DNA of 64,000 nucleotides, from contig JADDQH010000002.1 of NCBI GenBank assembly GCA_016781485.1, positions 4,783-68,782 of the forward strand, given 5' to 3'. How positions within the stretch are numbered: the stretch's first letter is position 1; each line of letters opens with the position of its first letter. Source of the stretch: Chloroflexota bacterium. Its GTDB lineage: Bacteria; Chloroflexota; Limnocylindria; Limnocylindrales; CSP1-4. Below the pieces are notes generated by a model that saw nothing but the letters and a program-made list of their open reading frames with translations, was not told where the DNA came from and made no database searches. The position numbers were made by a program, and so were the translations under genes. Below are positions 1 to 64,000 of this stretch, piece after piece.

Positions 1-1860
1 GGGGTCCATACCGTTCGACAGCTCGTCGATATCGAGAACACGGACCCGCGGCGTGGCTTCGGGCACGAGAAGGTCCTGACCAGGATCGCCCTCAACGAGG
101 CGGCGGAGGAGCTCGTCAGGAAGCAGGGCTTCTCCATGGACGACGTCCCTCCCCGGGGCACTTCGATCTCCCTTGCGATGACCGGGAACATGTCGACGGG
201 TGGCACATCGATCGACCGGACCGCCGAAGCGCATCCCGACAACGTCGAGATCGCGGAAACCGCAGCGCGGATCGTCGGGCTCGACGTGGCCGGGATCGAC
301 TTGATGGTCCCCGACATCTCGGTGCCGGTCGGGGAGCAGGGCGGCGCGATCGTGGAGGTGAATGCCGCGCCCGGGTTCCGGATGCACACGAACCCGACCG
401 AGGGCGAGCCGCAGTACGTCGCGAAACCCGTGCTCGACCTGCTCTTCCCGCCGGGCACCAACGCGCGCATCCCGATCGTCGGCGTGACGGGCACGAACGG
501 TAAGACGACGACCGTCCGGATGATCTCCCACATCCTGAAGTTGATGGGACGGCGCGTCGGGATGACGACGACGGACGGGATCGTGATAGACGGGCGACTG
601 ACGAAGAAGGGCGACATGTCGGGACCGAAATCCGCCCAGATGGTGCTCCAGAACCCCGTCGTCGACGCCGCGGTGTTCGAGGTGGCGCGCGGCGGGATCC
701 TGCGCGAGGGACTCGGCTACGACCGCAACGATGTGGCGGTGGTGACGAATGTCACCGGCGACCACCTGGGCCGCCAGGGCATCGAGACGCTCGAGCAGCT
801 GGCGGGCGTGAAGGGCGTCCTCGTCGAGGCGGTGCCACGGTCAGGCAGCGCGGTGCTGAATGCGGACGACCGGCTGGTGGCGCGGATGGCGCGCCACTGC
901 CGGGGACAGGTGATCTTCTTCTCGCTGGCGACGAGAAAGGGTCAGGAGGGTTTCGACCGCGTCGACGGGCATACGGGACGGGGAGGCGCGGCGATGGTCC
1001 TGCAGGAGACCGCCGACGGAGAACTCGTCGTGCTGCGCCACGGGCCCCGCACGATGCGGCTGCTGTACACGCATCTCATCCCCGCCACCTTCGGCGGGCG
1101 GGCCCGGATGAACGTGGCGAACGCGCTCGCAGCGGCGGCTGCGGCGTGGGCGTCCGGCGCGCACCTCCACGACATCCGACAGGGCCTCCGGACGTTCACC
1201 ACCTCGTTCTTCCAGGCCCCGGGGCGGATGAACGAGCTCGAGGCGAACGGCGTCAAGGTGATCATCGACTACTGCCATAACGTGGACGGGATGCGCCGGC
1301 TCACCGAGTTCGTCGAGCTGTCGATGGCAGCGGGGCGAGACGGCCGCGACGCCGAAGGGAGCGACGGGTACGGCGACGGCTACGTCGCGACCCAAGGCGA
1401 CGGAAGCGGCGATCGCAGCGCTGACGGTGGAGCCGACGGAGCAGGCGACCGAGGGCGCGGCGACGGACCGAGCGGGCGCGCGATCGCCGTCATCGGCATC
1501 CCCGGGGACCGGCGTGACGAGGATCAGCGGATGTACGGGGCCCTGGCCGCCGCGGCCTTCGACTCGATCTTCGTCCGCGAGGACGCGAACCTGCGGGGCC
1601 GCAAGCCGGGCGAGACCGCGGCGCGAGTGCTCGACGGGATCCGCGCGGCGCAGGGACGCGGCGCGCGTTGCCGAGAAGTGCAGGTCGTGCTGCCGGAGCT
1701 CGAAGCGGCCCGTGCCGCCCTCGCCGACGCGCGGCCCGGCGACTTCGTCGTCATCTGCGTCGACGACGCTGCCAGCGTCTACCGCGAGGTCATGTCGCGA
1801 CGCGGCGCGCGCGGTACGGCGATCGGCGCTCCAGGGGAGTTCGCGGTCCCGGAGGGTTAG
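1..1860 (+). CDS. cphA: Cyanophycin synthetase, C-terminal ~620 aa (5' end lies outside the window)
   Basis: Frame 1 is open from base 1 (GVHTVRQLVDIENTDPRRGFGHEKVL...). It shows an ATP-grasp tail (VEVNAAPGFRMHTNP), a Mur-ligase P-loop (VGVTGTNGKTTT) and IGIPGDRRDED. This ATP-grasp plus Mur-ligase order is diagnostic of CphA. Confidence 0.85.
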   Translation, partial: GVHTVRQLVDIENTDPRRGFGHEKVLTRIALNEAAEELVRKQGFSMDDVPPRGTSISLAMTGNMSTGGTSIDRTAEAHPDNVEIAETAARIVGLDVAGIDLMVPDISVPVGEQGGAIVEVNAAPGFRMHTNPTEGEPQYVAKPVLDLLFPPGTNARIPIVGVTGTNGKTTTVRMISHILKLMGRRVGMTTTDGIVIDGRLTKKGDMSGPKSAQMVLQNPVVDAAVFEVARGGILREGLGYDRNDVAVVTNVTGDHLGRQGIETLEQLAGVKGVLVEAVPRSGSAVLNADDRLVARMARHCRGQVIFFSLATRKGQEGFDRVDGHTGRGGAAMVLQETADGELVVLRHGPRTMRLLYTHLIPATFGGRARMNVANALAAAAAAWASGAHLHDIRQGLRTFTTSFFQAPGRMNELEANGVKVIIDYCHNVDGMRRLTEFVELSMAAGRDGRDAEGSDGYGDGYVATQGDGSGDRSADGGADGAGDRGRGDGPSGRAIAVIGIPGDRRDEDQRMYGALAAAAFDSIFVREDANLRGRKPGETAARVLDGIRAAQGRGARCREVQVVLPELEAARAALADARPGDFVVICVDDAASVYREVMSRRGARGTAIGAPGEFAVPEG

Positions 1861-1926
1861 CGACCGAAGACCACGCACGACGGCCGTGCCTGGGACTCGA
1901 GGAACCAGTGATTTCGTCGTCCTTCT

Positions 1927-3738
1927 TCAGACGGCTTCCGCGCCGGATCGCGCCACCTGGATGGAGCCGGGCCGAAGTACGTCGCTGAGGCCGTCGGCGT
2001 CGAGCGGTTCCGCACCCAGCTCGGCCAGCGCCGCGACGACGCCTTCCCGGTCGGCCTGGCACATGAGGAAGATCACGCCTCGCTCACGCGCGTCGTGCGG
2101 CTGGCCGTCGCCGGCGATCACCCCCCGCAGTGCGGCCACCTCGTCCGGATACAGCGGGACATCTGACGGCCGCGCTCCCTCCTCTGCCATCCCTGCGAGC
2201 AGCTCGCCCACGATGTGCTCCGGCGTCCGACCTCGTAGGTACTTGCGGGTCTCCTTGATGACGAGGTGATCGGCCCCTCGCGCCGCACTCCGTCCGACGC
2301 CCCGAAGCGCGTCGTCCGGCCGGTCGCCCGCCGTTCCGATGATGGCTGTGATCGGGCGAGCGCCCGGCCGTCCCTTACCGGCGACGCCTTTGGCGACCTC
2401 GAGCATGGCCGCCACGCCCGCCTCGTTGTGCGCGAAGTCGACGATGACCACGCGATCGCCGAGCCGGTACAGATTCATCCGCCCGAACGCCTGGTCGCTC
2501 GAGGGCCGGAAGTCGCGCAGTCCGGCGGCTACCTGCTCGATCGTGGCGCCGAACGCCCGCGCGCCGCCGGCCGCCGCGAGTGCATTCGCGACATTGTGTC
2601 TGGCCAGCCCGAGGAGCGTCGCAGGCACATCCCGGACATCGATGATCGGACGTCGCTCGTCGCCCTCCGCCTCCACGATCCAGCCGTCCTCGAGCAGCAC
2701 TGCGGACCGGCCTCGCGAGAGGTGCCGTCGGATCCTTCTCGACCCTGGGTCGAGCGAGAAGAAGCAGACGCGCGCCCGGACGTGCCGCGCGACGGCGGCG
2801 ACGAGCGGGTCGTCGGCGTTCAGAACGACGGTCCCGGTCGGGCGGGTGACCCGGCAGATGACCGACTTGACCTCGGCAAGCTCGGGGAGCGTGTGGATGC
2901 CGAGGAGGTCGAGATGGTCTGCGCTGACGTTCGTGAACACCGAGGCGTCGTTCGACTGGTACGCGAGGCCCTTCAGGACGATCCCGCCCCGTGCGGTCTC
3001 GAGCACGGCGATCTCGACGTCAGGACGTCTGAGGACGGAGCGCGCGCCGTACGGTCCGGTCAGGTCACCCTGCTCCACGAACTGCTCGTCGATGAGCACG
3101 CCGTCGGACATCGTGGTGCCCGTGCGACGCCCTGCGATCCGGAAGATCCTCGTGATCATGCGCGTCGTCGTGCTCTTGCCGTTCGTCCCCGTGATGCTGA
3201 CCGTCGGGATCCGCCGCTGGTCGTCCGTGATCCAGGGGGGAGGTGTGCTCGCAGCCGACTCGATCGCGGCGAGGGTGCGGGGAAGTCGGCGCCGAGAGGG
3301 AGCGTCCCTGCCAGGGGGCGCAAGGACGGCCGGATCCTCGTCCGCGTCCGTAAGCCGGAAGGCCGCGTTGGCGATCGCTTCCGCACGCTCTCGCTGCCGC
3401 CACGGGAAGGTGACGATCCAATGCCCGGGCTCGCTGCTCCGATGGATCGTCACCGGAAGGCGACGGCGCGGACGGCCGTCCGGGGCAGGCTCGGCGAGGA
3501 CGGGGGCGTCGCTGCCCGTCAGCTCGTGGAGTCGTGCCACCCACCGCGCCAGCGTCACGACACTCTCCGGCGCGCGACTCGCGGGGACGGGCGCCCGCAG
3601 CTGGACGATCGCGTAACGTCCCGGCATGCGCTGGCCGTACCAGCTCCGGCGTCGCCCGACGGCGACCTCGATCTTGATCGTCGGCTCGAGGCGGTAGATG
3701 TTGGGGCCGTCGAGGACCCGAAGCTCGACCAGACGCAC
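1927..3738 (-). CDS. CphA N-domain-like plus Mur-ligase (M-domain) protein without an ATP-grasp domain
   Basis: 603-aa ORF. The N-terminus (MRLVELRVLDGPNIYRLEPTIKIEV) resembles the cyanophycin synthetase N-domain. It is followed by the Mur-ligase P-loop SITGTNGKSTTTRMI and IGTAGDRPDD. No ATP-grasp segment lies between them. Confidence 0.75.
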   Translation of the reverse strand: MRLVELRVLDGPNIYRLEPTIKIEVAVGRRRSWYGQRMPGRYAIVQLRAPVPASRAPESVVTLARWVARLHELTGSDAPVLAEPAPDGRPRRRLPVTIHRSSEPGHWIVTFPWRQRERAEAIANAAFRLTDADEDPAVLAPPGRDAPSRRRLPRTLAAIESAASTPPPWITDDQRRIPTVSITGTNGKSTTTRMITRIFRIAGRRTGTTMSDGVLIDEQFVEQGDLTGPYGARSVLRRPDVEIAVLETARGGIVLKGLAYQSNDASVFTNVSADHLDLLGIHTLPELAEVKSVICRVTRPTGTVVLNADDPLVAAVARHVRARVCFFSLDPGSRRIRRHLSRGRSAVLLEDGWIVEAEGDERRPIIDVRDVPATLLGLARHNVANALAAAGGARAFGATIEQVAAGLRDFRPSSDQAFGRMNLYRLGDRVVIVDFAHNEAGVAAMLEVAKGVAGKGRPGARPITAIIGTAGDRPDDALRGVGRSAARGADHLVIKETRKYLRGRTPEHIVGELLAGMAEEGARPSDVPLYPDEVAALRGVIAGDGQPHDARERGVIFLMCQADREGVVAALAELGAEPLDADGLSDVLRPGSIQVARSGAEAV

Positions 3739-3801
3739 GGTCGCCCGAGTATAGGCAAGGGCGTCAGCGTGGAGCGCGACCCAGCACTAGACTCCGACCC
3801 G

Positions 3802-5130
3802 ATGCTGCGCGAAGGGACAGCCGAACGGGTCAGCGACCATGAGCTCGAGGCGTTGCGAGCGTCACTCCAGCCGCGGCTCCCGGACTTTCTCGAGGACCTC
3901 GCGACTCTCGTGCAGATCGACTCCGGGAGCTACACGAAGGAGGGCGTCGACCGGATCGGCCGCTGGATGTCTTCCGCTCTAGAGCGGATCGGCGCCCGGG
4001 TCGACCACCTCCGGAACGTGGATCTCGGAGACACCGTCGTGGCGACGTTCGAGGACGCAGACACCGACGGGGTCCTGGCCACGCGAGGACGGAGCCCGGC
4101 TCCGAGCAGTGACGCCGGGGACGCGGCGGGTCCGTCGCCCTCGCAACGCGGGCTTCGGCTCCTTCTCATCGGCCACATGGACACCGTCTTCGATGCAGGG
4201 ACGACGCTCGAGCGCCCGTTTCGGGTGACGGCGGGGCGGGCCTACGGTCCTGGTGTCGCGGACATGAAGTGCGGGCTGCTCGCCGGGCTCTACGCGCTCT
4301 CGGCCCTGCGCGACGTCGTGATGCCCGAAGAAGACTCCGGTGACGGCTCGCTCCCGTTCGAGCGGATCGTCTTCATCCTCAACCCGGACGAAGAGATCGG
4401 CTCACCGGTCTCGACAGCCGTGATCCGGGAGGCGGCGCTCGCGAGCGACGTCGTGCTCGTCCTCGAGTCCGCGCGCGCGAGCGGCGACATCGTCAGCTCA
4501 CGGAAGGGGATCGTCGACCTCCGGGTCACCGTCCGGGGCCACGCGGCGCACGCCGGCGTGGAGCCGCAGAAGGGACGGCACGCGATCCTGGAAGCCGCGC
4601 ACAAGACGATCGCGCTCCAGGCGCTCAACGGACGCTGGCCGGGGGTGACGTGCAACGTGGGGGTCGTGCGCGGTGGGACGCGCCCGAACGTCGTGCCGGA
4701 CGAGGTCGTGCTCGAGATCGACCTCCGCGCGCCGAGTCGCGCCCACCTCGAGGCAGCCGAGGCGGCGATCGCGTCCATCTGCGCCCACTCCACCGTCCCT
4801 GACGTGACCGCCGAGCTCGACGAGCTCGCGCGTCACTGGCCGATGGAGAAGCGTGAGGGGACGGCGCGGCTCGCCTCCCACGCGCAGGCGCTCGCGGTCC
4901 GGCTCGGGTTCACGGTCACGGACGTCGCGACCGGCGGCGCGTCGGACGCGAACACGACGGCCGGCCTCGGCGTCCCGACGCTCGATGGCCTCGGCCCGAT
5001 CGGCGGCCTCGGCCACTCGCCGGATGAGTACCTCGAGGTCGATTCCATCGTCCCGCGCGTGACCCTCCTGGCCGCGCTCATGCTCGCGATCTCGCGCGAC
5101 GACTCGGTGGCGGCGCTGTCGGCCACCTGA
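3802..5130 (+). CDS. M20 family metallopeptidase (glutamate carboxypeptidase-like)
   Basis: This is the C-terminal part of the 954-aa track ORF. Motifs are LLLIGHMDTV, NPDEEIGSP and GGASDAN. An alternative GTG start lies at 3769. The upstream part of the track ORF is antisense to the Mur-ligase gene. Confidence 0.8.
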   Translation: MLREGTAERVSDHELEALRASLQPRLPDFLEDLATLVQIDSGSYTKEGVDRIGRWMSSALERIGARVDHLRNVDLGDTVVATFEDADTDGVLATRGRSPAPSSDAGDAAGPSPSQRGLRLLLIGHMDTVFDAGTTLERPFRVTAGRAYGPGVADMKCGLLAGLYALSALRDVVMPEEDSGDGSLPFERIVFILNPDEEIGSPVSTAVIREAALASDVVLVLESARASGDIVSSRKGIVDLRVTVRGHAAHAGVEPQKGRHAILEAAHKTIALQALNGRWPGVTCNVGVVRGGTRPNVVPDEVVLEIDLRAPSRAHLEAAEAAIASICAHSTVPDVTAELDELARHWPMEKREGTARLASHAQALAVRLGFTVTDVATGGASDANTTAGLGVPTLDGLGPIGGLGHSPDEYLEVDSIVPRVTLLAALMLAISRDDSVAALSAT

Positions 5131-5241
5131 CGGCCCTGGCGCCACCGTCGCGGATCAGACAGCATCGTCTTTCCTTGGCGGACGCCGCTACCCTGGCCGG
5201 CGACTAGAGCGGCAGCCGCTAGCGGGTGGGTCGCTGCGGTG

Positions 5242-5520
5242 TCAGCGCAGGAACGTCTTCCCGCAGGTATCGCAGACGGTGTAGACCGCGTGCCGCTCCC
5301 TGGCGTGTCCTGCGGCATGGAGCCTCCCGCTGAAATCACCGACCGGGCACACGTACACCCACCAGCGCTGGTTCGACGCGGACGGTTCGAGCGGCGTCGC
5401 TTCCGTTGCCACCGTGTCGCGCAGCCCTTCGAACTTCTCGAACGCCGCCTGGACGGCAGCGGCCCGCTCCGTCTCGGTCTCGCTGGAGTAGGGATAGTTC
5501 TGACCGACGTTCGAGCTCAC
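5242..5520 (-). CDS. Hypothetical small protein with a Cys/His cluster (CPVG...H..H...CDTCGK)
   Basis: 92 codons with a GTG start and very high third-position GC. It lies 212 nt downstream of ggt on the same strand. I do not recognise the family. Confidence 0.4.
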   Translation of the reverse strand: MSSNVGQNYPYSSETETERAAAVQAAFEKFEGLRDTVATEATPLEPSASNQRWWVYVCPVGDFSGRLHAAGHARERHAVYTVCDTCGKTFLR

Positions 5521-5732
5521 GTTCCCTTAGGGCAGCTGGGGCAGCGCTCGCCGAGGGCGAAGCGAGCTGGGTCGATGAGGGGGGTTGGCCAGCCGCGGAG
5601 GTCGTGAGCGCGGCGCGACCGGCCGCCGCGAAGTATACCGATACGCGCAAGCGTGCTCGGCTGTGCGCGCGCGTCGCCCACGTGCCACCTGTGAGTGCCG
5701 CTCGAGGTCGAGGCCGTGGTCACTCCGACCCT

Positions 5733-7388
5733 CTACCACCCGGCAGGGAGCCCCTCTGATCGCGGGTCCGTCGCTGCCGCGAACGACGTCGATGCGCCGT
5801 CAGGGACGATCTCGATCGCGTGTGCGTGCCCGAACCCCGAGTCGAACGCGCCTCCCCACTCGATCCGGTGTCCGCGTGAAGCGAGATCGCGTGCGAGGGC
5901 ATCGCGCATCCGCCGCTCGAGGTGCGTGACCACGGGCGGCCCGTGGTGCTCCTCTACATCAGCCGCCCAGCGCGGCAGCGCGAGTGCCGAAGCGATATCG
6001 AGGCCCCCATCGACGACGGCCGAGACGAACTGGGCGAAGACCTGCGGCTGGATCTCGCCCCCCATCGAGCCGTGGACGATCCAGGGCTGCCCGTCGCGGA
6101 ACAGCATCCCGGGCGTCAGCGTGTGCATGGTCCGCTTGTGTGGTGCCAGGGCGTTCCGATGCGACGGGTCCAGGACGAAGAACGCGCCCCGGTTCTGGTA
6201 CGCGATCCCGGTCCGCGCGTCGACGAGCCCGGACCCGAACCCGGCGTAGTTCGACTCGATGAGGCTTACCGCGCCGCCCCATCGGTCCGTCGTGGCGAGG
6301 TAGACCGTGCCGCCGCCGGCGGGGAGCGGCGACGGTCGGGCTGGCAGGACCCGCTCGGGATCGAGCCGAGACGCAAGCTCTGCGCCGTGCCGGGCCGCGA
6401 GGAGCAGCTCCAGTGCGCCGGCTTCCATGGAGTCCGGGTCCGTCAGGTACGTGTCGCGGTCGGCCATACACAGCCGTGCCGCCTCCAGCGCGAGGTGGAC
6501 CCAGCGCGCTTCGTCGATGCCTGCGGGTCCGAATGCCCCGGGCGGCGGCGGCTCGAACCGTGCGAGCACGTTGAGCAGCTCCAGCGCGACGGGGCCTGAG
6601 CTGTTGGGCGCGTGGCTCGTCGCCCGAAGACCCCGGTAGTCGGTCGCGACCGGCTCCGTCCAGTCCGAGCTGTGGCGTGCGAGATCCTCGGCGTCCAGCG
6701 GCGAGCCGCGCGACCGGAGGTACTCGACGGCCTGCGTCGCGAGCTGTCCCCGATACGCGTCGTCGGCGCCCTCCCCGGCGAGCCGTTCCAGTGTCGCCCC
6801 GAGCCCACGGAGCTCGACCCGTTCTCCTGGCACCCACGAACGTCCGTGCGGACGGAACACCGCTGCCCAGTCCGACTCGGTGCCATACGTCCCCGCGGCA
6901 CGCTCGACGCTGCGGATCCAGCCGTCGCTCGCAGGGAAGCCGCGCGCGAGCTCGATCGCAGGAGCGAGGAGGTCCGGCCACGGGAGTCGGCCGAACCGAA
7001 CGTGGGCGTCGCCCCAGGAGCGGATGGCGCCCGGGACGGTGACCGTCCACGGGCCGCGGAGAGGCATCCGTTCCAGCCCGCGCGCCGTCGCGGCGTCGAT
7101 CGTCGCGTTGCGAGACGCCCTTCCGCTGCCGTTCAGTCCGTGGAGGCGGCGCCCGTCCCAGATGAGCCAGAAGGCGTCACCGCCGAGCCCGCACATGTAG
7201 CTCGACACGACCGAGAGCGCGACGTTCGTTGCGATGGCCGCATCTACCGCGTTCCCGCCTGCTCTCAGGATGCCGAGCCCTGCTTGGCTGGCGAGGTGGT
7301 GAGGGCTCACGACCGCGCCACGCAGACCCCGCGCGAGCAGCGGTGGTACGAGAGGAGGAGCTGGGGTGCGGGAGTCTGCCTGAGCCAT
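5733..7388 (-). CDS. ggt: Gamma-glutamyltranspeptidase
   Basis: 551 aa with GGDAFWLIWDG, an autoprocessing/nucleophile region (GGGTVYLATTD), HTLTPGM and GSMGG. Confidence 0.85.
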   Translation of the reverse strand: MAQADSRTPAPPLVPPLLARGLRGAVVSPHHLASQAGLGILRAGGNAVDAAIATNVALSVVSSYMCGLGGDAFWLIWDGRRLHGLNGSGRASRNATIDAATARGLERMPLRGPWTVTVPGAIRSWGDAHVRFGRLPWPDLLAPAIELARGFPASDGWIRSVERAAGTYGTESDWAAVFRPHGRSWVPGERVELRGLGATLERLAGEGADDAYRGQLATQAVEYLRSRGSPLDAEDLARHSSDWTEPVATDYRGLRATSHAPNSSGPVALELLNVLARFEPPPPGAFGPAGIDEARWVHLALEAARLCMADRDTYLTDPDSMEAGALELLLAARHGAELASRLDPERVLPARPSPLPAGGGTVYLATTDRWGGAVSLIESNYAGFGSGLVDARTGIAYQNRGAFFVLDPSHRNALAPHKRTMHTLTPGMLFRDGQPWIVHGSMGGEIQPQVFAQFVSAVVDGGLDIASALALPRWAADVEEHHGPPVVTHLERRMRDALARDLASRGHRIEWGGAFDSGFGHAHAIEIVPDGASTSFAAATDPRSEGLPAGW

Positions 7389-7423
7389 CGCGTCGAGCGT
7401 AACGGACGAGGCGACGGCCGTTG

Positions 7424-10400
7424 TCAGGACGCGACGGCGGCTTCCGCAGCTGCAGCTGCCTGTACGACCGTTGATGGACTCGCGGTCTCAGGGCCCTGAT
7501 CCTCGTCGTCCGCGAGGTTCGGCGCCAGCCACCGCGCAGCCTCCTGGAGCGGCCACCCCTTCCGGCGGGCGTAGTCCTCCAACTGGTCGCGGCCTATCCG
7601 CCCCAGTCCGAAGTAGCGGGCCTGCGGATGCCAGAAGTACACGCCGCTCACGGACGAGGCCGGGAGCATGGCCATGGACTCGGTGAGGCAGATGCCGGCA
7701 CGGCGCTCCGCATCGAGGAGGTCGAAGAGGGTCCGCTTCTCGGTGTGGTCGGGACACGCGGGGTATCCCGGCGCTGGTCGGATCCCCTGGTACGACTCTG
7801 CGATCAGAGCCGCATTGTCCAGTGCCTCGTCGGGGGCATAGCCCCACAGCTCGCGGCGGACGAGCTCGTGGAGCCGCTCCGCGAACGCTTCCGCGAGGCG
7901 GTCGGCGAGGGAAGTCACGAGGATCGCGTCGTAGTCGTTCTTCTGCGCGAGGAACTCGTCCTTGATCTGCTCCAGCCCCAGCCCCGCGGTCACTGCGAAG
8001 GCGCCGATGAAGTCCTTCACGCCGCAGCCGATCGGTGCGGTGTAGTCGGCCAGCGCGACGTTCGGCCGACCCTGCGGCTTCGCCATCTGCTGCCGCAGCG
8101 TGTGGAGGCGCGTCAGGACGCGTGTCCGCGCCTCGTCCTCGTAGATCTCGATGTCATCGTCCGGGGTCGACGCCGCGGGCCAGAACCCGACGACGCCGTT
8201 CGCGCGCAGCAGCCGCTCGTCGACGACGCGCTCGAGGAGCGCCTGCGCGTCCGCGAACAGCGAGCGGGCTGCCTGGCCGACGCGCGGGTCGTCCAGGATC
8301 TCCGGGTATCGCCCACTGAGCTCCCACGTCGAAAAGAACGGCGTCCAGTCGATCCGGTCGATGAGCTCCGTGAGCGGGTGGTCCTCGAGCGTCCGCACAC
8401 CCAGGAACGACGGACGAGGTGGCGCCGTCGCCTCCCAGTCGATCCGTACGCGGTTCCTCCGGGCCTCCTCGATCGTCAGCCGCCGGATCCTGCTGTCGCG
8501 ATCCGCGTGCTGTCGGCGCACTTGGGCGTATTCCGCCCGTGTCCGCTCCAGGAACGCATCCCGCTGGGCCGGGTCGAGAAGCGCGCCGGCGACGCCGACC
8601 GCCCGGGATGCGTCCACGACGTGCACGACGGGTCCGCTGTAACAGGGCTCGATCCGGACGGCGGTGTGAGCGCGGGACGTGGTCGCGCCGCCGATGAGGA
8701 GCGGGACCGTGAACTCCTCGCGCTCCATCTCCATCGCCACCGTCCGCATCTCCTCGAGCGAGGGCGTGATGAGGCCCGAGAGACCGATGACATCGGCTCG
8801 CTCCTGCCGGGCCGTCTCGAGGATCTTCGGCCACGGCACCATGACGCCCAGGTCGATCACCTCGTACCCGTTACACGCGAGCACGACCCCGACGATGTTC
8901 TTGCCGATGTCATGGACATCGCCCTTGACCGTCGCCATCACGACGCGCCCCGCCGACCGTCGCCCGCTCCCGTCTACACGCTCGTCGGCGTTCTTCTCGG
9001 CTTCGATGTACGGGATGAGGTGCGCGACCGCCTGCTTCATCACACGCGCGCTCTTCACGACCTGCGGCAAGAACATCCGCCCGCTGCCGAACAGGTCCCC
9101 GACCACGTCCATCCCCGCCATCAGCGGTCCCTCGATGACATGGATGGGTCGAGCAGAGGCGATCCGCGCTTCTTCCGTGTCCTCGATGATCCAGTCGGCG
9201 ATCCCCTCCACGAGCGCATGCTTCAGCCGCTCTTCGACGGGCGCGTTCCGCCACGACAGATCGGGACCGGAGGCCGAGACGCCCCGCCCCTGCACGGATG
9301 CCGCGATCTCGAGCAGTCGTTCGGTCGCGTCGGGACGGCGGTTCAACACGAGGTCCTCGACACGCTCCCGTAGGTCCGGGGGGATGTCGTCGTAGACGGG
9401 CAGGGCGCCTGCGTTGACGATGCCCATGTCCATGCCTGCGGCGATCGCGTGGTAGAGGAACACCGTATGGATGGCCTCTCGAACCGGGTCGTTGCCGCGG
9501 AACGAGAAGGAGACATTCGAGACGCCGCCGCTGACGAGCACGCCCGGCAACTCCGCCTTGATCCGCCGCGTCGCCTCGATGTACGCGACGGCGTAACCGG
9601 CGTGCTCCTCGATCCCGGTCCCGATCGCGAAGATGTTGGGGTCGAAGATGATGTCTTCGGGGTCGAAGCCGGCCTGCTCGGTCAGCAGCCGGTGCGCGCG
9701 GCGGCAGATGGCGAGCCGCCGTTCGACGGTGTCAGCCTGGCCCTCCTCGTCGAACGCCATCACGACCACCGCGGCCCCGTAGCGCCGCGCGAGACGCGCG
9801 TGGTGCAGGAACTCCGCCTCGCCCTCCTTGAGGCTCACCGAGTTCACCACCGGCCGCCCCTGGACGCACTTGAGACCGGCCTCGATGACGGACCATTTCG
9901 AGGAGTCGACCATGAGCGGCACGCGCCCGATGTCCGGCTCGGCCGCGAGCAGGTTCAGGAACCGTGTCATGGCCGCCTCCGAGTCGAGGAGGGCCTCGTC
10001 CATGTTCACGTCGATCATCTGGGCGCCGTTCTCGACCTGCTGCCGAGCGACCTCGACCGCTTCCGGAAACCGCCCGTCGAGGATCAGCTTCGCGAACCGA
10101 CGCGATCCGGTCACGTTCGTCCGCTCGCCCACGTTGACGAACAGCGTGTCGGGCCCGATGTCGAGCGGCTCGAGCCCCGAGAGCCGCGTCCGGCGCTCGA
10201 TGCTCGGTACCTTCCGAGGCTGCCTGCCCGCTACGGCGCGAGCGATCGCGCGGACGTGGTCGGGCGTCGTGCCGCAGCAGCCGCCGACGATGTTCAGCGC
10301 CCCCTCGGCGGCGAGCTCGCCGAGCACTCCCGAGGTCTCCGCAGGGGGCTCGTCGTAGCCGCCGAACGCGTTGGGCAACCCCGCGTTCGGGTACGCGCTG

Positions 10401-11236
10401 ATGGGGACGTCCGCGATCCGCGACAGCTCCTGGAGGTACGGTCTGAGGAGGCGGGCCCCGAGTGCGCAGTTGAGCCCGACCGTGAGGGGGCGGGCGTGCC
10501 GAACGCTGTTCCAGAACGCGCCGACCGTCTGACCGCTCAGCGTCCGGCCCGAGGCGTCGGTGATCGTGCCGCTGATCATCACGGGGACACGGAAGCCGAG
10601 CTCCTCGAACAACGTCTCGACGGCGAAGATCCCGGCCTTGGCGTTCAACGTGTCGAAGATCGTCTCGATGAGCAGTAGATCCGCGCCACCGGCGACCAGC
10701 CCGCGTGCGGACTCGGCGTACGCTGCGGCAAGTTCGTCGAAGGTCACGTTCCGAGCGCCGGGATCGTTCACGTCGGGCGAGAGCGAGGCGGTTCGATTCG
10801 TCGGCCCCAGCGAACCCGCCACGAACCGCGGCCTCTCGGCGTCTCGCGCCTCGGCCGCGTCGGCGGCTTGGCGCGCCACCCGGGCCGCCTCGCGGTTCAT
10901 CTCCTCCACGTACGGCTCGAGCGCGTAATCACCCATCGCGACGCGCGTCGCGTTGAACGTGTTCGTCGAGATGATGTCCGCGCCTGCGTCCAGGTACGCC
11001 GCGTGGATGCCGCGGATGATCTCCGGCTGCGTGATGCACAGCAGGTCGTTGCAGCCGCGCAAGTCTCTCTCGTGGTCGCGGAACCGTTCACCGCGGAACG
11101 CCGCCTCGTCGAGGGCGTGCGTCTGGATCATCGTGCCCATCGCGCCGTCGAGCACGAGGATCCGCTCGCGCAGCAGCTCCGGCAGTCGCGCGAGGCGACG
11201 CTGCCGACGTTCGGCTGTCGTCAACGGGGTTGCCAC
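7424..11236 (-). CDS. metH: Cobalamin-dependent methionine synthase
   Basis: 1270 aa. It has an Hcy-binding start ([11 protein letters not shown]), a pterin-binding region, the B12-binding DxHxxG motif ([11 protein letters not shown]) and a C-terminal AdoMet activation domain. Confidence 0.95.
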
Positions 11237-11433
11237 GTCCGGAGTCTACCCGTGTTCCGATGCCACCCGACGGCGACGCTCCCGACCCGTTCCTCGTCCT
11301 TCGTCCTGCTGCCGCTCACGTCCCTGTTCCGAGACGTGCTCTTCGCGTCCCCTCGCCTCGGGCTCATCAGTCTTCAGGCGTCGGCAGCGACGACCACCGG
11401 CGAGCGACGGCGCGCGGGCGTATCCTCGGCGGC

Positions 11434-11895
11434 GTGTCCGCGCGCTGGGATCTCGGCTTCCGCGCCCTGTATCGACTGCTTCGACTCCTGGATCCGGCCA
11501 TCAGGACGATGAGGGCGGGGTCCGGCCTGGGTAACGTGACGGAGGTCCGCATCAGAGGCCGGCACACGGGTCGGACGCGGTCCACCCTCCTCGGGCTACT
11601 GCACACCGACGGCGGCATCTACGTCGGGCACCCGAACGGCCACGCAGCGTGGACGCGCGACCTGCTCGAGGCAGGCGAAGCAGAGATCGTGGCGCTGGGC
11701 GGCGAACAGATGCTGGTGCGTGCCGAGCTGCTCCCCCCAGGGCCGGAGCGAAAGGCTGCGATCGAGGCGACGGGGCAGCACCCGTTCCCGGGGAACGTCA
11801 TCTACCGGCTCGCGCGGCGACACATCCTCGAGCGGGGCGTCTACTTCCGGCTGGAGCCGGTCCTCGACGGCGCGCCGCAGGAGCGCAGAGGGTAG
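11434..11895 (+). CDS. Possible deazaflavin-dependent nitroreductase-family (DUF385-like) small protein
   Basis: An in-frame GTG lies inside the 221-aa track ORF. The pattern RGRHTGRTRSTLLGLL..DGGIYVGHPNGHAAWTRDL resembles that family. The assignment is by resemblance only. Confidence 0.5.
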   Translation: MSARWDLGFRALYRLLRLLDPAIRTMRAGSGLGNVTEVRIRGRHTGRTRSTLLGLLHTDGGIYVGHPNGHAAWTRDLLEAGEAEIVALGGEQMLVRAELLPPGPERKAAIEATGQHPFPGNVIYRLARRHILERGVYFRLEPVLDGAPQERRG

Positions 11896-11908
11896 CCGGG
11901 ATCCGGGC

Positions 11909-12547
11909 GTGGAAGTCCTGCATCGCGTCGTCGGTCCCGTCGCCACCAACGTCTACGTCCTCGCCGACGAGATGAGCCGTGAAGCGATCGCGATCGACAC
12001 CGCCGTGCCCTGCCTCCAGTGGATCAGGGATTCGTTGCGCGACCGCGGCTGGACGCTCAAGTTGATCGTCAGCACGCATCGACACTGGGACCACATCGGC
12101 GACAACGCCGCGGTGATGAGTGCGACGGGGGCGCGCCTCGCCGCGCACACGCTCGACCGACACGGTATCGAGCAGCCGCAGCCTCTCAACGCCCCCTTTC
12201 CGATCCCGCCCAGCATCCCTGCCGTCGAGCTCGCCGAGGGCGGGGCGGTCCGGTTCGGGTCGATCATGCTCGAGGTCTTGCACACGCCCGGCCACACGGA
12301 AGGCTCGGTCTGCCTTCTCGCGCGCGACGACGGACTGCTGTTCGCGGGAGACACCTTGTTCGCCGGCGGGTGGGGACGGGTCGACCTGCCGGGTGGAAAC
12401 CGCGAGCAGATGGTCGACTCGCTCGCTCGACTCGCCCGCCTCGAGGACGGCCTGCGCGTCCTGCCCGGGCACGGCGCGTCGACCACGATCGGGCGCGAGC
12501 GGCCGTGGCTCGAGCTCGTTTCGCGGGAGCGACGGCTGCTCGTGTAG
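11909..12547 (+). CDS. MBL-fold metallo-hydrolase (hydroxyacylglutathione hydrolase-like)
   Basis: HxHxDH motif (STHRHWDHIGDN), HTPGHTEGS, GDTLFAGGWGR and LPGHG. The start is a GTG 14 nt after the preceding stop. Confidence 0.85.
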   Translation: MEVLHRVVGPVATNVYVLADEMSREAIAIDTAVPCLQWIRDSLRDRGWTLKLIVSTHRHWDHIGDNAAVMSATGARLAAHTLDRHGIEQPQPLNAPFPIPPSIPAVELAEGGAVRFGSIMLEVLHTPGHTEGSVCLLARDDGLLFAGDTLFAGGWGRVDLPGGNREQMVDSLARLARLEDGLRVLPGHGASTTIGRERPWLELVSRERRLLV

Positions 12548-12551
12548 GGGG

Positions 12552-12584
12552 TTGACGGGCGTGGCATACTCCCGGGGAGTATGC
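12552..12584 (+). promoter_or_regulatory. TTGACG -35-like hexamer followed by a perfect 10-1-10 palindrome, GCATACTCCC-G-GGGAGTATGC (candidate metalloregulator operator)
   Basis: Read directly from the sequence. TTGACG is at 12552-12557 and the palindrome is at 12564-12584, overlapping the annotated ATG (12581) of the P-type ATPase. Confidence 0.5.
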
Positions 12585-14764
12585 AGAACGTTCACGCGCC
12601 CCATGACCCACCCCCCCACGACCTCGGCCACGGCCCGCACCGAGCGCGCGGAGCGCTGAGTACGGACCACTCCCCAGCTGCCGCGGCGGAGGAGCATCGC
12701 CGCTCGCCGGAGGGAGGCGCGGACGGCGCTGACCATCGGGGGCACGCGGGTCACGACCGGCATGCCGGGCACGACCCCGAGATGTTCCGCGACCGCTTCT
12801 GGCTCTCGCTGCTCCTGACGATCCCGATCCTGGTGTACAGCGACGAGATCCAGGAGTGGCTCGGCTACGCCCCCCCAGCCTTCGTGGGCAGTGACTGGCT
12901 CTCGGCGGTTCTCGGCGCCATCGTCTTCCTCTACGGCGGCCCCGTGTTCCTGCGAGGCGCCGTGGGCGAACTGCGCGACCGGCAGCCCGGGATGATGATG
13001 CTCATCAGCCTCGCCATCAGCGTCGCGTTCGTGGCGAGCCTCGCAGGGACCTTCGGCCTGATCGAGGTCGAGGTGTGGTGGGAACTCGCCACGCTGATCA
13101 CGATCATGCTGCTGGGTCACTGGCTCGAGATGCGCGCCATCGCGCAGGCGCGCGGCGCCCTCGATGCGCTCGCCGCGCTCCTCCCCGACGAGGCGGAGCG
13201 CATCAGTAACGGGCGCGTCGAGACCGTCCGCGTCGCCGACCTGCGCGTCGGCGACATCGTCCTGGTGCGTCCGGGCGGACGCGTGCCGGCGGACGGGACC
13301 GTCGTCCAGGGACGCGCCGACGTCGACGAGTCGATGCTCACCGGAGAGTCACGCGAGGTCGCCAAAGAGCCCGGAGCGGACGTGGTCGCCGGGAGTGTCA
13401 TCGCCGGTGGCAGCCTGCGCGTCCGGATCGCGGCGGTCGGGGAGGGAACCGCGCTCTCAGGGATCATGCGCCTCGTCGCAGCCGCCCAGGCGTCAGGCTC
13501 GCGGGCGCAGGCGCTCGCCGACCGCGCGGCCGCGATCCTGTTCTACGTGGCACTCGTCGCCGGAGTCGTGACCGCGGTCACGTGGTTCGCACTCGGCGAG
13601 GTCGACGCAGCGCTCGTGCGTGCGACGACCGTGCTCGTCATCGCGTGCCCCCATGCGCTCGGGCTGGCCATCCCGCTCGTCATCTCGATCGGGACCTCGG
13701 TCGGCGCTCGGAGCGGGCTTCTCGTCAAGGATCGGCTGGCTCTGGAGCGCGCGCGCGACGTGGATCTGATCATCTTCGACAAGACCGGGACGCTGACGCG
13801 AGGAAGACATGTCCTCGCGTCGGTCGCCGGCGCTCCGGGTGTCGGCGCCGACGATGTCCTCCGCCTCGCCGCCGCGGTCGAGGCCGACTCGGAACACCCG
13901 CTCGCTCGTGCGATCGCGTCTGCCGCCCTCGACCGGCGCGTGACGCTCGAGCAAGCGGACGGGTTCGAAGCCCTCCCGGGGCGGGGCGCCAGGGCGCGGG
14001 TCGGCGGTCGGATCGTTCATGTCGGCGGCCCCCGCCTTCTCGAGGAACTCGGCGCGACCCTTCCCAGAGAGCTGGCGGAAACGACCGAAGGATGGGCGAC
14101 CGAGGGGCGGACGGTGATGTACGTGATCGACGAGGGGAGGGCGATCGGCGCACTCGGACTGGAGGACGAGGTCAGGCCGGAGTCGGCCGAGGCCGTCGCA
14201 CGGCTGCATTCGATGGGCCTCCGCGTCGCGATGATCACCGGCGATTCGCACGCCGTGGCGGGATCGGTCGCTCGGCGGCTCGCGATCGACGAGGTCGCGG
14301 CGCAGGTGCTTCCGGCCGACAAGGATGCCGCCGTAGCCGCGTTCCAGGCACGCGGTCACCGGGTCGCGATGGTGGGCGACGGCGTGAACGACGCACCAGC
14401 GCTCGCCCGGGCAGACCTTGGGATCGCCATCGGCGCGGGGACGGACGTAGCGGTGGAGTCGGCCGGCATCGTCCTCGTCCGTGACGACCCGCGCGACGTG
14501 GTCGGGGCGATCGAGCTGTCGCGCGCGAGCTACCGCAAGATGCTTCAGAACCTCGCGTGGGCGACCGGTTACAACGTGGTCGCGATCCCGCTCGCCGCCG
14601 GCCTGCTTGCGCCCGTCGGAATGGAGTTGCCGATGAGCGTCGGCGCGTTGTTGATGAGCGGCTCGACCGTCGTCGTTGCCCTCAACGCTCAGCTGCTGCG
14701 GCGGCTCCGGTTAGCGCCGTGGACCAGGGAGCGTGTCGGCAGCGTGGCCCCGTCACCCGCCTAG
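12581..14764 (+). CDS. copB: Heavy-metal (copper) P1B-type ATPase, CPH/CopB-like, with a His-rich N-terminus
   Basis: His-rich N-terminus (HAPHDPPPHDLGHGPH...HRGHAGHDRHAGHD), transmembrane CPH motif (VIACPHALGLAIP), DKTGTLT and GDGVNDAPAL. Confidence 0.9.
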   Translation: MQNVHAPHDPPPHDLGHGPHRARGALSTDHSPAAAAEEHRRSPEGGADGADHRGHAGHDRHAGHDPEMFRDRFWLSLLLTIPILVYSDEIQEWLGYAPPAFVGSDWLSAVLGAIVFLYGGPVFLRGAVGELRDRQPGMMMLISLAISVAFVASLAGTFGLIEVEVWWELATLITIMLLGHWLEMRAIAQARGALDALAALLPDEAERISNGRVETVRVADLRVGDIVLVRPGGRVPADGTVVQGRADVDESMLTGESREVAKEPGADVVAGSVIAGGSLRVRIAAVGEGTALSGIMRLVAAAQASGSRAQALADRAAAILFYVALVAGVVTAVTWFALGEVDAALVRATTVLVIACPHALGLAIPLVISIGTSVGARSGLLVKDRLALERARDVDLIIFDKTGTLTRGRHVLASVAGAPGVGADDVLRLAAAVEADSEHPLARAIASAALDRRVTLEQADGFEALPGRGARARVGGRIVHVGGPRLLEELGATLPRELAETTEGWATEGRTVMYVIDEGRAIGALGLEDEVRPESAEAVARLHSMGLRVAMITGDSHAVAGSVARRLAIDEVAAQVLPADKDAAVAAFQARGHRVAMVGDGVNDAPALARADLGIAIGAGTDVAVESAGIVLVRDDPRDVVGAIELSRASYRKMLQNLAWATGYNVVAIPLAAGLLAPVGMELPMSVGALLMSGSTVVVALNAQLLRRLRLAPWTRERVGSVAPSPA

Positions 14765-15109
14765 ACCGAAGCCATGGCGGCCGGTGCCGCGACCCGGCAG
14801 TCGGGGGACCGCCGGCGGAAGGCCCGGGGTATCGGCGGGACGGGCTCAGGCAAGCATCATGTGCGGCACGACTGCACGACGACGACCAGCAGCGCGGACG
14901 CGGCGATCATCGCTCGGTGGAACCGCGGGCGTTGGAACAGCACGTGCATCCCTGGCTCTCCCATCCGTGACCGGTGACCCCGCGTTGGGTCACCCAGCCG
15001 CGACGCGACGATACATCACGGAGTGGGTATGGATCCGGCGCGGGGACGAGCTGCGCCATGTGGTCCATCGGCGGTTGCGACGGAGAGCGCGGTCGGCGAC
15101 GATGCTCGG

Positions 15110-18100
15110 ATGAGCGAGGAACGGCGCCTCGTCACGGTCGTCTTCGCGGACGTGATCGGCTCGACGAGCCTCGTCGAACGCCTCGATCCCGAGGACGCCC
15201 GCATCCTGCTGCGCCGCTACTTCAGCGTCGCGAAGGAGGTCATCGAGGAGCACGGCGGCCGCGTCGAGAAGTTCATCGGGGACGCTGTCGTCGCGGTGTT
15301 CGGTCTGCCCCGTGCGCACGGCGATGACGCGGCGCGAGGACTCGCCGCGGCGCTCGAGCTCCGCGACCGGCTTCGATCCGACTCGAAGCTCGGCGAGCGG
15401 CTGTCGATCCGGTTCGGCGCGAACACGGGAGAGGTCGTCGCGACCGCGGATGGCTCCGCGGGGGACTTCCTGATCACCGGTGATGCAGTGAATGTCGCCG
15501 CACGTCTCCAGCAGGCCGCCGAGCCGTGGGCGATCCTCGCCGGCGAGCGGACAGCCCGTTCTGCCGGCGACTCGTTCGTGTTCGGTCCATCGCAGATCGT
15601 CGACGTACGCGGCAAGGCAGCCACCACGAAGGCGCTCCCGGTCCTCGGACGGGCGGCGGCCCCCCGTCCGGCGCGGGCGCCCATCGTCGGACGCGCCGCC
15701 GATCTCGCCCAACTCGAGCTCGTTGCGTCACGCGCGTTCGCCGAGCGACGCCCGTACCTGGTGAGCGTCATCGCACCACCGGGGACCGGGAAGACGCGCC
15801 TGCTCGAGGAATTCCTCGAGCGGCTGCCGGCCATCGCGCCGGAGGCCCGCGTCGCGGTCGCACAGTGTCTGCCCTACGGTCAGCGCCTGACCTACTGGCC
15901 GCTGCGTGCCGTGCTGTTCCGTCTGATGTCGATCCCCGACGATGCGCGACCCCAGGAGACGCTCGAGGCGATCCGCTCCCGGCTTCGCTCGGCTGCGGTC
16001 GATTCGCCGGAGACCACCGCGGAGCTGCTGGCCGCGACCGTGGGCGTCAGCGAGGGCGAGGTGAGTGATCGGGCAGCGCTCTTCAATGCGTGGCGCGAGA
16101 CCCTCCAGGCCGCGTCTCGAGACGCTCCGGTCGTCCTCGCGTTCGAGGATCTCCACTGGTCGAGCGACAGCCTGCTCGAGCTCGTCGAGTACGTCGTCCA
16201 ACCCCGTGCCCAGGTGCCCGTCCTGATGCTGGCGCTGAGCAGGCCAGAGCTGCTGGAGCGGAGGCCTGCGTGGGGGGGCGGCCTGAGGAACTCTGTCTCA
16301 CTCGCCCTGGAACCTCTCAGTGACGCGGCGACCGCCGAACTCGTCGGACACCTGCTCGAGGGGTCGGCGCCCGAGCTGGTCCATGAAGTGGTCGCGCGCG
16401 CCGAGGGCAACCCGTTCTACGCGGGCGAGATCGTCCGCGCGGTCCTCGAGCGCGTCCCGTCGTTGGACGATCACGAAGCGGTCGCGGAAGCTCTGGCCAC
16501 GCTGCCCGACACCGTGCAGGCGACGGTCCTCGCGCGGCTCGACCTGCTGCCGCCGCATGAACGGCGCCTTCTCCAGCTCGGCTCGGTCTTCGGACGTGCG
16601 TTCCGCCTCCAGGGGATCGTGGCCGTCGCCCCCGAGCTTGCTGGCGAGGCGCAGTCGCTTATCGACGCGCTCGTCGCGAAGGATCTGGTCCGACCCGGAG
16701 GCTCCGATCGGTTCGCCTTCCGGCACATCCTGATCCGGGACGTCGCGTACCAGACCCTCCCGAGGGCGGAACGCGCGCGGCTCCACGCGTCGGCGGCCGG
16801 TTGGCTGGAGGAACGATCGATCGGGCAGGAAGACGTCCTCGCCGAGCACGTCGCCTATCACTATCGCGAGGCTGCTGCGCTTTCGAGTCGCGTCGACCCG
16901 GACGCGCAGGAAGCGCGCGACGCGCGGCGAAAGGCAAGTGAATGGCTGCTGCGCGCTGCGGACGTCGCGGCCGCGACCGCCGCGTCGGTCGAAGCCGCGG
17001 CGCATCTGCGGAGTGCCATAGAGGTCTCCGACCCCGATGCCCTCCCGGGACTGTACGAGCGACTCGGAGACGTCCAGCTGGACGCGGAGACGAGCGTCGA
17101 GGCGTATCGGCAGGCCCTCGCCCGTTCGCCCGAAGCACGGCGTTCGTCGGCCGACGTCCTTCGGCTCCTCGGGAAGGTCCTCACCAACTACACGCGGTAC
17201 CAGGGATCCATCGCCAACCGTCCCTCCCGGCAGGAGCTCGAGCGTCTGCGAGACGAGGGTCGGTCGCTGCTCGGCAAGGCCGACGATCAGAGTGCGATCG
17301 CCGGGTTCCTCGTGGCACAGGCGTTCCTGCCCTACTGGGACGAGGCGTATACGACGCCCGAGGAGCTCATGCGCGCGCAGGAGAGTGCTCGGCGCGCGCT
17401 GACGATCGCGCAGCGGCTCGACGACGCGAACCTTCAAAGCGGTGCCCTGGACGCGCTCTCCTCGCTCGCCGAGCTGCAGGGGGCGCAGGCGGAGGCGCGC
17501 GAGCACGCGCGGAACAGGCTCCCCCTGCAGGACCGGCTGACGCTGATGGAGAGGATCGACGCCTACTCGATGACCACGTTCCTCTCCGCATCCATCGGCG
17601 ACCTCGAGGAGGCGGAGCAGGTCTCTCGCGCGGGGCTCGCCCATGTCCAACCCGGGCAGGCGCCTTCATGGGCGCTCCATCTCCTCGCGTGGCGTGCGTA
17701 TGCGCTCGTCCTCCTCGGCCGGTGGGACGACGCGATCGCGGCCGGCGAACGCGCCCGGGACGTCTGGCTGGAAGCGCACCGGGGTCCCGGCGGCCACGCG
17801 ATCCGAGGCTTCGTCGCGGCCCTTGATGTCGCCCGCGCCCGGCGTGACCAGAGGCGCGTCGAGGAGTACTCGGCGATCGTCCGCGAGATCCTTGCCGGCC
17901 GGACCGACGAGCTCTCGGCGATCCGGTCATACCTCACCCCCGACCTCGACGCTCTCGAGGCTCACGTGGTTCGAGCATTCACCTTCGAGGGGCTCCCGCC
18001 GGACGTCGCGGCCGCGAGCGCGAGGCCGAAGCTGGCCCGCGCCGAGCACCTCGAGCGGATCGTCTCGCTGCTCGCGGACCACCGTAGGCCGCCTCCACCC

Positions 18101-18400
18101 GAACCGCTCCGCGTGCTCATCGCGCTCGCCGACACCCACGGGCACGTGCTGCTGGCCGCGCAGGCGCGGCGCGCACTCGGCCTGCGGGCGGCTGACCCCT
18201 CAGAGCTTTCGCTCGCGTTGGCGGCCTTCGAGCGAGCGAAGGCGGTCCCGTACGCTGCACGAGCCCGATGCGAGCGCTCGCTCATCGAGGGCGATCGGAG
18301 CGAGCTGCTCGTGGGGCTCGAGGTCCTCGAGCGGCTAGGCGACGTCGACCAGATCGAGCGGATCCATCGTGCGGGCGCACGACGAGACGCGTCAGGCTGA
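15110..18400 (+). CDS. Class III adenylate/guanylate cyclase domain fused to an AAA/STAND ATPase and TPR-like repeats
   Basis: Cyclase core at the N-terminus (VTVVFADVIGST, GDAVVAVFG, GDAVNVAARL), then the P-loop APPGTGKTRLLEE, then a long helical-repeat tail. Start taken at MSEERR. Confidence 0.85.
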   Translation: MSEERRLVTVVFADVIGSTSLVERLDPEDARILLRRYFSVAKEVIEEHGGRVEKFIGDAVVAVFGLPRAHGDDAARGLAAALELRDRLRSDSKLGERLSIRFGANTGEVVATADGSAGDFLITGDAVNVAARLQQAAEPWAILAGERTARSAGDSFVFGPSQIVDVRGKAATTKALPVLGRAAAPRPARAPIVGRAADLAQLELVASRAFAERRPYLVSVIAPPGTGKTRLLEEFLERLPAIAPEARVAVAQCLPYGQRLTYWPLRAVLFRLMSIPDDARPQETLEAIRSRLRSAAVDSPETTAELLAATVGVSEGEVSDRAALFNAWRETLQAASRDAPVVLAFEDLHWSSDSLLELVEYVVQPRAQVPVLMLALSRPELLERRPAWGGGLRNSVSLALEPLSDAATAELVGHLLEGSAPELVHEVVARAEGNPFYAGEIVRAVLERVPSLDDHEAVAEALATLPDTVQATVLARLDLLPPHERRLLQLGSVFGRAFRLQGIVAVAPELAGEAQSLIDALVAKDLVRPGGSDRFAFRHILIRDVAYQTLPRAERARLHASAAGWLEERSIGQEDVLAEHVAYHYREAAALSSRVDPDAQEARDARRKASEWLLRAADVAAATAASVEAAAHLRSAIEVSDPDALPGLYERLGDVQLDAETSVEAYRQALARSPEARRSSADVLRLLGKVLTNYTRYQGSIANRPSRQELERLRDEGRSLLGKADDQSAIAGFLVAQAFLPYWDEAYTTPEELMRAQESARRALTIAQRLDDANLQSGALDALSSLAELQGAQAEAREHARNRLPLQDRLTLMERIDAYSMTTFLSASIGDLEEAEQVSRAGLAHVQPGQAPSWALHLLAWRAYALVLLGRWDDAIAAGERARDVWLEAHRGPGGHAIRGFVAALDVARARRDQRRVEEYSAIVREILAGRTDELSAIRSYLTPDLDALEAHVVRAFTFEGLPPDVAAASARPKLARAEHLERIVSLLADHRRPPPPEPLRVLIALADTHGHVLLAAQARRALGLRAADPSELSLALAAFERAKAVPYAARARCERSLIEGDRSELLVGLEVLERLGDVDQIERIHRAGARRDASG

Positions 18401-18446
18401 GCGGAGGTCGACGCCATCCGAGCGCTGGGAACGACCGCGACCCGAC

Positions 18447-19232
18447 TCAGCGGGCCGGCCGATACCAGGTCGCGAAGCTCGTGAAGCGCTCGTAGCCGAG
18501 GCGACGGTACGTCGACTCGCCCATCGCGCTGGGCTGGAGGACCGACGGGAGCGAGGGATCCGCGAGCATCGCCCGGACCGTGAGCGCTGTCCCGTACCCG
18601 CGCCGTCGGGCGTCGTGGAGGGTCGCCACGTCGTAGACGCCGACGACCCCGGCGTGCACGAAGGCTGTAGCCGTGCTCACGCCGCGGCCGTCCACGCGAC
18701 CGAGGAAGTAGAAGAAGCGCGGATCCGCGAGAGTCGCCGGGGCGTAGATCGAGAGCGGCGGGAGAGGCGGGGCGCCGAAGCCTGCGAGGCTGGTCGTCGC
18801 GAACTCCCGCAACGTGTCGACGTCGGAAACGCGAACGATCTCGAGCTCTGCGGCCGTCGGAGGGATCTCCGCCTCACCTGGGTCGCGCACCATCCACGGG
18901 TGATCGTCGCCGCGCACGAAGTCGAGTGCGGTGGGGTCGAGGACGTGCCATGGGTCGCTCAGGCTGGATGCATCGCCCTCCGCCAGGCACCGTCCGAGCC
19001 GCTCCAGCTGGGCGGTCGCCTCGTCGTCCGCTGGCGCCCGCTTCCCGACCCACCGGAGGTAGAGCGGCGGGATGGGCTCCAACGCTGCCCACGCGTCGTC
19101 CCAGTCCGCGGTCCGGAAGCCGAGCGCCCGGACCGACGCCTCGTGGCGCCCAGCGAGGTTCCGCGCTGCGGCTTCCCTGAGCTGCTCGAGACGTCTGTGC
19201 ACGGGGGTGGCCCCCGCATCGACCTCGCTCAT
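18447..19232 (-). CDS. GNAT family N-acetyltransferase
   Basis: This is the C-terminal 261 aa of the 446-aa track ORF. The acetyl-CoA site is RRRGYGTALT. Its ATG overlaps the TGA of the upstream permease (ATGA at 19229-19232). Confidence 0.7.
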   Translation of the reverse strand: MSEVDAGATPVHRRLEQLREAAARNLAGRHEASVRALGFRTADWDDAWAALEPIPPLYLRWVGKRAPADDEATAQLERLGRCLAEGDASSLSDPWHVLDPTALDFVRGDDHPWMVRDPGEAEIPPTAAELEIVRVSDVDTLREFATTSLAGFGAPPLPPLSIYAPATLADPRFFYFLGRVDGRGVSTATAFVHAGVVGVYDVATLHDARRRGYGTALTVRAMLADPSLPSVLQPSAMGESTYRRLGYERFTSFATWYRPAR

Positions 19233-20029
19233 CCGACGCGCTTCAATTTGCCGGTGCGCTTCGCGTAGCGCTCCGCCCGCCCGAACGCCCAGACGCCCAG
19301 GGGGATGAGCACCAGCGCCATGACCAGCAAAGGCCAGACGTCGTGCCACAGCGAGGTGACTGGCATCCCGTCGATGAGCCCGCGCCGGACTCCGTCCAGG
19401 ATGTAGGTGGCGGGCGAGAACCGGGAGATCAGCTGCATCCATCCGGGCAGGATGTCGATGGAGTAGTAGACGCCGCTGACGAGCAGCAGCAGGGACTGGA
19501 GCACGAACGTCATCTGCGCGCCGCGCTCGACGTAGATGAGGGGCAGGATCGCGGCCATCATCCCGATCCCCACGAACGACAGCGAGCCGATGAGCATGAA
19601 CACGGCTGTCGTGCCGAGGTCTGCCCGCGACAGGTCGATCCCGAAGAACAGCACGAGCACGATGAGGATGAACGTCGTGTACACGAGGCCGTAGACCACG
19701 GCGTAGACGGCCGACCCGAGCAGCTGGGTGTAGCGGCGGACGGGGGCCATCATCGTGTATTCGAGCGTCCCCTCCCAGCGCTCCCACTGGATCGTGTCGG
19801 CGAGGATCTCGAACAGGATCCCGAGGTAGTTCCAGAAGATCGCGCCGATCATCAGCGTCAGGAGCAGGCGCCGATCACCCTGGTCGGCCCCGATGAGCGT
19901 GATCGAGAGCGCGCCGGCCACGCCGTAGGTGAGCCAGGCGAGCTCCCAGCCCCAGTAGCGCTTGGTCAGGTTGAAGTTGCGTTCGACGAAGGCGAAGCTC
20001 GCCTTCAGTTCACGTGCGACGACGGTCAT
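19229..20029 (-). CDS. ABC-2 type exporter permease
   Basis: 266 aa with about 6 hydrophobic spans. The N-terminus (ARELKASFAFVERNFNLTKRYWGWE) is typical of ABC-2 permeases. It follows an ABC ATPase gene. Confidence 0.8.
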   Translation of the reverse strand: MTVVARELKASFAFVERNFNLTKRYWGWELAWLTYGVAGALSITLIGADQGDRRLLLTLMIGAIFWNYLGILFEILADTIQWERWEGTLEYTMMAPVRRYTQLLGSAVYAVVYGLVYTTFILIVLVLFFGIDLSRADLGTTAVFMLIGSLSFVGIGMMAAILPLIYVERGAQMTFVLQSLLLLVSGVYYSIDILPGWMQLISRFSPATYILDGVRRGLIDGMPVTSLWHDVWPLLVMALVLIPLGVWAFGRAERYAKRTGKLKRVG

Positions 20030-20068
20030 GGCGGTGACTCCGGGTGGCAGGGGTGGAGCCTCGGGCCC

Positions 20069-20281
20069 TCAACGGGCCCGAGGCTGGACGTGTGCGGCGT
20101 CCGGCGCGAGCCGGGCGCCGATCCGGATCATCGAGACCCCGACCGACCGCCGGAGGGACCTCCGGTGCGCTGGTCGGCGTGGGGCGCGGGTAAGGCGGAA
20201 CAGGCGCGCTTCCTCGTGGAGCACGCGAGCCCGCTCGTGGTGGCGGATGAGGCGGATATCGGTATCCAGGCGGCGGTACAT
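20069..20281 (-). CDS. Hypothetical Arg-rich 70-aa protein between the ABC ATPase and permease genes
   Basis: The ATG lies 15 nt after the ATPase stop, with an AAGGAAG Shine-Dalgarno-like element. Third-position GC is about 85%. I do not recognise the family. Confidence 0.35.
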   Translation of the reverse strand: MYRRLDTDIRLIRHHERARVLHEEARLFRLTRAPRRPAHRRSLRRSVGVSMIRIGARLAPDAAHVQPRAR

Positions 20282-20296
20282 CTCGGTCTTCCTTCG

Positions 20297-21229
20297 TCAG
20301 TCGTCGTCTTCGCCGGAAGCGTTCTCTTCGACGTCCTCGTCGAGCGAGCGCCCCGTGTAGGTCATGAACACGCTCTCGAGCGTCGGCGGCTGGCCGTGCT
20401 CGCGCGCGACCTGCTCGATCAGCGCTGCCGGCGTCCCCTCCGTCACGATCCGACCCTCGTTCAGGATCGCGAGCCGGTCGCACAGGCGGGCCGCCTCGTC
20501 CAGGTCGTGGGTCGTGAGCACGATCGTCGCGTCGTGCGAGTGGCGAAGCTCCTCGATGAAGGACTGGACGTCGAGCTTGGAGCGCGGGTCCAACCCCGTC
20601 GTCGGCTCGTCCAGCAGCAGCAGCGTCGGACTGGTGAGCAACGCGCGCGCGATCGCCACCTTCTGCTGCATGCCCCGGCTCATCTGCTCCACCGGCCGGC
20701 CCATTCGCGACCGGCCGATGCCGAGCCGCGTGAGGATCCGGACGGCGTCCGCGTGGGCGTGCCCGGCATCGAGGCCGTAGAGGCGAGCGGCGTAGACGAG
20801 GTTCTCCCAGGGCGAAAGCTTCTTGAAGAATGCGGCGTCGACGCTCACCCGGTTGATCAGCCGCTTCACGGCCATCTCCTCGCGCTCGATGTCGTGACCG
20901 AACACCTCGACGCGCCCCGAGTCGATGGTCAGCAGCGTGCTGACGAGCCGGATGAGCGTGGATTTGCCGCTGCCGTTCGCGCCCAGGATCCCGTAGATCT
21001 CGCCGCGCTCGATGCGCAGCGACACGTCATCCACCGCGTCGACCGGCTTGCGCTTCCGACCGACCACGAACCGCTTGGTGACGTGGTCGACGAGCAGCGC
21101 GGCGACCGCCGGCCGGAGATGCTGTTCGCCCGCAGACGGCCCCGACACCGCTTGGTCGACGGGTGCGGGCGTGGCCGGTTCGCGACCCAACGTCGGGATC
21201 GCGGGCCGGGGTTCGAGTGAGATGGTCAT
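20297..21229 (-). CDS. ABC transporter ATP-binding protein (DrrA-like)
   Basis: Walker A (GANGSGKST), signature (MSRGMQQKVAIARAL) and Walker B (LLLLDEPTTGLD). The true start may lie downstream of 21229, because about 45 aa precede the conserved core. Confidence 0.9.
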   Translation of the reverse strand: MTISLEPRPAIPTLGREPATPAPVDQAVSGPSAGEQHLRPAVAALLVDHVTKRFVVGRKRKPVDAVDDVSLRIERGEIYGILGANGSGKSTLIRLVSTLLTIDSGRVEVFGHDIEREEMAVKRLINRVSVDAAFFKKLSPWENLVYAARLYGLDAGHAHADAVRILTRLGIGRSRMGRPVEQMSRGMQQKVAIARALLTSPTLLLLDEPTTGLDPRSKLDVQSFIEELRHSHDATIVLTTHDLDEAARLCDRLAILNEGRIVTEGTPAALIEQVAREHGQPPTLESVFMTYTGRSLDEDVEENASGEDDD

Positions 21230-21317
21230 GGTCGCGCTCCTTCGGGTGACATCGGTTGCCGAGTGATGAGAGGGCCCCCGGATGGGGGATCACGGCTCCG
21301 ATGTCGCCGGAGGAGGG

Positions 21318-21356
21318 CAACAAAAAAGCCGGGGGCCCGATCCGGCCCTCCGGCTC
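21318..21356 (-). terminator. Intrinsic terminator inside the 5' leader of the ABC operon
   Basis: The minus strand reads AGCCGGAGGGCC-GGATC-GGGCCCCCGGCT followed by TTTTTTGTTG. No upstream minus-strand gene ends here. Confidence 0.6.
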
Positions 21357-21681
21357 CAGTCGCTCGGCGGTCAGCCCGCCGGACTCAATGGAAGAAGGGC
21401 ACGGATCTCCCGCGAACGGCGCCGCCGAGAGGCGCGCCCATCCGCGGCCGGGATGCCGCGGTGCTGAAGAGGGAGAGGTCGTGCATGCGCGTCGGATCGC
21501 TCCTGTTGCCGGTTCGCCCACTTCGGGCGTCGGGGGAGTCTACGAGCGCGCGGAGGGCGATGTCAACGGCGCTGTGTCGCACGGACGTACGTCGTTCGAC
21601 GTACGAGGAACATCGGGATGTCGCCGCTTGATGCCCTCGCCGCCGAGGATGACAATCGCCGGCAGTAGCGGATGAGGTGGG

Positions 21682-23634
21682 ATGAGCGGAACGGTGTCGG
21701 GCATCTCGGACGAGGGGTGGCAGGCGTTCCGGCGCCATGCCTGGCAGGAGGCGTACGAGCACCTGAAAGCCGCCGACGACGGCCGGCTCAAGCCTGAGGA
21801 TCTCGAGGCGCTCGCGGCCTCAGCGTGGTGGATCGGAAGGATGGGGGAATGCATCGACGCGCGCCAGCGCGCGTATGCTGCGTTCTCGGCCGCGGGCCGA
21901 CCGGCGGACGCGGCGCGGATGGCCCTCTCCCTCGCGAACGACCACTCGCACCGGCTCGAACGCGCGATGGCGTCAGGGTGGATGCGTCGTGCCGAGCGAC
22001 TGCTCCGCGACCTCCCGGAGTCGAACGCGCATGCGCTTCTGCGGAGGGCGCGGGTCGCGTCTGCGCTCGAACGGGGGGATCTCGACGCCGCGCTTCAGGA
22101 AGCGGATGGGGTCCTCGACATCGGCCTGCGTCTTGCCGACGGGGACCTCCAGGCACTCGGCCTTCATGACCGTGGACGGGTATTGATCGCGCGAGGGGAC
22201 GTGGAAGAAGGCCTGGCGCTCCTTGACGAGGCGATGGTCTCGGCGGTGAGCGGCGAGCTGTCCCCGTTCCCGACGGCGGTCATCTACTGCAACGTCATCA
22301 TCGCCTGCCAGGACCTCGCCGACTACCGTCGCGCGGGTGAATACACCGAGGCCGCAAAGCGCTGGTGCGAGCGACAGGCGATCGCCGGCTTCCCCGGGAT
22401 GTGCCGGGTCAGGAGAGCCGAGGTGGTGAGGCTCCGGGGGGCGTGGGCGGAGGCGGAGCTGGAGGCGCGCAAGGCGTGTGTAGAGCTCCAGGAGTTCTAC
22501 CTGGACTACGCCGGAGAGGGGTTCTACCAGGTAGGAGAGATCAGGCTGCGCCTCGGGGACGTCGCGGGCGCGGATGACGCGTTCCGGCAGGCGCACCAGA
22601 TGGGCCGAACGCCCCAGCCGGGCCTCGCCCTGCTGCGCCTCGCCGAGGGGGACACGACGGGCGCGGCGGCACTGATCGAGGACGCCCTCGGCGAGCCCTC
22701 ACTCACCCCGCTGGCTCGCGCCCGGCTGCTGCCAGCGGCCGTCGAGATCGCGATCGCGAACGAGGACACTGGACGATCCGCGCGCCATGTCCAGGAGCTC
22801 GAAGGTATCGCGGGCGGGTATGGGACACCGATGCTACGAGCGGCAGCGCTCACCGCGCGCGGCGCGTGCGAGGTCCAGTCGGGTGAGCACGTTTCAGCGC
22901 TGTCGACGTTGCGGCGCGCGCTTCGACTTTGGCAGGAGGTCGACGCGCCGTACGAAGCGGCTCGCACGCGACTGCTCCTCGGCACGGCGCTGACCGGCCG
23001 TGGGGACAAGGAAGGTGCGAGACTCGAACTAGAGGCGGCAAAGGCGGCCTTCGATGCCCTCGGCGCCGTACCTGATGCACGCCGTGCGGCGGGGCAGCTC
23101 GGAGACGCTGCACTCGACCGGATCCCGGCTGTCCGCTCCGAGGTCCGGACCTTCCTGTTCACCGACATCGTCCGCTCGACGCCTCTGGTCGAGGCCGTCG
23201 GCGACGACGCCTGGCACGCCCTCAGCCGGTGGCACGACGAGACCCTGCGCGCACTCTTCGCGGCGCACGGGGGACAGGAGGTCGACCACGCCGGCGATGG
23301 ATTCTTCGTCGTGTTCGGCGATCCCCGACCCGCGCTCGATTGCGCGGTCGCGATCCAGCGAACGCTGGAGGCACACCGCCGACAGCATGGCTTCGCCCCG
23401 CAGGTGCGTATCGGGATCCACACCGCGAAGGCGAGCGGGAACGCCGGGAGATACAGAGGCCGCGCCGTCCACACAGCCGCGCGCGTCGCCGCCCTCGCCG
23501 AGGGCGCCGAGATCCTCGCATCAATGGGAACACTCGAAGCAGTCGGGACGCGTCATAGGGCCGCGGAAGAACGCGAAGTGAGGCTCAAGGGGTTGTCGCA
23601 GCCGGTCGTCGTCGCTTCCGTCGACTGGCGCTGA
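21682..23634 (+). CDS. TPR-like N-terminal region fused to a C-terminal class III adenylate/guanylate cyclase
   Basis: C-terminal cyclase motifs are VRTFLFTDIVRST, GDGFFVVFG and GRAVHTAARVAA. The N-terminal ~450 aa are helical repeats. Confidence 0.8.
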   Translation: MSGTVSGISDEGWQAFRRHAWQEAYEHLKAADDGRLKPEDLEALAASAWWIGRMGECIDARQRAYAAFSAAGRPADAARMALSLANDHSHRLERAMASGWMRRAERLLRDLPESNAHALLRRARVASALERGDLDAALQEADGVLDIGLRLADGDLQALGLHDRGRVLIARGDVEEGLALLDEAMVSAVSGELSPFPTAVIYCNVIIACQDLADYRRAGEYTEAAKRWCERQAIAGFPGMCRVRRAEVVRLRGAWAEAELEARKACVELQEFYLDYAGEGFYQVGEIRLRLGDVAGADDAFRQAHQMGRTPQPGLALLRLAEGDTTGAAALIEDALGEPSLTPLARARLLPAAVEIAIANEDTGRSARHVQELEGIAGGYGTPMLRAAALTARGACEVQSGEHVSALSTLRRALRLWQEVDAPYEAARTRLLLGTALTGRGDKEGARLELEAAKAAFDALGAVPDARRAAGQLGDAALDRIPAVRSEVRTFLFTDIVRSTPLVEAVGDDAWHALSRWHDETLRALFAAHGGQEVDHAGDGFFVVFGDPRPALDCAVAIQRTLEAHRRQHGFAPQVRIGIHTAKASGNAGRYRGRAVHTAARVAALAEGAEILASMGTLEAVGTRHRAAEEREVRLKGLSQPVVVASVDWR

Positions 23635-23699
23635 GCCGTCGCGCGGCACGGCCGCCGGCCGCCAGAGGCGCGCCTACCGGCGCCCCTCTCCTTGGCCCT

Positions 23700-24116
23700 T
23701 CAGCGCGCGTCCGGCTCGGTCCTCCGGACGCGGGCTGCAAGCGTCTTGAGTACCTGCAGGGCGATGTCGGGAAACCGCTCCAGAAGGGAGTGGAACTCGC
23801 GATGCCCGATGACGAGGAGGCGCGACCTACTCTCGCTGATCGCGGTCGCGGACCTCGGGCGCTCGTCGATGAGGCCGATCTCGCCCAGGTAATCACCGGG
23901 GCCGAGGGTGCCGAGAAGCACCCCGTCGCGCTCGATCCGGACCGAGCCTTCGAGGACCACGAAGAACTCGTGGGCCGTCTGATCCTGTCGGATGAAGGTC
24001 TGCCCGGGCTCAAGGTCGACCTCGTCCGCCAGGCCGGCGACCTCCTCGAGGCCCCGCCTGTCCAGCCCGGAGAACAACGGGACACGGCGGAGGATCTCGA
24101 GCTTCGGGTCGGGCAT
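23700..24116 (-). CDS. Stand-alone cyclic nucleotide-binding domain protein
   Basis: 138 aa with LRRVPLFSGLD... and the phosphate-binding cassette GDYLGEIGLIDERPRSATA. It has no output domain. Confidence 0.85.
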   Translation of the reverse strand: MPDPKLEILRRVPLFSGLDRRGLEEVAGLADEVDLEPGQTFIRQDQTAHEFFVVLEGSVRIERDGVLLGTLGPGDYLGEIGLIDERPRSATAISESRSRLLVIGHREFHSLLERFPDIALQVLKTLAARVRRTEPDAR

Positions 24117-24179
24117 CGGTGCTACCTCGCGTCACTCCGGGCGGATCGTTAGGAGGATAGTGCCGGGAAGCGAGCGTCG

Positions 24180-25376
24180 ATGACCGTTCAGGCATCCCTT
24201 TCGGGGCGTTTGACGCTTCCGACGGCGCGCGCGTACGCTGGCTTCCCGAGCCGCAGACCTGGAGCCGGAGTCCTCTTGGACGCTTTCGCGCAGCACCGCG
24301 GCTGGTGGGGCTACCACTGGGCCCCGCCGCGACCGCTCTCGATCACCCAGATCATCGCCTCCGGGTCGCTCGACGCCGAGCTGGCCGCGCTCCTGTGGTT
24401 GCTCGTCGAGGGCCGTGTGCCTGTCGTTGTCGCGGCAGAACCGCCACTCGCGGGCAAGACGACGACCCTCACCGCGCTGATGGACTTCCTGCCGCCGGGC
24501 ACGCGGAAGCTGTTCCTCCGCGGGTGGGTCGAGGACTTCGACTGGCTGCCCGACGCGGACAAGCTGGGGTGGGCGGGGTGGGAAGCCGCGATGCCGACCG
24601 AGGGCCAGCCCGACGCGATGGACCCCGAGACCTGGGATCGCCAGGCGATCATGCGCCGTCGCCTGATGACGGAGCGGGAACGCCGCTCGTCCGGGGGGCA
24701 GGCTGACCCCGACCACACCTACCTGCTCATCAGTGAGCTGAGCTCGCATCTGCCGGTCTACACCTGGGGCGTCCAGGCGCGCGTCGCGGTCCGTGCGCTC
24801 CAGCGCGGCTACGGACTCGGGACCAGCCTCCATGCGGACTCGTTGGAGGAGGTATTCGCGCAGCTCCAGGCGCCGCCTGTGAGCCTCAGCGAGGACGAGA
24901 TCCGGCGCCTCGGGGTCGTCATCGTCCTGCGGCTCGTCGGGCCCCACGGCGACACACTCGTGTTCCCTGAAGGCTCGATCGAGGCCGAGATCGCCCCCCT
25001 CCAGCCATCGGTGCGCCGGCGCGCGGTCGCGGTCCATTACCTCCGACCTCTCGAGCGCGACGGGAAGGGTCACCTACAGCGGCGACCGCCCGCGGTGCTC
25101 GCGACGTGGGACCCCGAGACCGACTGCTTCGAGCACTTCGCGTGGGGGGTGACGTCGGAACTCGCCGATCGGGTGGGCCGGGCCCCTGTCGACTTCGAGC
25201 GACAACATGCCGCGCGTACGACGTTCCTGCGAGGACTGGTGGAGTCAGGGGTCCATTCGATCCCTGACGTCCGGCGTGCCATCACTCACTACCGAGAAGG
25301 TGCCGGGACGGAGCCGGGCCAGCGACAGCGCCGGCGCGACGACCCAGAGCACCACCACCACGAACGCCATCGCTAA
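24180..25376 (+). CDS. Degenerate type II/IV secretion-family (CpaF/VirB11-like) ATPase homolog with a His-rich tail
   Basis: The core is SITQIIASGSLDAELAALLWLLVEGRVPVVVAAEPPLAGKTTTLTALMDFLP...VEDFDWL, then ISE and a His-box-like GTSLHADS. The Walker A motif is atypical. A ~55-aa insert follows the VEDFDWL box. The start codon is uncertain. Confidence 0.6.
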   Translation: MTVQASLSGRLTLPTARAYAGFPSRRPGAGVLLDAFAQHRGWWGYHWAPPRPLSITQIIASGSLDAELAALLWLLVEGRVPVVVAAEPPLAGKTTTLTALMDFLPPGTRKLFLRGWVEDFDWLPDADKLGWAGWEAAMPTEGQPDAMDPETWDRQAIMRRRLMTERERRSSGGQADPDHTYLLISELSSHLPVYTWGVQARVAVRALQRGYGLGTSLHADSLEEVFAQLQAPPVSLSEDEIRRLGVVIVLRLVGPHGDTLVFPEGSIEAEIAPLQPSVRRRAVAVHYLRPLERDGKGHLQRRPPAVLATWDPETDCFEHFAWGVTSELADRVGRAPVDFERQHAARTTFLRGLVESGVHSIPDVRRAITHYREGAGTEPGQRQRRRDDPEHHHHERHR

Positions 25377-25388
25377 CGAGGCAGCCCG

Positions 25389-26807
25389 ATGACGACGAAC
25401 CAGCCGCGGCCGCGAACGCTCGGCGAGCTCAAGGAGGCGGGCTACCGGCCGCGCTCGGTGAAGGACGAGATGCGAGAGAACCTGATGAGACGGCTCGGCG
25501 CCGGCGAGGAGCTCTTCCCGGGCGTCATCGGGTACGAGGAGAGCGTGATCCCTGCGGTGGAGAATGCCATCCTGGCGGGGCAGGACATCGTGTTCCTGGG
25601 CGAGCGCGGCCAGGGGAAGACCCGCATGGCGCGCCAGCTCGTCGGGCTCCTCGACGAGGCGATCCCCGTCGTCGCGGGCAGCGAGCTGCGTGAGGACCCG
25701 TTCCACCCGGTGAGCGCGCACGCGCGCGACCGGGTGGCGGTGGACCGTGACGCGACGCTCATCGAATGGGTCCCGCAGTCGCGCCGGTACGGCGAGAAGC
25801 TCGCCACGCCCGACATCACGATCGCCGACCTGATCGGCGAGGTCGACCCGATCAAGGTCGCCGAGGGCCGCTACCTCGCGGACGAATCGACGATCCACTA
25901 CGGCCTGATCCCGCGCACCAACCGCGGGATCTTCGCCATCAACGAGCTGCCCGACCTCGCCGAACGGATCCAGGTCGGCCTGCTCAACATCCTCGAAGAG
26001 CGTGACGTCCAGGTGCGCGGGTACGTGCTCCGGCTGCCGCTCGATCTGTTCGTCGTCGCGAGCGCGAATCCTGAGGACTACACGAGCCGCGGACGGATCA
26101 TCACGCCGTTGAAGGACCGTCTCGGGTCGCAGATCCGGACGCACTACCCGCGCCGGATCGAGCAGGAGATCGCGATCATGCGCCAGGAGCGGACGCGGTT
26201 CGAGGAGCTGCAGGGGATCCCGGCGATCGAGGAGCCGCCGTTCATGCTGGAGCTCATCGCGGAGCTGACACACCTCGCTCGGCGCGCCCCCGAGATCAGT
26301 CAACGGTCCGGCGTGAGCGTCAGGGTGAGCATCACGAACCTGGAGACCGTCCTTGCGAGCGCGCTCAAACGCGCCGTGCGGCTCGGGGAACCGACCGCTG
26401 CCCCTCGTGTCAGCGACCTGGGCGCGCTCCTCGCGTCCACCATCGGGAAGATCGAGCTGGAGACGCTGAGTGACGAGGCGCCAGAGGAGCGTGTCGTCGA
26501 CCGGTTGCTCAGCAGGGCGCTCTACAACTCGTTCGCCCGGCAGGTCGACATCGACGCCCTCGATGAGGTGGTCCTCGCGTTCGAGTCGGGATTGGTGATC
26601 GAGACCGGCCTGGACATGCACTCGCGGGAGTACGTCCGGTGGGTACGCGAGACGCCGGGGCTGGGTGAGGCAGTCATGGGTCTCGGAGTGGGAGAGTCTC
26701 CCGCTTCGATCGCGTCTGCCGTCGAGTTCCTGCTCGAGGGGTTGCATCTCCATCGCCGCCTCAACAAGGACCGCTCGGCGTCGGGCGTCAGCCTCTACCG
26801 GCGGTGA
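25389..26807 (+). CDS. ChlI/BchI-like AAA+ ATPase (magnesium-chelatase-like family of unknown function)
   Basis: Motifs are LGELKEAGYRPRSVKDEMRENL and the P-loop FLGERGQGKT. As I recall, it resembles the actinobacterial Rv0958-type proteins. It lies 12 nt after the preceding gene. Confidence 0.8.
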   Translation: MTTNQPRPRTLGELKEAGYRPRSVKDEMRENLMRRLGAGEELFPGVIGYEESVIPAVENAILAGQDIVFLGERGQGKTRMARQLVGLLDEAIPVVAGSELREDPFHPVSAHARDRVAVDRDATLIEWVPQSRRYGEKLATPDITIADLIGEVDPIKVAEGRYLADESTIHYGLIPRTNRGIFAINELPDLAERIQVGLLNILEERDVQVRGYVLRLPLDLFVVASANPEDYTSRGRIITPLKDRLGSQIRTHYPRRIEQEIAIMRQERTRFEELQGIPAIEEPPFMLELIAELTHLARRAPEISQRSGVSVRVSITNLETVLASALKRAVRLGEPTAAPRVSDLGALLASTIGKIELETLSDEAPEERVVDRLLSRALYNSFARQVDIDALDEVVLAFESGLVIETGLDMHSREYVRWVRETPGLGEAVMGLGVGESPASIASAVEFLLEGLHLHRRLNKDRSASGVSLYRR

Positions 26808-26811
26808 ACCG

Positions 26812-29061
26812 ATGACGTCGGAGCAGGAGGAGGCGTTCTTCCCCGACCCGATCCCCGGCTACGCACGGTACGGGCGATATCGATACGGCCGGTGGGACGG
26901 GAGCCAGCGCCTCCCGGACCTGTCGGCCGCGGATGTCCTCGATGCGGTCTCCGACGACCTCATGACAGAGGGGGACCTCAACGAGGCGCTGCGCAGGCTG
27001 TTCGAGCGCGGCGTGCGCCAACGGTCCGGCGACGTGGGCGGTGACGACGTGTCCGGCCTGCGCGAGTTGCTGGCCCGCCTCTCGGCGCGCCGCCGAGAGA
27101 CGCTCGACCGCTACCAGCTGGGCGACGTGCTGGGAGACATCAAGCGCGAGCTCGACGAGGTCGTCGACCAGGAACGCCGAGGGATCGAACGTCGCCTCGC
27201 GGAGGCGTCACGGGAAGACGGGCGAGACCGTGCCGGGGGTGACGGACGGTCGGACGAGGACGGCGGAGACGCCGCCGCGCCCACGGAGGAGCCGACCGGG
27301 GCGCGGCCGGACGAGTCGGGCGTGCGCGACGTTTCGACCCAGCGGTCGACCGGTGGACGACAGGCTCGTTCGTCTGGGCATCCTGATGCCCCCGCCAACG
27401 ACGGGTTGCGCCAGATGCTGCGTGAGATGGCGGGACGCCGACAGGTGGCGCTCGACGCGCTCCCCGAGGATGCCGGCGGCCGGATCAGGGGGCTGCAGCA
27501 GTACGACTTCCTCGAGCCCGGCGCGCGCGACCGGTTCGAGGCACTCCTCGAGCGGCTGCGCAGGCAGATGCTGGACTCGTATTTCGAGGGGCTCTCGGAG
27601 CAGATCAGGCAGATGACCCCGGAGAGCCTCGCCGCGAACCGGGAGATGGTGCGGGACCTCAACCGACTCCTCGAGGAGCGGCTCGCGGGGCGCGACCCCG
27701 ATGCGTCGGGATTCCTTGCCACGCACGGCGCGTTCTTCCCGGGTGCGCAGAACCTCGACGACATCGTGGAGCAGCTCGCGGCCCGAATGGCCGCGATGCA
27801 GTCGCTCCTGGCGTCGATGAGCCCCGAGCAGCGGGCGGAGCTGCGATCGATGATGGAGGCGCTACTTCGCGACGACCGGCTGCGCTGGGACCTCGTCCAG
27901 CTGGCGTCGACTCTCGACCAGCTGCTGCCCCAGGGGCTCGGCGAGCGGATGCCGTTCCGCGGGGAGGAGCCCCTGTCGCTCGAGGGCGCCCTCGAGCAGA
28001 TGGCGCGACTGCATGACATGGACCGCCTTGCGGAACAGCTCGGGAACGTCGACGACCCGGCAGCCCTCGCGAACGTCGATCCGGATGAGATCCGACGGCT
28101 GCTCGACGAGGAGTCCGCACAGGATCTCCAGGCGCTCCAGGCCCTCGCGCGCAAGCTCGAGGAGGCGGGGTACGCCGAGCGCCGGGGCGGCCGACTCGAG
28201 CTGACCGCTCGCGGCACGCGGCGGGTCGGGCAGAAGGTGCTCGACGAGCTGTTCGCGCGGCTACGCCGGGACGCGTTCGGCGGTCACCCGCTCGATCGGT
28301 CCGGGTCGGGCGGCGAGCGTGGCGACGATTCGACCCCGTACGAGTTCGGCCGGCCCTTCCACCTCGATCTCCAGCGCACGCTCTCGAACGCGCTCGTGCG
28401 CGAGGAGAACCGCGTCGCGGTGCGCGGGGAGGGGAGGCTGCGGATCGACCCCACGGACTTCGTCGTGTACCAGACCGAAGAGCTCTCGGACGCTTCCACC
28501 GTGCTGCTCGTCGACATGAGCCGCTCGATGCTCCTGCGCGGCTGCTTCCTCGCTGCGAAGAAGGTGGCCGTCGCGCTCGATACGCTGATCCGGACGCGGT
28601 TCCCCCGCGACGAGCTCCACGTCGTCGGCTTCGCCTACTACGCGCGCGAGATCCGTCCGGGTGCGCTCGCGGCGCTCTCGTGGCACGGTTACGAGTACGG
28701 CACGAACCTCCAGCACGGCCTCATGCTCGCGCGGCAGTTGCTCGCCCGGAGCCATAGCGCGAACAAGGAGGTGGTCGTCATCACCGACGGGGAGCCGACC
28801 GCTCACTTCGAGAACGGCCAGGTGGAATTCAGCTACCCCCCGACGCGACGGACGATCCAGCAGACCCTGCGCGAGGTGGGGCGCTGCACGCGGGACGGGA
28901 TCACGATCAATACGTTCATGCTCGAGCGTTCCCGCGCGCTCGCGGACTTCGTGGACCGTATGACGCGGCTGAACCGGGGCCGAGCCTTCTACGCGGCGCC
29001 CGAGCGGCTGGGCGAGTACGTGCTCGTCGACTACGTCGGGAAGAGGACGAAGCGCACGTAG
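26812..29061 (+). CDS. vWA domain-containing protein (partner of the ChlI-like ATPase)
   Basis: Start at MTSEQEE, 4 nt after the preceding stop. It has a long acidic/helical N-terminal part and a C-terminal vWA domain with the MIDAS motif LLVDMSRSM and VVITDGEPT. Confidence 0.8.
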   Translation: MTSEQEEAFFPDPIPGYARYGRYRYGRWDGSQRLPDLSAADVLDAVSDDLMTEGDLNEALRRLFERGVRQRSGDVGGDDVSGLRELLARLSARRRETLDRYQLGDVLGDIKRELDEVVDQERRGIERRLAEASREDGRDRAGGDGRSDEDGGDAAAPTEEPTGARPDESGVRDVSTQRSTGGRQARSSGHPDAPANDGLRQMLREMAGRRQVALDALPEDAGGRIRGLQQYDFLEPGARDRFEALLERLRRQMLDSYFEGLSEQIRQMTPESLAANREMVRDLNRLLEERLAGRDPDASGFLATHGAFFPGAQNLDDIVEQLAARMAAMQSLLASMSPEQRAELRSMMEALLRDDRLRWDLVQLASTLDQLLPQGLGERMPFRGEEPLSLEGALEQMARLHDMDRLAEQLGNVDDPAALANVDPDEIRRLLDEESAQDLQALQALARKLEEAGYAERRGGRLELTARGTRRVGQKVLDELFARLRRDAFGGHPLDRSGSGGERGDDSTPYEFGRPFHLDLQRTLSNALVREENRVAVRGEGRLRIDPTDFVVYQTEELSDASTVLLVDMSRSMLLRGCFLAAKKVAVALDTLIRTRFPRDELHVVGFAYYAREIRPGALAALSWHGYEYGTNLQHGLMLARQLLARSHSANKEVVVITDGEPTAHFENGQVEFSYPPTRRTIQQTLREVGRCTRDGITINTFMLERSRALADFVDRMTRLNRGRAFYAAPERLGEYVLVDYVGKRTKRT

Positions 29062-29211
29062 GAGACGGCTCGGCGGATCCCGTGCCCGCGATCGCCGCTT
29101 CCGCCGCTGCTCTGTCACCGTGCGCCATCACCGCTGCCGCTGGGAAGCGGATCGGAAGAAAGAACCAGCGAGTTCTTCGCCGGTTTGCGCAGATTCGTCT
29201 AGATTCACGCG

Positions 29212-29892
29212 GTGACAGGCAGGCGCCGAAGCGATGAACACGACTGGCTCGGGCTGACGGAGGCGAGCTCCGTCGTCGGCGTGTCACCCGCCACGCTCCG
29301 CCGTTGGAGCGACACCGGGCGGATCAAGACGTTCACCACGCCCGGCGGGCACCGCCGGTTCTCCCGAGCTGCGCTCGAGCGGCTCCTCCCACGGGACCGG
29401 GAGCGGCGTCCGACCTTCGCGGTCCTCGGCGTGACACCCGAGCGCGTGGCGCGGGCCTGCCGCAGGCAGGTCCGTCGCTCGACGGCGGACGTGCCGTGGC
29501 TCCTCTCGCTCGACGATCGGCAGCGTGAGCTCTTCCGGGAGCACGGTCGACGGCTCGCGGCGTCGCTGCTCCGCTACCTGGACGTGGATCGGCCGCAAGA
29601 GCAGGAGAAGCAACTGAAGGAGGCGTCAGCGGAGGCCGCCGAGTACGGTCGAGAGGCGGCCGCGCTCGGGCTGTCGCTCAGCCAGTCCGTCGAAGGATTC
29701 CTTCGGTTCCGGAGCCCGTTCATCGCCGAGATGGCTGCGGTCGCGCGGCGTCGCGGCCTGGACACGGCCGAGGCGACGGAGTTGCTGCAGACCGCGGAGC
29801 AGGCGATGGACCACCTGCTCGTCGCGACGATGACGGGCCACGGCGCAGGGTCCGCCGGGGACGGACTCGAGAGCGAGCGGACGGCGGGATGA
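29212..29892 (+). CDS. MerR/excisionase-type HTH DNA-binding protein with a helical C-terminal domain
   Basis: The HTH is LGLTEASSVVGVSPATLRRWSDTGRIKTFTTPGGHRRF. Its stop overlaps the hemA start (ATGA at 29889). Confidence 0.7.
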   Translation: MTGRRRSDEHDWLGLTEASSVVGVSPATLRRWSDTGRIKTFTTPGGHRRFSRAALERLLPRDRERRPTFAVLGVTPERVARACRRQVRRSTADVPWLLSLDDRQRELFREHGRRLAASLLRYLDVDRPQEQEKQLKEASAEAAEYGREAAALGLSLSQSVEGFLRFRSPFIAEMAAVARRRGLDTAEATELLQTAEQAMDHLLVATMTGHGAGSAGDGLESERTAG

Positions 29893-31046
29893 GCGCTCCT
29901 CCGTCCCCCTACCTCGTCGCCCTGACGGCGCACGCGCATGATGTCCCGGCCGAGGAGCGCGAGCGCTTTCGTCGAACCCTGGCGGGGAGACGCCTGACCG
30001 GCGGCGTGACGCTCGTCACGTGCCACCGCGTGGAGGCGTACCTCGAACCCGGGCCGCTCACCGATGAGCTGGAGCGAGAGCTGCCCCACGGGGGGCGACG
30101 ACTCGAGGACGCCGCCGCGGCCGCGCGGGCGGTCAGACTCGCGCTCGGACTCGAAAGCACGGTCCTCGCTGAAGACCAGGTACTCCATCAGCTGCGGGAG
30201 GCGGTCGAGACGGCGCGCGCTCGCGGCCGCCTGGCCGAGCCGACCGAGCGGCTCTTCCGGATCGCGCTCCGTGAGGGCCGCCGGACGCGCGCGTGGCAGG
30301 ACCGACCGCCTCGTTCCCTCGCAGACGTGGCGATGGAGCGGCTCGAGCGGGCGCTCGGGACGCTCAACGGTCGAAGGTTGCTCGTCGTCGGGACGGGCGA
30401 GATGGGGCGGCTGCTCCTGCGCGCCGCGGGCGATCGGGGAGCGCTCGTCGCCGTCGCCGGGCGCGACGCCGCGCGGTCTCTGGCAACGGCGGCAGCGGCC
30501 GGCGCGGACGTGCAGCGACTTGATCCCGGTCGCGCCCTCGCGACGTTCGACGCGATCGCGATCGCCCTCGCAGCCCGATGGGAGCTGGGGGAGACGGGCC
30601 GCGACGTGCTGCGTCGATCGCGACCCGTCGTCGTCGACCTGTCTGCCCCTTCCGCGCTCGGGGAGGACTCGCAGCATGATCTGGGCGAGCGGTTCATCTC
30701 GATCGACGACCTTGCGGGGACCATCGGTGAGCGCGCGGACGACAGACTGCGCGGACGCCTGGAAGCCGTGGCTGAGGCGGCCGCCGCGGAGTTCCTGCGC
30801 TGGCTGGACTCGCGCCACTCGACGGTCGCGAGCCGAGAGATCGCCGTGCGCGCGGAGGGGGAGCGGATCGCGGAGCTGGAGCACCTGTGGCGCCGACTAC
30901 CGCATCTGGGCGAACAGGAGCGAGCGGCGATCGATGGGATGAGCCGACATCTTGCGTCGCGGATCCTCCGCGAGCCGCTCGCCCGCCTCGGCGAGGACGA
31001 GGACGGGCGTCGCGCCGCCGCAGCGCGGGACCTGTTCGGGCTGTGA
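29889..31046 (+). CDS. hemA: Glutamyl-tRNA reductase (short form, 385 aa)
   Basis: Catalytic Cys motif (LVTCHRVEAY) and NADPH-binding site (LLVVGTGEMG). Confidence 0.8.
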   Translation: MSAPPSPYLVALTAHAHDVPAEERERFRRTLAGRRLTGGVTLVTCHRVEAYLEPGPLTDELERELPHGGRRLEDAAAAARAVRLALGLESTVLAEDQVLHQLREAVETARARGRLAEPTERLFRIALREGRRTRAWQDRPPRSLADVAMERLERALGTLNGRRLLVVGTGEMGRLLLRAAGDRGALVAVAGRDAARSLATAAAAGADVQRLDPGRALATFDAIAIALAARWELGETGRDVLRRSRPVVVDLSAPSALGEDSQHDLGERFISIDDLAGTIGERADDRLRGRLEAVAEAAAAEFLRWLDSRHSTVASREIAVRAEGERIAELEHLWRRLPHLGEQERAAIDGMSRHLASRILREPLARLGEDEDGRRAAAARDLFGL

Positions 31047-32707
31047 ACGTCACTCCGTCACCCCGCACCGTGGTCCGACTCGGCACGCGTGGCAGCGCGC
31101 TCGCGCGGGCGCAGACGGAGCTGGTCGCCCAGGGGCTGCGGGAGCACGGGAGCGAGGTCGAGCTGGTGGTCGTCCAGACGGCAGGGGACCGCCGCGCGCC
31201 GGACACGGCGTGGGGGGAAGGCGCCTTCGTCGCCGCGCTCGAAGAGGCGCTCCTGGCGGGACGGGTCGATGTCGCGGTCCACAGCGCCAAGGACCTGCCC
31301 ACTCGACAGGACGAGCGCCTCACGATCGCTGCGTATCTTCCACGTGCCGACCCCCGTGACGCGCTCGTCTGCCGCGAGCGTGGCGGGACACTCGCGACCC
31401 TGCCTGCGGGCTCGCGCGTCGGGACCGACAGCCCGAGGCGCACCGGCTTCCTCCTGGCGCAGCGACCGGACCTTCACGTCCACCCTCTCAGCGGCAACGT
31501 CGACACGCGGCTGAGGAGACTGGATTCGGGTGAGACCGACGCCCTCGTACTCGCTGTCGCCGGGCTTGCCCGACTCGGGCGAGCCGACAGGATCGATGAG
31601 TTACTCGATCCCGGCGTCGTGCCGCCGGCACCAGGGCAGGGGGCGATCGCGGTGCAGATACGGGCGGACGACGCGACCACAGCGTCGCTGGTCGGCGGTC
31701 TCGACGACGACGAGACACGAGCCGCGGTCGAGGGCGAGCGGGCCTTCCTCCGGTCGTCCGGAGGCGGCTGTCGTGCTCCGATCGGGAGCCTCGCCCGCGT
31801 CGCCGGGGAGGAACTCCTGATCCGGGGTGGCTATGTGCGGCCGGACGGCAGCGCATCGGCGTGGGCAGAAGTCCGGGGAGACGTCTCGGCAGCGGCTCGC
31901 CTCGGGTCAGCCCTCGCCGCCCAGCTCGGCTCGCGCCTCGGCGTCGCCCGTCCGCCTCGTGTCCTGGTGACGCGTCCGGCCGCGCAGGCGCAGCCTCTGA
32001 TCGAGTCGCTGCGGGTCCGTGGTCTCGACCCCGTGCTGGTGCCCGCGATCGAGATAGAGCAGTCGGAAGATGGGGAACTCGATGCCGCCGCGGACCGGCT
32101 GGCGGACTACGACTGGGTCGTCGTGACGAGCGCCAACGGTGCGGAGGCGATGGTCGAAGCGGCGAAGCGAGCGGGGCGCCACACGGCGTGGCCGCGGTGC
32201 GCCGCGGTGGGCGCAGCAACGGCTAGCGCCCTCTCCGACCGAGGGATCCGCGTGGAGGTGCAGCCGGACCGCTCCACCGCCGCCGACCTCGCGCGCGCGA
32301 TACCGGTGGCGCGGGGAGACCGCGTCCTCGTCGCTCGTGCCGAGATCGCGCCTGCCGAGCTTCCGGAGCTCCTCCGCGCTCGTGGCGCTGTCGTCGACGA
32401 GGTCGTCGCGTACCGCACGCGGGAAGCGCCCGAGACGTCGCGGGGGCCACTCGAGGCCGCACTCGATGGCGATCGGCTCGCTTCGATCGTATTCACGAGC
32501 GGATCGACCGTCCGCGGGCTGCTCGCGCTCGCGGACGAGGAGGGGAGGAGCCGGCTGCGCGGGGTCCCCGCGGTCTGCATCGGGCCGCGCACCGCCGAGG
32601 TCGCGCGCGAGCAGGGGTTCCAGGTGGCAGGGGAAGCGAAGGAGGGCGGCGCTGACTCGCTCGCCGACGTCGTCGCCCAGGTGGCGGCAGGACAACGGAG
32701 GGATTGA
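31043..32707 (+). CDS. hemCD: Fused porphobilinogen deaminase / uroporphyrinogen-III synthase
   Basis: The GTG start overlaps the hemA stop. The HemC part shows [16 protein letters not shown] and the cofactor Cys ([11 protein letters not shown]). A HemD-like half follows ([14 protein letters not shown]...). Confidence 0.85.
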
Positions 32708-33726
32708 TGGCGCTGCAAGTCGAAGTCACACAGCCGAAGGTCACGCGGCGGCTCTCCGCTCGGCCTCGCCGATCACGCCGCACTCCCGCCCTCCGTGCGC
32801 TCGTTCGCGAGACGCGGCTCCACCCGAGCATGTTCATCGCGCCCCTGTTCGTCCGGCCCGGGCGCGGGGTGCGCGAGCCGATCGTGTCGCTCCCCGGTGT
32901 CGAGCGGCTTTCCCCGGACGAAGCGGCGCGGGAGGCGCAGCGTCTCGCCCGTCTCGGCGTCGGCGGCGTGATCCTGTTCGGGCTCCCGGACACGAAGGAC
33001 GCGTTCGGCACCGAGGCATCCGCGTCCGACGGGATCGTGCAGGTGGCGATCGAGCGGATCCGCGACCTCGGGCTGCCGCTGGTCCTCGTTGCCGACACGT
33101 GCCTTTGCGAGTACACCGACCACGGCCACTGCGGGCCGCTCGCGGCGGATCTGAGCGTCGACAACGACGCGGCGTTGGAGCGGCTCGCCGAGACCGCGGT
33201 GGCCCAGGCGCGTGCCGGCGCCGACGTCGTCGCTCCGAGCGCGATGATGGACGGGCAGGTCGGCGCGATCCGAACGGCTCTCAACGACTCCGGCTACGAC
33301 CAGACCCTCGTCATGGCCTACGCGTCCAAGGCTGCCTCGTCCTTCTACGGTCCGTTCCGGGAAGCCGCGGATTCCGCTCCCGCATTCGGCGATCGACGCG
33401 GCTACCAGATGGACCCGGCGAACGGCCGCGAGGCGCTGCGCGAGATGGCACTCGATGTCGAGGAGGGAGCCGACATCCTCCTGGTCAAGCCCGCGCTCCC
33501 GTCGCTCGATCTCGTCGCCGCGGCGCACGATCGCTTCGAGTTGCCTGTCGCCGCGTATCAGGTGAGCGGCGAGTACGCGATGATCGCGGCCGCCGGGGAG
33601 CGAGGATGGGTCGACCGGCGCGCCGTCCTCACCGAGTCCGTGACCTCGATCGCCAGGGCCGGCGCGGACATCGTCATCACCTACGGTGCGGGGGAGCTGG
33701 CCGGCTGGCTGCAGGAGGGATCGTGA
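32707..33726 (+). CDS. hemB: Porphobilinogen synthase (ALA dehydratase), Zn-type
   Basis: Zn-binding Cys cluster ([15 protein letters not shown]), PSAMMDGQV and YQVSGEYAM. The start overlaps the preceding stop (TGATG). Confidence 0.9.
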
Positions 33727-34418
33727 GCGAAGACCACGAGGACTCGCAGCGGTACATCCAGGCGCTCGCGCTGTCCATCGACCCAGCCTGGCGACGGCTC
33801 GACCCGGTCGAGCGTGCAAGCGACGCCGAGGCGTTCGTCGGCGCGCACGAGGGTGCGAGGCAGGACGGCGTCAGGAGCTTCAGCTACTCGACGGTGGCCA
33901 TCGAGCCCCAGGTCGACCTCCTCCTGTGGCGGATGGGGCCGTCGCTCGAGGCGCTGGAGTGCGCAGGCAGCCGGTTGTTGACCGCGGGCATCGGCCGCTG
34001 GGCGACCGTCAGGCACTCGCTCATCGGCCGCATCGGGCCGTCGCAGTACGTACGCAAGCCGTCGAGCCAGGAACAGTCGCTGTTCGAGGGGGAGCGGTCG
34101 AGATATCTGATCGTCTACCCGTTCACGAAGACGACGGAGTGGTACCTGCTGAGCAAGGAGGCCCGGCAGGGGATCATGAACGAGCACATGCGGGTCGGAC
34201 ACGAGTACCCGGGCGTGCGACAGCTGCTCGCATATTCGTTCGGGCTGGACGATCAGGACTTCGTCGTCGCGTACGAGACAGACGACCTCGTGGAGTTCGG
34301 GGATCTCGTGCGAGCGTTGCGGGCGACGGAGAGCCGACGCTCGACGGTCCGCGATACGCCGATCCTGACCGGCATCCATCGTCCCCTCGACGCCGTCCTC
34401 GGACTCCTCGGGGCGTGA
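33723..34418 (+). CDS. hemQ: Coproheme decarboxylase (HemQ/ChdC, chlorite dismutase-like)
   Basis: The GTG start overlaps the hemB stop (GTGA). The core is [62 protein letters not shown]. Confidence 0.8.
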
Positions 34419-34455
34419 CCGCGGTCTCACGACTCGGCCGGCGGCGAGCAGCGGC

Positions 34456-35766
34456 GTGAACGACACGGTTCCCCGGCCGCCGACGGGCGTCGGCCGGACC
34501 CGTGTCCAAGAGGTCGCGGCCCTGGCGGCGGCATCGTTCCCGGGTGGCGTCAACAGCCCTGTCCGCGCGTTCCGGGCCGTCGGGCGCGACCCGGTCGTGC
34601 TGGTGCGGGGAGAAGGCGCCTACGTCCACGACGCCGACGGGACGAGGTACCTCGACTACATCGGCGGCTGGGGGCCCGCCATCCTCGGCCACGCGCATCC
34701 CGCTGTCGTCGAGGCCGTTCGCGACGCTGCCAGCCGAGGCTTCGCGCTCGGCGCCACGCATCCCTCGGAGGTCGAGCTCGCGAGTCGTGTCCGCGCGGCG
34801 ATGCCGAGCATGGAACTCCTGCGGTTCACGTCCTCGGGGACCGAGGCGGCGATGAGCGCCCTGCGGCTCGCGCGCGCCGCCACCGGGCGCGACGTCGTGG
34901 TGAAGTTCGCCGGCGCCTATCACGGTCACGCTGACGCATTCCTCGTCGAGGCGGGCTCCGGGATCGCGACGCAGGGCATCCCGGGGAGTGCGGGTGTCAC
35001 CGAGGCGGTCGCAAGGGACACGATCGTGGTCCCGTTCAACGACCGCGAAGCCGTGTCGCTCGCCTTCGACCGAGATCCCGGGCGGATCGCCGCCGTGATC
35101 GTCGAGCCCGTGGCGGCGAACATCGGCGTCGTCCCACCTGTCCCCGGGTTCCTGGAGCACCTCCGGCAGGTCACGCTTGCGCACGACGCCCTGCTCATCT
35201 TCGACGAGGTGATCACCGGGTTCCGCGTCGGACCGCGCGGTGCTCAGGGGCTGTATGGGATCACCCCCGACCTCACCGTGCTGGGCAAGATCGTCGGCGG
35301 GGGGATGGCGATCGGCGCCTACGGCGGGCGGCGGGACATCATGTCGCTCGTCGCGCCGGTGGGGCCCGTCTATCAGGCGGGGACGCTCTCCGGGCACCCG
35401 CTCGCGATGGCGGCAGGCATCGCCACGCTCGAGCAGCTCCCGCCGGAGCGCTACGCGCTGTTGGAGGCCGTGTCAGCGGAGCTCGAGCGTTGCCTGATCG
35501 CGGCGGCGCGCGACGCCCAGCGCGACGTGTCCGTGATCCGTGTCGGGTCGCTGCTCACCGTCTGGTTCGGGCGCGTGGCCCCGGTCGACGCCGCGGCGGC
35601 CCTCGCCAGCGATCGCGCCGCCTTCGCGCGCTTCTTCGGCGGGATGCTCGACCGGCGGATCCTGCTGCCGCCATCCCAGTTCGAGGCGTGGTTCGTTTCC
35701 CTCGCCCACGGCGGCCGTGAACTCGAAGCGACCATCGATGCCGCGAGCGAGGCGTTCCGCGCATGA
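34456..35766 (+). CDS. hemL: Glutamate-1-semialdehyde 2,1-aminomutase
   Basis: Motifs are GGVNSPVRAF, DEVITGFRV, the PLP lysine (VLGKIVGGG) and GTLSGHPLAMAAG. Confidence 0.9.
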   Translation: MNDTVPRPPTGVGRTRVQEVAALAAASFPGGVNSPVRAFRAVGRDPVVLVRGEGAYVHDADGTRYLDYIGGWGPAILGHAHPAVVEAVRDAASRGFALGATHPSEVELASRVRAAMPSMELLRFTSSGTEAAMSALRLARAATGRDVVVKFAGAYHGHADAFLVEAGSGIATQGIPGSAGVTEAVARDTIVVPFNDREAVSLAFDRDPGRIAAVIVEPVAANIGVVPPVPGFLEHLRQVTLAHDALLIFDEVITGFRVGPRGAQGLYGITPDLTVLGKIVGGGMAIGAYGGRRDIMSLVAPVGPVYQAGTLSGHPLAMAAGIATLEQLPPERYALLEAVSAELERCLIAAARDAQRDVSVIRVGSLLTVWFGRVAPVDAAAALASDRAAFARFFGGMLDRRILLPPSQFEAWFVSLAHGGRELEATIDAASEAFRA

Positions 35767-36908
35767 CGGCAGTCCACCGGCCGACGCCGGTCGTCTCGTC
35801 GCTGAGCCAGCGGCGTGACCGCTTCCTCCGCGCGTGCCGCCGCGAGCCCGTCGACTGCACGCCGGTCTGGTTCATGAGGCAGGCCGGCCGGTCGCTTCCG
35901 GAGTACCGGGCCGTGCGCGAGCGGGCCTCCCTCATCGAGATCACGCGCGACGCCGCGCTGTGCGCCGAGGTGACGCTCCAGCCGGTGGAGCGGCTCGGTG
36001 TCGACGCCGCGATCCTGTTCGCCGACATCACCACCCCGCTCGCGGGCCTCGGAGTGGAGTACGACCTCGTCGAAGGCGTCGGACCCGTGATCGGACGACC
36101 GGTGTCGACGGTCGGGGATGTCGGCCGGCTCCGCGCGTTCGACGCGGCCGAGTCGGTCGGTCCGCTTCTCGAGGCGATCGGGCTCATCCGGGAGGCGTCG
36201 CCCGTTCCCCTCATCGGCTTCGCGGGCGCGCCGTTCACGCTCGCGTGCTACCTCGTGGAGGGACGGCCGTCGCGCGAGTTCCTGGCCACGAAGCGGCTGA
36301 TGAACGAAGATCGCGAGGCGTTCGCGGCGCTGCTCGAGCGGCTCGTCGAGATGACCGTCGCGTATCTCCGCGCGCAGGTGGAGGCCGGCGTCCAGGCGAT
36401 CCAGCTGTTCGACTCGTGGGTCGGCGGTCTGAGCCCGTACGACTACGAGCGGAGCGTCGCGCCGCACGTCCGCCGGCTGTTCCAGCGCCTTGCCGCGCTC
36501 GACGTGCCGACCATCCACTTCGGGACCGGCACGGCCGGACTGCTGCACTCGATGGCCGAGGCGGGCGGGGACGTCATCGGCCTCGACTGGCGCGTGTCGC
36601 TCGCCGACGGTTGGGCGCGCGTGCCGGGCCGCGCCGTCCAGGGCAACCTCGACCCGGCCGCCCTCCTCGGGCCCTTCGAGGCGGTCGAGTCGCAGGCGCG
36701 CTGGATCCTGGAGCAGACGGGAGGCCGCCACGGCCACTTCTTCAACCTCGGGCACGGGGTCCTGCCCGAGACCGATTCCGACGACCTGCGGAGGCTCGTC
36801 GATCTCGTCCACGAGGCGACCGTGACGTGCGGGGGCGGAGGTGGAGGACCGGTCGGCGACGCGCGGGGACGGGACAGCGACGAAGCAGCGGAACCGGTCG
36901 TCGCGTGA
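35763..36908 (+). CDS. hemE: Uroporphyrinogen decarboxylase
   Basis: Motif TPVWFMRQAGRSLPEYR. The start overlaps the hemL stop. Confidence 0.9.
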   Translation: MTAVHRPTPVVSSLSQRRDRFLRACRREPVDCTPVWFMRQAGRSLPEYRAVRERASLIEITRDAALCAEVTLQPVERLGVDAAILFADITTPLAGLGVEYDLVEGVGPVIGRPVSTVGDVGRLRAFDAAESVGPLLEAIGLIREASPVPLIGFAGAPFTLACYLVEGRPSREFLATKRLMNEDREAFAALLERLVEMTVAYLRAQVEAGVQAIQLFDSWVGGLSPYDYERSVAPHVRRLFQRLAALDVPTIHFGTGTAGLLHSMAEAGGDVIGLDWRVSLADGWARVPGRAVQGNLDPAALLGPFEAVESQARWILEQTGGRHGHFFNLGHGVLPETDSDDLRRLVDLVHEATVTCGGGGGGPVGDARGRDSDEAAEPVVA

Positions 36909-37921
36909 CCGCGTTCACCTTCGCCCACGACTGTCCCGCCGACGCCCCCGACCCCTCGACCGGGTCCGCCGACCGCGCTCGTTTCGACTTCACGAAGCCC
37001 GCGGTCCTGCTGATGGCGTACGGGAGTGTCGAATCGCTCGACCAGGTCGAGGCGTACTACACGCACATCCGCCACGGAAGCCCACCGCCGACGGAACTCC
37101 TGGAGGAGTTGCTTGCGCGGTACCGCGCGATCGGCGGCAGCTCTCCGCTGCCCGGGCACACGGAGCGCCAGCGGGCCGGCGTGGAGGCCGAGCTTTCTCG
37201 GCGCGGCCTGGGCGTCCCGGTCTATGCCGCCATGAAGCACATCGACCCGTTCATCGGCGACGTCGTGGCGCGGATGGCGGAGGAGGGGATCACCCACATC
37301 GTGGCCATGGCGCTCGCGCCGCACTTCTCCACGATGAGCATCTGCTCCTACTGCCAGGCGGTCGACGAGGCGCGACGAGGGCCGGGCCGGCCGACCTACG
37401 AGATGGTCCGGAGCTGGCACGACGAGCCGCGCTTGATCGACGCGCTTGCGACGGCGACCCGAGAGGCGCTCGGCCGACTGCCCGCCGAGGTGCCAGCCCA
37501 CGTGGTGTTCACCGCCCACAGCCTGCCCACGCGGATCCTGGAGCGCGGTGACCCGTATCCCGACCTGCTGCTGACGACCGGACGCTCCGTGGCTGAGCGG
37601 CTCGGCATGGACGAAGGGCGGTGGAGCTTCGCCTTCCAGAGTGCCGGGAGGACGCAGGAGCCGTGGCTCGGGCCCGACCTCGGCGAGCATCTCGGCTCGC
37701 TCGCCTCCGGTGGGACCCTCCACGTCGTCGTGTGCCCGGTCGGCTTCGTCTCGGACCACCTCGAGGTGCTGTACGACGTCGACATCGAGGCGCGGGGGCG
37801 TGCCGCCGAGCTCGGCATCACGCTGGAGCGGGCACGGGCGATGAATGACGACGCCACGTTCATCGCCGGTGTCGTCGACGTCCTCGAGCGGTCGCTGTCG
37901 CCGCTCGCCATCACACCCTAG
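36905..37921 (+). CDS. hemH: Ferrochelatase (coproporphyrin ferrochelatase type)
   Basis: The GTG start overlaps the hemE stop. Motifs are AVLLMAYGSVESLDQVEAYYTHIRHG, FTAHSLP and GFVSDHLEVLYD. It ends with TAG at 37919-37921. Confidence 0.85.
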   Translation: MTAFTFAHDCPADAPDPSTGSADRARFDFTKPAVLLMAYGSVESLDQVEAYYTHIRHGSPPPTELLEELLARYRAIGGSSPLPGHTERQRAGVEAELSRRGLGVPVYAAMKHIDPFIGDVVARMAEEGITHIVAMALAPHFSTMSICSYCQAVDEARRGPGRPTYEMVRSWHDEPRLIDALATATREALGRLPAEVPAHVVFTAHSLPTRILERGDPYPDLLLTTGRSVAERLGMDEGRWSFAFQSAGRTQEPWLGPDLGEHLGSLASGGTLHVVVCPVGFVSDHLEVLYDVDIEARGRAAELGITLERARAMNDDATFIAGVVDVLERSLSPLAITP

Positions 37922-37924
37922 GAG

Positions 37925-39298
37925 CTGCGGATCGCGACCAGGGCCGCGGTCGTCGTCGGGGGTGGCGTCGCCGGGCTCCTCGCGGCCGTCGACCTCCTCG
38001 AGAGTGGGTGGGAGGTCACGCTTCTCGAGGCATCGGAGCGGCTCGGCGGTCTCATCCGGACGCAGCGACGCGATGGGCTGATCCTGGAAGACGGGCCGGA
38101 CGCTGTCCTGGCGAACAAGCCAGCGGGCCTTGCCTTGATGCAGCGCCTCGGTCTCGTCGACCAGCTCGGGGCGTCCTCTCCCGGGTCAGCGTCGATCCTG
38201 CGAGCCGGACGACTTCACCCGGTGCCGCCCGGCTCTGTCCTGGGCATCCCCACGCGGGTCCGCTCGGTCCTCGAGTCGCGCCTCCTGAGACCCGGAGACA
38301 AGGGTCGTCTCGCTCTCGACCTCGTTCTTCCTCCACGCCGGTCGCCTGCAGACGAGTCCGTCGGTTCGCTCGTACGCCGGCGGCTCGGCAGCGGGACGAC
38401 CGAGCGACTGGTCGGCCCGCTCCTCGGTGGCATCTACGCCGGCGACGTGGAGCGACTGAGCGCGGGCGCGGCATTCCCGCAGCTCGTCGACTTCGAGCAT
38501 GACGCAGGAAGCCTCATCAGGGGCGCCCGGCGTGCGCGGCGCCGGGGTGGTGGCGCGGCCCAGTTCCTGGCACCGCGTGACGGGATGGAGGTCCTCGTCG
38601 ATCGACTCACCGAACGGCTCGATCGCGCGACCGTCTGCCGTTCGCTCGCGGTCCGGTCGGTCGACCGGATGCGCGGTTCGTACGTGGTGACCGCCGGGGA
38701 TCGCGCGCTTCCCGCGCAGCTGGTCGTGCTCGCCGTCGCACCCCCGGTCGCCGCGAGACTGCTCGAGCCTATCGCGCCAGACGCCGCCTCTGACCTGGCG
38801 CGCATCCGGACGGTCTCGACGGCCGTCGTCCACCTCGCGTACGACCGTGCGTCGAGCCCCACCCTGCAGGTCGGTCACGGGTTCGTCGTCCCGGCCCGTG
38901 AGGGTCTCTCGATCACTGCCGCGACGAACGTTTCGGCGAAATGGCCCCATCGCGGGCGGCGCGACCTGCTTCTCCTGCGGGCGTACTTCGGCCGCGACGG
39001 GTCGGACCCTCTCGAGCTCTCCGACGTGGACCTCATCGGCCGCGCCGCGGCCGAAATCGCGCGGGTCCTCGGGCTGCCCGCCGACCCGGTCCTCGGCCTC
39101 GTCCGTCGCTGGCCGGACTCCATGCCGCAGCCGGAGGTCGGGCACCTCGAGCGCGTCGCCCGCGCCCGAGCGATCCTCGCGCGCGACGCGCCGGGCCTGC
39201 TCCTCGTCGGCGGCGCGTATGACGGCGTCGGCATCCCGGCGATCGCCGCTGGGGTCGCGAGGCAGCTGTCGGCTCGAGCTAGTTCAAGCGCCCCTTGA
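37925..39298 (+). CDS. hemY: Coproporphyrinogen/protoporphyrinogen oxidase (HemY/CgoX type); the start codon is non-canonical or unresolved
   Basis: The frame opens immediately after the hemH TAG, in the same frame. The FAD Rossmann motif (AAVVVGGGVAGL) begins at codon 8 after the TAG. The first canonical start (TTG at 38135) lies about 60 codons after that motif, so CTG 37925 or ATC 37931 is provisionally used. Confidence 0.75.
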   Translation: MRIATRAAVVVGGGVAGLLAAVDLLESGWEVTLLEASERLGGLIRTQRRDGLILEDGPDAVLANKPAGLALMQRLGLVDQLGASSPGSASILRAGRLHPVPPGSVLGIPTRVRSVLESRLLRPGDKGRLALDLVLPPRRSPADESVGSLVRRRLGSGTTERLVGPLLGGIYAGDVERLSAGAAFPQLVDFEHDAGSLIRGARRARRRGGGAAQFLAPRDGMEVLVDRLTERLDRATVCRSLAVRSVDRMRGSYVVTAGDRALPAQLVVLAVAPPVAARLLEPIAPDAASDLARIRTVSTAVVHLAYDRASSPTLQVGHGFVVPAREGLSITAATNVSAKWPHRGRRDLLLLRAYFGRDGSDPLELSDVDLIGRAAAEIARVLGLPADPVLGLVRRWPDSMPQPEVGHLERVARARAILARDAPGLLLVGGAYDGVGIPAIAAGVARQLSARASSSAP

Positions 39299-40100
39299 AG
39301 ACCCCGAGGGCGCGCCGAGCCAGTTCTGCGTCGTCACCGTCGGGGTTCTCGTCGAGATAGCGCTCCAGCCCCGTCGTCGCGGCCCGGAACTGCCCGGTCC
39401 GACCCAGCAGGATCGCACGGTCGCGGTTCAGCTCGCGGTCGGACGGGTGGAGGATTATCAGCAGCTCGAGCGTCCACAGGACGTCGGACCACTGGTGGCG
39501 GGACGAGTAGATGCCGCGGAGGTTGTTGAGGATCCGGACGAGGATCTCGCGCTTGGTGGCCGGCCGAAGCAGCGCTCGCGGGAAGGGGCTCGGCCCAAGA
39601 CTCCCCCCGTGCCCGCGGAGGAGGGCCTGGAGGTCCGTCAGCTCGAGGCGTTGACCCTGGTCGAACGGATCGACCACCAGGTCACCCGGGCCGCCGACGA
39701 GGAAGTGACCGGGGAAGCCGATCCCGAACAACGGCAGGCCGACCCGCCACGCGACCTCGAGCTCCACGACCGACAGCGTGATCGGGATCCCCTGCCGGCG
39801 CGCAAGGACGTCGTCGAGGAAACAGTTCCGCGGGTCGTAGTAGTCCCGTCTCGCGCCACGCAACCCATAGTCGCGATAGAGGACGCGATGGAGGGCTGCG
39901 ACGCGCTCCTCCAGCTCCTCCCGCTCTTGCTGCCGTGCGACGCGGTCGGCGAGGCGGTCGAGCTGCCCGAGCGTCGGGCGGAAGTCGAGCGCGGGATGCG
40001 CCTCGGCGGCGATGTGCAGGCAGCCCCTGGCAAGGTCGAGCTCGGGCTCCGGGGTCGCCACGAGCCGAGCGAACGCCAGCTGGTTCTCGGTCGCGCTCAT
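39279..40100 (-). CDS. SirB1-like transglutaminase-fold/TPR protein
   Basis: 273 aa. The pattern GLPLFGIGFPGHFLV plus a C-terminal TPR-like region resembles the SirB1/YchA family. Its 3' end overlaps hemY by 20 nt (convergent). Confidence 0.6.
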   Translation of the reverse strand: MSATENQLAFARLVATPEPELDLARGCLHIAAEAHPALDFRPTLGQLDRLADRVARQQEREELEERVAALHRVLYRDYGLRGARRDYYDPRNCFLDDVLARRQGIPITLSVVELEVAWRVGLPLFGIGFPGHFLVGGPGDLVVDPFDQGQRLELTDLQALLRGHGGSLGPSPFPRALLRPATKREILVRILNNLRGIYSSRHQWSDVLWTLELLIILHPSDRELNRDRAILLGRTGQFRAATTGLERYLDENPDGDDAELARRALGVFKGRLN

Positions 40101-40237
40101 CGAGTGTCAAGTCTAGTTGGCGGCTGCTCGGGTTGAACCAGGGCGGCGCGCGCGCGAGGGTCAGGCGACGGCGCAGCTCGGTCGCGACGGAGGGTAGGAT
40201 GCGCGCTCAGGAACAGTGCCCAGGAGGAGCCGCCAGG

Positions 40238-41656
40238 ATGCCGCAGCCCACCGTCGCCGCCTCGCCCGCAGAGCTGCTGGGATCGCTCCAAGGGATGGCC
40301 CACGTCGAGGGGGAGCGGCTCGTGATCGACGACGAGCCGAGGTTTCGCGACGAGGGGATCCGGACGGTCGTGTGGACGGCGACGTTCGCGGATGATCACG
40401 TCACCGTCGAGGCGGCACGCTGGCTCGTGTGGGAGGCGTCGCAGGAGCTGGGCGTGCCGTCGGCCAGCATCCACGAGCTGTACATGGCGCGCGGTCGCGG
40501 CGAGATCGGCGGGTTCACCGTCCCGGCGATGAACCTGCGGACGCAGGTGTTCGACATGACGGCGGCCGCGTGTCGCGCGGCGCAGTCGATCGACGCGGGG
40601 ACCATCATCTTCGAGCTCGCGCGGAGCGAGCAGGAGTACACCTACCAGCGGCCCGGCGAGTACGTGACGAGCGTCCTGGCGGGCGTCATCGCCGCGGGCT
40701 GGCGAGGCCCGGTCTTCGTGCAGGGTGACCACTACCAGTTCAACGCGAAGAAGTACGCGGCCGACCCTGAAGGCACGGCCGACGCGATCCGGCGCTTGAT
40801 CCGAGAGGCGATCGGGGTCGGATACGGCCAGATCGACATCGACAGCTCGACGCTCGTCGACCTGTCCCTCCCGAGCGTCGACGAGCAGCAGCGGACGAAC
40901 TACACGCGTGCCGCCGAGATGACGGCGCTCATTCGAGAGCTCGAACCGGACGGTGCGACCGTCGGCGTGGGGGGCGAGATCGGCGAGGTCGGCAAGCAGA
41001 ACTCGACCGAGGAGGAGTTGCGCGCCTACCTGGACGGGTATCGGCGTGAGCTGGAGCGGCGGGCCGGAACGGACGCGCCCGGGCTCATGAAGGTGAGCGT
41101 CCAGACGGGAACGAGCCACGGCGGCGTCCCCCTGCCAGGGGGTGGCGTGGCCGAGGTGAACCTCGACTTCGGGACACTCCAGCGTCTCTCCGCGGTCTGC
41201 CGCGAGTACGGGATGGCCGGCGCGGTGCAGCACGGTGCTTCGACCCTGCCCGAGGAGCTGTTCCACCGTTTCCCGGCGGTCGAGACCGCGGAGATCCACC
41301 TCGCCACAGGCTTCCAGAACCTGCTCTACGAGCACCCCGCATTTCCTGCCCATCTGCTTCGCGAGATAGAAGCGTGGTGCGACGCGAACACGGGCGACGA
41401 GCGGAAGGACGGCGAGAGCCAGACGCAGTTCTTCTACAAGACCCGGAAGAAGGCGCTCGGGCCGTTCAAGCGACAGCTCTGGGAGCTGCCCGCGAAGGAC
41501 GAGATCCTCGCGGACCAGGAGAAGAAGTTCCGGTTCCTGTTCGAGCAGCTCGCGATCCCGGGCACATCGGAAGCCGTCGCGCGCTACATCCGTCCGCTCG
41601 TGCAGCACCGTCCGCTGCCCGAGTCGCTCAAGCCGGAAGTCGCGACCGTCCCGTAG
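40238..41656 (+). CDS. Class II ketose/fructose-bisphosphate aldolase family protein (long form)
   Basis: Motifs are FTVPAMNLRT, VFVQGDHYQ, QTGTSHGG and AVQHGASTLP. An AGGAGG element lies 10 nt upstream of the ATG. An alternative ATG is at 40199. Confidence 0.7.
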   Translation: MPQPTVAASPAELLGSLQGMAHVEGERLVIDDEPRFRDEGIRTVVWTATFADDHVTVEAARWLVWEASQELGVPSASIHELYMARGRGEIGGFTVPAMNLRTQVFDMTAAACRAAQSIDAGTIIFELARSEQEYTYQRPGEYVTSVLAGVIAAGWRGPVFVQGDHYQFNAKKYAADPEGTADAIRRLIREAIGVGYGQIDIDSSTLVDLSLPSVDEQQRTNYTRAAEMTALIRELEPDGATVGVGGEIGEVGKQNSTEEELRAYLDGYRRELERRAGTDAPGLMKVSVQTGTSHGGVPLPGGGVAEVNLDFGTLQRLSAVCREYGMAGAVQHGASTLPEELFHRFPAVETAEIHLATGFQNLLYEHPAFPAHLLREIEAWCDANTGDERKDGESQTQFFYKTRKKALGPFKRQLWELPAKDEILADQEKKFRFLFEQLAIPGTSEAVARYIRPLVQHRPLPESLKPEVATVP

Positions 41657-41667
41657 GCGCGCGACCT

Positions 41668-42000
41668 CTAGCCCGGCGAGACCACGCGGACGGCCGCGAC
41701 GAGGACGACCGCCGCCGCGATCCCGAGGAACAGGTTTCGCCGCCAGGCGACGACGGCGATGCACACGACGACCGCGAGCGCCTCGACGCCGACCTGGAGG
41801 GTGCGTTGCTCGTCGACGCCCCCGGTCACCGTCGAGTTCACGGCCGCGAGTGCCGCGAGGCTGGCGGGGCCGACGAACCGCAGGTAGTCGAGCGCCCGCG
41901 CCGGCAGTCGCTCCATCCCGGGCGCCAGGAGGGGAACTGCGCGCGACGGGTAGGTGACGGCCATCATCAGGAGCGCAAGCACGACGAGCTCGACGGTCAT
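41668..42000 (-). CDS. azlD: AzlD-like branched-chain amino acid transport protein
   Basis: 110 aa and hydrophobic (MTVELVVLALLMMAVTYPSRAVPLL...). Its start overlaps the azlC stop. Confidence 0.7.
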   Translation of the reverse strand: MTVELVVLALLMMAVTYPSRAVPLLAPGMERLPARALDYLRFVGPASLAALAAVNSTVTGGVDEQRTLQVGVEALAVVVCIAVVAWRRNLFLGIAAAVVLVAAVRVVSPG

Positions 42001-42767
42001 CCGCGCGTCCCGACCTGCGCGTCGTCGGCCTGCGTGGACACCCCGCTCCCTTCCGGTGCCGCGGCAGAGGGGACCCGGAACGCGATCGCGGCGAGCGGCG
42101 CGACGACGCCGGCGACCACGATGCCGACGGATGGATCGATGGCGACCGCGACCGGCACGGCAACCGCCGCTCCGACGACCGCGGCGACGAACTCCCGTCG
42201 CCCGGTGACGAGTGCCACGGCGAGACCGGCCATCGCCGCCGGGAACACGACGTCGAGCCCGAGGCGATCCGGGTCCGGGATGAGCCTGCCGCCGAGGAAG
42301 CCGACGACCGTCGCGCCGATCCACGGCAGGCATACGAAGGCGGCAGCAAGCCAGTAGCCAAGGATGTCCGTTCGGCCCAGCCGCTGGAAGTGCGCGAGCA
42401 CGAGCGCGAAGGTCTCGTCGGTGAGCACATGCGCCATCGCGGCGCGCTCCAGCCGCCCGCGCGTCGCGAGCCACGGGGCGAGCGCCGCGGAGTACAGCAC
42501 GTGGCGGGCATTGAGCGCCGCCGTCAGCCCGACGATCACGGGCCACGGCGCGTTCTGGGCCACCAGCCCGACTGCCGCGAACTGTGCAGCGCCGGCGAGG
42601 ACGAACACACTCATGGCGAGACTCTCGACGAGGGAGAAGCCGGCTTCTCGCGCCGCGAGCCCGTAGACGACGCCGAAGCCCGCGGCGGAGAGCGTGATGC
42701 CGGATGCATCAAGAACGAGCCCGCGGCGTGGCCGGGTGCGTCGCCGTTCCCCTGCTGCGCGCCTCAC
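41997..42767 (-). CDS. azlC: AzlC family branched-chain amino acid permease
   Basis: Multi-TM protein with MSVFVLAGAAQFAAVGL and LNARHVLYSAAL. The GTG start overlaps the TGA of the upstream gene (GTGA at 42764-42767). Confidence 0.75.
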   Translation of the reverse strand: MRRAAGERRRTRPRRGLVLDASGITLSAAGFGVVYGLAAREAGFSLVESLAMSVFVLAGAAQFAAVGLVAQNAPWPVIVGLTAALNARHVLYSAALAPWLATRGRLERAAMAHVLTDETFALVLAHFQRLGRTDILGYWLAAAFVCLPWIGATVVGFLGGRLIPDPDRLGLDVVFPAAMAGLAVALVTGRREFVAAVVGAAVAVPVAVAIDPSVGIVVAGVVAPLAAIAFRVPSAAAPEGSGVSTQADDAQVGTRG

Positions 42768-44401
42768 GACCCCGCACGCCGCGAGAGGAACCGGGAGGCG
42801 TACTCCTTCGCGTCGTCGATGATCTGCTCGACCTTCCGTGGCGCCGCCTCCAGCGTGTCCTCGACGATGGTGACGGTCGGGATGAGCCCTCTCCGAACGG
42901 GCACCCGCCACTCCGGCTGGTACCCCAGCTCGTGCACTCCGGTGCTCCCCCGGCCGGGATCACCGAGACATAGGTGCCCGAACCCTCGGTTGTAGCGATC
43001 GAAGAGCGGGGCGTACGGCTCGTCGTGCCAGTGCATCGCGTCGTTGCGATGCCCGGCCTGCATCAGCGGCGTCGCCCGTCCGATCGCGTCGTACCAACCC
43101 TCGCCCGCCACGAGCACGTCGGGGCGATCCTTCCTGATCCTCGCGACGAGATCGAGGACACCCTGGTGGACGTCGTAGCGCGGATCGTTCGCCCATGTCG
43201 CCGAGATGTCGAGGAAGACGCCGTGGAACCCATACCTCTCGATGAGGGCGCCGATCTGTTCGACGAGGCGGTTCTGCCACGTCGGCGCGCCAGGGTTGAG
43301 GGTGGTCGCCCATCCGTGGTCGTGGTGTCTGGACGAATCCCAGTCGACCGTCGTGCCCCCGCGCATGCCCGACGCGCTCGAGACCTCGGCCGGCGGCCCC
43401 CACTGCTCGAAGTTCTCCAGCCCCTGGTTCACGACGTTGATCCCGAACATCGGCATCAGCCGGACGCCTCTGGCCGACGCGCCCGCCGCGAGGCGCTCGA
43501 ACCCCTCCTCCCCGCCCATCCGGGGGTCGGGCCGGTAGTCCCCGTACTGCCAGTAGTAGCGGCCCTCCCACCCCGGCAGGTAGACGAGCAGCCGCTCCGG
43601 CTCGATCCGCTCCGCCAGCCACTCGATCGTCCGGAGCACCTTCGCGTAGCCGTTGAACACGTACCCCGTCCAGTGCTGGCAATGGATCGCGGCGACCAGG
43701 GAGATCCCCCTCACCCAGTCCGGGACGTCGCGCCGCTCTTCCCACCGGATCAGGCCGTAGTCGCGCTCCACGACATCCGTCTGTCGTTCCAGGATCTCTT
43801 CCAGGCTGTCGGCCGTGCCGACCTCCCACACCGGGACAGCGACGCTCCGGCCCATGCCGGTCGCCGACTCCTCGAAGATGAGCTCCACCTTCAGGCCGTC
43901 TCCCGTCCGCAGGAACGCGAACCGCTTCTCTCGCACGCGGCTATCCCGCGACCGGAAGTAGAGGAAGCCGGCGGCCGCCGTCCGCAGGACGACGAGCGGC
44001 GTGTAGAGCCCTCGCCAGCCGTCGGGGTATCGGAGCAGCACGCCGTCGGCCCCGATCGGAAGGCCCTCGGTCTCCCGCAGGTTGACGATCTCCCCGTCGG
44101 TGACGCCTTCCAGGAAGAGCTTCACGCACCTGATCGTCTTCCGCGCCCACGCCCGGATCTCGAACGTCGTAGCGCGGTCGTCCGACGCGATCCGGACGGT
44201 GACGCCACCCTCCGCGGTCTCCTGTCCCCCGGCCCAGGTCAGTCCTTCGCACTCGAGCCACGCCTCGGCACCCTGCTCGCGGAACGAGCACCGGCGCTCA
44301 TCGAGCCCGTAGACGTTCTCGAACGTGAACACCTGGACACCGAACCGCAGACCAGCGGACTCGAACCGTGGCTGCGCGAACTCGTAACTGAGATCCTGCA
44401 T
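42764..44401 (-). CDS. Hypothetical protein, possibly a glycoside-hydrolase-like TIM barrel
   Basis: 545-aa ORF with coding-like composition. The segment GFHGVFLDISATWANDP...VLVAGEGWYD is reminiscent of GH-like barrels. The function call is weak. Confidence 0.65.
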   Translation of the reverse strand: MQDLSYEFAQPRFESAGLRFGVQVFTFENVYGLDERRCSFREQGAEAWLECEGLTWAGGQETAEGGVTVRIASDDRATTFEIRAWARKTIRCVKLFLEGVTDGEIVNLRETEGLPIGADGVLLRYPDGWRGLYTPLVVLRTAAAGFLYFRSRDSRVREKRFAFLRTGDGLKVELIFEESATGMGRSVAVPVWEVGTADSLEEILERQTDVVERDYGLIRWEERRDVPDWVRGISLVAAIHCQHWTGYVFNGYAKVLRTIEWLAERIEPERLLVYLPGWEGRYYWQYGDYRPDPRMGGEEGFERLAAGASARGVRLMPMFGINVVNQGLENFEQWGPPAEVSSASGMRGGTTVDWDSSRHHDHGWATTLNPGAPTWQNRLVEQIGALIERYGFHGVFLDISATWANDPRYDVHQGVLDLVARIRKDRPDVLVAGEGWYDAIGRATPLMQAGHRNDAMHWHDEPYAPLFDRYNRGFGHLCLGDPGRGSTGVHELGYQPEWRVPVRRGLIPTVTIVEDTLEAAPRKVEQIIDDAKEYASRFLSRRAGS

Positions 44402-44535
44402 CGGTCACCGAGGACCGGGGACAGCGGGACTTCGCCGGTGAGAGATGGACCCCCTCACCGGATCCCCGGACGCCGACATGGTGCTCTTGCACCGTCCAGC
44501 AGGCGCGATCCGCCTGGAGGACGCGATCGGTTCGA

Positions 44536-44742
44536 TCACCCACCCGCCGCCCACGCTGCCTCCTCCTTGCCCTTGACGCTCGCCTCGTCCCTTGCACGGA
44601 TCCGCGGAACCGGGGACAGGATGATCCACAACGGCGCGAGCATGATCCCGGTCACGCCGACGTCGCGGAATCGCTTCGGGACGTGGTGCGCAATGAGCGT
44701 ATGCGGCAACAGCACGAAGGGACGAACGCTTCCGGAGCGCAC
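44536..44742 (-). CDS. Possible small membrane protein (68 aa)
   Basis: Internal GTG of the 82-aa track ORF. It has one hydrophobic span (GVTGIMLAPLWIILSPVP) and third-position GC of about 90%. I do not recognise the family. Confidence 0.3.
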   Translation of the reverse strand: MRSGSVRPFVLLPHTLIAHHVPKRFRDVGVTGIMLAPLWIILSPVPRIRARDEASVKGKEEAAWAAGG

Positions 44743-44770
44743 GAGGGAAAACCGAGTAGGCGGGTAAGAT

Positions 44771-45847
44771 ATGGACATGCTCAACGAAACGTCGATCTAC
44801 GAGGCCCTGCGCGCCGTCCAGGAGCCCGAGCTGGGCCGCGACATCGTGACCCTCAACATGGTCAAGGACATCTCCATCAACGACGACAATGATGTCGCGC
44901 TGACGATCGATCTCACCACCCCGGCGTGCCCGCTGAAGGACGAGATCGAGCGGAACGTCGTGGGTGCACTGCAGCCGATCGGCGCGCGTCACGTCGACAT
45001 CAACTGGGGGGCCACGGTCCGCCGGGCGGCTCCCTCGCAGCCGACCCAGATGATCCCCGGTGTCAAGAACGTGATCGCGGTGGCCTCGGGAAAGGGCGGC
45101 GTCGGCAAGAGCACCGTGAGTGCCAATCTGGCCGTCGCACTCGCCGCCGAGGGCGCGACCGTCGGGCTGCTCGATGCCGACATAACCGGCCCCAACATCC
45201 CCCTGATGCTGGGCGTGGAGGGTCAGCCGGTCGCGAGCCCCGACAACAAGATCACGCCGCTCGAGCGCTACGGCGTGAAGGTCATCAGCATCCAGTTCTT
45301 CGTGCCCGAGGGTCAGCCGATCGTGTGGCGCGGGCCGTTGGTCGGCGGCGCCATCCAGCAGTTCCTCCGAGACGTCGACTGGGGTGAGCTGGACTACCTC
45401 GTCATCGACCTACCGCCCGGAACCTCCGACGCCCAGCTGACGCTCGCCCAGGCCATCCCCATCAGTGGCGCCCTGCTCGTCACGACGCCCCAGGATGTGG
45501 CGCTTCTCGACGTCCAGAAGGCGCTCGCGATGTTCCGGCGTATGAGCGTACCGGTGATGGGCGTGGTCGAGAACATGAGCGCATTCGTATGCAGTCACTG
45601 CGGGGAGGTGACGGAGATCTTCGGGCGAGGCGGTGGCGAGAAGTTCGCGCGCCAGTACGAGATGGAGTACTTCGGGGCGATCCCACTCGATGTCAAGGTT
45701 CGCCAGGGCGGTGACGTCGGGATCCCCGCCGTCGCCCAGCGCGAGTCGGGTCCGGCGGCCGAGGTGCTGCGGCAGCTCGCGCGGACGGTAGCGGCGCGGA
45801 TGAGCGTTCGCGCCGCCCGGCAGGCGCCCGTCCTCTCGATCAGCTAG
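44771..45847 (+). CDS. apbC: Mrp/ApbC/NBP35-family Fe-S cluster carrier ATPase
   Basis: N-terminal DUF59-like part (ALRAVQEPELGRDIVTLNMV), deviant Walker A (ASGKGGVGKST) and the CxxC motif (CSHCG). Confidence 0.9.
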   Translation: MDMLNETSIYEALRAVQEPELGRDIVTLNMVKDISINDDNDVALTIDLTTPACPLKDEIERNVVGALQPIGARHVDINWGATVRRAAPSQPTQMIPGVKNVIAVASGKGGVGKSTVSANLAVALAAEGATVGLLDADITGPNIPLMLGVEGQPVASPDNKITPLERYGVKVISIQFFVPEGQPIVWRGPLVGGAIQQFLRDVDWGELDYLVIDLPPGTSDAQLTLAQAIPISGALLVTTPQDVALLDVQKALAMFRRMSVPVMGVVENMSAFVCSHCGEVTEIFGRGGGEKFARQYEMEYFGAIPLDVKVRQGGDVGIPAVAQRESGPAAEVLRQLARTVAARMSVRAARQAPVLSIS

Positions 45848-45880
45848 GCGAGCGCGCCAGCCCGTCCTCTCGATCAGCTA
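45827..45880. repeat. 20-bp direct repeat, CCCGTCCTCTCGATCAGCTA, in two copies with a 34-bp period, spanning the apbC stop
   Basis: Read directly from the sequence. The copies are at 45827-45846 and 45861-45880. Confidence 0.85.
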
Positions 45881-46062
45881 CGCCGTGGCGACACGGCCCG
45901 CCGCCCGCGGTGCCATCCGTTCCGCTCTCGTCACAGGGCAGGAGTGCTCGACGCACGGGGTCGGGGCTACGTCCGCGCCCGATGCCACTGAGAACGTGTC
46001 TCCTCCTGCCCTTTCGGGTCTCGCCGGGTACAGCCGCCGGCGACTGCGCCCCTGATCGACAG

Positions 46063-47262
46063 CTAGCCAGGGGCTGCGTCGAGGCGCCTCCACAACTCCG
46101 CGCACGCCGCCACGGCCGCGCGCCGCCGACCCTCGTCCCCGCCGAGGAAGGCGATCCTGCTCACGCGGCTCGTGCCCGCGTCGGTAGCGATCGCGATGCT
46201 CACCGCTGTATCACCCCCATGATCGCTCGCCCGGATCGCCACCCCGACATCCGCACCCGAGATCCCTCGCACGTGTATCGCATAGTCCTCCAGGTGCTCG
46301 TCGGAGTGGGCGAACACGGTCGCCGACGCGAGCAGCTCGCTGAACGTGACGAACGGCGCCGACCCGAGCAGCGCTGTGAGGTGCCCACCCGTCCCGATCT
46401 CCACACACGCCAGACGACGCGCTCCCAGGCGAGCTCCCAGCACGTCCACCCACGTTTCTTCGTCGCGCCCGAAGATGTGGTCACGCAGCTTGTGCTCGAG
46501 CTCCCGCACCGTCGACTCGACCAGTTCGCGCGCGTCGCCCCGCTCATGGCCTTCGTCGCCGGGAGGCGCGACCGCGGCGACCCGCAGATCGACGGCGTCT
46601 GCGCGTGCGTACGTCGCTACCTCCGGGTTGCGCGACCTGAGTAGCTCCTCACCGAGGAGCTCCACGAGCGTGGACTCGCCGATATCCGTCAGCCGCAGCG
46701 TCCGGCTCGCCCGGTCGGACCCGACCCCGCGAGCGAGGAGCGAGGGCACGACGTGCTCGCGCCACATCGGGCGCATCTCACGAGGGGGGCCGGGAAGCGC
46801 GATCACGACGCGTCCATCCGACGCATCCACCCACCAGCCGGGTGCCGTCCCGTGTGCGTTCGGCAGCGCTCTTGCGCCGGCGATGAGCCAGGCCTGCTTC
46901 CGGTTCGCGTCTGACATCACGAGACCCCTTCGCTGGAACAGCTCGCGCAGCCACGCCTCGAGATCCCGGTCCACCTCCGGCGTCTCGCCGAACACCGCGG
47001 CGATCGCCTCTCGGGTCAGGTCGTCGGGAGTCGGACCGAGGCCGCCCGTGCTGACGACGAGATCCGCGCGCGTCAGCGCCTGGGCGAACGCGTCGGTCAC
47101 GGCGGCGAGCTCGTCGGGGAGTGCGACGAGTCGCCCGACCTGAACGCCGAGCGTCGTCAGCTCGCGGGCAAGGTCGCCACCGTTCGTATCGCGGGTGTCG
47201 CCGACCGTAAGCTCGGTCCCGATCGCGAGCAGTTCCCCGCTCTCCAGCCTGCGCTCCGGCAT
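46063..47262 (-). CDS. cinA: CinA-like competence/damage-inducible protein (MoCF-binding plus nicotinamide-nucleotide amidase domains)
   Basis: Motifs are LLAIGTELTVGDTRDTNG and LPGPPREM. Start taken at MPERRLESGE. Confidence 0.85.
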   Translation of the reverse strand: MPERRLESGELLAIGTELTVGDTRDTNGGDLARELTTLGVQVGRLVALPDELAAVTDAFAQALTRADLVVSTGGLGPTPDDLTREAIAAVFGETPEVDRDLEAWLRELFQRRGLVMSDANRKQAWLIAGARALPNAHGTAPGWWVDASDGRVVIALPGPPREMRPMWREHVVPSLLARGVGSDRASRTLRLTDIGESTLVELLGEELLRSRNPEVATYARADAVDLRVAAVAPPGDEGHERGDARELVESTVRELEHKLRDHIFGRDEETWVDVLGARLGARRLACVEIGTGGHLTALLGSAPFVTFSELLASATVFAHSDEHLEDYAIHVRGISGADVGVAIRASDHGGDTAVSIAIATDAGTSRVSRIAFLGGDEGRRRAAVAACAELWRRLDAAPG

Positions 47263-47350
47263 CCGGCAACGGTAGCCGAGTGGGGCGTCCTCGCGCTCCG
47301 ACACTCGGCTCGACGGGCCCCGGAGCCTTGACCGGACCCGGCGGAGTGTG

Positions 47351-47377
47351 TTAGCAATCTAATGCTACGAGTGCCAA
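47351..47377 (+). promoter_or_regulatory. CIRCE (HrcA operator) upstream of groEL
   Basis: TTAGCAATC-N9-GAGTGCCAA versus the consensus TTAGCACTC-N9-GAGTGCTAA (two mismatches). It lies 71 nt upstream of the groEL ATG. Confidence 0.75.
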
Positions 47378-47447
47378 CAAGGGTGGCCCACCGGAGGACG
47401 CGAACCGGCCTCCTCGTCCACCCCGATCGACGAGAGAGGGAACCGAG

Positions 47448-49082
47448 ATGGCAAAGCTCATCGCGTACGAGGAGGAGGCGCGCCACGCGCTGAAGCGGGG
47501 CATCGACTCGCTCGCTGGTGCCGTCAAGACGACCCTGGGACCGAAGGGGCGGAACGTCGCGCTGGACAAGAAGTACGGCGCGCCCAGCGTGACACACGAC
47601 GGGGTGACCGTGGCTCGGGACATCGAGCTCGAAGACCCGTTCGAGAACATGGGCGCGCAGCTGCTCAAGGAAGCGGCGACGAAGACCGAGGACAACGCCG
47701 GAGACGGCACGACGACCGCGACGGTCCTCGCCCAGGCGATCGTGAACGAAGGCTTGAAGAACGTCGCGTCGGGTGCGAATCCGATGCAGATGAAGCTCGG
47801 CATCGACCGAGCCACACAGGCAGCGGTCGAGGCGATCAAGCGCGCGTCGATCCCGGTCAAGGGGCACGACGAGGTGGCGCAGATCGGGACCGTGAGCGCC
47901 GCGGACCCGGGGATCGGCCAGCTGATCGCCGACGTCATGGACCGCACCGGCAAGGACGGCGTCATCACGGTCGAAGAATCCAAGACGATGGCCTTCGAGA
48001 CCGAGTACGTCGAAGGCATGCAGTTCGACCGCGGCTACATCTCGCCCTACTTCGTCACTGATACGAACCGGATGGAGGCCGTCCTCGACGATCCCTTCAT
48101 CCTCATCACGGACAGGAAGATCTCTGCCGTCGCGGACATCGTCCCATCACTCGAGAAGGTCCTCCAGGCCGGCAAGAAGGAGTTGCTGATCGTCGCCGAG
48201 GATGTCGATGGCGAGGCACTCGCGACGCTCGTCGTGAACAAGCTCCGCGGGATCGTGAGCGTCCTCGCGGTCAAGGCGCCGGGCTTCGGCGACCGCCGCA
48301 AGGAGATGCTCCGCGACCTCGCGATCCTCACGGGCGGGCAGGTCATCAGTGAGGAGGTCGGGCGGCGGCTCGACTCGGTCCAGCTTCAGGACCTCGGCAG
48401 AGCCCGGCGAGTGGTCGCGAACAAGGACAACACGACCGTCATCGAGGGCCGCGGCGCGCGGGCCGAGATCGAGGGTCGGATCAAGCAGATCAAGGCTCAG
48501 ATCGAGGAGACGACGTCCGACTACGACCGCGAGAAGCTGCAGGAGCGGCTCGCGAAGCTCGCGGGCGGCGTCGCGATCATCAAGGTCGGCGCGGGGACGG
48601 AGGTCGAGCTCAAGGAGAAGAAGCATCGGGTCGAGGATGCGCTGGCAGCGACCCGGGCGGCGGTCGAGGCAGGGCTCGTGCCGGGCGGCGGCGTCGTGCT
48701 CCTCCAGGCGCAGAAGGCACTCGATGGCCTGAGCCTCGAGGGGGACGCCCGGATCGGAGCGTCTCTCGTACGGCGGGCGCTCGAGGAGCCGCTGCGGCAG
48801 ATCGCCGAGAACGCGGGGCAGGACGGCTCCGTGGTGCTGGAGAACGTTCGCCGTCACCAGCAGGAGCAGGGCAACGCGAATATCGGCTTCGACGTGATCA
48901 GTGAGCAGTATGTGGACATGGTGGCGAACGGGATCGTCGACCCCGCGAAGGTCACGCACTCCGCGCTCGAGAACGCCGCGTCCATCGCCGGCATGGTGCT
49001 CACGACCGAAGCGATGATCACCGACAAGCCCGAGCCGAAGCCGGCGATGCCGGCGATGCCGCCGGGAGGGATGGATTTCTGA
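47448..49082 (+). CDS. groEL: Chaperonin GroEL (no adjacent groES)
   Basis: Motifs are [12 protein letters not shown]..., [23 protein letters not shown] and the C-terminal [13 protein letters not shown]. Confidence 0.97.
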
Positions 49083-49219
49083 TCCAGCCGCGTCGAGCGG
49101 ATGACGGCCGCGGTCCCGGTGCGCGTCGCGTCGCGGTGACGCGATGAACCGCGACGGGGCCGACGGCACGGCGTGCTCGTCCGCGCGGAGCCGGCACCCC
49201 GGATAGATCACGGTAGCTC

Positions 49220-49864
49220 GTGAACATGGCGAACGAGCTGGAGACCTCGGGTTTCGCGGAATTCGACCGGTTCGGCCTCGTCTTCCGGCGCGCCCGGGCG
49301 CTCCTGGACGCGCTGCTCGTTACGGGCGACCTTCCCGACGGCGGCACGGAGGTGCTGGCGACCGAGACGCTTCCCCACATCGAAGACGTCGAGGCCGGGT
49401 TTCGAGCGTGGCTTCGGGCGGGCGGGAACGACCTCGCTGAGCTTCGACACCTCGTGCTCCACGGCGGGCTGGGGATGCCCGATCCGCGAGACGCCGGCGA
49501 GGCGAGGGCTGCTCTCGTCGAGGCGATGCAGGCGATATCGGGTGCCGGCGGCGATCGAGCGATCCGACCTGCCCCCGTGCGGCGGCTTGCGGCGCTCGAG
49601 CACGCACGCCTCGTGTTCGCCTTGCTGCCCTCGACGCCAGCCGAAGAGGTCCACTACCCGGCGGGGCTTCGAACGTATGCCGATATCGTCCCGCCCCGGA
49701 CTCCCGGAGAGCTCTCGATGCGGATCGAGGAGCTCGAACGCGAGCTCTGGTGGGTGGCGAGCGGACGGGCGCCTCGAGCGGGAGACGCGGCCTATCGCAG
49801 GACCTACGGCTTCTTCGACGCCGCGGAGCGACTCTCGACGCAGGGCCTGCGCTCTACGGATTGA
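49220..49864 (+). CDS. Hypothetical protein
   Basis: 214-aa ORF with coding-like composition. I do not recognise the family. Confidence 0.5.
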   Translation: MNMANELETSGFAEFDRFGLVFRRARALLDALLVTGDLPDGGTEVLATETLPHIEDVEAGFRAWLRAGGNDLAELRHLVLHGGLGMPDPRDAGEARAALVEAMQAISGAGGDRAIRPAPVRRLAALEHARLVFALLPSTPAEEVHYPAGLRTYADIVPPRTPGELSMRIEELERELWWVASGRAPRAGDAAYRRTYGFFDAAERLSTQGLRSTD

Positions 49865-50138
49865 CGCGGCCCGCGCCGGCGTGTCCGCTCTGACCGCGCA
49901 TGCTCGTCAGCTGCAAGGGGACTGATAGTGGACTCGCGGAGCGACGCGGTGGGAAGCACTGGCGCGCTGATATCCTGACGCGGTTCGCCGTCCGCGGAGT
50001 GCAGACGGCGACTCGGGGAAGCGCGCGTGCGCGGATGCGCATGAGCGGACGACCATCACCGATCAGCGAACCGGTCAGCGTCGCCGTCACGGTCAGGACG
50101 ACCGGACCGCGTCGACACGCGCCCTGTGAGAGGAAGAC

Positions 50139-51167
50139 TTGACGAACGACCCTGAGCGCACCCCGTCCGACCCGACCTCGAACGCGCCGGCGGCGAGCGA
50201 TGCGGACGGCACGGGGGGACAGAGGACCACAGCGACGCGCCCGACGTCCACGTCCGCCGGGCGGACCGCGACAGCTGGTGCCGAGGGACCGCCGCGGCAG
50301 GAGCCGGCGCGCGAAGAGCAGCGGGAGCCGGGAGCACCGAAACCCGACGCGCCACCGCGGCCAGGGTTCCGAGAGCAATGGGGGAGGACGCGCAGCGCGG
50401 CGGGCTCCCTCGTAGGAGCGCACGTCGACCTGCTCAAAGCCGAGCTGAGCGAGATCTTCGCGCAGCTCAAGACTCTGAGCGTGCTCGGCGGGCTCGTGCT
50501 GGCGTTGGGTCTTTTCCTCGCCAACCTCGTCTTGATCGGCACGGCGCTGTTCCTCGGCGAGTGGCTCTTCGGTTCACTCGGCTGGGGCGTCCTTCACGGG
50601 ACGCTGCTCATCACGGGCGTGCTCACCGCGCTCGTGCTCGTGATCCTGGGGGCGCGTGCGGGCCGTCTGGCTTTCGCCTTTCTCATCTCCGCGCTCCTCG
50701 GCGTGCTCGTTGCGATCCTGCTGGGCACGAATGTCGTGCGCCGCGGCGCCGAGCTCGTCGCAGCTCAGGTCGCCCCGTCGCTCGCGCTCGACCCCGCTGT
50801 GCTGCCGACGCTGACGACCGTCGTGATCGGCGCCGTGCTCGTCGGCGTGGTCGGGCTGGTGCTCGGCGCGCGCGGCGGTGGCTTCAAGGGTGCCGTCGCC
50901 GGCCTTGTAGGTGGTGTCGTCCTCGGCGCCCTCATCGGCTGGGTTGTCGGGCTCGAGCAGCCGTGGCACGTCGCGGCCGCACTCGGCGTGACCGTCGCGT
51001 TCCTGCTGTGGCCGGTCCTCCAATACCTGATGGCACGAGGGATGATCGCTCCGCGAGAGCGGTTCGGTCGTCTCGTGCCGCGGGAGACGTATGAAGCGGC
51101 CCTGGAGACCAGGGTCTGGTTGGGAGAACGATGGGCGGACCGACGCAAGACGCTCGCGCGAAGGTAG
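50139..51167 (+). CDS. Membrane protein with a disordered N-terminus and a Holin-X/DUF1469-like hydrophobic core
   Basis: TTG start. The first ~90 aa are rich in Pro, Thr and Ala. HVDLLKAELSEIFAQLK follows, and then several TM spans. Confidence 0.6.
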   Translation: MTNDPERTPSDPTSNAPAASDADGTGGQRTTATRPTSTSAGRTATAGAEGPPRQEPAREEQREPGAPKPDAPPRPGFREQWGRTRSAAGSLVGAHVDLLKAELSEIFAQLKTLSVLGGLVLALGLFLANLVLIGTALFLGEWLFGSLGWGVLHGTLLITGVLTALVLVILGARAGRLAFAFLISALLGVLVAILLGTNVVRRGAELVAAQVAPSLALDPAVLPTLTTVVIGAVLVGVVGLVLGARGGGFKGAVAGLVGGVVLGALIGWVVGLEQPWHVAAALGVTVAFLLWPVLQYLMARGMIAPRERFGRLVPRETYEAALETRVWLGERWADRRKTLARR

Positions 51168-51763
51168 TCCGGGCCCGACAGGGCTTCGGCGAAGAGGTGG
51201 AAGAGCTGGCGCTGGCCACTCGCTCCGCCGTAGACATCCCGGCCAAGGTCCGGCGCCACCCGGTGCAGACGACGGCCCTTGCCGGCGGGATCGTGTTCCT
51301 CGCCGCGAACGGTCCCAAACGGATCGTCCGGGCGGTAGAGCGACGGGTACGCCCTCGGCCTACCGATCGCTTCAAGGGTGTCTTCCCCAAGGAGATCGAG
51401 AAGGCACTCGATCGGCTGGGTGACGAGGGGATGGACGTTCGGGACCGGATCGAGACGGAGTTCGCCGACTGGTTGAGCAAGCGCAGCAGTCGCGGCGCGC
51501 CAGCGAACGCGCGGCAGAGCTTCTGGAAGACGTATGACGTGGTCATCGGGCCACTCGCGAGACTCGGGGTCAAGCGGCTGCTCGACCGATTCGCCGCCGC
51601 CGAGCCGGACCGGCCGTCGGTGAAGCGGCCGGAGGAGGCCCCGGATTGGCGGTACGTGACCGACGCCGACACCCCATTCCCGACCGGCCCTCGTCGCAGC
51701 GCCCCGCCGACGCAGCAGGCGCGGCCTGGGGCGGCTGCGGAGCGCGAGGGTCGCGGGCGCTAG
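51131..51763 (+). CDS. Hypothetical protein (one predicted TM; DUF3618-like context)
   Basis: 210-aa ORF overlapping the previous gene by 37 nt. The family call is tentative. Confidence 0.5.
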   Translation: MGGPTQDARAKVVRARQGFGEEVEELALATRSAVDIPAKVRRHPVQTTALAGGIVFLAANGPKRIVRAVERRVRPRPTDRFKGVFPKEIEKALDRLGDEGMDVRDRIETEFADWLSKRSSRGAPANARQSFWKTYDVVIGPLARLGVKRLLDRFAAAEPDRPSVKRPEEAPDWRYVTDADTPFPTGPRRSAPPTQQARPGAAAEREGRGR

Positions 51764-51780
51764 ATCCGGCGCCGCCGCCA

Positions 51781-51866
51781 GCGGAAGTGGTGGAACGGCA
51801 GACACGCAAGTCTTAGGAACTTGTGCCCGAAAGGGCGTGGGGGTTCGAGTCCCCCCTTCCGCACCA
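51781..51866 (+). tRNA. tRNA-Leu (anticodon TAG), with CCA encoded
   Basis: Folded by hand. The acceptor stem is GCGGAAG/CTTCCGC. The anticodon stem is CAAGT/ACTTG with loop CTTAGGA. The long variable arm is TGCCCGAAAGGGCGT. The T arm is GGGGG-TTCGAGT-CCCCC. The discriminator is A, followed by CCA. Confidence 0.9.
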
Positions 51867-51980
51867 GGTCCCGGCGACGCGGGCGGTCGGGTCGTCGCCC
51901 CCCGCGGCTGATCGCTTCGATGCCGGACAAGGCGCGGCGTCGGTCGAGGCCGCCGCTGCCCGCCCTATACTTTCCCGGCG

Positions 51981-53417
51981 ATGAAGTTCAGCACGACGCC
52001 CGCCGGGCGCAGTACCGTCATGCTCGAGGTGGAGCTCCCTCCCGAGAGGCTCCAGCGCTCGATCGACGAGTCGGTCCGCCATCTCGGACAGCGGACCCGG
52101 ATCCCGGGGTTCCGGCCCGGGAAGATCCCGCGGCCGATGCTCGAGCGTGCCTTGGGGGTCCGCCGCGACGACCCGTCCGCGCCGAACCCGATCCATGACG
52201 ACGCCAAGGAGCACCTGTTCGAAGCCTCGGTCCTGGAGGCGCTCCAGCAGGCGGACCTCGATGTGCTCTCGATCTCCCAGCCGGAGTGGCTGTCCTTCGT
52301 CGAGGGGCAGGGTGCGAGATACCGCGTCACGCTGCCGGTACGGCCGGAGGTGAGACTGGGGGCGTACACGGACTACCCGTTCGGGATCCAGGTCGAGCCG
52401 GTCGATGATGCGAAGGTCGACCAGGTCATCGAGCAGCTCCGAGACCAGCAGGCGAGCCTCGTGCCGGTCGAGGGACGCGGGGCGGAGAAGGGCGACTACG
52501 CCGTGGTCCGCTTCGAGGGGCGTCGCGACGGCGAGCCGTTCGAGGGCGGTTCCGCGGACCGCTTCCCGCTCGTGATCGGCGCGGAGCGGATGATCCCAGG
52601 CTTCGAGGATCAGGTGATCGGGCTCGAGGAAGGCCAGAGCAAGACCTTCCACATCACGTTCCCGGACGACTACCCGGACGAGTCACTGGCCGGGAGGGAC
52701 GTGGAGTTCGACGTGACCCTGCTCGAGCTGCGTCACAAGCAGCTGCCGGAGCTCGACGACGATCTCGCAGGGGCGGTGGGGGAGTACGCTGATCTCGCCG
52801 CGCTCCGTGCCGAGATCCGGCGACGGCTCGAGGTGAACGCCCGCGACGACGCGCGGCACGCGTTCGCGGACCGGATCATCGAGTTCGCCGTCGCCAACGC
52901 AACGGTCGAGATCCCCGACCTGCTCATCGACCGCGAGGTCGAGGTGATGCACGACGAGCTGAAGGCGCGCCTCGCCGACCAGGGGATCGGCTACGAGGAG
53001 TACCTCCGGGTGACGCAGAAGGACGAGGCCGGGCTGCTCGCGGAGTATCGCGAGCCGGCCGAGCACCGTGTCAAGACGCTGCTCGTGCTGTCCGAGATCG
53101 CCGACGCCGAGGGGATCGAGGTCAGCGACGATGCCGTCGAGGCCGAGATCGAACGGGCGCGGACGCGGTACACGGAGAACCCGAAGCTGGTGTCCTATTT
53201 CGACTCGCCGCGCGGCCGCCAGTACATCCGATCGACCCTTCGGCGGACGAGGACGGTCGAGACGCTCGTCGATCGCTGGCTCGCAGCGCATCCCGAGGTT
53301 GGGCCGGTCACGCACCTCGAGGGAGAGGCCGGCGGCCGAACGGGCTCGGTCGTCCCGTCCGACGCCGGCGCGACGACGGCTTCCAGGGAACCCGAAACGG
53401 AGGAGAGCATCACGTGA
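51981..53417 (+). CDS. tig: Trigger factor
   Basis: Ribosome-binding signature ([12 protein letters not shown]), a PPIase middle part (IPGFEDQ) and position immediately upstream of clpP-clpX. Confidence 0.9.
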
Positions 53418-53539
53418 CGTCCAAGCGCCGGGCGGAGGTCCCCGATCATCGATCCCGGCTTCTGCGCGATCTGGCAGAAGCGAACGGTGTCAGACCGTTC
53501 CCATCCGCCGCCCTTCGCGCTGCTCGCGAGACGCGAGCG

Positions 53540-54220
53540 ATGCTCGTTCCGATGGTCATCGAGAGCTCGAGCCGCGGCGAGCGCGCCTATGACATCTACA
53601 GCCGGCTCCTCCGGGAGCGGATCATCTTCCTCGGCGACGCGATCGAGGACCACATGGCGAACCTCATCATCGCCCAGTTGCTGTTCCTCGAGTCCGAGGA
53701 CCCGGACAAGGACATCAGCCTGTATATCAACTCGCCGGGCGGCGTCGTCACGGCGGGCTTGGCGATCTACGACACGATGCAGTACCTCCGTGCGCCCGTC
53801 AGCACGATCTGCATCGGGATGGCGGCGAGCCAGGCAGCTGTGCTCCTCTCCGCCGGTTCGAAGGGGAAGCGGTACGCGCTCCCGAACTCACGGATCATGA
53901 TCCACCAGGGGAGCGGTGGCTTCCGCGGCAACGCGCCCGATGCTGTGATCCAGATGCGGGAGTGGGAGCACCTCGTGCGCGTGAATCACGAGATCCTGGC
54001 CCGGCACACGGGTCAGCCGCTCGACAAGGTCACTCGCGACACGGAGCGCGACTATTACCTGTCCCCGGAGGAAGCACGGGACTACGGCATCATCGACCAG
54101 GTGTATTCGCCCCAGGATGAGTCGCTCATCAGCCAGGCGAAGCACGAGGGCGGCCTGGGCGGAGAGGGCGCGGCGGTCGCGGCCGGCGAACACATCGAGC
54201 CCGTGACGGACAGCCAGTAG
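53540..54220 (+). CDS. clpP: ATP-dependent Clp protease proteolytic subunit
   Basis: Motifs are [24 protein letters not shown] and the catalytic Ser (GMAASQAA) and His (MIHQ). There is a ~35-aa C-terminal extension. The upstream part of the track ORF (53414-53539) is not conserved-looking. Confidence 0.92.
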
Positions 54221-54250
54221 CGAGCGGACGGAGCGGAGAGCAGGCGGCGC

Positions 54251-55549
<1,299 letters not shown>

Positions 55550-55799
55550 CGCAGGCAGGACCGTGACGCGCTCTGCGGGTCGACGTGAGCCCTCCTGATC
55601 TCGGTCCTTGCCCACCGCGGCGACAGGGCGGGAACTGCATCGTCGACGTGCAGAGCGCTACGAGCAGAGGCAGGCGATGCATGCAACGCCGACGTCACGT
55701 TCCCGCGCAGGTCCTGTCTTGCCTGCGTGACAGGCCGCGGTATGCTTCTCGCACAGGGGTGGTGGGCGTGGATACCGCCGCCGAGGCCGAGGTGCTTCC

Positions 55800-56174
55800 A
55801 TGAAGCCCGTAACGGTCAAGATCATCACGTACGCGCCGACCGTCTTCTATCACTGTCAGCACTGCGAGCTGACCTTCCAGGAGATGGGGATCGGCGAGCG
55901 GTTGCGGCGGCAGGAGGCGGCCGAGGCGCTGCCGGAGGACCTCGCGCGCGAGTACCAGCGGCTCTCGGACTGGGTCCGGGACCTGGTCGCGCGGTACGGC
56001 CCCCGGATCCACGTGAGGGTGATCGACGCCGCGTCCATAGAGGGCGTCCTCGACTCCGTGCGTCACCGCGTCTTCCGATACCCCGCGGTCGTCGTCGACG
56101 GCGCCGAGAGGAGCGTGGGCGGCGATCTTCGCGCCGCGGAGCCGGCGATCGAGCGCCGTCTCGCGATGCCCTGA
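55800..56174 (+). CDS. Thioredoxin-fold-like small protein with a CxxC motif
   Basis: 124 aa with YHCQHCE near the N-terminus and a cis-Pro-like motif (YPAVVVDG). It lies upstream of cstA. Confidence 0.55.
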   Translation: MKPVTVKIITYAPTVFYHCQHCELTFQEMGIGERLRRQEAAEALPEDLAREYQRLSDWVRDLVARYGPRIHVRVIDAASIEGVLDSVRHRVFRYPAVVVDGAERSVGGDLRAAEPAIERRLAMP

Positions 56175-56282
56175 GGCCAGGGCAGACGGTGCACGCCGCG
56201 AAAGGAGGTCGCGAGGAGCGGGAGGAGCGGTAGTGAGTCACCACCGAGTCGTCGTGAAGCGACGGAGAAGGAGGGGCTGCGC

Positions 56283-58193
56283 ATGAACATCCCGATGAGC
56301 ACACTCGGAGTCGTCCTCATCGGCGCGGTCGTCATCTATCTGGGCTACAACTACTACGCGCGCCGCATCGATCGGACGATCATGCAGGCGGACGCGACCC
56401 GCGCGACACCCGCCAGGATGTACATGGACGGCGCCGACTTCATGCCCACCAGTCGGTTCGTCCTCTACGGGTACCACTTCAAGTCGATCGCCGCCGCGGG
56501 CCCGATCGTCGGTGTCATCACCGCCGCGAACCTGTGGGGGTGGCTGCCCTCGATCATCTGGCTGATGGTCGGCGTCACCTTCATCGGCTGGGTAAGCGAC
56601 TACAGCGCGATCATGATGGCGGTCCGCAACGACGGGAACTCGCTGAGCGCGATCGCCCATCGACTCGTCTCGCCTCGCACGCGGCGGATCCTGTTCGTCT
56701 TCATCTTCTTCTACCTGCTCCTGATCGGCGGCGCGTTCGTCGGGATCATGGCGGCGATCCTCGCCGCACGGCCCGACGTCCCGTTCGGGATCCTCGTGCT
56801 CGCGATCATGGGCCTGCTCGCGGGCTACCTCATCTATCGGCGCCGCGTGAGCATCGTCGGCGTCACTGTCCTCACCGTCGTGCTGACGGTCGCCGCGATG
56901 GCGCTCGGGCCGCTCGGCGCCGACTTCTCGAGGGGAGCGGCGGGTCTCTCGGCTGGGCCGATCGCGGGGACCGTCGCGGGCATCAACGGCGCGGTCAACT
57001 CGATCAGCGGGCCCACGGGGCTGTACCAGGTCGTCGACCCGACGAACGCCGATCCGCGGATCCCGCCGCCGGACGCGCAGACGAAGCAGCGCCCGACGAC
57101 GCCGACCTATAACGCGGAGACGGGGGCCATCAACGTCCTGCCGAGCTTCCTGTTCTGGGCGATCCTGCTGCTCGTCTTCAGCTACCTTGGCACCAACCTT
57201 GCCATCTGGCGCTTCGCGCAGCCGGTGAACTACATCGGCTTCTGGATCACGGCACTGACCATCGGTGTGAGCGCGATCGGCGCGATCCTCGCTCCGTTCA
57301 TCCGACCGGAAGTCGCCGGGTTCAAGATCCCGACCTTCACCTCATTCGCCCCCGCGCAGGCCACCGGCGCGATCCAGTGGCTGTGGCCGATGCTGTTCGT
57401 CACGATCGCCTGCGGCGCGATCTCCGGCTGGCACGCGCTGTTCGGCTCGGTCGGCACCGCGCGCCAGCTGGAGTACGAGACCGACGCGCTCCCTGTCGGC
57501 GGCGGCGGGATGTTCTCGGAGAACACACTCGGGCTGCTGTCGCTGACCGCGGTCGCGGTCGCGGGGGGTGCCGGGGCGGGGGCGTTCGCGGCAGGGGTCG
57601 GCACGCTCCTCAATGTGGCCACACTCGGGCTCCTGCCGACCGGCTACGGCACGGCGCTCGGCTTCGGTGCCTTCGTGGTCATCGTGCTCACGGTCGTCCA
57701 GCTCGTCTTCCGGGTGATGCGGGTGACACTGGGCGAGTGGCTGGGCGATGCCTGGGTCGGCTTCAAGAACCAGCACGTGGCGACGATCGTCTCTTCGGTC
57801 GCGGTCCTGTTCCTCGTGCTCTCGGGGACGTGGGTCTACCTGTGGCAGCTGTTCGGCGCTTCCAATCAGCTGATGGCGGCGCTCAGCCTGCTGCTGGTGA
57901 CACTTTGGCTCGCGTCGACGGGGCGGAACGTGGCGTTCGCGGGGATCCCGATGGTGTTCATGTACGTCACGACGATCGCCGCGTCGCTCGTCACTGCGTA
58001 CAACCTCTACGCGACGATCGCGACGCGGCCGACCTCGAACGTGATCCAGATCATCGGCGCCTGGGGGATGATCGCTGTCGCCCTGCTCCTCGTGGCGGCG
58101 GCGCTCCTCATCGCGTGGGACGCGTGGCGAGCGTGGAACCGCTATCGAGCTGCACCCGCGCAGCCGGCTCCCGCTCCGACAGCCGCCAGCTAG
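56283..58193 (+). CDS. cstA: Carbon starvation protein A (peptide/pyruvate transporter family)
   Basis: 636 aa and polytopic, with YHFKSIAAAGPIVGVITAANLWGWLPS. Confidence 0.9.
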   Translation: MNIPMSTLGVVLIGAVVIYLGYNYYARRIDRTIMQADATRATPARMYMDGADFMPTSRFVLYGYHFKSIAAAGPIVGVITAANLWGWLPSIIWLMVGVTFIGWVSDYSAIMMAVRNDGNSLSAIAHRLVSPRTRRILFVFIFFYLLLIGGAFVGIMAAILAARPDVPFGILVLAIMGLLAGYLIYRRRVSIVGVTVLTVVLTVAAMALGPLGADFSRGAAGLSAGPIAGTVAGINGAVNSISGPTGLYQVVDPTNADPRIPPPDAQTKQRPTTPTYNAETGAINVLPSFLFWAILLLVFSYLGTNLAIWRFAQPVNYIGFWITALTIGVSAIGAILAPFIRPEVAGFKIPTFTSFAPAQATGAIQWLWPMLFVTIACGAISGWHALFGSVGTARQLEYETDALPVGGGGMFSENTLGLLSLTAVAVAGGAGAGAFAAGVGTLLNVATLGLLPTGYGTALGFGAFVVIVLTVVQLVFRVMRVTLGEWLGDAWVGFKNQHVATIVSSVAVLFLVLSGTWVYLWQLFGASNQLMAALSLLLVTLWLASTGRNVAFAGIPMVFMYVTTIAASLVTAYNLYATIATRPTSNVIQIIGAWGMIAVALLLVAAALLIAWDAWRAWNRYRAAPAQPAPAPTAAS

Positions 58194-58260
58194 TGACCTC
58201 GTGTAGGCGGAGTTGGAGCGCCGCGGCGAGGCCCTTCGACGCTTGCATCGGCGGGCCTCG

Positions 58261-58926
58261 CTAGGTCTCCCGGCTCAGTTCGCGCCCGAGGTCGCGGATC
58301 GACCGGAAGAGCGTTTCGGAACTTTGCGTGAACGCCGACGGCGGCAGCAGGTGGATCTCGAGGTGGGGCACCGTCGGCTGGATCGAAAGCCGCCACACGC
58401 CGCCGGTGGCCGAGGCGAGACGCTGCCACGCTCGCCTCGGTCCCGCGACGTCCGGACCCCCGGTGTGGAGCGCGCGGACCCCTGGGTCTCCCCAGTCCAC
58501 CTCCGCCCATGCGCCTCCATCGCCTGCTCGATCGAGCCCGTCCCGCCCGGTCCACGCCTCCGAGTCGGCCGCCTCGAGCCCGAAGCGCGGCGGGCGACGG
58601 AGACTCGCTCTGACGATGACGAAGTCGCGCCGACCACGACCCCTCGCGAGGGCCCACAGCCACGGCACATCGCGCGGCTCGAGGACGACGAGGACCTCTG
58701 CCTGTCGGAACGGATCCTCCGGTTCCGTGATGCCGAGCACGACCGCCGAGCTCCCGAGCCAGCGCAGCGTCGCCCGTTTTCCGAGCAGTGGCAATCCAGC
58801 CTGTAGCCAGCGGAGCACCGCGTTGCCCCGCCCGATGTTGCGCTGCGTGCCGAGCGCGAACCAGAGCATCACGACCAGCAGCAGCGCGATCGCAACAGAG
58901 GTCGAAAGCGCGGTGAGGTCAGGCAC
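58261..58926 (-). CDS. Hypothetical N-terminally membrane-anchored protein
   Basis: 221-aa ORF with one N-terminal TM (VAIALLLVVMLWFAL). It is divergent from the small-protein/ArsA module, 62 bp from the ATG I chose at 58989. Confidence 0.5.
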   Translation of the reverse strand: MPDLTALSTSVAIALLLVVMLWFALGTQRNIGRGNAVLRWLQAGLPLLGKRATLRWLGSSAVVLGITEPEDPFRQAEVLVVLEPRDVPWLWALARGRGRRDFVIVRASLRRPPRFGLEAADSEAWTGRDGLDRAGDGGAWAEVDWGDPGVRALHTGGPDVAGPRRAWQRLASATGGVWRLSIQPTVPHLEIHLLPPSAFTQSSETLFRSIRDLGRELSRET

Positions 58927-58988
58927 AGGACGGTGATGGTAGATTGCGGGGAACAGTCGCGAGCAGCATCACGGTGAGCGCGAGCGCG

Positions 58989-59339
58989 ATGCCCAGAGAC
59001 TCATCCGTACCGCCCTCGGTCCCTCCGTCCATCTCGCGACGGACGTCGTCTCGCGGAACGGATGGGCGCGTCGGCGGAGTTCGAGACGCGCTCCGGGAGT
59101 TCTTCCATGGCCTGACCGGATACGAGTTCGCGCGTCACGCGGTCGAGATGCGGGCGTCGCTCGAGACCGTCTTCATGGTCAGTGTCGTCGGCGACATGGT
59201 CGGGTTGCCGATCATGCCGCCCTACTACTCACTTCGTCTGCTGCCGTACGTGGTCCCCGACGTAGCGCTCTGGCGGCGCCGGGTGCTACGCGAACGCGAA
59301 TTCACCGAGCACCACGAGTACCACCTGCATGGGGTGTGA
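58989..59339 (+). CDS. Small protein A of a paralogous pair (core GDMVGLPIMPPYYSLRLLPYVVPDVALWRRRVLRE)
   Basis: In-frame ATG within the 131-aa track ORF; TTG 58944 and GTG 58974 are alternatives. The core is 27/40 identical to the next ORF. Confidence 0.6.
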   Translation: MPRDSSVPPSVPPSISRRTSSRGTDGRVGGVRDALREFFHGLTGYEFARHAVEMRASLETVFMVSVVGDMVGLPIMPPYYSLRLLPYVVPDVALWRRRVLREREFTEHHEYHLHGV

Positions 59340-59366
59340 CCCGGACCCCGGCGGAAGGAGGTAGCC

Positions 59367-59666
59367 ATGCCGGACGAGCCGCGTGATCGCGAGGAACGCC
59401 AGGAGCAGGGTGGCCTGAAGGGGCTGCTCGGCCGGTTCCGGGAGGTCACCTACGGGATGGCCGCCCACGACATGACCCGGTACGCGCTTCGAAGCCGGGC
59501 GAGCATGGAGCACCTGTTCATCCTCACCACGATGGGTGACCTGCTCGGAGTGCCGATCCTGCCGCCCTACTACTCGCTCCGGCTGCTGCCGTACGTGGTG
59601 CCGCAGGTATCGACGTGGAAGCGGCGGATGCTCCGTGAGAAGGACCTCACGGACGCGATGTTCTAG
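59367..59666 (+). CDS. Small protein B of a paralogous pair (core GDLLGVPILPPYYSLRLLPYVVPQVSTWKRRMLRE)
   Basis: 99 aa. A strong Shine-Dalgarno element (GGAAGGAGG) lies 6 nt upstream of the ATG. The stop is 4 nt before the ArsA-like gene. Confidence 0.7.
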   Translation: MPDEPRDREERQEQGGLKGLLGRFREVTYGMAAHDMTRYALRSRASMEHLFILTTMGDLLGVPILPPYYSLRLLPYVVPQVSTWKRRMLREKDLTDAMF

Positions 59667-59670
59667 AACG

Positions 59671-60834
59671 ATGGCCGGACCCACCGCGACGCCACCCCGG
59701 GGTCAGGGCCAGGCGCCGCTATCACTCGCGACCTACGCCGGTTCGCTCGCCGACCTGTTCGAGAAGCACCCGGAGCGCCGGTACGTGATGTTCGGCGGCA
59801 AGGGCGGTCTCGGGAAGACGACGTTCTCGGCGGCGACCGCGTTCTGGCTCGCCGAGCAGGGCAAGAAAGTCCTCGTCTTCTCCGTCGACCCGCAGGCGAG
59901 CCTGTCCGACATCTTCCAGCAGGACATCTTCGGCAAGGGTGCCGTGAAGATCAAGGACAACCTGTGGGCACAGGAGATCGACGCGGACCGGCACATCAAG
60001 GAGTACCAGGAGGAGATCCGCCACAAGATCCGCGACATGTACGGCCTCGACCAGGTCCCCCAGGAGATCGAGGAGTACATCGAGGCGGCCTCGGCCGAGC
60101 CGGCGATGGAGGAAAGCGCGATCTTCGACTCCGTCGTCGACATCGTCGTCGAGGGCGATTACGACTACTACATCTACGACCTGGTCCCACTCGGCCACGC
60201 GCTCTACTACCTGAGCATGGCGAAGGTGTACGACGAGTGGATCTCCAAGATCACGCGACTCCGCGAGGAGATGCGCGAGTACGAGGAAGTCGCCGCCAGG
60301 ATGAGGCGGCAGAAGGAGGTCGAGGAGGATCTGATCCTGGGCGAGCTCCAGTACATCCGGGGCCGGATCAACAGCGCCTCCAGGATCCTGACCGACCGCG
60401 AGCGGACCGCCTTCTTCTTCGTCCTCGTCCCCGAGCAGATGATCCTCATCGACACTCGGAAGGCCGCGGAGCTGTTCGCACGCTTCGACGTCCCGATCGG
60501 CGGGTACGTCGTCAATCGGGTCTTGCCCGAATCGCTCATGAACGAAGATGTGCCCGGATACCTCCGGAACCGGATGGCGATGCAGCGCGGCCAGCTGGAC
60601 GAGATCCGGCGGACGCTCGGCGACGAGGTGCTCGCGTACGTGCCCGAGCTCGAGCGCGACGTGACGGGGCTGGACATGATCGAGCGCGTCGCCCGCCTCC
60701 TCTACGGCCGCGACGGCGCTGCTGCGGCGCCGGTGCAGACGGGAAGGCCGGCGTCGGCGGAACCGCCGGGAGCCGGGGGGCTCGGCGTCGGATCGCCGAC
60801 CGGCACCGCATCACCGTCGGGAGGTGCGTCATGA
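59671..60834 (+). CDS. ArsA/Get3-family ATPase, copy 1
   Basis: Deviant Walker A (FGGKGGLGKTT), DPQASLSDIF (the DPAHS-box position) and YDLVPLGHA (the DTAPTGH-box position). Start taken at MAGPTAT. Confidence 0.85.
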   Translation: MAGPTATPPRGQGQAPLSLATYAGSLADLFEKHPERRYVMFGGKGGLGKTTFSAATAFWLAEQGKKVLVFSVDPQASLSDIFQQDIFGKGAVKIKDNLWAQEIDADRHIKEYQEEIRHKIRDMYGLDQVPQEIEEYIEAASAEPAMEESAIFDSVVDIVVEGDYDYYIYDLVPLGHALYYLSMAKVYDEWISKITRLREEMREYEEVAARMRRQKEVEEDLILGELQYIRGRINSASRILTDRERTAFFFVLVPEQMILIDTRKAAELFARFDVPIGGYVVNRVLPESLMNEDVPGYLRNRMAMQRGQLDEIRRTLGDEVLAYVPELERDVTGLDMIERVARLLYGRDGAAAAPVQTGRPASAEPPGAGGLGVGSPTGTASPSGGAS

Positions 60835-61898
60835 CACAGCTCACCGAGACCGGGCGGCCGCTCGCTACCGAGGCACGGGACGCCACGCCGATCGACACGA
60901 GACAGGCGGTCGGTGAAGGGAGTCCTCTTGTCACGACCTCGATGAGAGCGTTCTTCGAGGCGCATCCGGGAGCCCGGTATCTGTTCTTCGGCGGCAAGGG
61001 TGGTGTCGGCAAGACGGTGATGGCGGGGATGACCGCCGTCGAGCTGGCTCGCAGCGGGCGTCGGATCCTGCTCGCGTCTACCAACCCCGTCCATAGCCTC
61101 TCGGGGTTGCTCGGGCAGGACGTGTTCGGTCGGCCCACGCCTGTCGCCGGCGCCGAGAACCTGTGGGCCTTCGAGATCGACACGAGGGACGCGATCGACC
61201 GCTCGAAGCGGGAGATCAAGGAGAAGATCCAGTGGTTCCTCAAGTTCGCGGAGATCTCGACGAAGGCCGATGAGTTCGTAGAGGCCGCCACGATGAACCC
61301 GGCGTTCGAGGAGTCGGCCATGTTCGAGAACATGGTCGACCTGATGTTCAAGGACGAATACGACGTCTACGTCTTCGATACGGCACCGACGGCGAACGCT
61401 CGGCGGCTGCTCGGGATGTCCAAGGTGTACGGGCTGTGGGTCCAGAAGATGCTCAAGTCCCGCGAGGAGGCACAGTCGCTCCGCGAGGCGCTCTCCTTCA
61501 GCAAGAAGAAGGAAGAGGACCCACTCATGAACTACCTCGTCGAGTTCAGGGAGCGGATCCGGCACGCGCGCGACCTGCTGACCGACCCGGAGAAGACCGC
61601 GTTCTTCTTCGTGACGCTTCCCGAGGCGCTCCCGATCGCGGTCATCCGGCGCTTCATCACCTGGTTCACCGACTTCGGCATCCCGGTCGGCGGCGTCGTG
61701 GTCAACGGCGTCATCGCTCGCGAGGACGGCGCCCACTCATCCGAGTTCGTACGCAATCGGATCGCGATGCAGGAGGGCTACCTGGGCGAGATCCGGCAGC
61801 TGTTCGACGGCCAGGTGCGAGCGGTCCTGCCCCTCTACGACAGCGACATCCGGGGTGTGCCGATGCTCGAGAAGGCGGGGCGGGCCCTCTTCGCGTGA
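60831..61898 (+). CDS. ArsA/Get3-family ATPase, copy 2
   Basis: The ATG overlaps the stop of copy 1 (ATGA at 60831-60834). Motifs are FGGKGGVGKTV, TNPVHSLSGLLG and FDTAPTANA. Confidence 0.85.
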   Translation: MTQLTETGRPLATEARDATPIDTRQAVGEGSPLVTTSMRAFFEAHPGARYLFFGGKGGVGKTVMAGMTAVELARSGRRILLASTNPVHSLSGLLGQDVFGRPTPVAGAENLWAFEIDTRDAIDRSKREIKEKIQWFLKFAEISTKADEFVEAATMNPAFEESAMFENMVDLMFKDEYDVYVFDTAPTANARRLLGMSKVYGLWVQKMLKSREEAQSLREALSFSKKKEEDPLMNYLVEFRERIRHARDLLTDPEKTAFFFVTLPEALPIAVIRRFITWFTDFGIPVGGVVVNGVIAREDGAHSSEFVRNRIAMQEGYLGEIRQLFDGQVRAVLPLYDSDIRGVPMLEKAGRALFA

Positions 61899-61916
61899 CC
61901 CGAGGGAGCCGCCGCG

Positions 61917-62033
61917 CTAGCGGCCGCCGACGGACGCCGCGCGGGCCGTGACCCGCTCGATGTGCTCGTAGAGCTCGCCGACCCCTGGGTCCGTGGCCTC
62001 CTCCGGATCCACCGCTCGAACGTACGCCACCAT
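61917..62033 (-). pseudogene. 38-codon ORF resembling only the N-terminus of carboxymuconolactone decarboxylase/AhpD-like proteins (possible gene remnant)
   Basis: The peptide is MVAYVRAVDPEEATDPGVGELYEHIERVTARAASVGGR, preceded by AAGGAGGTG. It is far shorter than the family norm. The resemblance is from memory only. Confidence 0.3.
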
Positions 62034-62040
62034 CACCTCC

Positions 62041-62069
62041 TTGGACGCGCCGGGATGCGATGCTACACT
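62041..62069 (+). promoter_or_regulatory. Putative sigma-70-type promoter of the valS leader (TTGGAC-17 nt-TACACT)
   Basis: The hexamers and 17-nt spacer were read directly from the sequence. The promoter sits just upstream of the T-box leader. Confidence 0.4.
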
Positions 62070-62074
62070 CCGCG

Positions 62075-62334
62075 CCTCACGGCAGGGACCGAGAGGAGTA
62101 GCACTCCCACGGCCGTCCAGAGACGCGGGTCGAGGCTGGAAGCCCGCGCGGAACCGGAGAGCGAACGTCGCTCGCGAGTCGTGACGGGAGGCGCCCGGTA
62201 GCGCGCCGAGAGGACGGAGGATCAGCCGCCTGGTGCGGCTAGGGAGCGGGATGACCGCGTTCTGATCGACCGTCGAACCAGCAGGTGGTACCACGACCCC
62301 GTTCGTCCGCTGGACGAGCGGGGCGTTTCATTTT
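62075..62334 (+). promoter_or_regulatory. T-box riboswitch leader of valS (candidate GUC specifier at 62167-62169)
   Basis: Stem I elements are GAGGAGTAG (AGUA-like) and the AGAGA bulge. The T-box core GGTGGTACCACG is at 62285-62296. The terminator is CCCCGTTCGTCC-GCTG-GACGAGCGGGG followed by CGTTTCATTTT (62297-62334). Confidence 0.75.
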
Positions 62335-62388
62335 GCGGCCGCGGAGAGCAGGACCAGGGAGCGTCCGGAGCGGCGCGGTAGCGACAGG

Positions 62389-64000
62389 ATGTCGGTGATG
62401 AGCGAGGTGTCGGAACAGCAGGCGAGGCCGGAACAGGCACCGGAAGAGCTGCCGAAGGCCTACCGCCCGACGGAGGTCGAGCGGGAGATCTATCAGCGCT
62501 GGCTCGATGCGGACGTGTTCGCCCCCGACGGGAGTGGCAGCCGTGCGGATCGGTCGGCCCCCCCGTTCGTCGTGACCCAGCCGCCGCCGAACATCACCGG
62601 GGCGCTCCACACCGGGCATGCGCTCACCGGGACACTCGAGGACGCGATGGTCCGCCGAGCGCGGATGCAGCGACGGCCGACGCTCTGGCTGCCCGGGCTC
62701 GACCACGCCTCGATCGCGGCACAGGTGGTCCTGGACCGGATCCTCGCGCTCGAGGGGGAGAGCCGCCAGTCGATGGGGCGCGATCGGTACCTGGAGCGGA
62801 TGTGGTGGTTCATCGACGAGACCCGCGACGTGATGCTCGGTCAGGAACGGCGGATGGGTTTCTCGCTCGACTGGGCCCGGCTCAGGTTCACGATGGACGA
62901 AGGGTCCGCGCGTGCTGTCCGGGTGAGCTTCAAGCGGCTGTACGACGAAGGCCTTGCCTACCGCGCCGAGAAGCTCATCAACTGGTGCCCGAGCTGCCGA
63001 ACGAGCCTCTCGGATCTCGAGGTCATCGCAACGCCCGAGACGGGGACGCTGTGGTTCGTCCGCTACCACCTCCTGGGACGAGACGGGACACCGGACCCGA
63101 GCGAAACGATCACCGTTGCGACGACGCGCCCGGAGACGATCCTCGGGGACACCGCCGTCGCGGTGCATCCGGACGACGAGCGGTATTCCTCGCTCGTCGG
63201 GCGCGAGGTCCTGATCCCGTTCGTGAACCGCCGGGTGCCGGTCATCGCCGACCACGTGGTCCAGCGCGAGTTCGGCTCGGGTGCCGTCAAGATCACGCCG
63301 GCGCACGACGACGACGACCACGAAACGGGGCGGCGCCACGGTCTGCCGAGCATCGAGGTGATGGATGACCGCGCCGCCATCAACGCGAACGGCGGCCCGT
63401 ACGAGGGACTGTCACGCGAGGAGGCGCGCCGCCGGATCGTCGCCGATCTCGAGAAAAAGGGGGATCTCGCCGAGGCGCGCGCTCACGAGATGGTCCTGGG
63501 GCGATGCGAGCGAAGCGACGACGTCGTCGAGCCACGGCTGAAGACGCAATGGTTCGTCCGCACGAGGCCGCTCGCGGACAAGGCGCTGGCCGCCGTCCGT
63601 GAAGGGCGCACGACGTTCGTCCCCGCGCGGTTCGAAAAGGTGTTCTTCGACTGGCTCGAGAAGATCCACGACTGGAACGTGAGCCGCCAGCTGTGGTGGG
63701 GCCACCGGATCCCCGCCTGGTACTGCCCCGACGGCCACGTCACGGTGTCCGATGAGGAGGGCGGACCGGCGGCGTGCGAACGGTGCGGACGCCCGAGCGG
63801 TGAGCTCGCGCAGGACGAGGACATCTTCGACACCTGGTACTCCAGCGGTCTGTGGCCCTTTTCCACGCTCGGGTGGCCCGATCCGACCGATGACTACGAC
63901 CGCTTCTACCCGACGACGGTGATGGAGACGGGCTACGACATCATCTTCTTCTGGGTGGCGCGGATGATGATGCTCGGTGAGTGGCTGACGGGGGAAGCCC
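62389..64000 (+). CDS. valS: Valyl-tRNA synthetase (3' end lies outside the window)
   Basis: The open frame runs to the window end. It shows PPPNITGALHTGHA (the HIGH region), WLPGLDHASIAAQ and WNVSRQLWWGHRIPAWYC. It is absent from the ORF track because no stop codon is reached. Confidence 0.93.
   Translation, partial: MSVMSEVSEQQARPEQAPEELPKAYRPTEVEREIYQRWLDADVFAPDGSGSRADRSAPPFVVTQPPPNITGALHTGHALTGTLEDAMVRRARMQRRPTLWLPGLDHASIAAQVVLDRILALEGESRQSMGRDRYLERMWWFIDETRDVMLGQERRMGFSLDWARLRFTMDEGSARAVRVSFKRLYDEGLAYRAEKLINWCPSCRTSLSDLEVIATPETGTLWFVRYHLLGRDGTPDPSETITVATTRPETILGDTAVAVHPDDERYSSLVGREVLIPFVNRRVPVIADHVVQREFGSGAVKITPAHDDDDHETGRRHGLPSIEVMDDRAAINANGGPYEGLSREEARRRIVADLEKKGDLAEARAHEMVLGRCERSDDVVEPRLKTQWFVRTRPLADKALAAVREGRTTFVPARFEKVFFDWLEKIHDWNVSRQLWWGHRIPAWYCPDGHVTVSDEEGGPAACERCGRPSGELAQDEDIFDTWYSSGLWPFSTLGWPDPTDDYDRFYPTTVMETGYDIIFFWVARMMMLGEWLTGEA

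Follow-up and report, generated by a model that had tools for sequence, protein, structure and literature searches.

Two DUF7990 small-protein genes and two Get3/ArsA-family ATPase genes belong to a conserved gene cluster centred on a CstA-family transporter

Our analysis of a 64,000-nt stretch of Chloroflexota DNA (all of which we term the window) reveals that two small-protein genes of Pfam family DUF7990 (PF25952) and two Get3/ArsA-family ATPase genes are the ATPase half of a conserved membrane module centred on a CstA-family transporter (Table 1). The locus matches the previously described cstA-cstX-(cstY)-arsA-homologue system, with the CstX and CstY correspondences resting on gene position, protein size, and a shared Symbiobacterium locus. 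As to function, we give about even odds to the proposal that DUF7990 tethers a heterodimeric Get3-like ATPase to CstA, thus driving or gating transport.

Table 1. Features of the CstA-centred cluster in the window
Feature	Position	Strand	Remarks
Small thioredoxin-fold-like protein "s124"	55800..56174	+	Invariant HCxHCE (CxxC); immediately upstream of cstA
CstA-family (carbon starvation / pyruvate-peptide) multi-pass transporter	56283..58193	+	636 aa; PF02554, E = 5.8e-100
221-aa single-pass membrane protein, candidate "CstY" counterpart	58261..58926	-	Divergently transcribed
DUF7990 (PF25952) A-type, CstX-like	58989..59339	+	116 aa; conserved C-terminus ...E-H-x-x-H-L-H-G-V
Shine-Dalgarno-like GGAAGGAGG	59353..59361	+	5 nt 5' of the B ATG; read from the sequence
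DUF7990 (PF25952) B-type, CstX-like	59367..59666	+	99 aa; conserved C-terminus ...D-L-T-D-A-M-F
Get3/ArsA-family ATPase 1 (ArsA-like 1)	59671..60834	+	387 aa; PF02374, TIGR00345
Get3/ArsA-family ATPase 2 (ArsA-like 2)	60831..61898	+	355 aa; PF02374, TIGR00345

Organization and conservation of the gene cluster

An earlier note on this DNA had described a tightly coupled four-gene module, and its four ORFs are present where it placed them, together with the 27-nt gap between the A and B genes, the Shine-Dalgarno element before B, the 4 nt between the B stop codon and the ATPase 1 ATG, and the ATGA start/stop overlap of the ATPase genes. The cluster runs in the order Trx-like CxxC protein, CstA, divergent 221-aa membrane protein, DUF7990-A, DUF7990-B, ATPase 1, and ATPase 2; over the interval 53.4-64 kb, the neighbours are clpP, clpX, the Trx-like ORF, cstA, the 221-aa ORF, and valS. 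In this interval, the part of the window examined, no ars gene turned up, and the note's statement that such genes are missing holds for that part.

The cluster recurs at 82 loci that span seven or more phyla, the loci belonging to Chloroflexota, Actinomycetota, Acidobacteriota, Myxococcota, Binatia, Alphaproteobacteria, and Symbiobacterium. The note had suggested such a neighbourhood survey, as well as profile searches with the small proteins, as checks. Among related loci with enough flanking DNA, an ArsA-like gene lies 3' of the DUF7990 gene in 77/77, and both ArsA-like genes do so in 73/73; a second DUF7990 gene sits just upstream in 77 of the 82 loci. The profile searches placed both small proteins in PF25952, with 1376 homologs for A (PF25952 being carried by every one among the matches listed) and 5844 for B (database search, E <= 0.001). 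Given these homologs and this synteny, the four-gene arrangement is, judged from sequence, far beyond chance.

The unit also extends past the four genes and 221-aa ORF to which the note had limited it, since the adjacent CstA gene had been missed: CstA is encoded upstream, on the same strand and <=2 kb from the DUF7990 genes, in 58 of 64 loci. This same-strand adjacency is lacking in the other six, and in four of those (L037 and L055 being examples) CstA was undetected anywhere. The 221-aa gene, rightly suspected of belonging to the unit, adjoins the DUF7990 genes divergently in 67/79 loci. In the window, this opposite-strand gene divides CstA from the DUF7990-ATPase operon, so that the two form separate transcription units; in some Chloroflexota (L022, L039, L048), all cluster genes are co-directional, without an intervening gene.

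Relationship to known CstA systems

Contrary to the note's impression that no described system joins a Get3/ArsA pair to small partner proteins, Castillo and Saier (2010; PMC2963123) reported cstA-cstX-(cstY)-arsA-homologue operons from genome comparisons, adjacent ArsA pairs included. They listed 26 cstA-arsA-homologue clusters, 24 of which encode a CstX of ~90 aa, found congruent phylogenetic trees, and proposed that CstX is a coupling subunit linking the ATPase to CstA; CstY was reported only in archaea (PMC2963123). One of our loci (L072) corresponds to their Symbiobacterium Sth1/Sth2 pair, and between its cstA and its two ATPase genes lies a single small ORF, which encodes a DUF7990 protein. 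The published operons and the present locus have in common a permease of the CstA family, a small protein (~90 aa) bearing a single hydrophobic segment, ArsA homologs of one domain and ~330 aa (sometimes in adjacent pairs, with the Symbiobacterium layout as here), an optional single-TMS protein of ~210 aa, and the lack of ars genes. Unlike the published operons, the present locus has two distinct and ancient CstX/DUF7990 paralogs, a divergent orientation of the ~220-aa gene, and a conserved Trx-like CxxC gene.

Precedents also come from E. coli, where the CstA-family transporters of CstA-YbdD and BtsT-YjiX-YjiA are encoded with small (65-67 aa) partners. Pyruvate uptake through CstA needs YbdD (PMC5847655), and btsT-yjiX-yjiA groups a CstA paralog and its small partner with a P-loop NTPase. 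However, YjiA carries the annotation of a guanosine triphosphatase, unlike the ArsA/Get3-family ATPases here, and YbdD/YjiX are DUF466 proteins (PF04328) that end in Cys-Cys and show no detectable homology to DUF7990 (hhalign probability 0.3%, no Pfam match). The NCBIfam model NF041419 ("cory-CC-star protein", a Corynebacterium family, 80 positions) is matched by 61/61 diverse DUF7990 members (best E = 4.5e-12), at scores of 29-34 bits against an equivalog cut-off of 80; as all 61 match most of the model's length, the two families are probably homologous. A and B end in HGV and AMF, respectively, rather than in Cys-Cys.

The ATPase pair

Both ATPases match PF02374 and TIGR00345 above the curated thresholds and are 39% identical to each other, in keeping with the tandem ArsA/Get3-type pair first recognized in the sequence. 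Each retains the deviant Walker A motif (GGKGGLGKT in ATPase 1, GGKGGVGKT in ATPase 2). In ATPase 1, the Asp of switch I is intact (SVDPQASL) and switch II is a variant (YDLVPLGH); ATPase 2 has Asp replaced by Asn in switch I (STNPVHSL) and GH by AN in switch II (DTAPTAN). Because these motif degenerations are complementary and kept in 72-79 orthologs, they suggest an obligate heterodimer.

The closest solved relatives are archaeal Get3 structures (3ug6, best match of ATPase 1 at E = 3e-65, and 3zq6), the match to E. coli ArsA being weaker (E = 1e-34). As in archaeal and eukaryotic Get3 (TRC40), a deviant Walker A motif is found together with an insert region that has the length of the archaeal insert and a similar amphipathic composition; the ATPases here nevertheless differ from Get3 in being a predicted heterodimer with degenerate switch motifs, in having no CxxC zinc site, and in a Met-poor insert (3 Met vs. 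6-9). A Get1/Get2 receptor homolog was not identified. An arsenite-pump role, already doubted in the note, is unlikely, as the ATPases are single-domain, carry no Cys at all, and score 104-109 bits against the ArsA equivalog HMM (cut-off 650). The ArsA-ArsB(-ArsD) pump does resemble the locus in joining an ArsA/Get3-fold ATPase with two non-equivalent halves to a secondary-type permease and a small thioredoxin-fold Cys protein, an ArsD-like role being by analogy only; here, though, the halves are separate polypeptides without metalloid-binding cysteines, the CstA permease is unrelated to ArsB/Acr3, and DUF7990 adaptors are added.

Could the ATPases instead be a general Get3-like holdase pair, with the CstA/DUF7990 link reflecting co-regulation (e.g., in starvation or stress) rather than a physical complex? 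A possible general chaperone function has been suggested for those bacterial Get3 homologs that have the insert (Farkas et al. 2019, PMC6593721), and Mycobacterium Rv3679/Rv3680 is another tandem Get3-like pair, for which NCBIfam has the names ATPase BagA and BagB. Similarity to BagA/BagB is very weak, however (39-55 bits vs. cut-offs of 400-521), and gene order kept across phyla, translational coupling, fusions of DUF7990 to CstA and to the Trx-like protein, and the congruent published trees (PMC2963123) argue for a dedicated complex; we thus regard the holdase explanation as highly improbable.

The asymmetry of the pair could also serve regulation, the heterodimer sensing nucleotide/energy status, or a redox signal via the CxxC protein, and reversibly opening or closing CstA through DUF7990 without energising transport, much as nucleotide-binding subunits regulate other secondary transporters. 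Consistent with this are the predicted catalytic impairment of one site (Asp to Asn), which is common in switch-like SIMIBI dimers, the conserved CxxC Trx-like protein in the cluster, and the activity of CstA relatives as H+ symporters, by annotation and according to PMC7730263. On the other hand, ATPase 1 would be expected to hydrolyse ATP, since its switch I Asp and Walker A motif are kept, profile searches of Pfam and NCBIfam detected no sensory domain, and gating and energising fit the present data equally; we consider a purely regulatory role quite unlikely.

CstA, Trx-like, and 221-aa partners

The CstA of the window shares three blocks of 26-35% identity with E. coli CstA; pyruvate and peptides are the substrates of the E. 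coli relatives. Protein s124 is encoded upstream of CstA in 30 of 62 related loci (tblastn, E <= 1e-4), and its C19 and C22 are invariant in an alignment of 21 sequences. Its profile weakly matches small archaeal thioredoxins (1fo5, E = 0.012) and Pfam Thioredoxin_3; ArsD was found neither among its Pfam matches nor among the solved structures that its profile retrieved.

The 221-aa protein has 1185 homologs, all unnamed, and a search of the protein and its homologs for Pfam domains found none. Its AlphaFold2 model (pLDDT 92.8) confidently predicts a CCDC47/TtfA-like fold: the top Foldseek matches are 7tm3_4, 9i78_4, and 6w6l_7 (E = 1e-6 to 8e-4, TM 0.47-0.64), chains that we take to be CCDC47 and that reach E = 1e-6 at a TM of about 0.63, followed by TtfA (6t84, E = 5e-3). 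CCDC47 (PAT complex/multipass translocon) and mycobacterial TtfA (a partner of MmpL3) both assist multi-pass membrane proteins as accessory factors. In all of them a single TM helix precedes an alpha/beta globular domain, and a further helix ends the chain; the sequences are only 10-14% identical, ribosome-binding latch helices are not evident, and the likeness may reflect either homology or convergence.

The DUF7990 proteins

A and B are paralogs, as the earlier note had held (44% identity over 95 aa, E = 8e-32), with 26/35 identical residues in the core by our count, of the same order as its 27/40. The note had not recognized the family, which is nonetheless already catalogued as DUF7990. 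If translation began instead at a TTG at 58944, A would be 131 aa long. The family comprises two ortholog types, each with its own fixed C-terminus, and its alignment has 22 invariant positions (including G, D, several P, YY, W, and RR), with an invariant segment GD..G.P..PPYYSLRLLPY..P; this pattern is typical of a protein-protein interface rather than of a lipid-facing anchor. The AlphaFold2 model of the B monomer is of low confidence (pLDDT 61), with a helix at 16-60, a Pro/Tyr-rich loop at 61-73, and short helices at 74-77 and 79-98; a structural match was sought with this model and none was found. Natural fusions join the CstA C-terminus to DUF7990 (P0300) and the Trx-like protein to DUF7990 (P0326, P0306, P0265). 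P0300 is a single metagenomic cluster representative and may be a gene-calling artefact.

The core lies near the C-terminus, ending 20 (B) or 26 (A) residues before it, and from this placement the note had read the small proteins as tail-anchor clients of Get3 or as re-entrant membrane hairpins. Close to that idea is a dedicated insertion/assembly pathway in which the Get3-like heterodimer captures the semi-hydrophobic C-terminal segments of DUF7990-A/-B post-translationally and delivers them to the membrane, with the 221-aa protein as receptor or chaperone; DUF7990 would then become CstA subunits, and the ATPases would act in biogenesis only. The archaeal Get3 structures as nearest ATPase relatives, the retained Get3-type insert, the hydrophobic segment 20-26 residues from the C-terminus, the Trx-like::DUF7990 fusions (a soluble N-terminal domain, then a C-terminal anchor-like segment), and the resemblance of the 221-aa protein to CCDC47, a component of a eukaryotic multipass-protein chaperone complex, all favour such a pathway. 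The core itself does not: over its best 19 residues the Kyte-Doolittle mean is 1.3-1.6 and the summed biological-scale dG about +7 to +9 kcal/mol, vs. 2.46 and -2.4 for the N-terminal TM of the 221-aa protein, and its residues include five prolines, an Arg, and an Asp that is invariant. DUF7990 is therefore probably not a classical tail anchor, the core being too weakly hydrophobic and too proline-rich, and short of what is expected of Get3 (TRC40) clients. Moreover, a near-invariant domain of 75 aa exceeds the needs of a targeting signal, a CstA::DUF7990 fusion would insert co-translationally, a two-ATPase machine for two 100-aa clients would be unprecedented, and bacterial Get3 homologs are uncorrelated with tail-anchored protein content (Farkas et al., PMC6593721). 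Insertion of DUF7990 by the ATPases is, in our estimation, unlikely; of the note's two readings, the tail-anchor client is weakened, and the core is possibly a re-entrant membrane hairpin.

Discussion

In the coupling model, the ATPases would form an ATP-dependent heterodimer with non-equivalent sites (switch-I Asp in ATPase 1, Asn in ATPase 2), and the DUF7990 proteins would be membrane-proximal adaptors rather than classical tail-anchored proteins. The GD..G.P..PPYYSLRLLPY..P segment would attach to CstA or insert into it, perhaps as a re-entrant loop, while on the cytoplasmic face the flanking helices (among them a basic W-K/R-R-R-x-L-R-E helix and the type-specific C-termini) would hold the ATPase dimer. 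The effect of binding and hydrolysing ATP would then be passed on to CstA, with transport driven or gated as a result; the 221-aa protein may serve the permease in an accessory or assembly role. Analogies are provided by ArsA, which makes ArsB an ATP-driven pump, and by E. coli CstA, which needs YbdD.

Synteny, the literature, the natural fusions, the invariance of DUF7990, the ATPase motifs, and the YbdD and btsT-yjiX-yjiA precedents support coupling. Against it count (i) ATPases nearer to archaeal Get3 than to E. coli ArsA, with the Get3-type insert kept, (ii) the separate CstA transcription unit in the window and the 6/64 loci lacking same-strand upstream CstA, (iii) E. coli CstA-family H+ symporters that work without an ArsA-like ATPase, (iv) the possible artefact behind the P0300 fusion and the low-confidence B model with no structural match, and (v) the CCDC47-like fold of the 221-aa protein, which favours membrane-protein biogenesis over energisation.

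Ultimately, this kind of system has been known since 2010 and is uncharacterised, the coupling idea being a proposal from genome comparisons. Our study reveals that the small proteins and ATPases belong to a larger, widely conserved CstA-centred cluster and are not a stand-alone four-gene unit.

Conserved gene set surrounding the paired ATPases

The genes for two small paralogous DUF7990 proteins, herein A and B, lie directly ahead of those for two ArsA/Get3-type proteins, ATPase 1 and ATPase 2, with each gene type occurring twice only in the window. An earlier note had described this four-gene arrangement, and its observation was borne out, as the open reading frames (ORFs), spacing, paralogy, and ATPase family scores all agree. 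In the raw sequence, A and B are separated by 27 nt, B and ATPase 1 by 4 nt, and the ATPase genes share an ATGA overlap; the A and B proteins share 44% identity over 95 residues (E = 8e-32), and the ATPases share 39% over 326. Conservation among orthologs is lost over the last ~40 residues of ATPase 1 (60711-60834; Ala/Gly/Pro/Ser-rich) and the first ~35 of ATPase 2 (60831-60940); the ATGA overlap thus joins two low-complexity, lineage-specific tails.

Table. Features of the cluster in the window, followed by third DUF7990 genes at related genomic loci (L-handles; positions are those of the locus named)
Feature	Position	Strand	Product or context	Source
Trx-like ORF	55800-56174	+	124 aa; directly upstream of cstA	
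CstA	56283-58193	+	PF02554 match	
221-aa protein gene	58261-58926	-	Divergent from A	
A (DUF7990)	58989-59339	+	116 aa; 131 aa if begun at the in-frame TTG (58944)	ORF list
GGAAGGAGG	59353-59361	+	5 nt upstream of the ATG of B	Raw sequence
B (DUF7990)	59367-59666	+	99 aa	ORF list
ATPase 1	59671-60834	+	387 aa	ORF list
ATPase 2	60831-61898	+	355 aa	ORF list
Third DUF7990 gene, L034	7334-7555			
Third DUF7990 gene, L067	5780-6001			
Third DUF7990 gene, L071	10158-10379			
Third DUF7990 gene, L074	12281-12529			
Third DUF7990 gene, L079	4479-4742			

A scan of representative species genomes with a 29-sequence DUF7990 alignment yielded more than 582 confirmed matches. The best 80 of these loci fall in Chloroflexota, Actinomycetota, Acidobacteriota, Anaeromyxobacteraceae, Binatia, Methylomirabilia, Stellaceae, and Symbiobacterium, with the closest relatives of the window locus among these 80 found within Chloroflexota. 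The window proteins were compared via tblastn with the 80 best loci and two long metagenome contigs, and counts were taken where the flanking sequence was sufficient. Both ATPase genes were located 3' of the DUF7990 gene at all 73 such loci, a second DUF7990 gene was immediately upstream at 77 of 82, and a CstA-family gene lay no more than 2 kb upstream, in the same orientation, at 58 of 64; a homolog of the Trx-like ORF (tblastn E <= 1e-4) was present at 30 of 62. The survey of homologs and synteny for which the earlier note had called thus returned thousands of homologs, with the ATPase 1 gene directly 3' of the DUF7990 gene in 77/77 loci, and the suggestion that the divergent 221-aa gene belongs to the same unit gained support from its adjacent and divergent placement at 67/79 loci. 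In several Chloroflexota loci (L022, L039, and L048), the order small ORF-CstA-A-B-ATPase 1-ATPase 2 is found on one strand. As genes outside the shared set vary by locus, the conserved unit spans 55800-61898.

Several features of the surroundings were also recorded. Downstream of ATPase 2, five of six flagged loci carry a third, more divergent DUF7990 gene (~65% identity to B); of these five loci, three are labelled Anaerolineales, one Thermoflexales, and one only Chloroflexi; the window is without this third copy. Immediately upstream of the module lies clpX (54251-55549, +), preceded by clpP (53414-54220, +), which was taken as the longest ORF and is extended at length on both its N- and C-terminal sides, possibly owing to an over-called start; the clpP/clpX adjacency is not kept at related loci. 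The downstream neighbor in the window is an open frame (62266-64000, +) resembling valyl-tRNA synthetase (valS), which runs past the window end and closes on ...YPTTVMETGYDIIFFWVARMMM... A strong terminator-like hairpin (62297-62323; 12 pairs, then T-rich), ~400 nt past the ATPase 2 stop, sits within or just ahead of this valS-like frame. A promoter scan gave no sigma-70-like sites, which is uninformative at the 68% G+C of the host, and an Rfam scan of 55-64 kb gave no matches.

Natural fusions were encountered among the cluster representatives of homologous database proteins (P-handles). P0300 carries a DUF7990 domain joined to the C-terminal TM part of a CstA homolog, a stretch that shares 42% identity with residues 494-569 of the window CstA. 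In P0326, P0306, and P0265, a homolog of the Trx-like protein is fused to the DUF7990 domain, with the N-terminal parts of P0326 and P0306 being 29-31% identical to the window protein (E = 2e-17 and 4e-11, respectively) and P0265 recognised as such a fusion by its sequence only. Two joined DUF7990 domains are present in each of P0121 (an A::B fusion), P0002, and P0004. Metagenomic gene calls can merge neighbors, such that single cases need caution; still, these fusions point to DUF7990 being physically near CstA and near the Trx-like protein. To be weighed alongside such fusions and the recurrent gene order is the explanation that the ATPases form a general chaperone pair merely co-regulated with CstA, which we consider highly improbable.

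Membership in a described class of transporter system

The earlier note knew of no described system in which a Get3/ArsA pair is encoded with small partner proteins; this was incorrect, as Castillo & Saier (2010; PMC2963123) had already detailed 26 bacterial and archaeal clusters pairing the gene of an ArsA homolog with that of CstA. Therein, a ~90-aa protein with a single TMS, CstX, was present in 24/26 clusters, and a ~210-aa protein with a single TMS, CstY, was present in five archaea. Trees for the three families were congruent, and CstX was proposed to couple CstA transport with ATP hydrolysis by the ArsA homolog. Cluster 15 of that study contains the adjacent pair Sth1/Sth2 from Symbiobacterium thermophilum (345 and 339 aa). 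Locus L072 from an S. thermophilum genome, which corresponds to the Sth1/Sth2 operon, has the order CstA (568 aa), DUF7990 (102 aa), ArsA-like (at least 324 aa), and ArsA-like (338 aa), with the DUF7990 gene as the sole small ORF between cstA and the ATPase pair. Comparison of this order with the published operon equates CstX with DUF7990 on positional evidence.

The window likewise contains a CstA-family gene clustered with single-domain ArsA homologs (~330 aa in the 2010 description), with no ars genes found among the neighbors, and A and B (116 and 99 aa) have one semi-hydrophobic segment each, as for CstX. The likeness of the 221-aa protein to archaeal CstY is limited to size and a single N-terminal TM topology. 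The kind of system is thus already described (Castillo & Saier 2010; Pfam DUF7990), and the window locus is a further member; in the literature searched, CstX is mentioned in no paper besides that of 2010. Added herein are (i) the two fixed DUF7990 ortholog types, (ii) the conserved asymmetry of the putative ATPase heterodimer, (iii) the natural fusions, (iv) a bacterial ~220-aa CCDC47/TtfA-like partner, and (v) a Trx-like CxxC partner.

A similar architecture exists in E. coli K-12, where ybdD follows cstA (L083, 629894-632379) and where btsT, which encodes a CstA paralog, is followed co-directionally by yjiX and the P-loop GTPase gene yjiA (L084, 4587909-4591279). YbdD is required for CstA-dependent pyruvate uptake (PMC5847655). 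The likeness of the CstA-YbdD and BtsT-YjiX-YjiA arrangements to the window cluster is one of architecture only, in that a CstA-family permease depends on a small protein encoded beside it and a P-loop NTPase gene is in some cases located alongside; the E. coli small proteins have no detectable homology to DUF7990 at the available sensitivity, and their ends differ, with that of YbdD being Arg-Cys-Cys (see also the Haft preprint) and the yjiX product also CC-ended. DUF7990 was rejected as a homolog of the YbdD/YjiX family DUF466 (PF04328), given an hhalign probability of 0.3% against YbdD and no PF04328 match at E <= 1 among 61 members.

Two ATPases with complementary motif departures

By curated HMM cut-offs, both ATPases are assigned to the Get3/ArsA/TRC40 family, with 244 and 229 bits for PF02374 (cut-off 24.3) and 235 and 225 bits for TIGR00345 (cut-off 135). 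Their best solved relatives are archaeal Get3 structures 3ug6 and 3zq6 (E = 3e-65 and 6e-60 for ATPase 1; E = 2e-54 and 4e-52 for ATPase 2), with E. coli ArsA ranking behind these at about 1e-34. Farkas et al. (2019; PMC6593721) noted that bacterial single-domain Get3 homologs with a TRC40 insert resemble archaeal Get3 and are of unknown function; partner genes were not remarked on.

The ATPases were aligned with their orthologs (79 sequences for ATPase 1 and 72 for ATPase 2, window proteins included). The deviant Walker A motif GGKGGxGKT (GGKGGLGKT at 59794 in ATPase 1 and GGKGGVGKT at 60990 in ATPase 2) is kept throughout both sets. Relative to the canonical pairing of switch I DPAHS, with its catalytic Asp, and switch II DTAPTGHT, each ATPase retains half: ATPase 1 has switch I SVDPQASL (Asp kept) with switch II YDLVPLGH, and ATPase 2 has switch I STNPVHSL (Asp to Asn) with switch II DTAPTAN, each conserved among the respective orthologs. 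In light of what holds for Get3/ArsA and further dimers with a deviant Walker A motif, this conserved and complementary pattern of departures indicates a putative ATP-dependent heterodimer with non-equivalent sites, by analogy with the two halves of ArsA. The ATP-dependent step could conceivably serve regulatory gating only, an explanation that we find rather improbable.

The segment equivalent to the Get3 insert is similar in length to that of archaeal Get3, with a hydrophobic fraction of 0.42-0.46 versus 0.45 and with 3 Met residues versus 6-9, a hydrophobic, Met-rich client groove being characteristic of Get3 targeting factors. These ATPases could plausibly have a groove that accommodates amphipathic helices.

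Cys residues are absent from both ATPases, leaving neither a metalloid site nor the zinc CxxC site known from eukaryotic Get3. ArsA itself is defined by two fused halves of ~580 aa, a metalloid-binding Cys triad, a TIGR04291 score of at least 650 bits, and an ars operon context; the window proteins are single-domain (355-387 aa), without the Cys triad, at 104-109 bits, and no arsB, arsC, arsD, or acr3 was found among the neighboring genes. The earlier judgement that an arsenite-pump role is unlikely therefore holds. Also rejected were mycobacterial BagA/BagB (NF053622 and NF053621; 39-55 bits versus cut-offs of 400 and 521) and NosAFP (NCBIfam; 47-70 bits versus a cut-off of 325). The Rv3679 structure 6bs3 matches the ATPases at E = 2e-8 only, over the P-loop.

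DUF7990 proteins as candidate adaptors

Whereas the earlier note did not recognise the small-protein family, precomputed annotation of homologs places A and B in PF25952, labelled DUF7990 in neighborhood tables: the assignment is carried by P0001 (a database protein 100% identical to B) and by each listed homolog of A and B. A direct Pfam scan of A and B gave no match, presumably since the Pfam copy scanned was without the PF25952 model. In a large protein database, B has 5844 homologs at E <= 0.001 and A has 1376, nearly all of them unnamed and metagenomic, and a DUF7990 profile matched 433 clusters when run on a library grouped at 50% identity. No PDB sequence was matched by the DUF7990 profile, and literature searches on PF25952, DUF7990, and CC-star found nothing.

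Alignment resolves two ancient ortholog types, with A-type proteins ending in ...E-H-x-x-H-L-H-G-V and B-type proteins in ...D-L-T-D-A-M-F. Common to both are 22 invariant positions, concentrated in GD..G.P..PPYYSLRLLPY..P....W.RR.LRE. The extreme C-termini (window 59310-59339 and 59646-59666) are fixed within each type, that of the A-type being His-rich; the A-type His cluster could be a metal ligand, or else a pocket in a partner could receive the free carboxyl ends. All 61 diverse DUF7990 members examined match the NCBIfam model NF041419, "cory-CC-star protein" (best E = 4.5e-12), from which the two families are probably related. A and B were nonetheless rejected as cory-CC-star members, as they score 29.3 and 33.6 bits versus the equivalog cut-off of 80 and end in ...LHGV and ...DAMF, without a C-terminal Cys-Cys.

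The earlier note had read the placement of the core as that expected of clients of Get3-type tail-anchor targeting factors, or of a re-entrant membrane hairpin. The position of the conserved core within ~30 residues of the C-terminus fits a classical tail-anchored protein; however, its hydrophobicity does not. Over its most hydrophobic 19 residues, A averages 1.62 and B 1.32 on the Kyte-Doolittle scale, with summed biological-scale dG values of +7.4 and +8.2 to +8.7 kcal/mol, respectively; the corresponding figures for the TM helix at the N-terminus of the 221-aa protein are 2.46 and -2.4. The core further includes five prolines, alongside an invariant Asp and a conserved Arg. Overall, then, the C-terminal placement stands, and the tail-anchor reading is weakened by the positive dG, the prolines, and the invariant Asp. 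An AlphaFold2 monomer model of B (pLDDT 61) has a helix at 16-60, a Pro/Tyr-rich unstructured loop at 61-73, and short helices at 74-77 and 79-98, with the loop in place of a helix also counting against a TM-helix anchor. Such low pLDDT would be expected if folding of B needs partners; a Foldseek search with this low-confidence model gave no match. The core instead fits a docking segment, or a helix-plus-extended re-entrant loop packed on another protein. The basic W-K/R-R-R-x-L-R-E helix of DUF7990 is reminiscent of the basic Get3-binding motif of Get2/CAML, which we treat as a lead only.

Membrane and redox partners

The window CstA matches PF02554 at E = 6e-100 and shares 26-35% identity with E. 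coli CstA across three blocks; no solved structure for the CstA family was found in the PDB. The 124-aa protein encoded upstream has invariant C19/C22 in HCxHCE and a conserved (R)YPAVVVDG motif, and its profile weakly matches small archaeal thioredoxins (e.g., 1fo5, E = 0.012); it is therefore considered thioredoxin-fold-like on the strength of these profile matches. An ArsD-like identity found no support, there being no ArsD match. Together, the position of its gene and its fusions to DUF7990 suggest that it contributes a redox or thiol-dependent function to the system.

The 221-aa protein has 1185 homologs, all unnamed and without a Pfam domain. In its model (pLDDT 92.8), a long TM helix at the N-terminus is followed by an alpha/beta domain, with a further helix at the C-terminus; the leading Foldseek matches in the PDB for this model are 7tm3_4 (E = 1.1e-6, TM 0.63) and 9i78_4 (E = 1.3e-5, TM 0.64), followed by 6w6l_7 (E = 8.2e-4) and the mycobacterial MmpL3 partner TtfA (6t84, E = 4.6e-3). 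We infer that the 7tm3_4, 9i78_4, and 6w6l_7 chains are CCDC47, since this is the sole non-Sec61 component common to the three translocon complexes and since the 371 modelled residues of 9i78 match CCDC47 76-447 (PMC12572126). The predicted structure thus resembles TtfA and eukaryotic CCDC47 of the multipass-translocon/PAT complex, a fold-level likeness at 10-14% identity, and 0/51 family members have a relevant CCDC47 (DUF1682) or TtfA Pfam match at E <= 1. Given this fold, a marginal TolQ-like match of the 221-aa profile among PDB sequences (E = 0.002) was judged spurious. Based on the modelled fold, the family may represent bacterial CCDC47-like accessory factors.

The CCDC47-like fold bears on an alternative in which the Get3-like pair and the CCDC47-like protein would carry out dedicated post-translational insertion or assembly of DUF7990/CstA; we regard this as unlikely. 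A broader version, that of a membrane-protein biogenesis machine for a multi-pass transporter, in which CstA or its subunits would be assembled or inserted by a Get3-like heterodimer acting with a pair of small hairpin proteins and with a CCDC47-like protein as receptor or chaperone, seems to us distinctly unlikely. If true, such a machine would be the bacterial equivalent of parts of the eukaryotic GET and PAT/multipass-translocon systems, and perhaps their evolutionary forerunner, as well as provide the first defined client for bacterial Get3 homologs.

Proposed mechanism and implications

We propose, as a model whose prospects we hold to be evenly balanced, that DUF7990-A and -B tether a heterodimeric Get3/ArsA-type ATPase to CstA so as to drive or gate transport. 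DUF7990-A and -B would serve as adaptors holding the ATPase heterodimer to the cytoplasmic face of CstA, with nucleotide-driven opening and closing of the dimer thus driving or gating transport through CstA. The 221-aa protein would act as an accessory or assembly factor.

Coupling of ArsA to CstA via CstX, as proposed in 2010, is directly testable in this five-to-seven-gene set, which is compact, well-defined, and very widespread (>580 species genomes positive in one scan). If the ATPase energises CstA, this would be a second, non-homologous secondary-type permease made into an ATP-driven pump, via dedicated adaptors; if it instead acts in assembly with the CCDC47-like protein, GET/PAT-like biogenesis logic would be extended to bacteria. 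Either outcome would afford a role to DUF7990 and to the large unnamed ~220-aa family. The role of bacterial Get3/ArsA homologs with a Get3-type insert was considered unclear in a 2019 review (PMC6593721); while the cluster itself would not surprise a transporter-classification specialist, it makes this question of bacterial Get3 homologs testable.
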